Source: a virus
Taxonomy: Duplodnaviria; Heunggongvirae; Uroviricota; Caudoviricetes
Direction: 5' to 3' (one strand)
IMG/VR virus record: IMGVR_UViG_3300021254_000001
Length of the DNA: 64,000 nucleotides
Positions 1 through 64,000 of the stretch are shown one piece after another; position 1 is the first letter of the stretch, and each line of letters begins with the position of its first letter. The notes beneath the pieces are model-generated. The model ran no database searches and was not told the origin of the DNA. It saw nothing but the letters and a program-made list of their open reading frames with translations. Made by a program: the position numbers and the translations under genes.

Positions 1-19627: not shown

Positions 19628-20932
19628 ATGAAGTTACCAAAAGATATGAAGTTGTCGCCCCACGCACGACAAAGATTATTAGAAAGAAAAGACGTGGATA
19701 TAAAATATAATACGAGTAATATTATGAGGAGTAGTGTCAAATGGTATGGAAAAGATGATTTAATTCACGATTGTGCACTGTATAGACATTGCTGTTATAC
19801 GACTAGAAAATCAAACCAGATAGGGTATATTACTGACGGGGACATTGAAGTTATATATAATAAAGGTACACACGTAGCAATTACGGTATTAGAAGTAAAA
19901 GATAAATTTAAGCCTATAACTCAATTTATTAAACCCGAAATATTAAGATATAGGGAGAAGAAAAAGGAGAGAAGAAAAATGGAGACCGAAACAAACCAAA
20001 AAATATGTGTAGACTGTGGAAAAGAGGTAGAAGAATTAAACTCACACGGAGTATGTGTAAGGTGTGCGAGAAGAAAAGCTAATATGAAAGCTAGAGGAAA
20101 AGTATATATTCGTTATTTAGATTTATCCGATGAAGAAAAATGGAGAGTAGATAGAGCGATAGAAGGGCAAAATAAGAGACACGAGAAATCAGTGGAGCCA
20201 GAACCAGAATTAACTGTGCCGGACAATAATACTTATTATTCTTCAAAAGCTAATGGGGGCGAGGTGGAGCAACACCCTATGATGAAACCTATAAAGAAAG
20301 CGTTAGACCCATTATCTGACCAAGACAGTTTTATTAGAATATTGAGAGAATGTGGTTGTGAAATACCAGACGAGAGTTTAGAGGACGTATTAGACGTACT
20401 TGTAAATACTGATAAATTAAAAGATATATTTATGACTATTGCAAAATCTAATAGTCAACAAGCAATGCTTGATTTAGAGCAAGCCTTGAATGTAGTAGAA
20501 AGAAAATTACAACACGACTGGGAATATAATGGTTTTCAAGAGGCAGATGATATAAAGTTCAAAGGCTTTTTGACTTGGAGACGTGTATTAAAAGGAGCTA
20601 TATTCTTTTGGAAAAAACTATATCAAACAAACACAATTATAGAAATGCAAAGGGCTTGGAATGCTTATACACAAGACCCTAATGATAAGATACTACTTGC
20701 GGGGGATAGAATAGATAGTACAATGAAACGTTATCAAATTACTACTGATAGTATATCTACTATATTCAATACTAGACGTCCATTCACAAGAGTATTTTAT
20801 GCAACAGACAAAGACGTAGCTTATAATATGTTCAAACAATGGATGGCTGATAGAAATTTACACGAAGACCCTAAGAAAACTACTATTGTTGAATTAAAAA
20901 ATGACGGTAGTGAAGACGGAAGGGAGAAATAA
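19628..20932 (+). CDS. hypothetical protein with an internal zinc ribbon
   Basis: CVDCGKEV...GVCVRCARR. RBS AAGAAAGGAG. Confidence 0.4.
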   Translation: MKLPKDMKLSPHARQRLLERKDVDIKYNTSNIMRSSVKWYGKDDLIHDCALYRHCCYTTRKSNQIGYITDGDIEVIYNKGTHVAITVLEVKDKFKPITQFIKPEILRYREKKKERRKMETETNQKICVDCGKEVEELNSHGVCVRCARRKANMKARGKVYIRYLDLSDEEKWRVDRAIEGQNKRHEKSVEPEPELTVPDNNTYYSSKANGGEVEQHPMMKPIKKALDPLSDQDSFIRILRECGCEIPDESLEDVLDVLVNTDKLKDIFMTIAKSNSQQAMLDLEQALNVVERKLQHDWEYNGFQEADDIKFKGFLTWRRVLKGAIFFWKKLYQTNTIIEMQRAWNAYTQDPNDKILLAGDRIDSTMKRYQITTDSISTIFNTRRPFTRVFYATDKDVAYNMFKQWMADRNLHEDPKKTTIVELKNDGSEDGREK

Positions 20933-20934
20933 AA

Positions 20935-21207
20935 TTGCAAAAGTTGATTGATATAACTGGGAACAGATATGGATATTTAACTGTTTTAGGATTTAGTCAT
21001 ATGGAATATAGAAAAAACGGTAAAAGTCGTAGTGTATGGAAATGTGAATGTGATTGTGGTAATATAATATTGTTACGAAAAGACCAGTTTATATATCCAT
21101 ATAGTAATTATAGGTCTTGTGGTTGTTGGCACAGAATAGAAAGTAGTCGACGACCTAAAGATAAATTAGGTAGATTTAAAAAACTAGAAAGGGGTGAAAA
21201 GAAATGA
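20935..21207 (+). CDS. hypothetical Cys-rich protein
   Basis: CECDCGN...CGCWH. Confidence 0.3.
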   Translation: MQKLIDITGNRYGYLTVLGFSHMEYRKNGKSRSVWKCECDCGNIILLRKDQFIYPYSNYRSCGCWHRIESSRRPKDKLGRFKKLERGEKK

Positions 21208-21437
21208 CAGAAAGAGAAGAACAAGCTAATGCTGTGCTACAAGAAATAGCAAAAGACATAAAAGCTAAACTTCCAGAGAATTTTGGGTTTGCATTACTTG
21301 CTTATGAATTTGGAGAAGGTGACGATAAAAAAATGTTATATATCTCAAATTCACAAAGACAAGATGTTATGAATGCAATGGTTGAATTCTTGCAAAAGAA
21401 TTTAGACGACCCTAAAATGTTTGGAAAGGATGTATAG
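21204..21437 (+). CDS. hypothetical protein
   Basis: ORF only. Confidence 0.3.
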   Translation: MTEREEQANAVLQEIAKDIKAKLPENFGFALLAYEFGEGDDKKMLYISNSQRQDVMNAMVEFLQKNLDDPKMFGKDV

Positions 21438-21439
21438 TT

Positions 21440-21907
21440 ATGAGTAGTACCTGGAAAAAGTTACAAAAAGCGAGCGAAGATTTTGCTATTAAAAAGTATT
21501 ATGAGAGTATGACCCCTAAGATGTATCAAGAGGGTATACAAAATGCTATCAAAATGACAGAAGAAAGATTAACTAAAGAATATAACGCAGAGCTAATGCG
21601 TATGGGGAAAGAATTTAATCGTAAACTTCAAGAGGGTACACTAATCGCAATGGACACCCTCGCTACAGAAATGGTTTACGAGTTGGGGAATATATTAGAA
21701 TGTTATAAGGACGAGCCTGAATATTTAGACCAAAAGATAGATATTGTTCAAGGTATATATGAAACTGCTATGAAATCAATCGAGGATTATGCAAGTGATA
21801 AATATAAAAGTGATGCACAGGCTCAAAAAGCATTTGAAAAGAAAAAGAAAACTATTCAAAAAGTTTTTGGAATGGAGCCAGACGATGGGAAGAAAAAAAG
21901 TAAATAG
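21440..21907 (+). CDS. hypothetical protein
   Basis: ORF only. Confidence 0.3.
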   Translation: MSSTWKKLQKASEDFAIKKYYESMTPKMYQEGIQNAIKMTEERLTKEYNAELMRMGKEFNRKLQEGTLIAMDTLATEMVYELGNILECYKDEPEYLDQKIDIVQGIYETAMKSIEDYASDKYKSDAQAQKAFEKKKKTIQKVFGMEPDDGKKKSK

Positions 21908-22148
21908 TGATAAGAAAAACGCTAGTGTAGACGATTTATGCGATTTAATAAATGAAAAGTATAATCTGCTACCTAGTAGTATTGGTAGTATTGAGTATCA
22001 TAGTGATATGTGCGAAAGCTCAATAGTACAAATATGTAATAAAGCTCGAGGACATAGACAGCTCATAAGTGGACCCGAGCCAGTATTAAAAACATATTTA
22101 AGAAATATATTAGAAGATAAAACTATATTGAATTTTTGGGCTATCTAG
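21885..22148 (+). CDS. hypothetical protein (start taken at MGRKKVN)
   Basis: ORF only. Confidence 0.25.
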   Translation: MGRKKVNSDKKNASVDDLCDLINEKYNLLPSSIGSIEYHSDMCESSIVQICNKARGHRQLISGPEPVLKTYLRNILEDKTILNFWAI

Positions 22149-22158
22149 GAGGTAATTT

Positions 22159-22712
22159 ATGACCGAAATATGGAAAGACGTTAAAGATTATAAGGGCTTA
22201 TATCAAGTGAGTAATTTAGGTAGGGTTAGAAGTCTACGTTACAAACGGAAAAAATGAAGTACGAATCATGAAAGCTAGTTTTATTAAGCGGTTATCCTAT
22301 AATTAGTCTTTCTAAAAATAAAAACAAAGTTATAAAATATATCCATAGACTTGTAGCAGAAACATTTATACCTAATCCAGATAATCTACCAATAATCAAT
22401 CACAAAGATGAGAATCCGATGAATAATGTTGTGACTAATTTAGAGTGGTGTACTATGAAATATAATAGCAATTATGGCACAAGAAATCAAAGATTAAGCG
22501 AAACATTACGAAAAGTAAAAAAGAATGAAGGAATAAAAATTTTATGTATTGAAACTGGGATTATATATTCTAGTATTAAAGAAGCCGAAAGGCAAACGGG
22601 GATAGACCATTCCAGTATCAATCGTGCTATTCATAATAAAGTGTGCCATGATAGAAAAGGGCGTATTTATAAAATACATACAGCAGGTGGTTATCATTGG
22701 AAACATATTTGA
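22159..22712 (+). CDS. HNH homing endonuclease with two +1 frame changes at CGG codons (22246-22248 and 22289-22291)
   Basis: MTEIWKDVKDYKGLYQVSNLGRVRSLRYK-CGG, +1 frame GKNEVRIMKASFIK-CGG, +1 frame GYPIISLSKN...HRLVAETFIPNPDNLPIINHKDENPMNNVVTNLEW...GGYHWKHI. Confidence 0.6.
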
Positions 22713-22721
22713 AAGGAGTTA

Positions 22722-24720
22722 ATGATGTTAGTAGCAGATTTTGAAGTATTTAAACACAACACGCTTTTAGGTGTTTTAAATATAGAAACAAATGAAGTAA
22801 TACAATTGTGGGACATAAATGATATACGAGAGTTCGCTAAAAAAAACTTAGATGAAGTTTGGATACGGTTACAACAGTGACCATTATGACAAAATTTTAT
22901 TACACGGTATTTTAACCGGTAAATTAATGACAGAAAATAAAGTATTTGAATGCAGTAATACCATAATTAAAGCACAAGATAGTGATACACCTATATTTAA
23001 TATATTAGGAAAATATGATATAAATGACTATTACCAAAGTAATATTATTATGTACGACCTGCTGGGTGACGGTTCGTTCTTCTCATTAAAACAACTAGAA
23101 GGTTTTATTGGAATGAGTATAGTTGAAAGTGTTGTGCCATTTGATATAGATAGAAAATTAACACAAGAAGAAAAAGACGACGTTGCAAAATATAATAGAG
23201 CAGATTTATTTGGTACACTAGAAAGATTTAAGCAAAGAAAAAATACATTCAAAACTAAAATGTTACTTGTAAAAGAATTTGGATTACCTATAAATTATGT
23301 ATGTAAAACAAACGCAAAACTAACAGAGACTATATTATTATCACAGAATAGAGGAGTAAATACAAGAGCTAGAAAGAATTTTCAATTATCAACATTACCT
23401 TGTAATTGGGACGTACCAGAAATAAAAATGGTATTTGAATTTTTCTTAGGAGCGTTACACGAATTAGAAAAGCATAACTGGGATACGAAAAAATGTGATA
23501 AAACAAAATTAAGTTTAGTGATAGATATATTAGGGGTAGAGCATACATTTGCACTTGGAGGAGTACACGGAGGAATTAAAAATTATATATGTAGACCAGA
23601 GGACGGAAAGAAGATTATATGGGTTGACGTATCTTCACTATATCCTAACATATTAGTACAGTGGGATTTATTATCAAGACAAATTGATAAACGTGGCGTT
23701 GAAGCATTTAGAGATATGGTTCAAGTTCGTATGGATATTAAAAAGAAAATGCACGACGATAGTTTGAGTAAAGACGAAAAGAAAACACTAAAAGACCAAG
23801 CAGCAAGATATAAACTTATACTTAATACTACAAGTGGTTGTATGAAAGATAAATTCAAGAAGATTTATGACCCCGAATATAATACTAAAATGTGTATGTT
23901 AGGACAATTATCATTATTAGATTTAATATATAGACTTCACAATGCAAAAAGAAAAGAGAGAAAGAAACCTGCGTGGGCAGTAGATAGTAGTACAATTCAC
24001 GGAATAAAATCACCATATCCAACGGAATATTTCAAACTTATTCAATCTAATACTGACGGTATTGCATTAGAATTATTAACTGATGACGCAGAAGAAATCA
24101 TAGACAGAATATGTAAAGGTTGGGAAAAAGATTGGAGATTTAGTTTAGAGAAAACTGTTGCTGACAACTTATACGAAAAAGACGTTAACAATTACGTATT
24201 CAAAGATAGTAGTGGAAAGGTAAAAGTTAAAGGAGCGTATGTAACGAAGTATGATGACGGTAATGAACAGGATACGCTATCAATCCTTGCCAAAGCCGTA
24301 GTTGAATATTTCTTAAATGGAGTAGATATTAGGACTACTATTTGTAATCCAGAAAATCCAGCAACTGATTATCAAATGATTAAAAAGCTAGGGAATATGT
24401 ACGACACCCCAACTTGGAAAAAAGATTCAGGAGACGAAATAGTACAGAAAGTGAACAGGATATTCCCGAGTGTAGATAAAACTCTTGGTGGTTTATTCAA
24501 ACATAAAAGAGATAAAGAAATAGGCTCACTTGATAAAGTTGAAGGTACACCAGAACACGTACTAATAATCAATACTGATATACGTGGTAAGAAAATAGGA
24601 GAGTTAGATAATATAGATTATGAGTGGTATATATTAGAAGCTCAAAAACGTATTAACGATTTCTTAGGAATTAAACCAGAAAGAAAAACAAGAAAAAAGA
24701 AAGGTGGAAAGCTAAAATGA
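22722..24720 (+). CDS. family B DNA polymerase; frame changes +1 at the CGG codon at 22866-22868
   Basis: Exo I LVADFEVF in the first frame. After WI-CGG the +1 frame reads GYNSDHYD (Exo II), then motif A VDVSSLYPNIL, motif B KLILNTTSGCM, motif C NTDGIAL. Confidence 0.8.
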
Positions 24721-24895
24721 TGTGTTTAAAAATTTATATAATTACATTGATAAGTGCGACACTATTATTAAAATTGATTAGTATTATAAAGAAAAAATAC
24801 GCTTATGGAATAAAATATGCGGTTTTATGCTTCCTATTATTTTATTTACCAATATTAGCGTATACAATATTTTCGTAAAAATTTAAGATAAAGTA

Positions 24896-24924
24896 TTGAC
24901 AAACTACTAAAAGTTGTGTATAAT
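24896..24924 (+). promoter_or_regulatory. sigma-A type promoter TTGACA-17-TATAAT
   Basis: TTGACA at 24896-24901, 17-nt spacer, TATAAT at 24919-24924. Confidence 0.6.
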
Positions 24925-24949
24925 GTTTATAAAAGAAGGAGGTTATAAT

Positions 24950-25207
24950 ATGGACTTAGAAGAATTCAAAAAAGATAGAGACGAAGCACTTGCGAGTGGA
25001 GACCCAGATAAAATGAAAGCATATTGTAAAAAGTATGACATAGATATACCAGAAGACGAGAATGTATTTCTAGCAGGTATGCACAAAGCTATTTGTAATA
25101 TGTTTTTAATGCCAGGCACTAAGATTAGTTTAGACCAATATGAAAAAAGTTATAGTTGGCTTACAGCAAACGGTTATACACCGTCTGTCACAGGAGGTGA
25201 AGAATAA
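24950..25207 (+). CDS. hypothetical protein
   Basis: RBS AAGGAGG before the ATG at 24950. Confidence 0.35.
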   Translation: MDLEEFKKDRDEALASGDPDKMKAYCKKYDIDIPEDENVFLAGMHKAICNMFLMPGTKISLDQYEKSYSWLTANGYTPSVTGGEE

Positions 25208-25312
25208 TGGACCCATTTTCAGACTTAATATTGTATGATATTGACCCAGATAGTATGACAGAAGTTGAAAAGGAAATCTTGCTAGACGAGATGTACGAGG
25301 GAGGTGGGATAG

Positions 25313-25543
25313 ATGTTTAGAAAACTTGCCGACGTACCAGAATGTTTAGGAAATATCAACGGAGTAGACTATGACGCAGACATATTTGTTAGAGCGATTG
25401 AGGATTATGACACAATAACCAAAGGTAAAATATATCACGTACATAAGATAACAAGTTATGGAGACCCATTTGATGTATGGATAACAAATGATAAAGGAGA
25501 GGAAGAAGACTTCGGAGAATTTTGTTTTAAAGATATAAATTAG
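25313..25543 (+). CDS. hypothetical protein
   Basis: ORF only. Confidence 0.3.
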   Translation: MFRKLADVPECLGNINGVDYDADIFVRAIEDYDTITKGKIYHVHKITSYGDPFDVWITNDKGEEEDFGEFCFKDIN

Positions 25544-25568
25544 TAGATAGAAAGGTAGGAAAATAATT

Positions 25569-26447
25569 ATGTTTGGAAAAGAAAGAGAGGACAGTGTAGC
25601 ATATAATGTATACACTACAAGAGATTATTCGATATTCAAAAGATTAGTAGGAAATAGAGATATACCGGAGAGTAGAATTAGTAAGATAGTAGATAGTATC
25701 CAAAAAATAGGCTGGATACATAATCCTATTGTAGTGAATGAAAATATGGAAGTAATCGACGGTCAAGGTAGACTTACAGCACTTCAAAGATTAAAAATGC
25801 CAGTGGAGTATATCATAGCTCCAGGAGCAGGCACAAAAGAATGTGTTTATATGAATATGAACATGGTAAATTGGAAATTACCAGACTTTATCAAATCATA
25901 CGCAGAACAAGGAAACGAAAATTATCAAAGATTATTGAGACTTATGAGTAAATACGCAAACGGAAACTTAGATATAATTTCAACAGCAGTTTATAGAGTA
26001 TCAAAATCAAAACATAGAGATATAAAAGAGGGTATTTTACAATTAACAGAAGACCAATATGAAAAAGCTATACCTAGACTAGAATTTATTAAACCATTGT
26101 TAGAAAGTATTGATGAAAAGAAAATACCAGGAAGTTTAGTAACACTTATGCAAACTGTTATTTATTACTTTGATTATCCAGAAGTTGATAAGAAAAGGCT
26201 TGCTTATAGTGTAGAGAAATATATTTATAATGCAACACCTTGGGTATTAAATACAGACTGTGAAAGAGAAGTTGAAAATGTATATAACTATAATATGAAG
26301 TTAGAAGATAAAATTTCAATAGCTCATTTAGTTAAAGAAGAAAGAATGAGAAGACAATTAGAATTAAATAAAGCAAACCAAGCAAGAGCGTTTGAAAGAA
26401 CACAAAAAGGAGTACAAGGATTTATCGACAAAAAAGAGGAGGCTTAA
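25569..26447 (+). CDS. ParB-like nuclease domain protein
   Basis: N-terminal HNPIVVNENMEVIDGQGRLTAL matches the ParB/Srx fold core (xxhhDGhxRhxA). Confidence 0.5.
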   Translation: MFGKEREDSVAYNVYTTRDYSIFKRLVGNRDIPESRISKIVDSIQKIGWIHNPIVVNENMEVIDGQGRLTALQRLKMPVEYIIAPGAGTKECVYMNMNMVNWKLPDFIKSYAEQGNENYQRLLRLMSKYANGNLDIISTAVYRVSKSKHRDIKEGILQLTEDQYEKAIPRLEFIKPLLESIDEKKIPGSLVTLMQTVIYYFDYPEVDKKRLAYSVEKYIYNATPWVLNTDCEREVENVYNYNMKLEDKISIAHLVKEERMRRQLELNKANQARAFERTQKGVQGFIDKKEEA

Positions 26448-26449
26448 TT

Positions 26450-26827
26450 GTGAGTAAAAAATATAAGGAAATATTCAAACTTAAAAAAATGCTTGAGGAA
26501 GCAGGGATTCCGTTCAGTTGGAATGAAGGTTGGGGCTACGATAAAGAAAAACTAAAAGAATTACAAAAAGTAGCTCCAGACCTTATGGAGCATTATCAAA
26601 TCTGTTATCCAGTTTTTGACCCTGAACATAGATGGACTGAACATAGATGGATAAGTGTGATCGAAGGTTTTGGTACATTTGGAGCCGAGAAAGATAGATT
26701 AGAAATAATGGGAGGTTTTACTCCTTGGGAAAGATATGAGTATGGAGATGAGCCTGTTATGGGTGGATTGACTGCTCGTAATGTATATCAAAGAATAAAA
26801 AATCATTGGGAGGAGCATAAAATATGA
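26450..26827 (+). CDS. hypothetical protein
   Basis: ORF only. Confidence 0.3.
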   Translation: MSKKYKEIFKLKKMLEEAGIPFSWNEGWGYDKEKLKELQKVAPDLMEHYQICYPVFDPEHRWTEHRWISVIEGFGTFGAEKDRLEIMGGFTPWERYEYGDEPVMGGLTARNVYQRIKNHWEEHKI

Positions 26828-27258
26828 AAAAGAAAATAATTAAAATTGACGAAGAAACATTTGAAATTACTGAAATGTACGTAGACGTAGAGGAAGAAGA
26901 AACAAAAGATGAGGCTGTTGGTGATGTAATATCTGACTTCGCAGAAGCTCTACGCAAAGCTATGGGTTGTACGTCTGATGAATTTTATGATAAATACCAA
27001 GCTATGAAAAAAGCAGAGGCAAAATTCAAAGAAGTATATGAACCATTAAAAGCAGAAGTTATTAAATTACACGAAACACAAAACTTACCAAAGAATGTAA
27101 TAGTAGGTGGAGCAAAATTAACTTATGTTTCTCCTAGTACAAGAAATACAATAGATAGTAAAAAACTAAAAGAGGAGGAACCTGAAATCGCGAAGAAGTT
27201 TACCAAAACTACACAAGTTGTTGCAACTGTAAAATTAGAAGATATAGGAGGTAAATAA
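26824..27258 (+). CDS. hypothetical protein
   Basis: ORF only. Confidence 0.3.
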   Translation: MKKKIIKIDEETFEITEMYVDVEEEETKDEAVGDVISDFAEALRKAMGCTSDEFYDKYQAMKKAEAKFKEVYEPLKAEVIKLHETQNLPKNVIVGGAKLTYVSPSTRNTIDSKKLKEEEPEIAKKFTKTTQVVATVKLEDIGGK

Positions 27259-27563
27259 TGAGTGACAGAAAAGCGTATCAACGCGAGTATTATAGAAAAA
27301 AGAAAGAAGAACGCCAAGCATATTTTAAAGAATACTATGAGAAAAATAAAGATAAAATAAAAGCCCGTAATAATAAACACTACGCGGAAAGTAAAGAATT
27401 GCAAAAAGAAAAGAAAGACAATTATGATAAATTCTATAAGGAGCATAAAGACGAAAGAAAAGAATATTATAAAGAGCATTATAAAAAGAATAAAGAAGAA
27501 AGACAAAAATATTATAAAGAATATTATGAAAAGAAAAAGGAGGCTCAGTCTAATGAAAACTGA
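27258..27563 (+). CDS. highly charged tandem-repeat protein (KEYYEKNKEER-like repeats)
   Basis: Four to five imperfect copies of an ~11-aa (K/Q)EYY(E/K)KNKEER unit. Confidence 0.35.
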   Translation: MSDRKAYQREYYRKKKEERQAYFKEYYEKNKDKIKARNNKHYAESKELQKEKKDNYDKFYKEHKDERKEYYKEHYKKNKEERQKYYKEYYEKKKEAQSNEN

Positions 27564-28917
27564 TTTATATGTGTATCAAAGAGTTACAGCAGATGATATA
27601 TATTACAGAATGAGTAATACAGACCAACGAGGAGCTTATTTGGGTTTTGATACAGGTACAGGGAAGACTGTAACCTCCCTTTCTGTTGCTGAAAAATTAT
27701 ATAAAAATCATATGATAAAAGGTGTAGTAGTAATATGCCCAGTTTCAAAAGTGGACGACTGGAAAAGAGACTTAGAATATGAAGTACCTGAAATAGAAAT
27801 GAAATTTGTATCTAGTTTTCAAAGTGCTTGGAGAGAAAAGAATAAGGCTAAGATAGAATATGTATGCAAAATGGTAGACACTTTAGTAATAGTAGACGAA
27901 GGTCATAAAATGAAGACGTATGATAGTAAGCAGAGTAAATTCATACAAGCATTAAGTGAAACGTATAAACCTTATATGTTAGTGCTTAGTGCTACACCAC
28001 AAAATAAAAAATATATAGATTTATACCCACAATACAAAGCCTTAGGACACCCATTATTTAATATTAAACCAAAAGATTTTAAGCAAAGATTTTGTATTGA
28101 AGCTCAAAACTGGAATTTAGTTAGAGCAGGAAAAGCTCGTTTTCCGTTCAATGAAATAGTAGGATATAGAGAAACTGAAAAAATGGACGAGGCCGTAAAT
28201 GATTATACTTATTATAAAAAATATGAAAGTGAATATGACCGTCCTATTGAAATACCTCAATCATTCAAAATGACTTCTGATATGAAATATTTTAAGGAGA
28301 AAAAAGTATGGCCCAGAATGGACGAGAAATCGTTTTTAAGCGCTTTAGAAAGTGGAGACGATAAATTACTCAATGAGGATATAATAATCGCTAATAGACC
28401 AACCTTGCACCATATTTATATGCGTGAAAGTTGTAGTGGATTTATATTCGATAAATACTTAAAAGATAATCCAAAATTACAATGGTTAGAAGACTTTTTA
28501 GACGGAAACGAAGGTCGTATTGTTGTATTCACTAATTTTGTAACAGAAACTTATATTATAAAAGCATTATGTAATAAACAAAAAAGACATTGTGTCATTT
28601 ACGACGGAGCGCATAAAGACTTAAAAGATTGGTATGAGCAAGACGATTGTGTTGCTATTGTAAACGTAGTAGCAGGAGGAGCAGGTCTTAACGATTTTGC
28701 TAAAACTAATATTGCTATATTTTTCTCACCACCAGAAAATCATATAGATTTTGAACAGGCAAAAGGTCGTATAGATAGAATTGGACAAACAAAACAGCCT
28801 GTATACTATTATCTTCAAATTATGAATTCTGTTGAGCCAGCCATTTATAGAAACTTAAAAGAAGGTAAAGATTTTGATGATAGAATGTTTGAAGAATGGC
28901 TAGAGAAGGGGGAATAA
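27553..28917 (+). CDS. SNF2-family (superfamily 2) helicase
   Basis: Motif I DTGTGKT, motif II VIVDEGHK, C-terminal motif VI QAKGRIDRIGQ. RBS AAAAGGAGG. Confidence 0.65.
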   Translation: MKTDLYVYQRVTADDIYYRMSNTDQRGAYLGFDTGTGKTVTSLSVAEKLYKNHMIKGVVVICPVSKVDDWKRDLEYEVPEIEMKFVSSFQSAWREKNKAKIEYVCKMVDTLVIVDEGHKMKTYDSKQSKFIQALSETYKPYMLVLSATPQNKKYIDLYPQYKALGHPLFNIKPKDFKQRFCIEAQNWNLVRAGKARFPFNEIVGYRETEKMDEAVNDYTYYKKYESEYDRPIEIPQSFKMTSDMKYFKEKKVWPRMDEKSFLSALESGDDKLLNEDIIIANRPTLHHIYMRESCSGFIFDKYLKDNPKLQWLEDFLDGNEGRIVVFTNFVTETYIIKALCNKQKRHCVIYDGAHKDLKDWYEQDDCVAIVNVVAGGAGLNDFAKTNIAIFFSPPENHIDFEQAKGRIDRIGQTKQPVYYYLQIMNSVEPAIYRNLKEGKDFDDRMFEEWLEKGE

Positions 28918-28919
28918 TT

Positions 28920-29669
28920 ATGGGAAGAGAGAAAAAGAAAGAACCAGAAATTTATCATACTCCGTTTGGTAGTACATTAGTGCCACCTGAGTATGATTTA
29001 AGTCCTTATTCAATAGAACCTAATACGATAGAAGTGACTTCATTGGGAGACCCATATAAAAGTTATATACAAAGTCCATTTACAACTGGTACTTCTTTAA
29101 CTTATACAGGTTCTACTGGTGAAACCCGACAGGTGTATTACCCATCGGAACATTGGGACCCCTATTCAACTACGCTAAGTTATGAAGATTTTATGAAAAA
29201 AATTGAGAAAGAGGAGGAGTCAAAAGTGCAGGTAAAGGTAGAAAACTTCAAAGGGAAGTATGTATGTTGTGTTAAAGATACACCTAATTTATTGCCAGAA
29301 AAGGTACTCGTTACTTTGTCTGCGGTAAAAGGTAGGTTAATGATGGAGATTGCACCCACTCGTATAAAAGAATTTCAATGTAGTATGACCCCCGCAGTAA
29401 GGAAAAATATAATTCAAGCTAGTAAACGAAATCGAATGTACGGAAAGAAAATGCCGATAATTGCTCGTTTTGACGAATACGGTAGACCACTTCCTGAACA
29501 GATAGAAATAAATGATTCACCAGGAGTTAATTTAAGAATTTTAGACCCAGCTGATTATGGAGAACTATATCTTGAATTAGTTGCTATTGAATTCCCTAAT
29601 AATGAGTATGAAACCATTAGAGACTGGACTTATACAGGAGGATTTTTTGAGGAGGGTGTTCCATTCTAA
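28920..29669 (+). CDS. hypothetical protein
   Basis: ORF only. Confidence 0.3.
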   Translation: MGREKKKEPEIYHTPFGSTLVPPEYDLSPYSIEPNTIEVTSLGDPYKSYIQSPFTTGTSLTYTGSTGETRQVYYPSEHWDPYSTTLSYEDFMKKIEKEEESKVQVKVENFKGKYVCCVKDTPNLLPEKVLVTLSAVKGRLMMEIAPTRIKEFQCSMTPAVRKNIIQASKRNRMYGKKMPIIARFDEYGRPLPEQIEINDSPGVNLRILDPADYGELYLELVAIEFPNNEYETIRDWTYTGGFFEEGVPF

Positions 29670-29699
29670 AAATAATTTATAAAACAGACAACAAACCCA

Positions 29700-29728
29700 T
29701 TGACGATTTAGGGTGATTGTGATATGAT
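29700..29728 (+). promoter_or_regulatory. sigma-A type promoter TTGACG-17-TGaTATGAT
   Basis: TTGACG at 29700-29705, 17-nt spacer, TATGAT at 29723-29728 with a TG extension. Confidence 0.5.
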
Positions 29729-29750
29729 ATGCACAAAGGAGAAATGAGAT

Positions 29751-29945
29751 ATGGAAAAAATAATTGTACTTATTTTAATCTTAATATTATTCGCTATTTT
29801 ATGGTGTTTACCATTGTGGTTAGTAGTGAATTTTGTATGTTGGGCGTTTCATTTATCCTTTCATTTGAATTTTATACAAGCATTTGCAATATGTTTATTA
29901 GCAAGTGCCATAAGAAGTTTATTATTCAAAAAGGAGGATAAATAA
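29751..29945 (+). CDS. small membrane protein
   Basis: Two hydrophobic helices (ILILILFAILWCLPLWLVV...). Confidence 0.3.
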   Translation: MEKIIVLILILILFAILWCLPLWLVVNFVCWAFHLSFHLNFIQAFAICLLASAIRSLLFKKEDK

Positions 29946-30310
29946 TGGAATTTGTATCGCCTGTTAATCCAAAAAATATTTGGAAATTATGTTTTAAAAA
30001 TAGGGACGAAATGAACAAGATATTTTATGAAAATAGACCAATCGACAAAGAAGCCAGATTACATGGAATAACAGAATATATTTCACAAACTATTTATATT
30101 GATAAAGATTTAGATGGCTTTCTTTTAGGAAAAGCATTAAGGCACGAGCTCACACACGTTTATTTATGGGAAACAGGACAACAAGATAGAGTTTTAAATG
30201 AAGAAGAAACAGCTGATTTTATGAGTGTTGCTGGACCAGTTATATGCAAATGTGCTGATAATTTAATGCTTAGATTAAGAGAGGGGCTATATAAAAATGG
30301 GGAATTATAA
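29945..30310 (+). CDS. hypothetical protein
   Basis: ORF only. Confidence 0.3.
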   Translation: MEFVSPVNPKNIWKLCFKNRDEMNKIFYENRPIDKEARLHGITEYISQTIYIDKDLDGFLLGKALRHELTHVYLWETGQQDRVLNEEETADFMSVAGPVICKCADNLMLRLREGLYKNGEL

Positions 30311-30608
30311 ACCACACAAAGAGAAAGCTATTGAAAACGAAATTAAAGAATATATAACAAGTCTGGGTGGATTATGTTATAAAATTCATGGTGGAGACTT
30401 ATATCAAGAGACGGGTATACCAGACTTATTATGTTGCTGGGGAGGATTATTCTTCGGCATAGAAGTTAAAGACCCAGGAGGAAAACCTAGCGCAATTCAA
30501 TTAGCACAAGGAGCGAGAATTAAAAAAGCCGGAGGGCATTTTATTATTGCAAAAAGTTTGCAAGACGTAAAAGACTATGTATTGAAAGAAGGGCTAATAG
30601 GACTATGA
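30297..30608 (+). CDS. VRR-NUC domain nuclease
   Basis: GIPDLLCCWGGLFFGIEVKDPGGKPSAIQL fits the VRR-NUC PD-(D/E)xK core (D..hEhK...Q). Confidence 0.55.
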   Translation: MGNYKPHKEKAIENEIKEYITSLGGLCYKIHGGDLYQETGIPDLLCCWGGLFFGIEVKDPGGKPSAIQLAQGARIKKAGGHFIIAKSLQDVKDYVLKEGLIGL

Positions 30609-30799
30609 GTATGTATGATAAAAGTTATTGTGCTACAGAGTGTGAAGATTGCAATTGCGAACGAAATATAAAATTTAATAAACCAGAAACACAATTTTAT
30701 TCTATAACCACGTTTGACGATAGTAACCCAGATAAAATACATAAACGTTGTCCTTGGAGAATAATAAAGAAAGGAAAGCTGAAGCAGGACGAGAAATAA
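30605..30799 (+). CDS. small Cys-rich protein
   Basis: ORF only. Confidence 0.25.
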   Translation: MSMYDKSYCATECEDCNCERNIKFNKPETQFYSITTFDDSNPDKIHKRCPWRIIKKGKLKQDEK

Positions 30800-30843
30800 A
30801 AACGGTGATTGAACGCCTGCTTTCAGTTAGATAAAGATATATA

Positions 30844-39778: not shown

Positions 39779-39864
39779 TTGGGCTAAATTCCATAAAAGA
39801 AAATAGTATTTATTTATCAATAGGATAATATAAATAAAAACAACTCAAAAGGAGGTAGTTCTTA

Positions 39865-40137
39865 ATGGGAGAACGAGAAAAACCTGTTAATGCAGGAAAA
39901 CCTTGGACTGAAGAAGATATGTTCTTTGTAGGTTCATTCGCTCCAACTTGGAGAAATATCTGTTGGTTAGCAGATAGACTAGGTAGAACTCCACACGCAG
40001 TTCAATACCTATTATGCAAAATATATTGCAAAACAACTGATTTAAAAGAATGGGCGAAAGTCGATACATCTAAATCAGAACAAGCCAAGAAAATACTAAA
40101 AGTTCGTAGAGAGCTTGGTATTGCTATTGGAAAATAG
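39865..40137 (+). CDS. hypothetical protein
   Basis: RBS AAAGGAGG. Confidence 0.35.
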   Translation: MGEREKPVNAGKPWTEEDMFFVGSFAPTWRNICWLADRLGRTPHAVQYLLCKIYCKTTDLKEWAKVDTSKSEQAKKILKVRRELGIAIGK

Positions 40138-40159
40138 GGGTCGGTTAGCCCCTTCATAT

Positions 40160-40234
40160 GGCGCTCGGGGCAGTCGGTTAAGCCACCAGCCTTTCACGCT
40201 GGGGTGTCGAGTTCAACTCTCGAGAGCGCTACCA
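40160..40234 (+). tRNA. tRNA-Glu(TTC): tRNA-Glu (anticodon TTC)
   Basis: Acceptor GGCGCTC/GAGCGCT, then A and CCA. Anticodon arm CCAGC-CTTTCAC-GCTGG. T-arm TCGAG-TTCAACT-CTCGA. Confidence 0.7.
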
Positions 40235-40254
40235 AAAACGAAAAGAGGTGCAAA

Positions 40255-40398
40255 ATGGATTACAAAACACAACAAATAGAAAAATCAAAAGAATTATTAG
40301 AAAGAACAAAATCTGCTATCGAAGAAACAAAACATAGAAAAGAAGAAACTCGTAAAATAATACAAACGTATAGAGATAAAGACGAAGAAGAAAGATAA
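40255..40398 (+). CDS. small charged helical protein (47 aa)
   Basis: RBS AAGAGGTG. The longer ORF from 40204 overlaps tRNA-Glu, so the internal start is preferred. Confidence 0.25.
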   Translation: MDYKTQQIEKSKELLERTKSAIEETKHRKEETRKIIQTYRDKDEEER

Positions 40399-40401
40399 TA
40401 T

Positions 40402-40492
40402 GCCGAGATGGGTGAGTGGTTTAAACCAACGCACTGCTAACGCGTCGACCTAGTAACGGGGTCCGCAGGTTCGAATCCTGCTCTCGGCGCCA
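40402..40492 (+). tRNA. tRNA-Ser(GCT): tRNA-Ser (anticodon GCT), type II
   Basis: Acceptor GCCGAGA/TCTCGGC, then G and CCA. 3-bp D-stem. Anticodon loop CTGCTAA. Long variable arm CGACC...GGGGTC. T-arm GCAGG-TTCGAAT-CCTGC. Confidence 0.75.
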
Positions 40493-40517
40493 AAATATTT
40501 ATGAAAGAGGATTTAAA

Positions 40518-40715
40518 ATGAATTTTAAAGAATTTGTAGCATGGTGTAATGATCGAGCCGCTGATGGTCGTTGGGATATGGTGGAAGCTATATGTTGCTG
40601 TGACGCTGCAAGTAAAATCTATAAACAACCATTTTGGAAACGAGAAAAAGTATGGCAAAAACAATATAAAGATGATGTTATGCCAATTGTAGAAGCAACT
40701 AATAAAAAAAATTAA
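40518..40715 (+). CDS. hypothetical protein
   Basis: RBS AAAGAGG. Confidence 0.3.
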   Translation: MNFKEFVAWCNDRAADGRWDMVEAICCCDAASKIYKQPFWKREKVWQKQYKDDVMPIVEATNKKN

Positions 40716-40737
40716 AGAAATGGGCTATTGTTAATAT

Positions 40738-40824
40738 GGGTAAGCGCTAGAGTAGGAGAGCTAGGGCGGTCTGTAAAACCGTTGCTGAAAGGCTGAGGTG
40801 GTTCGATTCCACCCTTACCCACCA
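40738..40824 (+). tRNA. tRNA-Tyr(GTA): tRNA-Tyr (anticodon GTA), type II
   Basis: Acceptor GGGTAAG/CTTACCC, then A and CCA. D-stem CTAG. Anticodon arm GCGGT-CTGTAAA-ACCGT. Long variable arm. T-arm GGTGG-TTCGATT-CCACC. Confidence 0.7.
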
Positions 40825-40896
40825 TTAAAAACAGCCATATCAAGATAATTCCAAATATAATATAATATGAGTTTGGTTGTTCTCATATTAATATTT

Positions 40897-40972
40897 GGGT
40901 CGTTAGCTCATCAGATAGAGCATTACACTTTTAATGTAAGGGTAGTTGGTTCGAGCCCAACACGACCCACCA
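40897..40972 (+). tRNA. tRNA-Lys(TTT): tRNA-Lys (anticodon TTT)
   Basis: GGGTCGT/ACGACCC acceptor, then A and CCA. D-arm GCTC-ATCAGATA-GAGC. Anticodon arm TTACA-CTTTTAA-TGTAA. T-arm GTTGG-TTCGAGC-CCAAC. Confidence 0.8.
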
Positions 40973-41385
40973 GGGAAGGAAAACCATAAACCCTTGGAGA
41001 AGATTCGCACTATTCCGCCTAAGTAAAAGTAGAGGGGCAAGTGTATTGCTTAGATTGCATATTTATCTATGCACGTCAGCTGGTCCCTAGTGACGTTAAC
41101 AAAAGGGAGTTTATCGTGGCTAGTAGCGAGACGTCACATTTCTGTTCTAGGGAATAGCCCCTGTGACGCACGAGGAATATGGTAGCTCCATATTGAAAAT
41201 GGGCAGATAGGTGTTCTTCCACACAGGCACTATCTTTGTTGGCTGGCGTCGTTATAACGGTCCCATACGGAGGCGCGCAGCGTGACCTCTACGTCGCTTC
41301 AAGTGGCGAGGTTGCAGGCGGAATAAACGATAAAACCGTTGAGGGAGAGACATTATACAATGTTTCTCCCCGATATAATAAAAAG
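40973..41385 (+). ncRNA. GC-rich (~48% vs ~33% genome) non-coding island, candidate structured RNA of unknown class
   Basis: No ORF of 60 aa or more. Sharp local GC rise. Many short complementary segments, e.g. ACGTCA...TGACGT and GGGAGA...TCTCCC. Sits between tRNA-Lys and an HNH gene. Confidence 0.4.
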
Positions 41386-41387
41386 AG

Positions 41388-41903
41388 GTGAGTAAGATAG
41401 AAGAAATCTGGAAAGATATTCCTAATTACGAAGGTCTATATCAAGCTAGCACTTTAGGTAGAATAAGAAGTTTAACTCGCACACATTTAGAGAAGCCTAT
41501 CATACGAGTCGCTAGTATAGACAAAGATGGATATTTGAAATTGGTTCTTGTGAAAAATAAACAACGTAAAACATTCAGAGTGCATAGATTAGTAGCTGAA
41601 ACCTTTATTCCTAATCCTGAAAACAAGCCACAAGTGAACCACAGAGACGAAAATCCAGCAAATAATTGTGTAACTAATTTAGAGTGGATGACGCCAAAAG
41701 AAAACATCAATTACGGGACAGGCATTGAAAGACGTGCTGCACCTAGCAGGAAACGAGTGCGTTGTATAGAAACAGGTGTTATTTACAGTTCTATCACTGA
41801 CGCAGAAATTAAAACAGGAATTTCTCACGCTCATTTGAGTTTAGTTTGTAATAAAGTAAATGGTAACAAAACCGCTCACGGTTATCATTGGGAATTTATA
41901 TAG
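41388..41903 (+). CDS. HNH homing endonuclease (NUMOD4 plus HNH_3), GTG start
   Basis: IEEIWKDIPNYEGLYQASTLGRIRSL. HRLVAETFIPNPENKPQVNHRDENPANNCVTNLEW. Confidence 0.75.
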   Translation: MSKIEEIWKDIPNYEGLYQASTLGRIRSLTRTHLEKPIIRVASIDKDGYLKLVLVKNKQRKTFRVHRLVAETFIPNPENKPQVNHRDENPANNCVTNLEWMTPKENINYGTGIERRAAPSRKRVRCIETGVIYSSITDAEIKTGISHAHLSLVCNKVNGNKTAHGYHWEFI

Positions 41904-41918
41904 AAAAGAGGTAAAATA

Positions 41919-42143
41919 ATGATTGATTTAGTTATAAAATTTTTACTAATTGCTTTATTAGTATTACAAATTGTAGTATTGGTGCATATGTTAATATGCC
42001 AAATCAGAAGAAACAAAGAAGATAAAAAATTTTGGGAGCAAATGAGTAATGCTGTCAAAGAACAAGTTGATAGATATAATAATCTATATCCAGAAGAACC
42101 ATTAAAACTAGAGGGGGATAATACAAATGAACAGGATAAATAA
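41919..42143 (+). CDS. small membrane protein
   Basis: N-terminal hydrophobic helix. RBS AAAGAGG. Confidence 0.3.
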   Translation: MIDLVIKFLLIALLVLQIVVLVHMLICQIRRNKEDKKFWEQMSNAVKEQVDRYNNLYPEEPLKLEGDNTNEQDK

Positions 42144-42447
42144 AACTCCTGGTGTTGTATATTCAGAAAAAGAAAAACTAAAGAATAACAACGAACTAAT
42201 TTCACAGTATGATAGACGAATTGTTGATATGCTTCATAAAATTGAATTTTTAGATGCAACACCAGCACAAGCCTATAAAATGTATATGAAATTGCAAGGA
42301 TTTTTAAGAAAGAAACGTGACCTAAAAAGGTCGGGGAACATTTATGCACCTCGTACCGAAACTGGGAATTACATCATAGGTGGTAGAGTAACAAAATTAA
42401 AAAAGGAGGACAGTATTAGTGGAAATAGACGAAGAAATAGAAAATAA
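42127..42447 (+). CDS. hypothetical protein
   Basis: ORF only. Confidence 0.3.
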   Translation: MNRINKTPGVVYSEKEKLKNNNELISQYDRRIVDMLHKIEFLDATPAQAYKMYMKLQGFLRKKRDLKRSGNIYAPRTETGNYIIGGRVTKLKKEDSISGNRRRNRK

Positions 42448-42763
42448 AATTGATGGTTATGCCAGTATTATTGTCGCAGCATTACTTGATAGAGGTAGTA
42501 TATTTATGAATATTCAAATTGAAGAAGAATATTCACAATATGATATAATGTTTATGTATAAACCAAATAACTTCGGTTATCATCAAAGAGGTATAACAAG
42601 TAATGACTTATTGATAGGTGTCGTAGGGTTTGGCGCTTATGGATTTAGTATAAATATTCCAGATACTGACCCAGGATATTATAGAGAAAAATTAGGTGTA
42701 AGTAGCAACTTTTTGGCGTTTTTATTTAATGAAGTTAGACGTAGATTAAATGAAATAAAATAA
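42419..42763 (+). CDS. hypothetical protein
   Basis: ORF only. Confidence 0.3.
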   Translation: MEIDEEIENKIDGYASIIVAALLDRGSIFMNIQIEEEYSQYDIMFMYKPNNFGYHQRGITSNDLLIGVVGFGAYGFSINIPDTDPGYYREKLGVSSNFLAFLFNEVRRRLNEIK

Positions 42764-42786
42764 TTTAGAAAAAGTTAAGAAATCTC

Positions 42787-42815
42787 TTGACTTTTTATTT
42801 TTTATAATATATAAT
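42787..42815 (+). promoter_or_regulatory. sigma-A type promoter TTGACT-17-TATAAT
   Basis: TTGACT at 42787-42792, 17-nt spacer, TATAAT at 42810-42815. Confidence 0.55.
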
Positions 42816-42906
42816 ACATTCATAAATAGAGAACAAGTAAGTCGTTTACAGGATTAAACGCAATAACAGAATAGTTAGTAATTTTTTACTGATATAAATA
42901 ATCCTG

Positions 42907-42931
42907 TAGACCTTCAAAGAGGTCTATTTTT
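42907..42931 (+). terminator. leader hairpin with T-tract (TAGACC-N8-GGTCTA-TTTTT) 28 nt before the Sak4-like start; possible attenuator
   Basis: Lies within the ~140 nt leader between the promoter at 42787 and the ATG at 42959. An alternative pairing, CAGGATT (42850) with AATCCTG (42898), overlaps the terminator stem. Confidence 0.4.
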
Positions 42932-42958
42932 AATTTAATAGAAAGGAGGATACAGGAT

Positions 42959-43693
42959 ATGAAATTATGGATTTATGGTAAGGTAATGTCTGGTAAAACC
43001 ACATTCGCAAGTCAATTTGAAAATGCGTATATTATCTCAACTGACGGTAACGCAGAGTACACATTTGCTCCTGATAAAATTTTAAGAGTTAGAAATTACA
43101 AAGAATTAAACGACGCTATTACAAAATTAAAAACAATAAAACCTAAATGGGTAATTGTTGATACCACTTCATACTTAATTGATTATCTAAGATTTTACTG
43201 GTATGACAAAAATGGTGTTGAGCATGAATCAGAAATAGCATATAAGGGTTACACAATGCTTAGAAGTTTCTTATGGGAAAGTATATTCTCTATCGCAAAT
43301 GCTTTTGATAATGTAATGTTTATTTCACACGAGCAAGAAATTATAGAGAAAAATAAATTCGGTAGAGAAATTTCTAAATTTCAACCAGTATTTGAAGAAA
43401 AACTTAGAGATCAAATGTCTGGACTTATGGGTATAATTGCTAGGACAGTTAAATCAACAGGTGAAGACGGTACAGCAAAATATGAATTACATATTTCAAA
43501 TTCTGATGACGAGTTTGGTGGTTCAAGATTACCAATAAAGAAAACAGCAATCCCACTTACTAAAAAAGATTTTGACGAAAACTTCAAAAAATTATATGAC
43601 GCAGAAAAAATTGTACGTGGGGAAAAAGACCCAGTAGCTGATACAAAACCAGCTGAAGAAGAAAAACCAAAACGTAGGTCTGTAATAGGCTAA
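42959..43693 (+). CDS. Sak4-like (AAA_24 / RecA-superfamily) recombination ATPase
   Basis: N-terminal Walker A IYGKVMSGKTT. Walker B-like WVIVDTTSYL. About 240 aa. RBS AAAGGAGG. Confidence 0.55.
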   Translation: MKLWIYGKVMSGKTTFASQFENAYIISTDGNAEYTFAPDKILRVRNYKELNDAITKLKTIKPKWVIVDTTSYLIDYLRFYWYDKNGVEHESEIAYKGYTMLRSFLWESIFSIANAFDNVMFISHEQEIIEKNKFGREISKFQPVFEEKLRDQMSGLMGIIARTVKSTGEDGTAKYELHISNSDDEFGGSRLPIKKTAIPLTKKDFDENFKKLYDAEKIVRGEKDPVADTKPAEEEKPKRRSVIG

Positions 43694-43713
43694 TTTGAAA
43701 GGAGAATGCTATA

Positions 43714-44145
43714 ATGAATAATGAAGATTTAAAAGAATTAAACGCTATATTCAAAGATATGGGTGGTGTAGATAAAGTAGAAGACTACACAAATAATTTT
43801 GAAAATTTGCCAGATGGGGATTATATAGGAGAAATTGAAAAATTTGAAACAAAAAATTCAAAATCATCTGGAAAACCTATGGCTGTTATAACAATAGCAG
43901 TAGAAGATGGTAAGAAAGAATTCAAATATTTAATGCTTGCAGGTAATGACTTAAAATCAACACAAACTAACGTAGCAAGAGCTGTAACACAATTAAGAAA
44001 ATTAGGTGTAGAAGGTGTTGAGTTAGGAGATTTCTTAACAAGTGCAGAAAAATTAGTTGGAACTAAAGTACAAATGCACATAAAAACTACTGTCTCAAAA
44101 TCAAGTGGAAATGAATTTAGAAATGTAGATTTAGAGCTTGCATAA
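43714..44145 (+). CDS. hypothetical protein, possibly a recombination partner / ssDNA-binding protein (context only)
   Basis: Follows the Sak4-like gene. RBS AAAGGAG. No motif-level support. Confidence 0.25.
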   Translation: MNNEDLKELNAIFKDMGGVDKVEDYTNNFENLPDGDYIGEIEKFETKNSKSSGKPMAVITIAVEDGKKEFKYLMLAGNDLKSTQTNVARAVTQLRKLGVEGVELGDFLTSAEKLVGTKVQMHIKTTVSKSSGNEFRNVDLELA

Positions 44146-44151
44146 AATTTT

Positions 44152-44184
44152 GATACCGGTATAAAAACCGGTATCATTTTTCTT
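44152..44184. terminator. bidirectional rho-independent terminator
   Basis: GATACCGGT-ataaaa-ACCGGTATC, a perfect 9-bp stem followed by ATTTTTCTT. Sits between convergent genes. Confidence 0.65.
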
Positions 44185-44707
44185 GCTCATAATATTCATC
44201 TATGATTTTTTGCGTTTCTCTTTTTTCTTTTGCACGATTAAATTTTCCTTTTTCGTCAATACTAAATTCTGCAACTTTCACTTCAAATGGCAAGTTTAAT
44301 TCTTCATCTGTAAATATAACTGTACATTCGTCTATTTGTTTTTTATATTCTTGAAATATTGCATTCATATATTCTTGTGCTTGAGGACTTTGTTGATGAA
44401 ACCACGAATGATTTTCTGCGGATAATAATGCACCATTTTCTACGGTCGCCTTTCCACCATCTTTTCTCATTTTTATATGATGGTAAGTCAATTGTTTCAT
44501 TCGTTTCATTTGACCTTTGCCTTTGTATTTTCTGGGTGTAGTATCTTTTCTTAAATGTAATTTTTCAATAAAACATTCTGCTCCATATCTTCTTATTAGT
44601 TCTTGTTTCGCATTTTTATTACTACTCATTTTTAATTCCCCCATTTTATTTTTATTATTATTTAATGAGAAAGTGAACAGATTTAAACGGACGGTTTTAA
44701 GACGCAA
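44174..44707 (-). CDS. HNH endonuclease
   Basis: TYHHIKMRKDGGKATVENGALLSAENHSWFHQQ (HH...N...H..H). Confidence 0.6.
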   Translation of the reverse strand: MRLKTVRLNLFTFSLNNNKNKMGELKMSSNKNAKQELIRRYGAECFIEKLHLRKDTTPRKYKGKGQMKRMKQLTYHHIKMRKDGGKATVENGALLSAENHSWFHQQSPQAQEYMNAIFQEYKKQIDECTVIFTDEELNLPFEVKVAEFSIDEKGKFNRAKEKRETQKIIDEYYEQEK

Positions 44708-45054
44708 AGATGAGTCTTAGAATGACTCAATCTAATTTCTGTTCACTTTTTGTTGTCGTAGCTTGTCATTTTTTGTCGAACCTTGTCAAAATTCTGACAA
44801 ACAGTATTAAAAATAGGGGTAAAATAACCATATAGTGCTATAATGCTCTAAAACGCCCATACAGCTATTTTACCCCTTAGGAGTATAACTTTATTATTCT
44901 AATATGAAAAGCAATTTATAGCCATTTTGACGCGTCATCTAGGTTACATAATTATAAAATATGTAATAGAAATCATTTTTTAATTTTAGTTTTTTAATCA
45001 GCCGGATTTCTGTTCACTACGCTTACTTCTTACTAATTTTTCTATTCATATTTT
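44708..45054. promoter_or_regulatory. regulatory intergenic region with TTGTCA repeats, palindrome TTGTCA-N6-TGACAA, extended -10 TGcTATAAT, and copies of the CTGTTCAC and TTTTACCCC motifs
   Basis: CTGTTCACTTTTT at ~44738. TTGTCATTTTTTGTCGAACCTTGTCAAAATTCTGACAA at 44760-44797. TGCTATAAT at ~44838. ATTTTACCCC at ~44862. CTGTTCAC at ~45012. Confidence 0.4.
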
Positions 45055-45321
45055 CTAATAACTTTTTCCTAATATTGACTGTACATCAATTTGTGTATTT
45101 AATGTAGTAGTCCTCACAGTATAAATCGGGTTATTATTACTATCTCTCGTGAAATTAGAACATACTCCCATAGTGCCTGTTTCGTCAAATATAATTGCTC
45201 CTAAATCTAATTGACCAGAAAACATAGTAATGGAATTCCATTCACCTGTTGTATCAAAATCTATGGTTTGACCAATTATTCTAGGCAAAGTTTCAGTTGT
45301 TATTCCGATATTATTCGCCAT
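45055..45321 (-). CDS. hypothetical protein (tail-fibre associated?)
   Basis: ORF downstream of the large fibre gene. Confidence 0.3.
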   Translation of the reverse strand: MANNIGITTETLPRIIGQTIDFDTTGEWNSITMFSGQLDLGAIIFDETGTMGVCSNFTRDSNNNPIYTVRTTTLNTQIDVQSILGKSY

Positions 45322-45334
45322 TATTCTTTACCTC

Positions 45335-48300
45335 CTATTTATTAGATGTTCCTACATCTTTTACGGTCAGTCTAGTTATTCCTAACTGGTTGTCTGTGAT
45401 ATTTGTGACTACATAAATATGCCCCGAAATATCTGTAATGATAAATCCTACTTTAATTTCTCCAGAAATAACTGTCACATCCTCTACTGCTATTGTAGCA
45501 CTATCATATATATCAGTCAATGTATATCCTATAGAGTTTCTTTCGCTGGTGTTACTATAAACAGGTATTAGATTCACTGAACCTTTTGGCATGGTTACAG
45601 TTATATTAGGATTATACTTATTGTCTACGTATTCTATATTGCCGTCCCAGCATCGAAATGTTTTGCCATCTATTTCTTCTGCGGATATTTGAATTTTTTC
45701 ACCTTCTAAGTAATATCCATTTTCAATACTGTTTATTGAAAGTAAATAGCTTGTACTATATAGTGCTGTTATTTCTATATTTCTAGCAGGCATTTTTACG
45801 GCTTGTTCTTCTTTCTTGAATACATCAAATGTTTTGCCATTCATAAGAGTTAAATATGCAGTGTCATTTCCAGACCATTTTGTAAATTTATAATGATTTG
45901 TTTGGGTATCTTCTAAATTAAAGTATATTTGGACAGGCTGATTAGCGTAATAACTACCACTTCCAAAACCATGATTAACCGTCATTACATATTTATCTTT
46001 TTCTTTCCATTTTGCAGATAATTTTATATCAAAATTTTGTACTTGTATAGTAGTTTCTGGTTCAGTTAAATTAGCAACAGTTTCTTCTGATTTATCATCC
46101 GCAGAAGCGTCATCTGGTTTTTTCCATTGTACAAATTCCCAGCCAAGCATTGGGTCGTCAGCTTTAATATTTAAAGTAGTACCTTCCTCAAATTTGCCTT
46201 CTATTTCCCAACGATCATCTTCTGTTTGAATTTTGCCACCTTCAAGTAATACATGGTAAGTAGTAGTAAAATCCTCTCTTTCATAGCTCATTCCTAGTAC
46301 TATATTTTTACCTGGCATATTCACAATTGCTTTATCCGCATATTTGTCATTAACGTATTGAGTGTCTCCAACCCACTTATAAAATTTATATCCTTCGTCT
46401 GGGTTGTCAGCATAAATATTTATTTGTTCACCAATTGAATAATTATAAGTTTTAATTTCTCCATTTTTACCAGTTATAGTTAAAGTATATTTTACTTCTG
46501 GATTTGGTACGTAGTAGCTTGCTTGCACCTCAACGTCATGTGTCAAATTTCTAATTGTAGTATTTTCAGCTAATGGTTGAGTTATATCATTATCATCGCC
46601 TGTTAGTACTTCCCATTGTAAGAATTTCATCCCATCTGGAGCAGGGTTCATTATAATTTGAGGACTAGAATTTCTCAAGAATACGCCTGACGTACTACCA
46701 TCCGCTAATTTACCATTTATCACTGAAATTGTGAAATATGGAATAGGTTTGTAATTTGCTGTAATAGTTCTATCATTTGTTCCCATAGTAATTGATACAG
46801 GATTTGAATAAGATATAATGTTTTCTTCTTCAGTCCAATAAGCTAATTCATATGATTCTGGAGCTTGATTGCCATAACATTTTATAATAGAACCTTCTTC
46901 ATATGTCCCACTTCCACTACCATTTATAACAGTCAATTTATGAAATGGCTTATAAGATATAAAATTAGCAGTAACTTCGCAATCATTACTTGGCATTATA
47001 ATTGAAGTATTCATACTGTATCTGTTTATTATAGAATACCAATTGCCGTTCCAGTTATTCCATTTATATCCTTCTGGTACGCTAATCGCAGAAATATTTA
47101 CAGTTTGCCTTTCCTTGTAGGTTCCACTACCTGAACCATTATTAACAGTTAAATTATAAGAGTTTCTGTTACGATAATAAGCATGATACGTTATATTACT
47201 ATCTCCCATAACAATATTATTATAATAATGAGAAGTTCCATATTTCACACCATCTTTTGTCCAATAGTCAAATATGTAGTCGCTTAATACTTCTTCTGAC
47301 AAAATACTATATTTTTTACCTATTCCAACAAGCATACTTCTGGTACCACCATTATTTCCTTCGTTTTCGATTGTAACTGTTCTGGCGTCTACATATTCGC
47401 AATCAAGTACTGCATTTCCATCACCTACATAAAAAGTAGTAGTAGCGCTTTCTATGTCTGCAAAACTTCCAACTCCCTCAAGTATCCATTTGTTAAAAAC
47501 TTTTCCTTCTGGTGCAGCAGGAGCTATTATTTGATGACCACTCTTTTCTTTTGCTTGCTCTATTTTGCTTTCACCATCAATTGTTCCTTGCGTCATAGTA
47601 ACAGTGTTGTATGAATAAATATAGTTCCAATTGGACGTAAAACTTAAGTTTATGTCAGGCATTACCAGTGAACTAGATGACACATCTTTTAGATATGCAG
47701 TGTCTCCACTCCAATAAGCAAACTCCCATTTAGGTCCTTTGGATTTGGCTTGTAAATATACATTAGCTTTGTAATCATACCAACCTTGAAGTTCATTATC
47801 AATCTTTACACTATGTTGTCCTGCATTTATATAGAAAGAAGTTAATTCAACATCACAATCTGGCATAGTAAGCCAAGATGTGGATGGTTCTGCTCCACCT
47901 GTGAGGTTTTTTAATCCTTCTTCCGTTCCTGTCCATTCGTAAAAAGCTTTTCCTATTGCAGCAGTATCAGCTAAAATTCTAATTTCATCTCCTGCAAAAA
48001 ATTGTCTTGTTGTTCCTCCTGTATCATCATAAATTGAGCCTCCATGCAGTGTCAATGTTCTAGGAAATCTTGTTTTGAAATTAGCAGTTAATATTGTTTC
48101 ATAATTTTCGTTTTCATGATATACCATTTTAAATGTAGTTATTTGGGCATTTGTTGCTCCTACATATTGAAGATCGTCAGTATTACCACTCCAATTAGTA
48201 AATATCATATATGGAGCGTCCTCTCCATCAGCAACACCTTGTATGTGAACCGTTTCGTCTTCTGCGATAAATTCTGAAGGTTTATTATATTCTTGAATAA

Positions 48301-48742
48301 TACCATTTTTAATAGTCAGTAGCCATTTCTTTATTGGTAAATCGGGTTGGTTGTGCATTAAATTTAAGTTATATTCAATTGCATTGGCGACTTGATAAGT
48401 AAATTGAACTGCTTCATGAAGTTCGATAAAGTCTTTTGTTATTACTGGGTTTGAACTATTCATTAATATCATGACATTTCTAACTATACGTATCATATCA
48501 TCTCTAGTTGGAATATCTTGTTCAGTCCAATCTGTTTTTATTGCCATAGAAGGAGGTACTCTTACAATTTTATGATTTACCATATACTCAGCACAATATT
48601 TAGTATTGTTTTCTATTCTGTTCAAGTCAAAATAATTATAAGAGCCTTTTACATCTAAATTAGTAGTGTCGGTTTCTAATATTTGCACATCTCCATAGGT
48701 TCTGTCATAGATTGGTTCTATCCATTCTACTGAATAACTCAT
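45335..48742 (-). CDS. tail fibre / receptor-binding protein with multiple Listeria-Bacteroides (InlB B-repeat-like) repeat domains
   Basis: Repeated ~80-aa units of the form V(I/N)(N/H)G(S/F)GSG(T/S)Y..G..V.I.A....GY.F..W.G. 1135 aa, distal to the tape measure. Confidence 0.55.
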   Translation of the reverse strand: MSYSVEWIEPIYDRTYGDVQILETDTTNLDVKGSYNYFDLNRIENNTKYCAEYMVNHKIVRVPPSMAIKTDWTEQDIPTRDDMIRIVRNVMILMNSSNPVITKDFIELHEAVQFTYQVANAIEYNLNLMHNQPDLPIKKWLLTIKNGIIQEYNKPSEFIAEDETVHIQGVADGEDAPYMIFTNWSGNTDDLQYVGATNAQITTFKMVYHENENYETILTANFKTRFPRTLTLHGGSIYDDTGGTTRQFFAGDEIRILADTAAIGKAFYEWTGTEEGLKNLTGGAEPSTSWLTMPDCDVELTSFYINAGQHSVKIDNELQGWYDYKANVYLQAKSKGPKWEFAYWSGDTAYLKDVSSSSLVMPDINLSFTSNWNYIYSYNTVTMTQGTIDGESKIEQAKEKSGHQIIAPAAPEGKVFNKWILEGVGSFADIESATTTFYVGDGNAVLDCEYVDARTVTIENEGNNGGTRSMLVGIGKKYSILSEEVLSDYIFDYWTKDGVKYGTSHYYNNIVMGDSNITYHAYYRNRNSYNLTVNNGSGSGTYKERQTVNISAISVPEGYKWNNWNGNWYSIINRYSMNTSIIMPSNDCEVTANFISYKPFHKLTVINGSGSGTYEEGSIIKCYGNQAPESYELAYWTEEENIISYSNPVSITMGTNDRTITANYKPIPYFTISVINGKLADGSTSGVFLRNSSPQIIMNPAPDGMKFLQWEVLTGDDNDITQPLAENTTIRNLTHDVEVQASYYVPNPEVKYTLTITGKNGEIKTYNYSIGEQINIYADNPDEGYKFYKWVGDTQYVNDKYADKAIVNMPGKNIVLGMSYEREDFTTTYHVLLEGGKIQTEDDRWEIEGKFEEGTTLNIKADDPMLGWEFVQWKKPDDASADDKSEETVANLTEPETTIQVQNFDIKLSAKWKEKDKYVMTVNHGFGSGSYYANQPVQIYFNLEDTQTNHYKFTKWSGNDTAYLTLMNGKTFDVFKKEEQAVKMPARNIEITALYSTSYLLSINSIENGYYLEGEKIQISAEEIDGKTFRCWDGNIEYVDNKYNPNITVTMPKGSVNLIPVYSNTSERNSIGYTLTDIYDSATIAVEDVTVISGEIKVGFIITDISGHIYVVTNITDNQLGITRLTVKDVGTSNK

Positions 48743-50553
48743 AGCTTAATCACCTCCATATCTCCTTTCCAAGTGCCATCAAAAGTAATATGGTTTTGCA
48801 ATACATACCCAGTTATTAAATTATCTTCTCCACTAAATGGTGTTTGAATTTTAACTATATCGCCTGCGTCTACTAATGGCTCACCTCTAGTATTCATTGT
48901 GTATTTAAAACGCTTTCCATACCATAATTTATATTTTTCTTTAATTTTATTATCAGGATCTTCTTTCATTAATTTAGTGTCTATTATTAATGTGTCTTTT
49001 GTTACGCTTCTTTCTTGAGTTTGTACCGTTTCGATTTTATGACCCATGATAGCGACCTCAATTTCTGGCTCTGCGTCGCTTACTGTAACAAACATATTTG
49101 CTCTTCTGCAAAATAATTGTATATTTTGTACTTTTGTTTCTGGTAAAGCACTTACTGGTACACATTCACTATATGTTATTTCTACTTGGTTTTGCGTGAT
49201 TTTAGTTTTTGTGATTTCAGTTGTATTTTTATCTATTACAGAATTATATTTTGGTAAAGATATATTAGTCGTATGACTTAATTGTTGTGCGGCTGGTACA
49301 CTTTCAAAATCTTTGTAGTTAAATTCATGATGATTTGTAAAAGATTTCAGGTCATTTAGTTTTAGATTTGCAAATTTAATCGTACCATCATCTTGTATAA
49401 GAAGTGTTGCACCAATTGAAAAGGCTAATAGTTGAATAATTTCTCTAACTGGTAGTTCAGGCAATACTGTATTAATTGTGTACGCCCCATAACTTTTACC
49501 GTTATCGTCATTACTAAAAATAATTGTATTATCTGGCAAACCTTCAAATTGCATAAGTTTGTCCGTAATACTTTCTACGCTTCTATCATTTCCGAACATT
49601 TCACTAGTATATGTGTCGTCCATCATATCTAATACAGAGCCACATTCAAATGTGCAAGTATCTTCGTTTGTTGTAATATTAAGTAGACGTAGTTCTTTCC
49701 AGTCATCCCATTCAATTTCTTGAATATCGTTTGTATTGTTTATACTTTGTGTCTCTTCATCGTAACCATAAATATTGTAGCCATTTCTTACTAGCACTTT
49801 TGTATTTCTGTCTAAATTTATATAACCATTTTCAGGATTATCTATATTGTAAAGATTACTATAATTATTCATAATGAAACTAAATACTCTGCTAGGTATA
49901 CTATCTGGCACATAACTGCACTTGTCAGTATAGTCAGTACTTACTACTTGGTCTTGGTTTAAATTAATCACTCTGCCAAACATAACGCTGGATAGTCTAA
50001 TTCTCCTTTTTGGTCGTCTTGTACCAATAAATTCTATAACTACTTTGGACACGTTATTTTGATTAACATTGAATATTACATTTGGTAAAGCCTTTTCATT
50101 TTGTAAGTCTTTAGTTAAACTTGTAAGTAACGTATTACTATTATAAAATGAGCATTTTATACTTTTTGGATATCCAGATGGCACCGCTGAATTTAAAATT
50201 AAGCTAAAATCTTCTACTTGAGAAAGTGTAGATAGTTCAATACTAATGGTTGGATTTGTTGTAAATTCACCATTTTCATTGGATATAGAATTACTAACAT
50301 AGCCGTTATATTTAACTCCTGGAGTAGGATTCACAAATCGACCATTTAGTAACCACATATTCTCTTCTAATGTAGCAAACGTTGTATTTGTATAATCTTT
50401 AATATTCTTAAGTTTTTCAATGTTTGAATAAGTGCATACATCTTTCGAAGTAATATTTGCTATTTCTACTTTAGCGTCTTGTGTGTACATCATGATATCT
50501 ATATAGCCTTCTGCTCTAGTCGTTACGTTTAAATATTTTTGTTCTAGTGCCAT
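48739..50553 (-). CDS. tail / baseplate structural protein (Dit/Tal-like, by position)
   Basis: 604 aa, between the tape measure and the fibre. No enzymatic motif recognised. Confidence 0.4.
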   Translation of the reverse strand: MALEQKYLNVTTRAEGYIDIMMYTQDAKVEIANITSKDVCTYSNIEKLKNIKDYTNTTFATLEENMWLLNGRFVNPTPGVKYNGYVSNSISNENGEFTTNPTISIELSTLSQVEDFSLILNSAVPSGYPKSIKCSFYNSNTLLTSLTKDLQNEKALPNVIFNVNQNNVSKVVIEFIGTRRPKRRIRLSSVMFGRVINLNQDQVVSTDYTDKCSYVPDSIPSRVFSFIMNNYSNLYNIDNPENGYINLDRNTKVLVRNGYNIYGYDEETQSINNTNDIQEIEWDDWKELRLLNITTNEDTCTFECGSVLDMMDDTYTSEMFGNDRSVESITDKLMQFEGLPDNTIIFSNDDNGKSYGAYTINTVLPELPVREIIQLLAFSIGATLLIQDDGTIKFANLKLNDLKSFTNHHEFNYKDFESVPAAQQLSHTTNISLPKYNSVIDKNTTEITKTKITQNQVEITYSECVPVSALPETKVQNIQLFCRRANMFVTVSDAEPEIEVAIMGHKIETVQTQERSVTKDTLIIDTKLMKEDPDNKIKEKYKLWYGKRFKYTMNTRGEPLVDAGDIVKIQTPFSGEDNLITGYVLQNHITFDGTWKGDMEVIKL

Positions 50554-50652
50554 CTTTCATTCCTTTCTGATTATATTTTAATATATAACCTTTTCTATCA
50601 TTACGTTGACCATTTAATATTTTTGAAATAGATGTTATAAAAGTCAATAGAG

Positions 50653-51168
50653 TTAATAACCCATATCTATAAGGTTGCACTTAACATCTTTATACCATAT
50701 TGGGCGTTTTGCGTATAAATAGTTTCCTCCAGTTGTGTACTTTATAGTTTCCCATTCACATGGAGTGGCTTCAAAGTCACCCCAGTAGAATTTTCTTTTT
50801 ATAAATTGTTCATATTCATCATCCCAATACCATAACTCACATTCAAATTTTGCAATTTGTTTTTTTAGCCAATTTACGTCATATCGTGATAAATATGGCC
50901 AATATAAATTTTCAAATTTGTTAAGTCTACGATTTATTGTTTGTGCGACGACTTGCCCTTTAGCGTTTCTAGTAGACCTTACTAATTGCTCCGATTTTTC
51001 TTGATACCCTATGGCAGGGTTATTCACAGTATTATAGTGTGGATGTTGTGAATCAAACTGCGAATAATCCTCAGTCAATCGGTTACCTTTTGGATCGTGA
51101 AAATAGAAATTTTCACCATTTATAATTAATAATGGAGCAAATGAATTTGTTTTTGGACATAAACCCAT
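50653..51168 (-). CDS. tail structural protein (by position)
   Basis: 171 aa, directly after the tape measure. Confidence 0.35.
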   Translation of the reverse strand: MGLCPKTNSFAPLLIINGENFYFHDPKGNRLTEDYSQFDSQHPHYNTVNNPAIGYQEKSEQLVRSTRNAKGQVVAQTINRRLNKFENLYWPYLSRYDVNWLKKQIAKFECELWYWDDEYEQFIKRKFYWGDFEATPCEWETIKYTTGGNYLYAKRPIWYKDVKCNLIDMGY

Positions 51169-51184
51169 AAATCAATTACCTCCT

Positions 51185-54100
51185 TTATCTTGCAAAAGCC
51201 GCGTTATTTAATGGCTGATTGCCATTTCTATTTCTGGCTTTTTCTACAGTTGCAACTAAGTCATTTCCACGTTGTCTAAATTCACCTCTTACGTTTATAC
51301 CTTGCGAAATTGTACCGTCTAATTTATTCATGGTTACTATCATCCTATCCATATAAGCTCGTTCTTCTGCTGACATACCACCTGGTTGATATGGTTGATT
51401 ATATTTTTTAGGAATAATAGCTTCACCTTGATGTAAATATTGTAAACCATCTGCTTCAACATAATTTGTGCCAAGTGCGTTTTTCTGTATTTTTATTTTT
51501 CCTTTCCTTACGTCATCTTCATATTTTTCATTACCATTAAATGTCCATGTGGTGGCATGACCAAATGAGAATATTTCACGAAGTGTATCGCCAACACCGT
51601 TGCCAAAATCCTGTATGACTTTCGATCTCGTCGTCGATTTGATCCATTCTACGCTTAAATTCTGCTTGTGTATTTTCATCTAATCCATTTAATATAGCGT
51701 TACGAGTTGCTTCACTAGAATTGTCCCATGAAGTATTCATTTTTGCTAATTCAATGTCAGTAAGATTATTTAAATCAGTCATACGTTTCTTTTGGTCTGG
51801 AGTTAAATCTTGTAATAAGTTTGCTCTTTCTTCATCTGCGCAGTTTTTAAATAATTCAATACGTCTATCTGTTGCTTCTTCGGTACTATATACTTTTTGT
51901 GCTTCAGCGACTTCAATTCTAGCCGCAGCTACTTCAAAATTGCCTGCCTCCATATCTTGTTCAATAGCTAAATCTGTCTTTGCCTTTAATAATTTCTTTT
52001 CAGCTTCTTCTGCTTCTTTTGTTACATTTGTGTAGTGTTCTTGCTTTTGAGCTAAATCAGTTAAACTATCAGATAATCCTATTTCTGCACCGGTTAGCAT
52101 ACCTGTATTAAAAGTACCAGTTTGTGTTGATGCAATTAATTCATCCATACGAGTTTTGCTTATTCCAAGTTTTTCTCCTTGATCGTATACACTTTGAGTA
52201 CTTGTGTCTAAAGATTGCTTTAATAAATCTAGTTGTTCTGATAATGCATCACTTTGCTCTTGGAATGTTTGCACTTGCGCTTCATTGAAATGTATGTTTT
52301 GCAACTCACCATTCAGACTTCTTGCAGCTGCTTCAGCTTCCTCTAATGAAGGACGTAATACAGATTGAACTATTCCAGCTATACCACCTATAGCAGCGCC
52401 TATTGCCGCCCCTGGTAAACCACCACCTACAAGTGCTCCTGTAGTGGCACCTCCAATTATACCAGCGCCAATTGCACCTGCTTTACTCAAAGCAGTTCCT
52501 TTTTTGTCTTTATCTTTTCCTCCGGCATATTCTATGCCTAAGTTATAACTTGTTTTATCAGCTAGCTTATTTCCAAAATGATCTATTGTTCTATATGTTG
52601 CATATCCTGTTAACGCCGCCAACAATCCTTTTGTAACAGCAAAACCTATCATTGAGCCCCAAGACCCTGCTTCTGTAATTGCGGCTGAGTTTGTAAACAT
52701 TTCTTTCAAAGTTCCAATTAGACTATATTTACCACCCGCGAACAAAGTTTGAAATGCCATTAGAATTCCTTGACCAAATCCACTTGCACCAAGTAATGTG
52801 GTTATCCATCCTCCAATTTTAGTAAATAAAGTTTTGAATGCCCCACCTATTTTGCTAAGTAATGTAGGACCAAATATTTTTAGTAATTGCCATCCAACAA
52901 ATAATGCTAATAAAGTGGCTAGTAGTCCTTTCCAATGATCAGTTATCCATTTACCTAAAGCTGTTTCTTTGAACCAATCCCAAATAACTTTTGCTATTTT
53001 TCCTAATAGTTCACCAAGTAATCTCAATATTTCTTTGCAAACATCACCAAAGCCCATATCACCTTTAATTAAATGTGCAAAAGTATCTCCTATTTGGTTT
53101 GCTAAATCTATCCAATCTTGTGATAGCTGTGGTTTATAAATATCGCCGAGTAAATCATTTTCTCCACTATTATCTGAACCAATATCGTGAAGTTCGTCAA
53201 AACCTGCTGTAACATTTGCTGCCTTTTCTAATTCTCTACGCATTTTTTCTGCATTTGCACCCGCTTGGTCAAACAAATCAACTGGGACTTGTCCAAACGC
53301 TTCTTGTACTTTCATAGAAATTATATTAAAGAAGCCTATAATATTTACTAATTTTTGTGCTATCCATTCCATCGCAGGTTTTATCGCTCTTTGGAAGTTT
53401 ATTTTAATTACATTCATAGTACGTTGCCATTTTGTATCATAACTTCCAAAATCTTGGAAAGCGCTTTTAATCCAACCTGTTATAGTTTTGAATGTATTTT
53501 TGATCATATTCAATGGATTTAGCATGCTTAAAATTTTCTTAAACCATTGACCAATACTACGTCCTATTAACTGGAATGTATAATTTAAGATTTCTGCCAT
53601 TCTTGTTTGAAACCTTAACGCTTTACCGTTTTTATCTAATCCCGCATTTATATTTCTTAATATGCTATTATTATCTCTTAATACAGGAGAAGTGAATGAT
53701 AATTGTCTTACTAATTTACTAAACTTTCCACCTGTTCTTGCGATAATTTCATCATTTGTTAATAAATCAGCTTTGATTGTATCCAATACTAATTTTTCTT
53801 CTTCTAAATCGGCTAACGTTTTGAAAGCTGCACTAGATGAATCTTCTGTCAACGTTCCATCTGCGTTAAATTTAGCCTTTCCTTCTTTTTCTAAACCAGT
53901 AAGTTCAGTTTCTTTCATTTGAATATTTGCCAATACAGAATTTAACGCATTATTTATATTTCCTAATATTTGATTTAGTCCGTCTGCTTGCGCTCTTGAT
54001 TTTTCAAGAGATGGCATTCCTATAAATCCAGTAAATGCACCTGCTACTTGACGTAATGGACTTCCTCCCATTTGAGCATTACGCATTTGTTTACCAGATA

Positions 54101-56474
54101 GTACCTTGTTGAATGCTTTAGTAATAGCAGTAGTATCAACATCTCTACCACCAGTCAATTTTATTTTTTGTCTTAATTCTGGGTTCTGTTCAATGCTTGC
54201 TTTGTTAGTTCTATATAGTTGCAAGATACGTCTCATACCAGCTATATCACCAGTATCATTAGGATTTCTACCATTATTCATACCATATTGAACAATTCTT
54301 TCTGCCGCCATTTTATCTTGGTCTTCTGCGGCAGCGTTCATTACGTCTTTGTATGCCTTAGTTGCACCAGTTAAATCTCCTAATGCGTCTGCTAATTTAT
54401 CCCAAACAGTTTGCTTTATTGGAGACGCATATATTTTAGATTTTTCAACTTGTGGTTGATAATCTGGTATTACTACTCTAGGAGGAGCTGTAATATCTCC
54501 ATTTTGATTACGCCTTGCTTCTTTTCTTGCATTTGACGCATTTGCTAGTCTACGTAGCATATCTTCATCATATTCAAATTTATCAGTACCTTCTGGTCTG
54601 TCAATGTGTCTTTGCCTATCTAATACCGAAGGGTGGATAGCTTCTTTTAATGTTTTTGCAAATTCTCCCGGTATAACCGCCAATGCTTTTTTCATTGCGT
54701 TTTGTACGGGTATCAATCCTAATTGTGGGTTTTCATCTTTTAATCCGTCTGAAATTTTCTTTCTTCTTCCGTCTGGTTTTGGTAATCCCAATATCTTACT
54801 TGGGTCCGCTAATTTCTTATATAAATCTTTTGTACTAGCAGGTAATTCTATTTTAGAAGTGATGTCTTTTGCTTTACCTAAATTATTACGTATATCTTCC
54901 ACTATTCCAATAAGTTTATTAGCGGTTGTATCAGTATTGAAACCACTAATTTCATCTGCTTTTACTGCTCGTGCAGTGTCTTTGTTTATATCTCTATTAA
55001 CTTCATTTACTTTTATTTCTTTTGCCATATCTGTATCAGATTTGACATTTGCGTTTTTATCATAAACAGTTTGAACATTTGTAGCTTTTGTACCAGCTTT
55101 TACTGCATTAGTGGTATTTTTAGATTCTCGTACAAGTCTGTTTACCTCTTGGTCTAATTTACTACCAGAGCCTTGTTTAGTTGAAGATACATTCGTACCA
55201 TTTAATATTCGGTCTACTTCTTTACTTGCTGCTCTAGGGTCTATTCTCGCTAATACTTTTAATTGACGTAATTCTTCTGCTGATACATTAACTAACTGTT
55301 CTCCTACTTTTACTACTTTGTCAGCAAAACCAGTCTCTAATTTCTCTTTGAATAGTTTTATCATCCCAGTAATAGCTCTTTGTGCTTGACGATGGCCTTC
55401 ACCTACTCCTGTTTTTCCACCATCAGTTATACCAATCGTACCGTCTGTATTAAAATATCTATGAAATGTTTTATTTAACGCTAGTAATATAGCGTCATAG
55501 CCACCTTTACCATTTTTCTCAGATTGTAAAGTAGCTTCAAGATATTTATTAAATTGGTCTATACTAGCATCAGGACGGTTAGCCTCTAATCCTCCTAATA
55601 TTTTAGCAAGTTCATTTGAAATTAGATTAGCTGTTTCATCTGCTTTTTGTTTATCTGAAATATTATTCTTATTTTTTCCATTTTGCAACGCGTTAGCATA
55701 GTCGTCAGCAATGTTTTCACTCTGATAAGTTTTTAAACTTTTCTTCATCCATTTGACTGCTGCTAGTTCACTCAACTTCATTTGTCGAGCATAATTACTT
55801 GGGTATGGTCCTCCACGGTCGCTTGCTTTGAGTGTTTTATCTGTTGCTACACCGCCTTCAAATCCTACATAACGTTTATATCCTCTTGGCTCTGCTTGTT
55901 TTATTCCACTTAAACGTCTTTTTTGTTCACTTTGGATATTAGATTCTATTTCTTCATCTGTTATACCGTGATAAGGTCTTTTGGCTTTTGCTTTTTGTTG
56001 TGCTTTTATTTTTTGAGTTTGTTTTATTTGAGTTTTTTGTTGAACGCTTGCCTGTTTTCTTAAGCCATTTACAAAATCTTGATAATCAGATAGCATTTGT
56101 CTCAAATTATTATTAGCATTAGCAATAATATCGCTACCTTTATATTTAGCGGTTTTTTTACCAAACTTATCAATTTGAGCCTTGAAATCTTTTATATCAT
56201 TTAATGTTAAAGAGACGCTTTCGTCAGCCATCTGTTGTGCTTTTTTGTAGATGGCGGCGTAAGCGTCTTTTATTTCTTGATTTATCTCTTTACCGTTCTT
56301 AAACTTACCTTCAATAGTTGCGGGAAGTGTAATAACTCCGTCTTTACCACCATAAATTGATGATTTTAGTTTTGATTGTACGGCTTTAACCAATTTGTCT
56401 ACTGAATCAGAGACACTTGCTTCGTCAGGTTTAACGCCTAATAACGCATAAAGAGATTCTATTTCGTCGTTCAT
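51185..56474 (-). CDS. tail tape measure protein; frame changes +1 at the CGG codon at 51597-51599 (minus strand), which extends the protein by ~130 aa
   Basis: Very long alpha-helical protein with Gly-rich transmembrane-like segments (GAIGAGIIGGATTGALVGGGLPGAAIGAAIGGIAGI). ...HTGFWQ-CGG, then +1 frame GVGDTLREIFSFGH.... Confidence 0.65.
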
Positions 56475-56500
56475 ATTTACTACCTCCTACAACCTATATT

Positions 56501-57203
56501 TTAATCTGTATGTTTTTTAACAGATTTATTAATTTTCTTTTCGTAATCCTCCCTTAACCAATCTGGCATAGGTGCGTTTTCTTTCTTTTCAAACAATTCA
56601 GGGAGTGCTTCGTTTACTTTACCCGGATAGGTTTTAGCACCGAATGCGGCTCGATTCATACTACCAATACGCCAAATTTTATAAGCTAATCCTTCTCGTT
56701 TATATTTCAGCATAAATAATAATTCTTTACAAGAATAATCGTATAAATCTCGTAACTCACTACCCTGTTTTACTAATTCAACATATATATCGTGAACAAT
56801 GTGAAATCCTGCTATTGGGTCATATTCATTTGCTGTATCATCTATCCACTTATTTATTCCAAGTTTTTTTGCTAGCTTCTGTACTGGGTGTCATAGGTAT
56901 TTCTTGTTCTTTCTGTACTAAGCCTGATTTTTGAACTAGCTCATTTAGATAATTTTCAGCTAGCTCTTGCATTCCATATTCTTTTAATAATGCGTCAAAT
57001 AAATCTCCTTCGTCTGTATATTTTACTTTACACGCTTGGCTTGCACAGGCATAGAATAAATTAACCATTGTTGTAAAGTCTGGATTTTGGAATGCTTCAA
57101 ATATATTCTTTCCTAATTTTTTCTCTAAGTATAGAATACTTGAACTCTTTAATTTGAACTCATATTCTACTCCACCTATTTTAATAATTACTACATTGTC
57201 CAT
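56501..57203 (-). CDS. tail assembly chaperone pair (G-like 56850..57203; the T-like extension 56501..56713 is reached by a +1 shift at an A7 run)
   Basis: The two ORFs just upstream of the tape measure. The G ORF ends KKTWNK*. The +1 frame is open from the AAAAAAA run (rc of 56864-56870) through the 70-aa downstream ORF. The -1 frame hits a stop after 3 codons. Confidence 0.5.
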
Positions 57204-57294
57204 GATTTCAATCCTCCTATTTAATAAAATGGTGGGTGTAAACGCCCGAAGATTGACCTGGCTAAACTGACCACCTAAGTTTAGTTTTATTTAA

Positions 57295-57819
57295 TTAAAG
57301 ACTATTTTGATTTGGTAATGACACTTTTATATCACTTCTTACGTCGTGATAGATACTGAATTTTTCAATATCTTGTTGAGCATCAGCTGTATAGCTTATA
57401 CTGCAAGTTGCATCATATTCAATTATTACTCCTGAGGCTTTAACAACTACCCAGTGAGCTCTAGTTTTAGGGTCAGCGTCAGCCATTTCTTTAACGCTTC
57501 TTAAGTTGTGAGCAACCCCAGCGTTATCTTTAAAGCTCATCATATTGATTTCATAAGTAACTTCTGCGGCTGGTTGTAATCCTAAAACTGATGTTTCGGC
57601 TTTAGTATTATCTAATGTTGTTGTATCTATTGTATTTGGTTGTCCACCAAAATCTGGTGTTGAAGCCAAACCGTAAACTCTTGTGTATCCACCTAAAGCT
57701 GTGTCTAGGTCTGATTTATTATAAGAACCTGCGTTTCCAATAAATCTACCAACATTATCTTTACTGAAATATAACGCAGTACCAAGTGTGGCTACTTGAA
57801 TTTTTGCATCTGGATCCAT
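57295..57819 (-). CDS. major tail protein (by position)
   Basis: 174 aa beta-rich protein immediately upstream of the chaperones and tape measure. Confidence 0.45.
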   Translation of the reverse strand: MDPDAKIQVATLGTALYFSKDNVGRFIGNAGSYNKSDLDTALGGYTRVYGLASTPDFGGQPNTIDTTTLDNTKAETSVLGLQPAAEVTYEINMMSFKDNAGVAHNLRSVKEMADADPKTRAHWVVVKASGVIIEYDATCSISYTADAQQDIEKFSIYHDVRSDIKVSLPNQNSL

Positions 57820-57871
57820 AATATTACCTCCTATAAAATATTTTCCTTAACAAAGTATTTAGTTCAGTGGA

Positions 57872-58255
57872 CTATCTTAATGTCCCTTCTAAAGTATTTG
57901 CTTGTGCGTATGCAGTTAGCATACATTCACGGTAACCTGTGTCTGGTGTAATAGGACTGTCTTGTGTTGTAGGTCTAAATCTTAATTCACCTAATTTTTC
58001 ACATATAGCGTCTAAGTAGTCGTCAAATTGTTTTTGTGTACCGCCTTTTGTAGATAAATACCCAACGATTGAGATTGTATATTGTTCATTATCGTATGAT
58101 AAGTCTCTTTTGTTCAAGCTAGTTCTTATATCATATCCAAAATAATATCTACCTTTTTCGACCATTTCTTGAGGTATAATGATACCAGATTCCAAACCTT
58201 CGATTTCGGTTAATTTATTTTGTATCATTACACGAAGATTGTTCACTAATCTCAT
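57872..58255 (-). CDS. tail completion / neck protein (by position)
   Basis: ORF in the head-tail joining block. Confidence 0.3.
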   Translation of the reverse strand: MRLVNNLRVMIQNKLTEIEGLESGIIIPQEMVEKGRYYFGYDIRTSLNKRDLSYDNEQYTISIVGYLSTKGGTQKQFDDYLDAICEKLGELRFRPTTQDSPITPDTGYRECMLTAYAQANTLEGTLR

Positions 58256-58267
58256 TCACGTTACCTC

Positions 58268-58912
58268 CTATTTTATTCTATATTTTCTAGTGTTTTTATA
58301 TTCTTTTTTAAGGTCTAAGCTTTGCATAAAACCTTTCATTTGAAGCGAAGTGTGCATTTCAAATAAATGGGCTGGTGTTGAATAGTTATATGCGGTCGGT
58401 CTTTCGGCTTCTTCATTATAAAACCAATAATGACCTCCACCTCTAGTACCTTCTCTTAACCATTCATATACCTGCGTCGCAGTAACCACTTTTTTTCTGT
58501 GACCGTCATTAGGATATGGGATAGGTTTTACTATAATACTAACCTTACTTTCGTACCTACTTTTCTTTTCGATTTTGGTGTCAATGGCTTGGTTAACAAG
58601 TATTCCAGTATGTTCATACGAAAGTGTTTTACGACTTAATCTTTTTCTATCTTCACCATATTTACCTTTATTTTTTTCAGCTTCTTCTGCCTTCTTAGCT
58701 TTATTATATTCAACCTTTTCTTGTTCGTTTCTTGCTCGAGGATAGTAAGATGCTTCTACATTTGCTTTATGGGTTTCTTTTAATTTATCAGCTACAATCT
58801 GTTCAAGATTTATTCTCATATCTTCGGCTTCTTTTATTAACTTTTTAGTTATATTTACAGTGACTTTTTGCTGCCACCTACCGAAGTTATCTCTATAATG
58901 AGAAACTGCCAT
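58268..58912 (-). CDS. head-tail joining protein (by position)
   Basis: ORF in the head-tail joining block. Confidence 0.3.
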   Translation of the reverse strand: MAVSHYRDNFGRWQQKVTVNITKKLIKEAEDMRINLEQIVADKLKETHKANVEASYYPRARNEQEKVEYNKAKKAEEAEKNKGKYGEDRKRLSRKTLSYEHTGILVNQAIDTKIEKKSRYESKVSIIVKPIPYPNDGHRKKVVTATQVYEWLREGTRGGGHYWFYNEEAERPTAYNYSTPAHLFEMHTSLQMKGFMQSLDLKKEYKNTRKYRIK

Positions 58913-58916
58913 AAAA

Positions 58917-59249
58917 TCACCTCCATTGTATATCTATGTATAACGGAGTAACCTTCACAACAGCATACTTATTTCCTTTCCACTCAACTAAATACTTTGT
59001 TAAGTTGTCTGGAGAATTGTTAGTCTTCTCCAATAAAAATGGTTCTAAGTCATTGTATATAGATTTGAAACGGTATGTCTTGTCAAGGTTAGCACCGTAC
59101 GCACTTTGAGCAATTTCATCTGACGCAAGATACTGCACAGCTCCGTCAGCGTGGAATATATCTTCATATTCTTCGATTAAGTCACCGTCCGCACCTCTTG
59201 TAGATTTAAGGTTGTAAAGTACGACCGGTGTTAGCTTTGACAATAACAT
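58917..59249 (-). CDS. head-tail adaptor (by position)
   Basis: ORF directly after the capsid gene. Confidence 0.3.
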   Translation of the reverse strand: MLLSKLTPVVLYNLKSTRGADGDLIEEYEDIFHADGAVQYLASDEIAQSAYGANLDKTYRFKSIYNDLEPFLLEKTNNSPDNLTKYLVEWKGNKYAVVKVTPLYIDIQWR

Positions 59250-59285
59250 AACCTTTCTCCTTTACTTACAATTTATTAGTTATTC

Positions 59286-60179
59286 TTAGGCTTCTACGTT
59301 GAATGCAATAGCACCTGTTCTATTATTTAATATAAATACATCACTGTATTCTTTTTCATAATAGATATAGTCACCTTTAGTTCCAGCTGCTGGAGCTTCC
59401 ATACCAACAAATGCGTATTTGCTAGGTGTTAAGATAGCAGATGGGTGTACTAAGAATAAGTTAATTTGTTTAGCACTATCAGATGGTGCAAATCCTGTAG
59501 TGAATGTATAAGCAGTCTTCATTAAGAATGAAGGTACAGATATTAACTTGATTTCGTCAAGTCTATCTACAACTCTGTTTATAGTATTTTCACCATTTTG
59601 AACACTTCTTGATAGACCAATGTTACTAGCTTGTTTTAATAAAGTTTTAACAGCTGGAGTAACATATAGTAATCTTCCTTGTGCAGGTACTAATGCTTCG
59701 TCCATTTGTTCCATTAACTTATCAAATACTGCTAATACGTTGTCTACGTTTAGTGCTGTAGTATCAGCTGTTTTTCCTTCAGCTACCCAATCAGCATATA
59801 TTTTTGAAATTGTATATGCGTCTTTTTCTGGGAATTTTTGTGTTTCGTTAAATACTTGTGTTGCGTTTTGGATAGTTAATACCATATTAGTATCCATAAC
59901 GTCTGCTGGGTCTATACTTGTTGACCACTCTCTGTAGAATGTTAAAGTTTTTGTCTCCCAATCATTATCTACATTTCTTTGGAAAACACCATCTATACTA
60001 TCTCTATTAACATTTTTTCTACCTGTTACAGAGATTGATGGAATATGAATTGTTTTTGCGTCTACGAACTTATATGTTCTGTTGTTAGCCACATTATATA
60101 ATTCACCAAAGTTTAATACGTTTGGATATGCTTGTGCTAACGCTCTTTCGTAGGCTTCGGCATAATTAACTGCGCCCAT
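59286..60179 (-). CDS. major capsid protein (putative)
   Basis: 297 aa. Position upstream of the head-tail genes. RBS AAAGGAGG. Confidence 0.45.
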   Translation of the reverse strand: MGAVNYAEAYERALAQAYPNVLNFGELYNVANNRTYKFVDAKTIHIPSISVTGRKNVNRDSIDGVFQRNVDNDWETKTLTFYREWSTSIDPADVMDTNMVLTIQNATQVFNETQKFPEKDAYTISKIYADWVAEGKTADTTALNVDNVLAVFDKLMEQMDEALVPAQGRLLYVTPAVKTLLKQASNIGLSRSVQNGENTINRVVDRLDEIKLISVPSFLMKTAYTFTTGFAPSDSAKQINLFLVHPSAILTPSKYAFVGMEAPAAGTKGDYIYYEKEYSDVFILNNRTGAIAFNVEA

Positions 60180-60221
60180 AATAAATCCTCCTTTAAATTA
60201 TATTTTTTTAAACTAAAACAA

Positions 60222-60300
60222 GTTCGTAGCAAACCGAATGGGTCTAACTACACAACTGTTACGTTATATAGAAATATTACCCATCCCATTTGCTACGAAC
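60222..60300 (-). promoter_or_regulatory. 12-bp perfect inverted repeat GTTCGTAGCAAA...TTTGCTACGAAC enclosing 55 nt, in the capsid gene leader
   Basis: Direct sequence match at 60222-60233 and 60289-60300. Lies between a CTGTTCA inverted repeat and the capsid RBS. Confidence 0.35.
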
Positions 60301-60350
60301 TTGGACCGAATTTCATACCAAATATCGTATGCCCCCAGGACATATCTATT

Positions 60351-60380
60351 TCTGTTCATATTATAACAAAATTGAACAGA
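60351..60380. promoter_or_regulatory. inverted repeat TCTGTTCA-N14-TGAACAGA (operator-like)
   Basis: Half-site identical to the recurring intergenic motif CTGTTCAC. Confidence 0.4.
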
Positions 60381-60406
60381 ATAGTCAAGAGATATTTTAA
60401 CTTTTT

Positions 60407-60766
60407 TTATAAAACTTTCCAAACGTCCCAAAGTTCTCTATCTCTACAATCAAATGTATCATATACAACACCGTCAATTACAGTAGTTATATGATTAGGC
60501 ATAGTTATTAAATATGTTCCTATTTGACATCTTTCGACAAAATCACCAACTGTTTCGTCTGGATAAGTTTCAACTCTGTCATACCTGTAATCTAGTAAAG
60601 GTTCAACAAAATTTACATCATCAAGTAAGATACCGTTTTTCTTTGCTATTCTACTTAAATCGTCATACGTGTCACTCCAACTTTTGTCTTCCGCAGTAGA
60701 AATAGCACGAATTACACAATCATTCACAAAATTATTATGCTCATTAGCATTATAATATTTATACAT
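60407..60766 (-). CDS. hypothetical protein
   Basis: ORF only. Confidence 0.3.
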   Translation of the reverse strand: MYKYYNANEHNNFVNDCVIRAISTAEDKSWSDTYDDLSRIAKKNGILLDDVNFVEPLLDYRYDRVETYPDETVGDFVERCQIGTYLITMPNHITTVIDGVVYDTFDCRDRELWDVWKVL

Positions 60767-60771
60767 TTACA

Positions 60772-64000: not shown

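Follow-up and report, generated by a model that had tools for sequence, protein, structure and literature searches.

The question addressed here is whether a GC-rich, apparently gene-free stretch of about 400 nt, lying directly behind the tRNA cluster of a tailed phage, encodes a structured RNA, and what such an RNA might do. The window, a 64,000-nt stretch of DNA from the IMG/VR record IMGVR_UViG_3300021254_000001, reaches its highest GC content over any 413 nt at this locus (0.484; mean 0.332, sd 0.034). The initial annotation had placed a candidate RNA at 40973-41385 and put its GC content at about 48% against about 33%, which agrees with the values obtained: 46.7% for that interval, 48.1% for 40973-41340, 50.7% for the core at 41073-41340 and 33.2% for the window. 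It had also listed no ORF of 60 aa or more, and the largest overlapping ORFs are indeed of 51 aa (+) and 48 aa (-); in a frame check over the members, no open reading frame is kept across homologues. The locus lies, as described, between tRNA-Lys and an HNH gene in the window, the 3' end of tRNA-Lys at 40972 abutting the RNA start at 40973, while the adjacency to HNH is incidental and found in 0 relatives. The single copy of the octamer TTCTGTTC reported for the locus is present at 41140, in an RNA loop that varies among homologues. The same octamer occurs 14 times in the window against 2.6 expected, a count reached in 0 of 100 shuffles, with 12 copies on the + strand (example sites are 6864, 7404, 11658, 13745, 13882, 41140, 44737, 45008 and 60350), and it may serve the phage as a regulatory or binding site.

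Relatives were searched with the nearby AAA_24 protein as seed, which gave 23 IMG/VR loci on phage contigs of about 75 kb, most of them carrying the element. An exact-match pattern taken from invariant blocks (AACAAAAGGG...GTGG...GAATARCCC) added further IMG/VR members, two MAG contigs and about 21 metagenome contigs. About 30 distinct homologues with 67-98% identity are known from these IMG/VR, metagenome and MAG contigs. The two MAG contigs, labelled Bacilli and Clostridia, are 75-79 kb long and are probably the phage itself. Among GenBank phages, blastn with the element gave no match and megablast with the surrounding 10 kb matched tRNAs only. The best cultured-phage protein match was that of the helicase protein, at no more than 32% identity to Enterococcus phages, and the clade is therefore regarded as uncultured. 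Wider pattern scans for distant members returned only the minimal variants L082, L083, L085 and L019, besides chance matches in coding DNA. All known members fall in one uncultured phage clade of about 75 kb from gut and rumen, to which the family is confined as far as the searches reach.

The extent of the RNA was defined by homology, positions within it being numbered q (window coordinate minus 40972). Its right border follows from the alignment break at 41338/41339 together with the 3' arm of hairpin F. Thus the start of the proposed interval and the presence of an RNA in it stood, but its end did not: the RNA stops at about 41340 and the last ~45 nt belong to an HNH cassette. The window and the relative L002 match as far as 41338 (...AAAACCG), and the match resumes at 41896 (TTATATAGAAAAGAGG...); between these points, exactly at the 3' edge of the RNA, 557 nt in the window stand in place of the 9 nt CCATACTCC of L002. 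The cassette contains the ORF 41388-41903, which encodes 171 aa with NUMOD4 and HNH_3 domains (Pfam), and a 12-bp hairpin, GGGAGAGACAUU/AAUGUUUCUCCC, at 41343-41370. As 557 nt replace 9 nt of L002, the HNH gene and the hairpin represent an inserted cassette. An HNH gene was found downstream of the RNA in none of the relatives examined; the gene is a later insertion, unrelated to the RNA. All the complementary segments pointed out in the initial annotation are present, but they do not have the same standing. ACGTCA (41073) and TGACGT (41091) correspond to helix G, and GCGAGACGTCAC (41126) and GTGACGCACG (41163) contain helix Hy, both upheld by compensatory changes, whereas GGGAGA (41343) and TCTCCC (41365) form the 12-bp hairpin and lie outside the conserved RNA, because they are located in the cassette that the relatives lack. 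A second free-standing NUMOD4/HNH_3 homing-endonuclease gene was observed at 38146-38610, between tRNA-Met and tRNA-Gln. Both HNH genes are located in the tRNA array, and conserved RNA genes may be target sites for homing endonucleases.

The RNA is composed of a 5' module of about 100 nt followed by a core of about 270 nt (q102-q368), the part conserved in every relative; cores in relatives have 270-350 nt, apart from the minimal forms described below. Alignment of 29 core sequences by MAFFT and folding by RNAalifold gave 39 pairs, of which 17 show compensatory changes. A fuller model was made by hand, the covariance models R1 and R2 were built, all members were realigned and the pairs were counted; the hairpins J, C and F, which are variable in length and misaligned, were checked sequence by sequence. 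The fold has about 12 helices and three loop-to-strand pseudoknots (Table 1), and at least 38 base pairs of the core show compensatory changes. In the 5' half of the core (36 pairs, two pseudoknots included) 97.6% of the positions are paired and 18 pairs have changed on both sides; sliding the partner column as a control lowers these values to 32-54% and 2-6 pairs. Helices A, B and D are about 97-100% paired. With 164 G·U but 9 A·C pairs in the helices, the fold is confined to the + strand, which also carries the tRNAs and the neighbouring genes. Against shuffled sequence, the z-score of the folding energy was -3.4 for the + and -2.5 for the - strand. The structured RNA proposed from one sequence is therefore upheld by extensive compensatory changes among about 30 distinct homologues. 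The features generally expected of a conserved structured non-coding RNA, namely compensatory changes, restriction to one strand and lack of coding potential, were all found, and the element is a conserved, one-strand, non-coding and pseudoknotted fold tied to tRNA genes.

Table 1. Coordinates of the structured RNA, its helices and pseudoknots, and the genes at its borders.
Feature	Position in window	Strand	Evidence or remark
tRNA-Lys(UUU), encoded CCA	40897..40972	+	ARAGORN; Rfam tRNA 64.8 bits
Whole structured RNA, q1-q368	40973..41340 (3' end about)	+	nhmmer/blastn homology q2-q367 in relatives
5' module, begins GGGAAGGAAAAC	40973..41044 (q1-q72)	+	18 distinct versions; conserved CCGCCU, GAGGGG
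Helix P1'	41007-41011 with 41040-41044	+	100% paired; 3 pairs changed on both sides
Variable hairpin UGCAUA/UAUGCA, link from 5' module to core	41056..41073 (to q101)	+	Deleted in L001-type relatives
Helix G, CGUCA.CU/AG.UGACG, 7-nt loop GGUCCCU	41074..41095	+	Three compensatory pairs (e.g. A-U 18 / U-A 10)
PK1, loop UCCCU (41084-41088) with AGGGA (41104-41108)	41084..41108	+	96% paired, invariant
Domain I/Hy/Hz with pseudoknot Hx	41115..41172	+	Pair counts in realigned members
Helix I	41115-41118/41169-41172	+	Changes on one side only
Pseudoknot Hx, GCUA with UAGC	41119-41122/41155-41158	+	Y-R pair U-A 18, C-G 9
Helix Hy	41132-41137/41163-41168	+	5/6 pairs compensatory; at least 7 helix sequences
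Helix Hz	41150-41152/41160-41162	+	2/3 pairs compensatory
Hairpin H, 7 bp, near-invariant loop UAGCU	41176..41194	+	7/7 compensatory, 100% paired
PK2, UGGG (41200-41203) with CCCA (41262-41265) in loop of hairpin C	41200..41265	+	Covariation, permutation
Variable hairpin J, spanned by PK2	41205-41235	+	
Helix A	41242-41246/41276-41281	+	A and B together 96.7% paired, 7/9 pairs compensatory; RNAalifold agrees
Helix B	41247-41250/41272-41275	+	Counted jointly with helix A
Small hairpin C	41258-41259/41268-41269	+	Loop is the C-rich strand of PK2
Helix D, GUGACCU/AGGUUGC	41282..41315 (with E)	+	99.6% paired; 2 compensatory pairs
Variable extension E	41292-41297/41303-41308	+	Inserts of 20-70 nt in relatives
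3' hairpin F, GGCGG/CCGUU, 14-nt A-rich loop AAUAAACGAUAAAA	41317..41340	+	Folds in 24/24 distinct variants
HNH homing-endonuclease cassette, outside the RNA	41339..41895	+	557-nt insertion vs L002; Pfam

The individual elements of the core differ in the way they are conserved. PK1 spans the invariant linker UUAACAAA, and the AACAAAAGGG motif is invariant in the 29 sequences. Being invariant, PK1 is a predicted pairing that is conserved but not proven by covariation. Helix Hy, by comparison of its sequences, takes forms such as CGUCAC/GUGACG, UCGCAC/GUGCGA, CCUUAC/GUAAGG and AUCCUA/UAGGAU, and the consensus of Hx is GGYUA with UARCC. PK2 is found in at least eight co-varying forms, including AUGGG/CCCAU, ACGGG/CCCGU, AAGGG/CCCUU, UGGAG/CUCCA, AGAG/CUCU and CGAGAG/CUCUCG, with a clean double change between L049 and L072 (AGGG/CCCU to AGAG/CUCU). 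Its own partners outscored swapped partners in 20000 of 20000 permutations, a control that ignores relatedness among the sequences. The four outer pairs of helix D are invariant (G-C, U·G, G·U, A-U). Hairpin F has at least ten different stems and a loop that is always A-rich and 12-16 nt long; in the window, half of its 3' arm has been replaced by the HNH cassette and the hairpin is kept through two G·U pairs. The invariant nucleotides gather at the junction of G/PK1, A, D and F and comprise AACAAAAGGG, UUGG, GYGUGAY and GUUGCAG. Natural minimal versions of about 145 nt were found in L019, L082, L083 and L085. L019 and L083 retain helix G with PK1, helix A with a UCCCAU loop, helix D and hairpin F, and adjoin no called tRNA; L082 and L085 have helix A without the C-rich loop. 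In the minimal versions the G-rich partner of PK2 is relocated into the helix D insert.

Several other pairings were tried and dropped. The minimum free energy fold of the single sequence differs from the comparative fold and includes a 10-bp long-range pairing of UAUUCCGCCU (q39-48) with AGGCGGAAUA (q344-353). This pairing was rejected. Against it stands the covariation between the two arms of F (GCCGG/CCGGC, GACGG/CCGUC, GGUGGGG/CCUCACC, among others): CCGCCU does not change along with them, and the long-range pairing is thereby mismatched in L007, L008, L016, L017, L021, L055 and L072. A local hairpin given by RNAalifold at columns 109-112/116-119 of alignment A1 clashes with the strongly covarying Hy. 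Pairing of the loop UAGCU with GGCUA is compatible but uninformative, and covariation favours GGYUA with UARCC. An acceptor-like closure of the 5' AAGGA with a 3' UCCUU tail was discarded, as the tail is not conserved and occurs also without the 5' module. Hairpin E as a mimic of an anticodon loop fails on its non-conserved loop, and a kissing dimer through the palindromic AGCU of loop H on the palindrome being broken in three variants.

Unlike the core, the 5' module is an optional part of the RNA. Besides P1', its pairings CC-CCU/AGGGG and AAGG/CCUU are conserved without covariation. Each of the 17 versions in which the 5' flank is present has a CCA immediately before the module, and GAAGG follows 2-3 nt past the CCA in 16 of these 17, the upstream gene being tRNA-Lys, Ser(UGA), Tyr or other. 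This spacing is similar to the tRNA-tRNA spacing of the same arrays. L009 and L012 are without a window-type 5' module, and their core begins 15-27 nt past a tRNA. A tRNA-Ser(UGA) occupies the position of the variable hairpin in L011, L013, L016 and L055; L016 additionally has a small ORF and tRNA-Cys between module and core, which are about 400 nt apart. On account of this gap and of the absence of the module from L009 and L012, module and core may be two separate RNAs. In the window the module starts with GAAGGAAAAC. A short alternative leader, consisting of a hairpin GAC-AAGGNAAA-GUC and then UAUAAAACCCUC, was observed before the core in L009, L016, L082 (upstream of helix G), L083 and L019. 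This leader is similar to nt 1-23 of the window module (GAAGGAAAAC...AUAAACCCUU), and for this reason the P1' domain may have been inserted into a short leader that is older.

Two further observations concern tRNA-like sequences around the element. In L010, the called tRNA-Lys is separated from the 5' module by about 99 nt (1754-1852) that end in ...CGTCCCA and may be a further tRNA or tRNA-like gene missed by ARAGORN. Downstream of the element in L019 (398-510) and in L082, a tRNA-like 5' half (GGTGGCGGAATAGGTAGACGC...) lies beside the minimal variants. ARAGORN with introns allowed made no call on it; a class II tRNA may be interrupted or have degenerated here.

Known RNA families were searched with Rfam 15, using the window at gathering score, 40700-41700 at E<=10 and nine relatives at E<=1, and only tRNAs were matched. 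RNase P, SRP, 6S RNA, the known self-cleaving ribozymes and phi29 pRNA gave no match (E<=10; relatives E<=1), and neither did the group I/II intron models. The initial annotation had recognised no tRNA T-loop and no signature of tmRNA, RNase P or group II domain V, and the searches agree: ARAGORN finds no tmRNA, a permuted-tmRNA match (14.7 bits, E 1.5) covers the tRNAs and not the element, and RNase P and introns are without an Rfam match at the locus at E<=10. No known element, for instance a fragment of an intron, was found to be homologous, an outcome that would have argued against a novel RNA. A group I/II intron or fragment was also rejected on the flanks, which are a complete tRNA and an intergenic spacer, and on the absence of the HNH ORF from relatives. 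The HEARO model of Rfam (HEARO/IscB omega RNA) has no match, and the ORF next door, of the NUMOD4 and HNH_3 kind and not of the IscB type with RuvC and HNH, is not conserved there. From sequence comparison, the element is a real, well supported and new structured-RNA family absent from Rfam. It may be among the 8,495 covariation-supported structured-RNA candidates obtained from IMG/VR (Fremin et al. 2023, PMC10690425); none of the members described in the main text of that paper resembles it.

In layout the RNA appears closest to GOLLD and next to ROOL, a likeness of kind and not of family. GOLLD is an Rfam family (Weinberg et al. 2009) with a cryo-EM structure; its 3' region is conserved, its 5' region varies and its linker holds tRNAs (PMC12286853). 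Both GOLLD and ROOL are found near phage tRNA islands (PMC12286853, PMC5737381). A homo-oligomeric, RNA-only nanocage is a further mark of the two. The present RNA shares with GOLLD the phage or prophage DNA beside a tRNA island, the multiple pseudoknots, the conserved 3' and variable 5' domains and, at times, tRNAs in the linker, which is a resemblance and not proof of homology. It differs in size, since GOLLD usually exceeds 800 nt while this RNA has about 368 nt and its minimal forms about 145 nt. No motif shared with GOLLD is recognisable, and the GOLLD model of Rfam gave no match at gathering score, at E<=10 in 40700-41700 or at E<=1 in the nine relatives. ROOL comes from phages and prophages of rumen and gut Firmicutes, lies near tRNAs, contains three pseudoknots, and has an average of 581 nt with six multistem junctions (PMC5737381). 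Rumen and gut phages, tRNA proximity and the number of pseudoknots are common to both, but the present RNA is smaller, with mostly hairpin-loop pseudoknots and few multi-helix junctions; the ROOL model gave no match in the window, at the locus (E<=10) or in the nine relatives, and size and junction count differ. By description only, it can also be likened to species 1 and 2 (rnaD, rnaC) of phage T4, small stable RNAs of the T4 tRNA cluster which are processed together with the tRNAs. The T4 cluster also holds homing-endonuclease genes. Species 1 and 2 have, however, about 120-140 nt and tRNA-like ends, unlike the ~368-nt RNA.

Regarding its role, the reading that we favour, with moderate confidence, is a stable trans-acting RNA made with the phage tRNAs. 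The RNA would be transcribed together with the tRNA array and its 5' end would be set by maturation of the adjacent upstream tRNA, a proposal drawn from the conserved spacing to CCA, with GAAGG 2-3 nt on, that resembles the spacing between tRNAs. It would then accumulate and act in trans during infection, as proposed for GOLLD and ROOL, with the invariant junction (UUGG, GYGUGAY, GUUGCAG and AACAAAAGGG) serving as the putative functional site for partner binding or higher-order assembly. Scans for promoters and terminators predicted no + strand promoter shortly before the RNA and no terminator at hairpin F, and hairpin F with its U-rich tail, given a loop of 12-16 nt, is at best a weak terminator.

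A bolder version takes the likeness to GOLLD and ROOL further, and we consider it unlikely. Here the RNA would be a third and much smaller class of "ornate" RNA of tRNA islands, unrelated in sequence to the other two, whose junction is an active site or an assembly interface. It might form an RNA-only multimer, or act on tRNA 3' ends or on a host defence that targets tRNAs, and the ~145-nt minimal versions would define its functional core.

Rather unlikely, too, is a cis-acting leader of the downstream mRNA, either riboswitch-like, a processive antiterminator or a 5' stabiliser left after the tRNA is cut off. Downstream ORFs start on the same strand 17-58 nt past hairpin F in most relatives, which leaves no room for a promoter, and the RNA may accordingly stay joined to the downstream mRNA. 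In some relatives a pyrimidine-rich tail (ACUCCUU) past F could pair with the next ribosome-binding site, and riboswitches often contain H-type pseudoknots with A-rich linkers, which also counts for a leader. But the downstream gene is not conserved, the genes found there belonging to at least four unrelated families besides the HNH gene of the window (a small membrane protein and proteins of 106 aa, 113-132 aa and 185-188 aa). The RNA is also kept where the HNH cassette has been inserted between F and the next gene, the tail past F is not conserved, and 270-370 nt with three pseudoknots go far beyond the needs of a stabiliser.

The fixed and very short spacing between the CCA and the module would likewise suit a role in maturing the adjacent tRNA, either as a ribozyme that cleaves itself at the 5' border or as a processing platform that offers the junction to RNase P or another nuclease. 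We hold this improbable. The CCA is encoded and, as tRNA maturation generally goes, a compact fold just downstream would otherwise hinder 3' trimming; the UUGG is invariant and unpaired within a conserved junction, and its UGG might dock the CCA of the tRNA. However, no self-cleaving ribozyme or RNase P was matched in Rfam and no catalytic signature is recognisable. The same reading is difficult to reconcile with L009 and L012, in which the core follows the tRNA by 15-27 nt without the window-type module, and with the minimal L019 and L083, which stand beside no called tRNA.

The two remaining readings are contradicted by the data. An element acting as DNA (an origin of replication, a site of packaging or of recombination) or a decayed, GC-richer foreign protein gene could account for a GC-rich island in an AT-rich genome beside replication genes (AAA_24, SSB), yet it is very improbable given the excess of G·U over A·C pairs in a one-strand fold, substitutions that are compensatory in helices and not codon-periodic, indels that are not multiples of three and the lack of any frame open across homologues. 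An RNA tied to the mobile HNH gene, whether an intron remnant, a HEARO/IscB-type guide or the leader of a homing cassette, is largely refuted and the least credible of all: HEARO RNAs are pseudoknotted and lie upstream of HNH-containing ORFs, as this RNA does in the window, but the cassette is a clean insertion absent from relatives, its product is a homing-type enzyme and not IscB, neither intron nor HEARO is matched in Rfam, and no interrupted host gene is present at the flanks.

The tRNA array contains another stretch of a similar kind. Right after tRNA-Thr, at 38891-39075 (+), lies a second conserved non-coding sequence with a GC content of about 0.43. It has nhmmer matches in relatives (E about 1e-50 to 1e-8), and RNAalifold on 8 sequences gave 49 pairs, 22 of them compensatory, with a long-range closing helix CAACUA/UAGUUG; in Rfam, nothing above noise was matched at E<=10. 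The stretch is probably a further new structured RNA of this array. The occurrence of a second covarying non-coding RNA in one array points to phage tRNA arrays being hot spots, in general, for RNA genes not yet discovered. Elsewhere in the window, the ORF 32950-34110 (+) encodes an RNA ligase domain (PF09414) and a PHA02142 OB-fold, and the phage tRNAs include Lys(UUU), Glu(UUC), Gln(UUG) and Tyr. The combination of the ligase with these tRNAs suggests a strategy of tRNA repair or replacement against anticodon nucleases of the host.

The large RNAs of phage tRNA islands, GOLLD and ROOL, are a long-standing puzzle: their structures have been solved but their functions have not. The RNA described here shares their layout but is independent and far smaller, at about 370 nt with natural forms of about 145 nt, and in it, again, the 3' core is conserved, the 5' part is optional and tRNAs are embedded. 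Its fold is unusually well supported and compact, and its distribution is narrow. It would offer a compact and tractable system for asking what tRNA-island RNAs do for the phage, and would let the link to tRNA arrays be tested as shared processing versus shared function, for example in countering host defences that target tRNAs.
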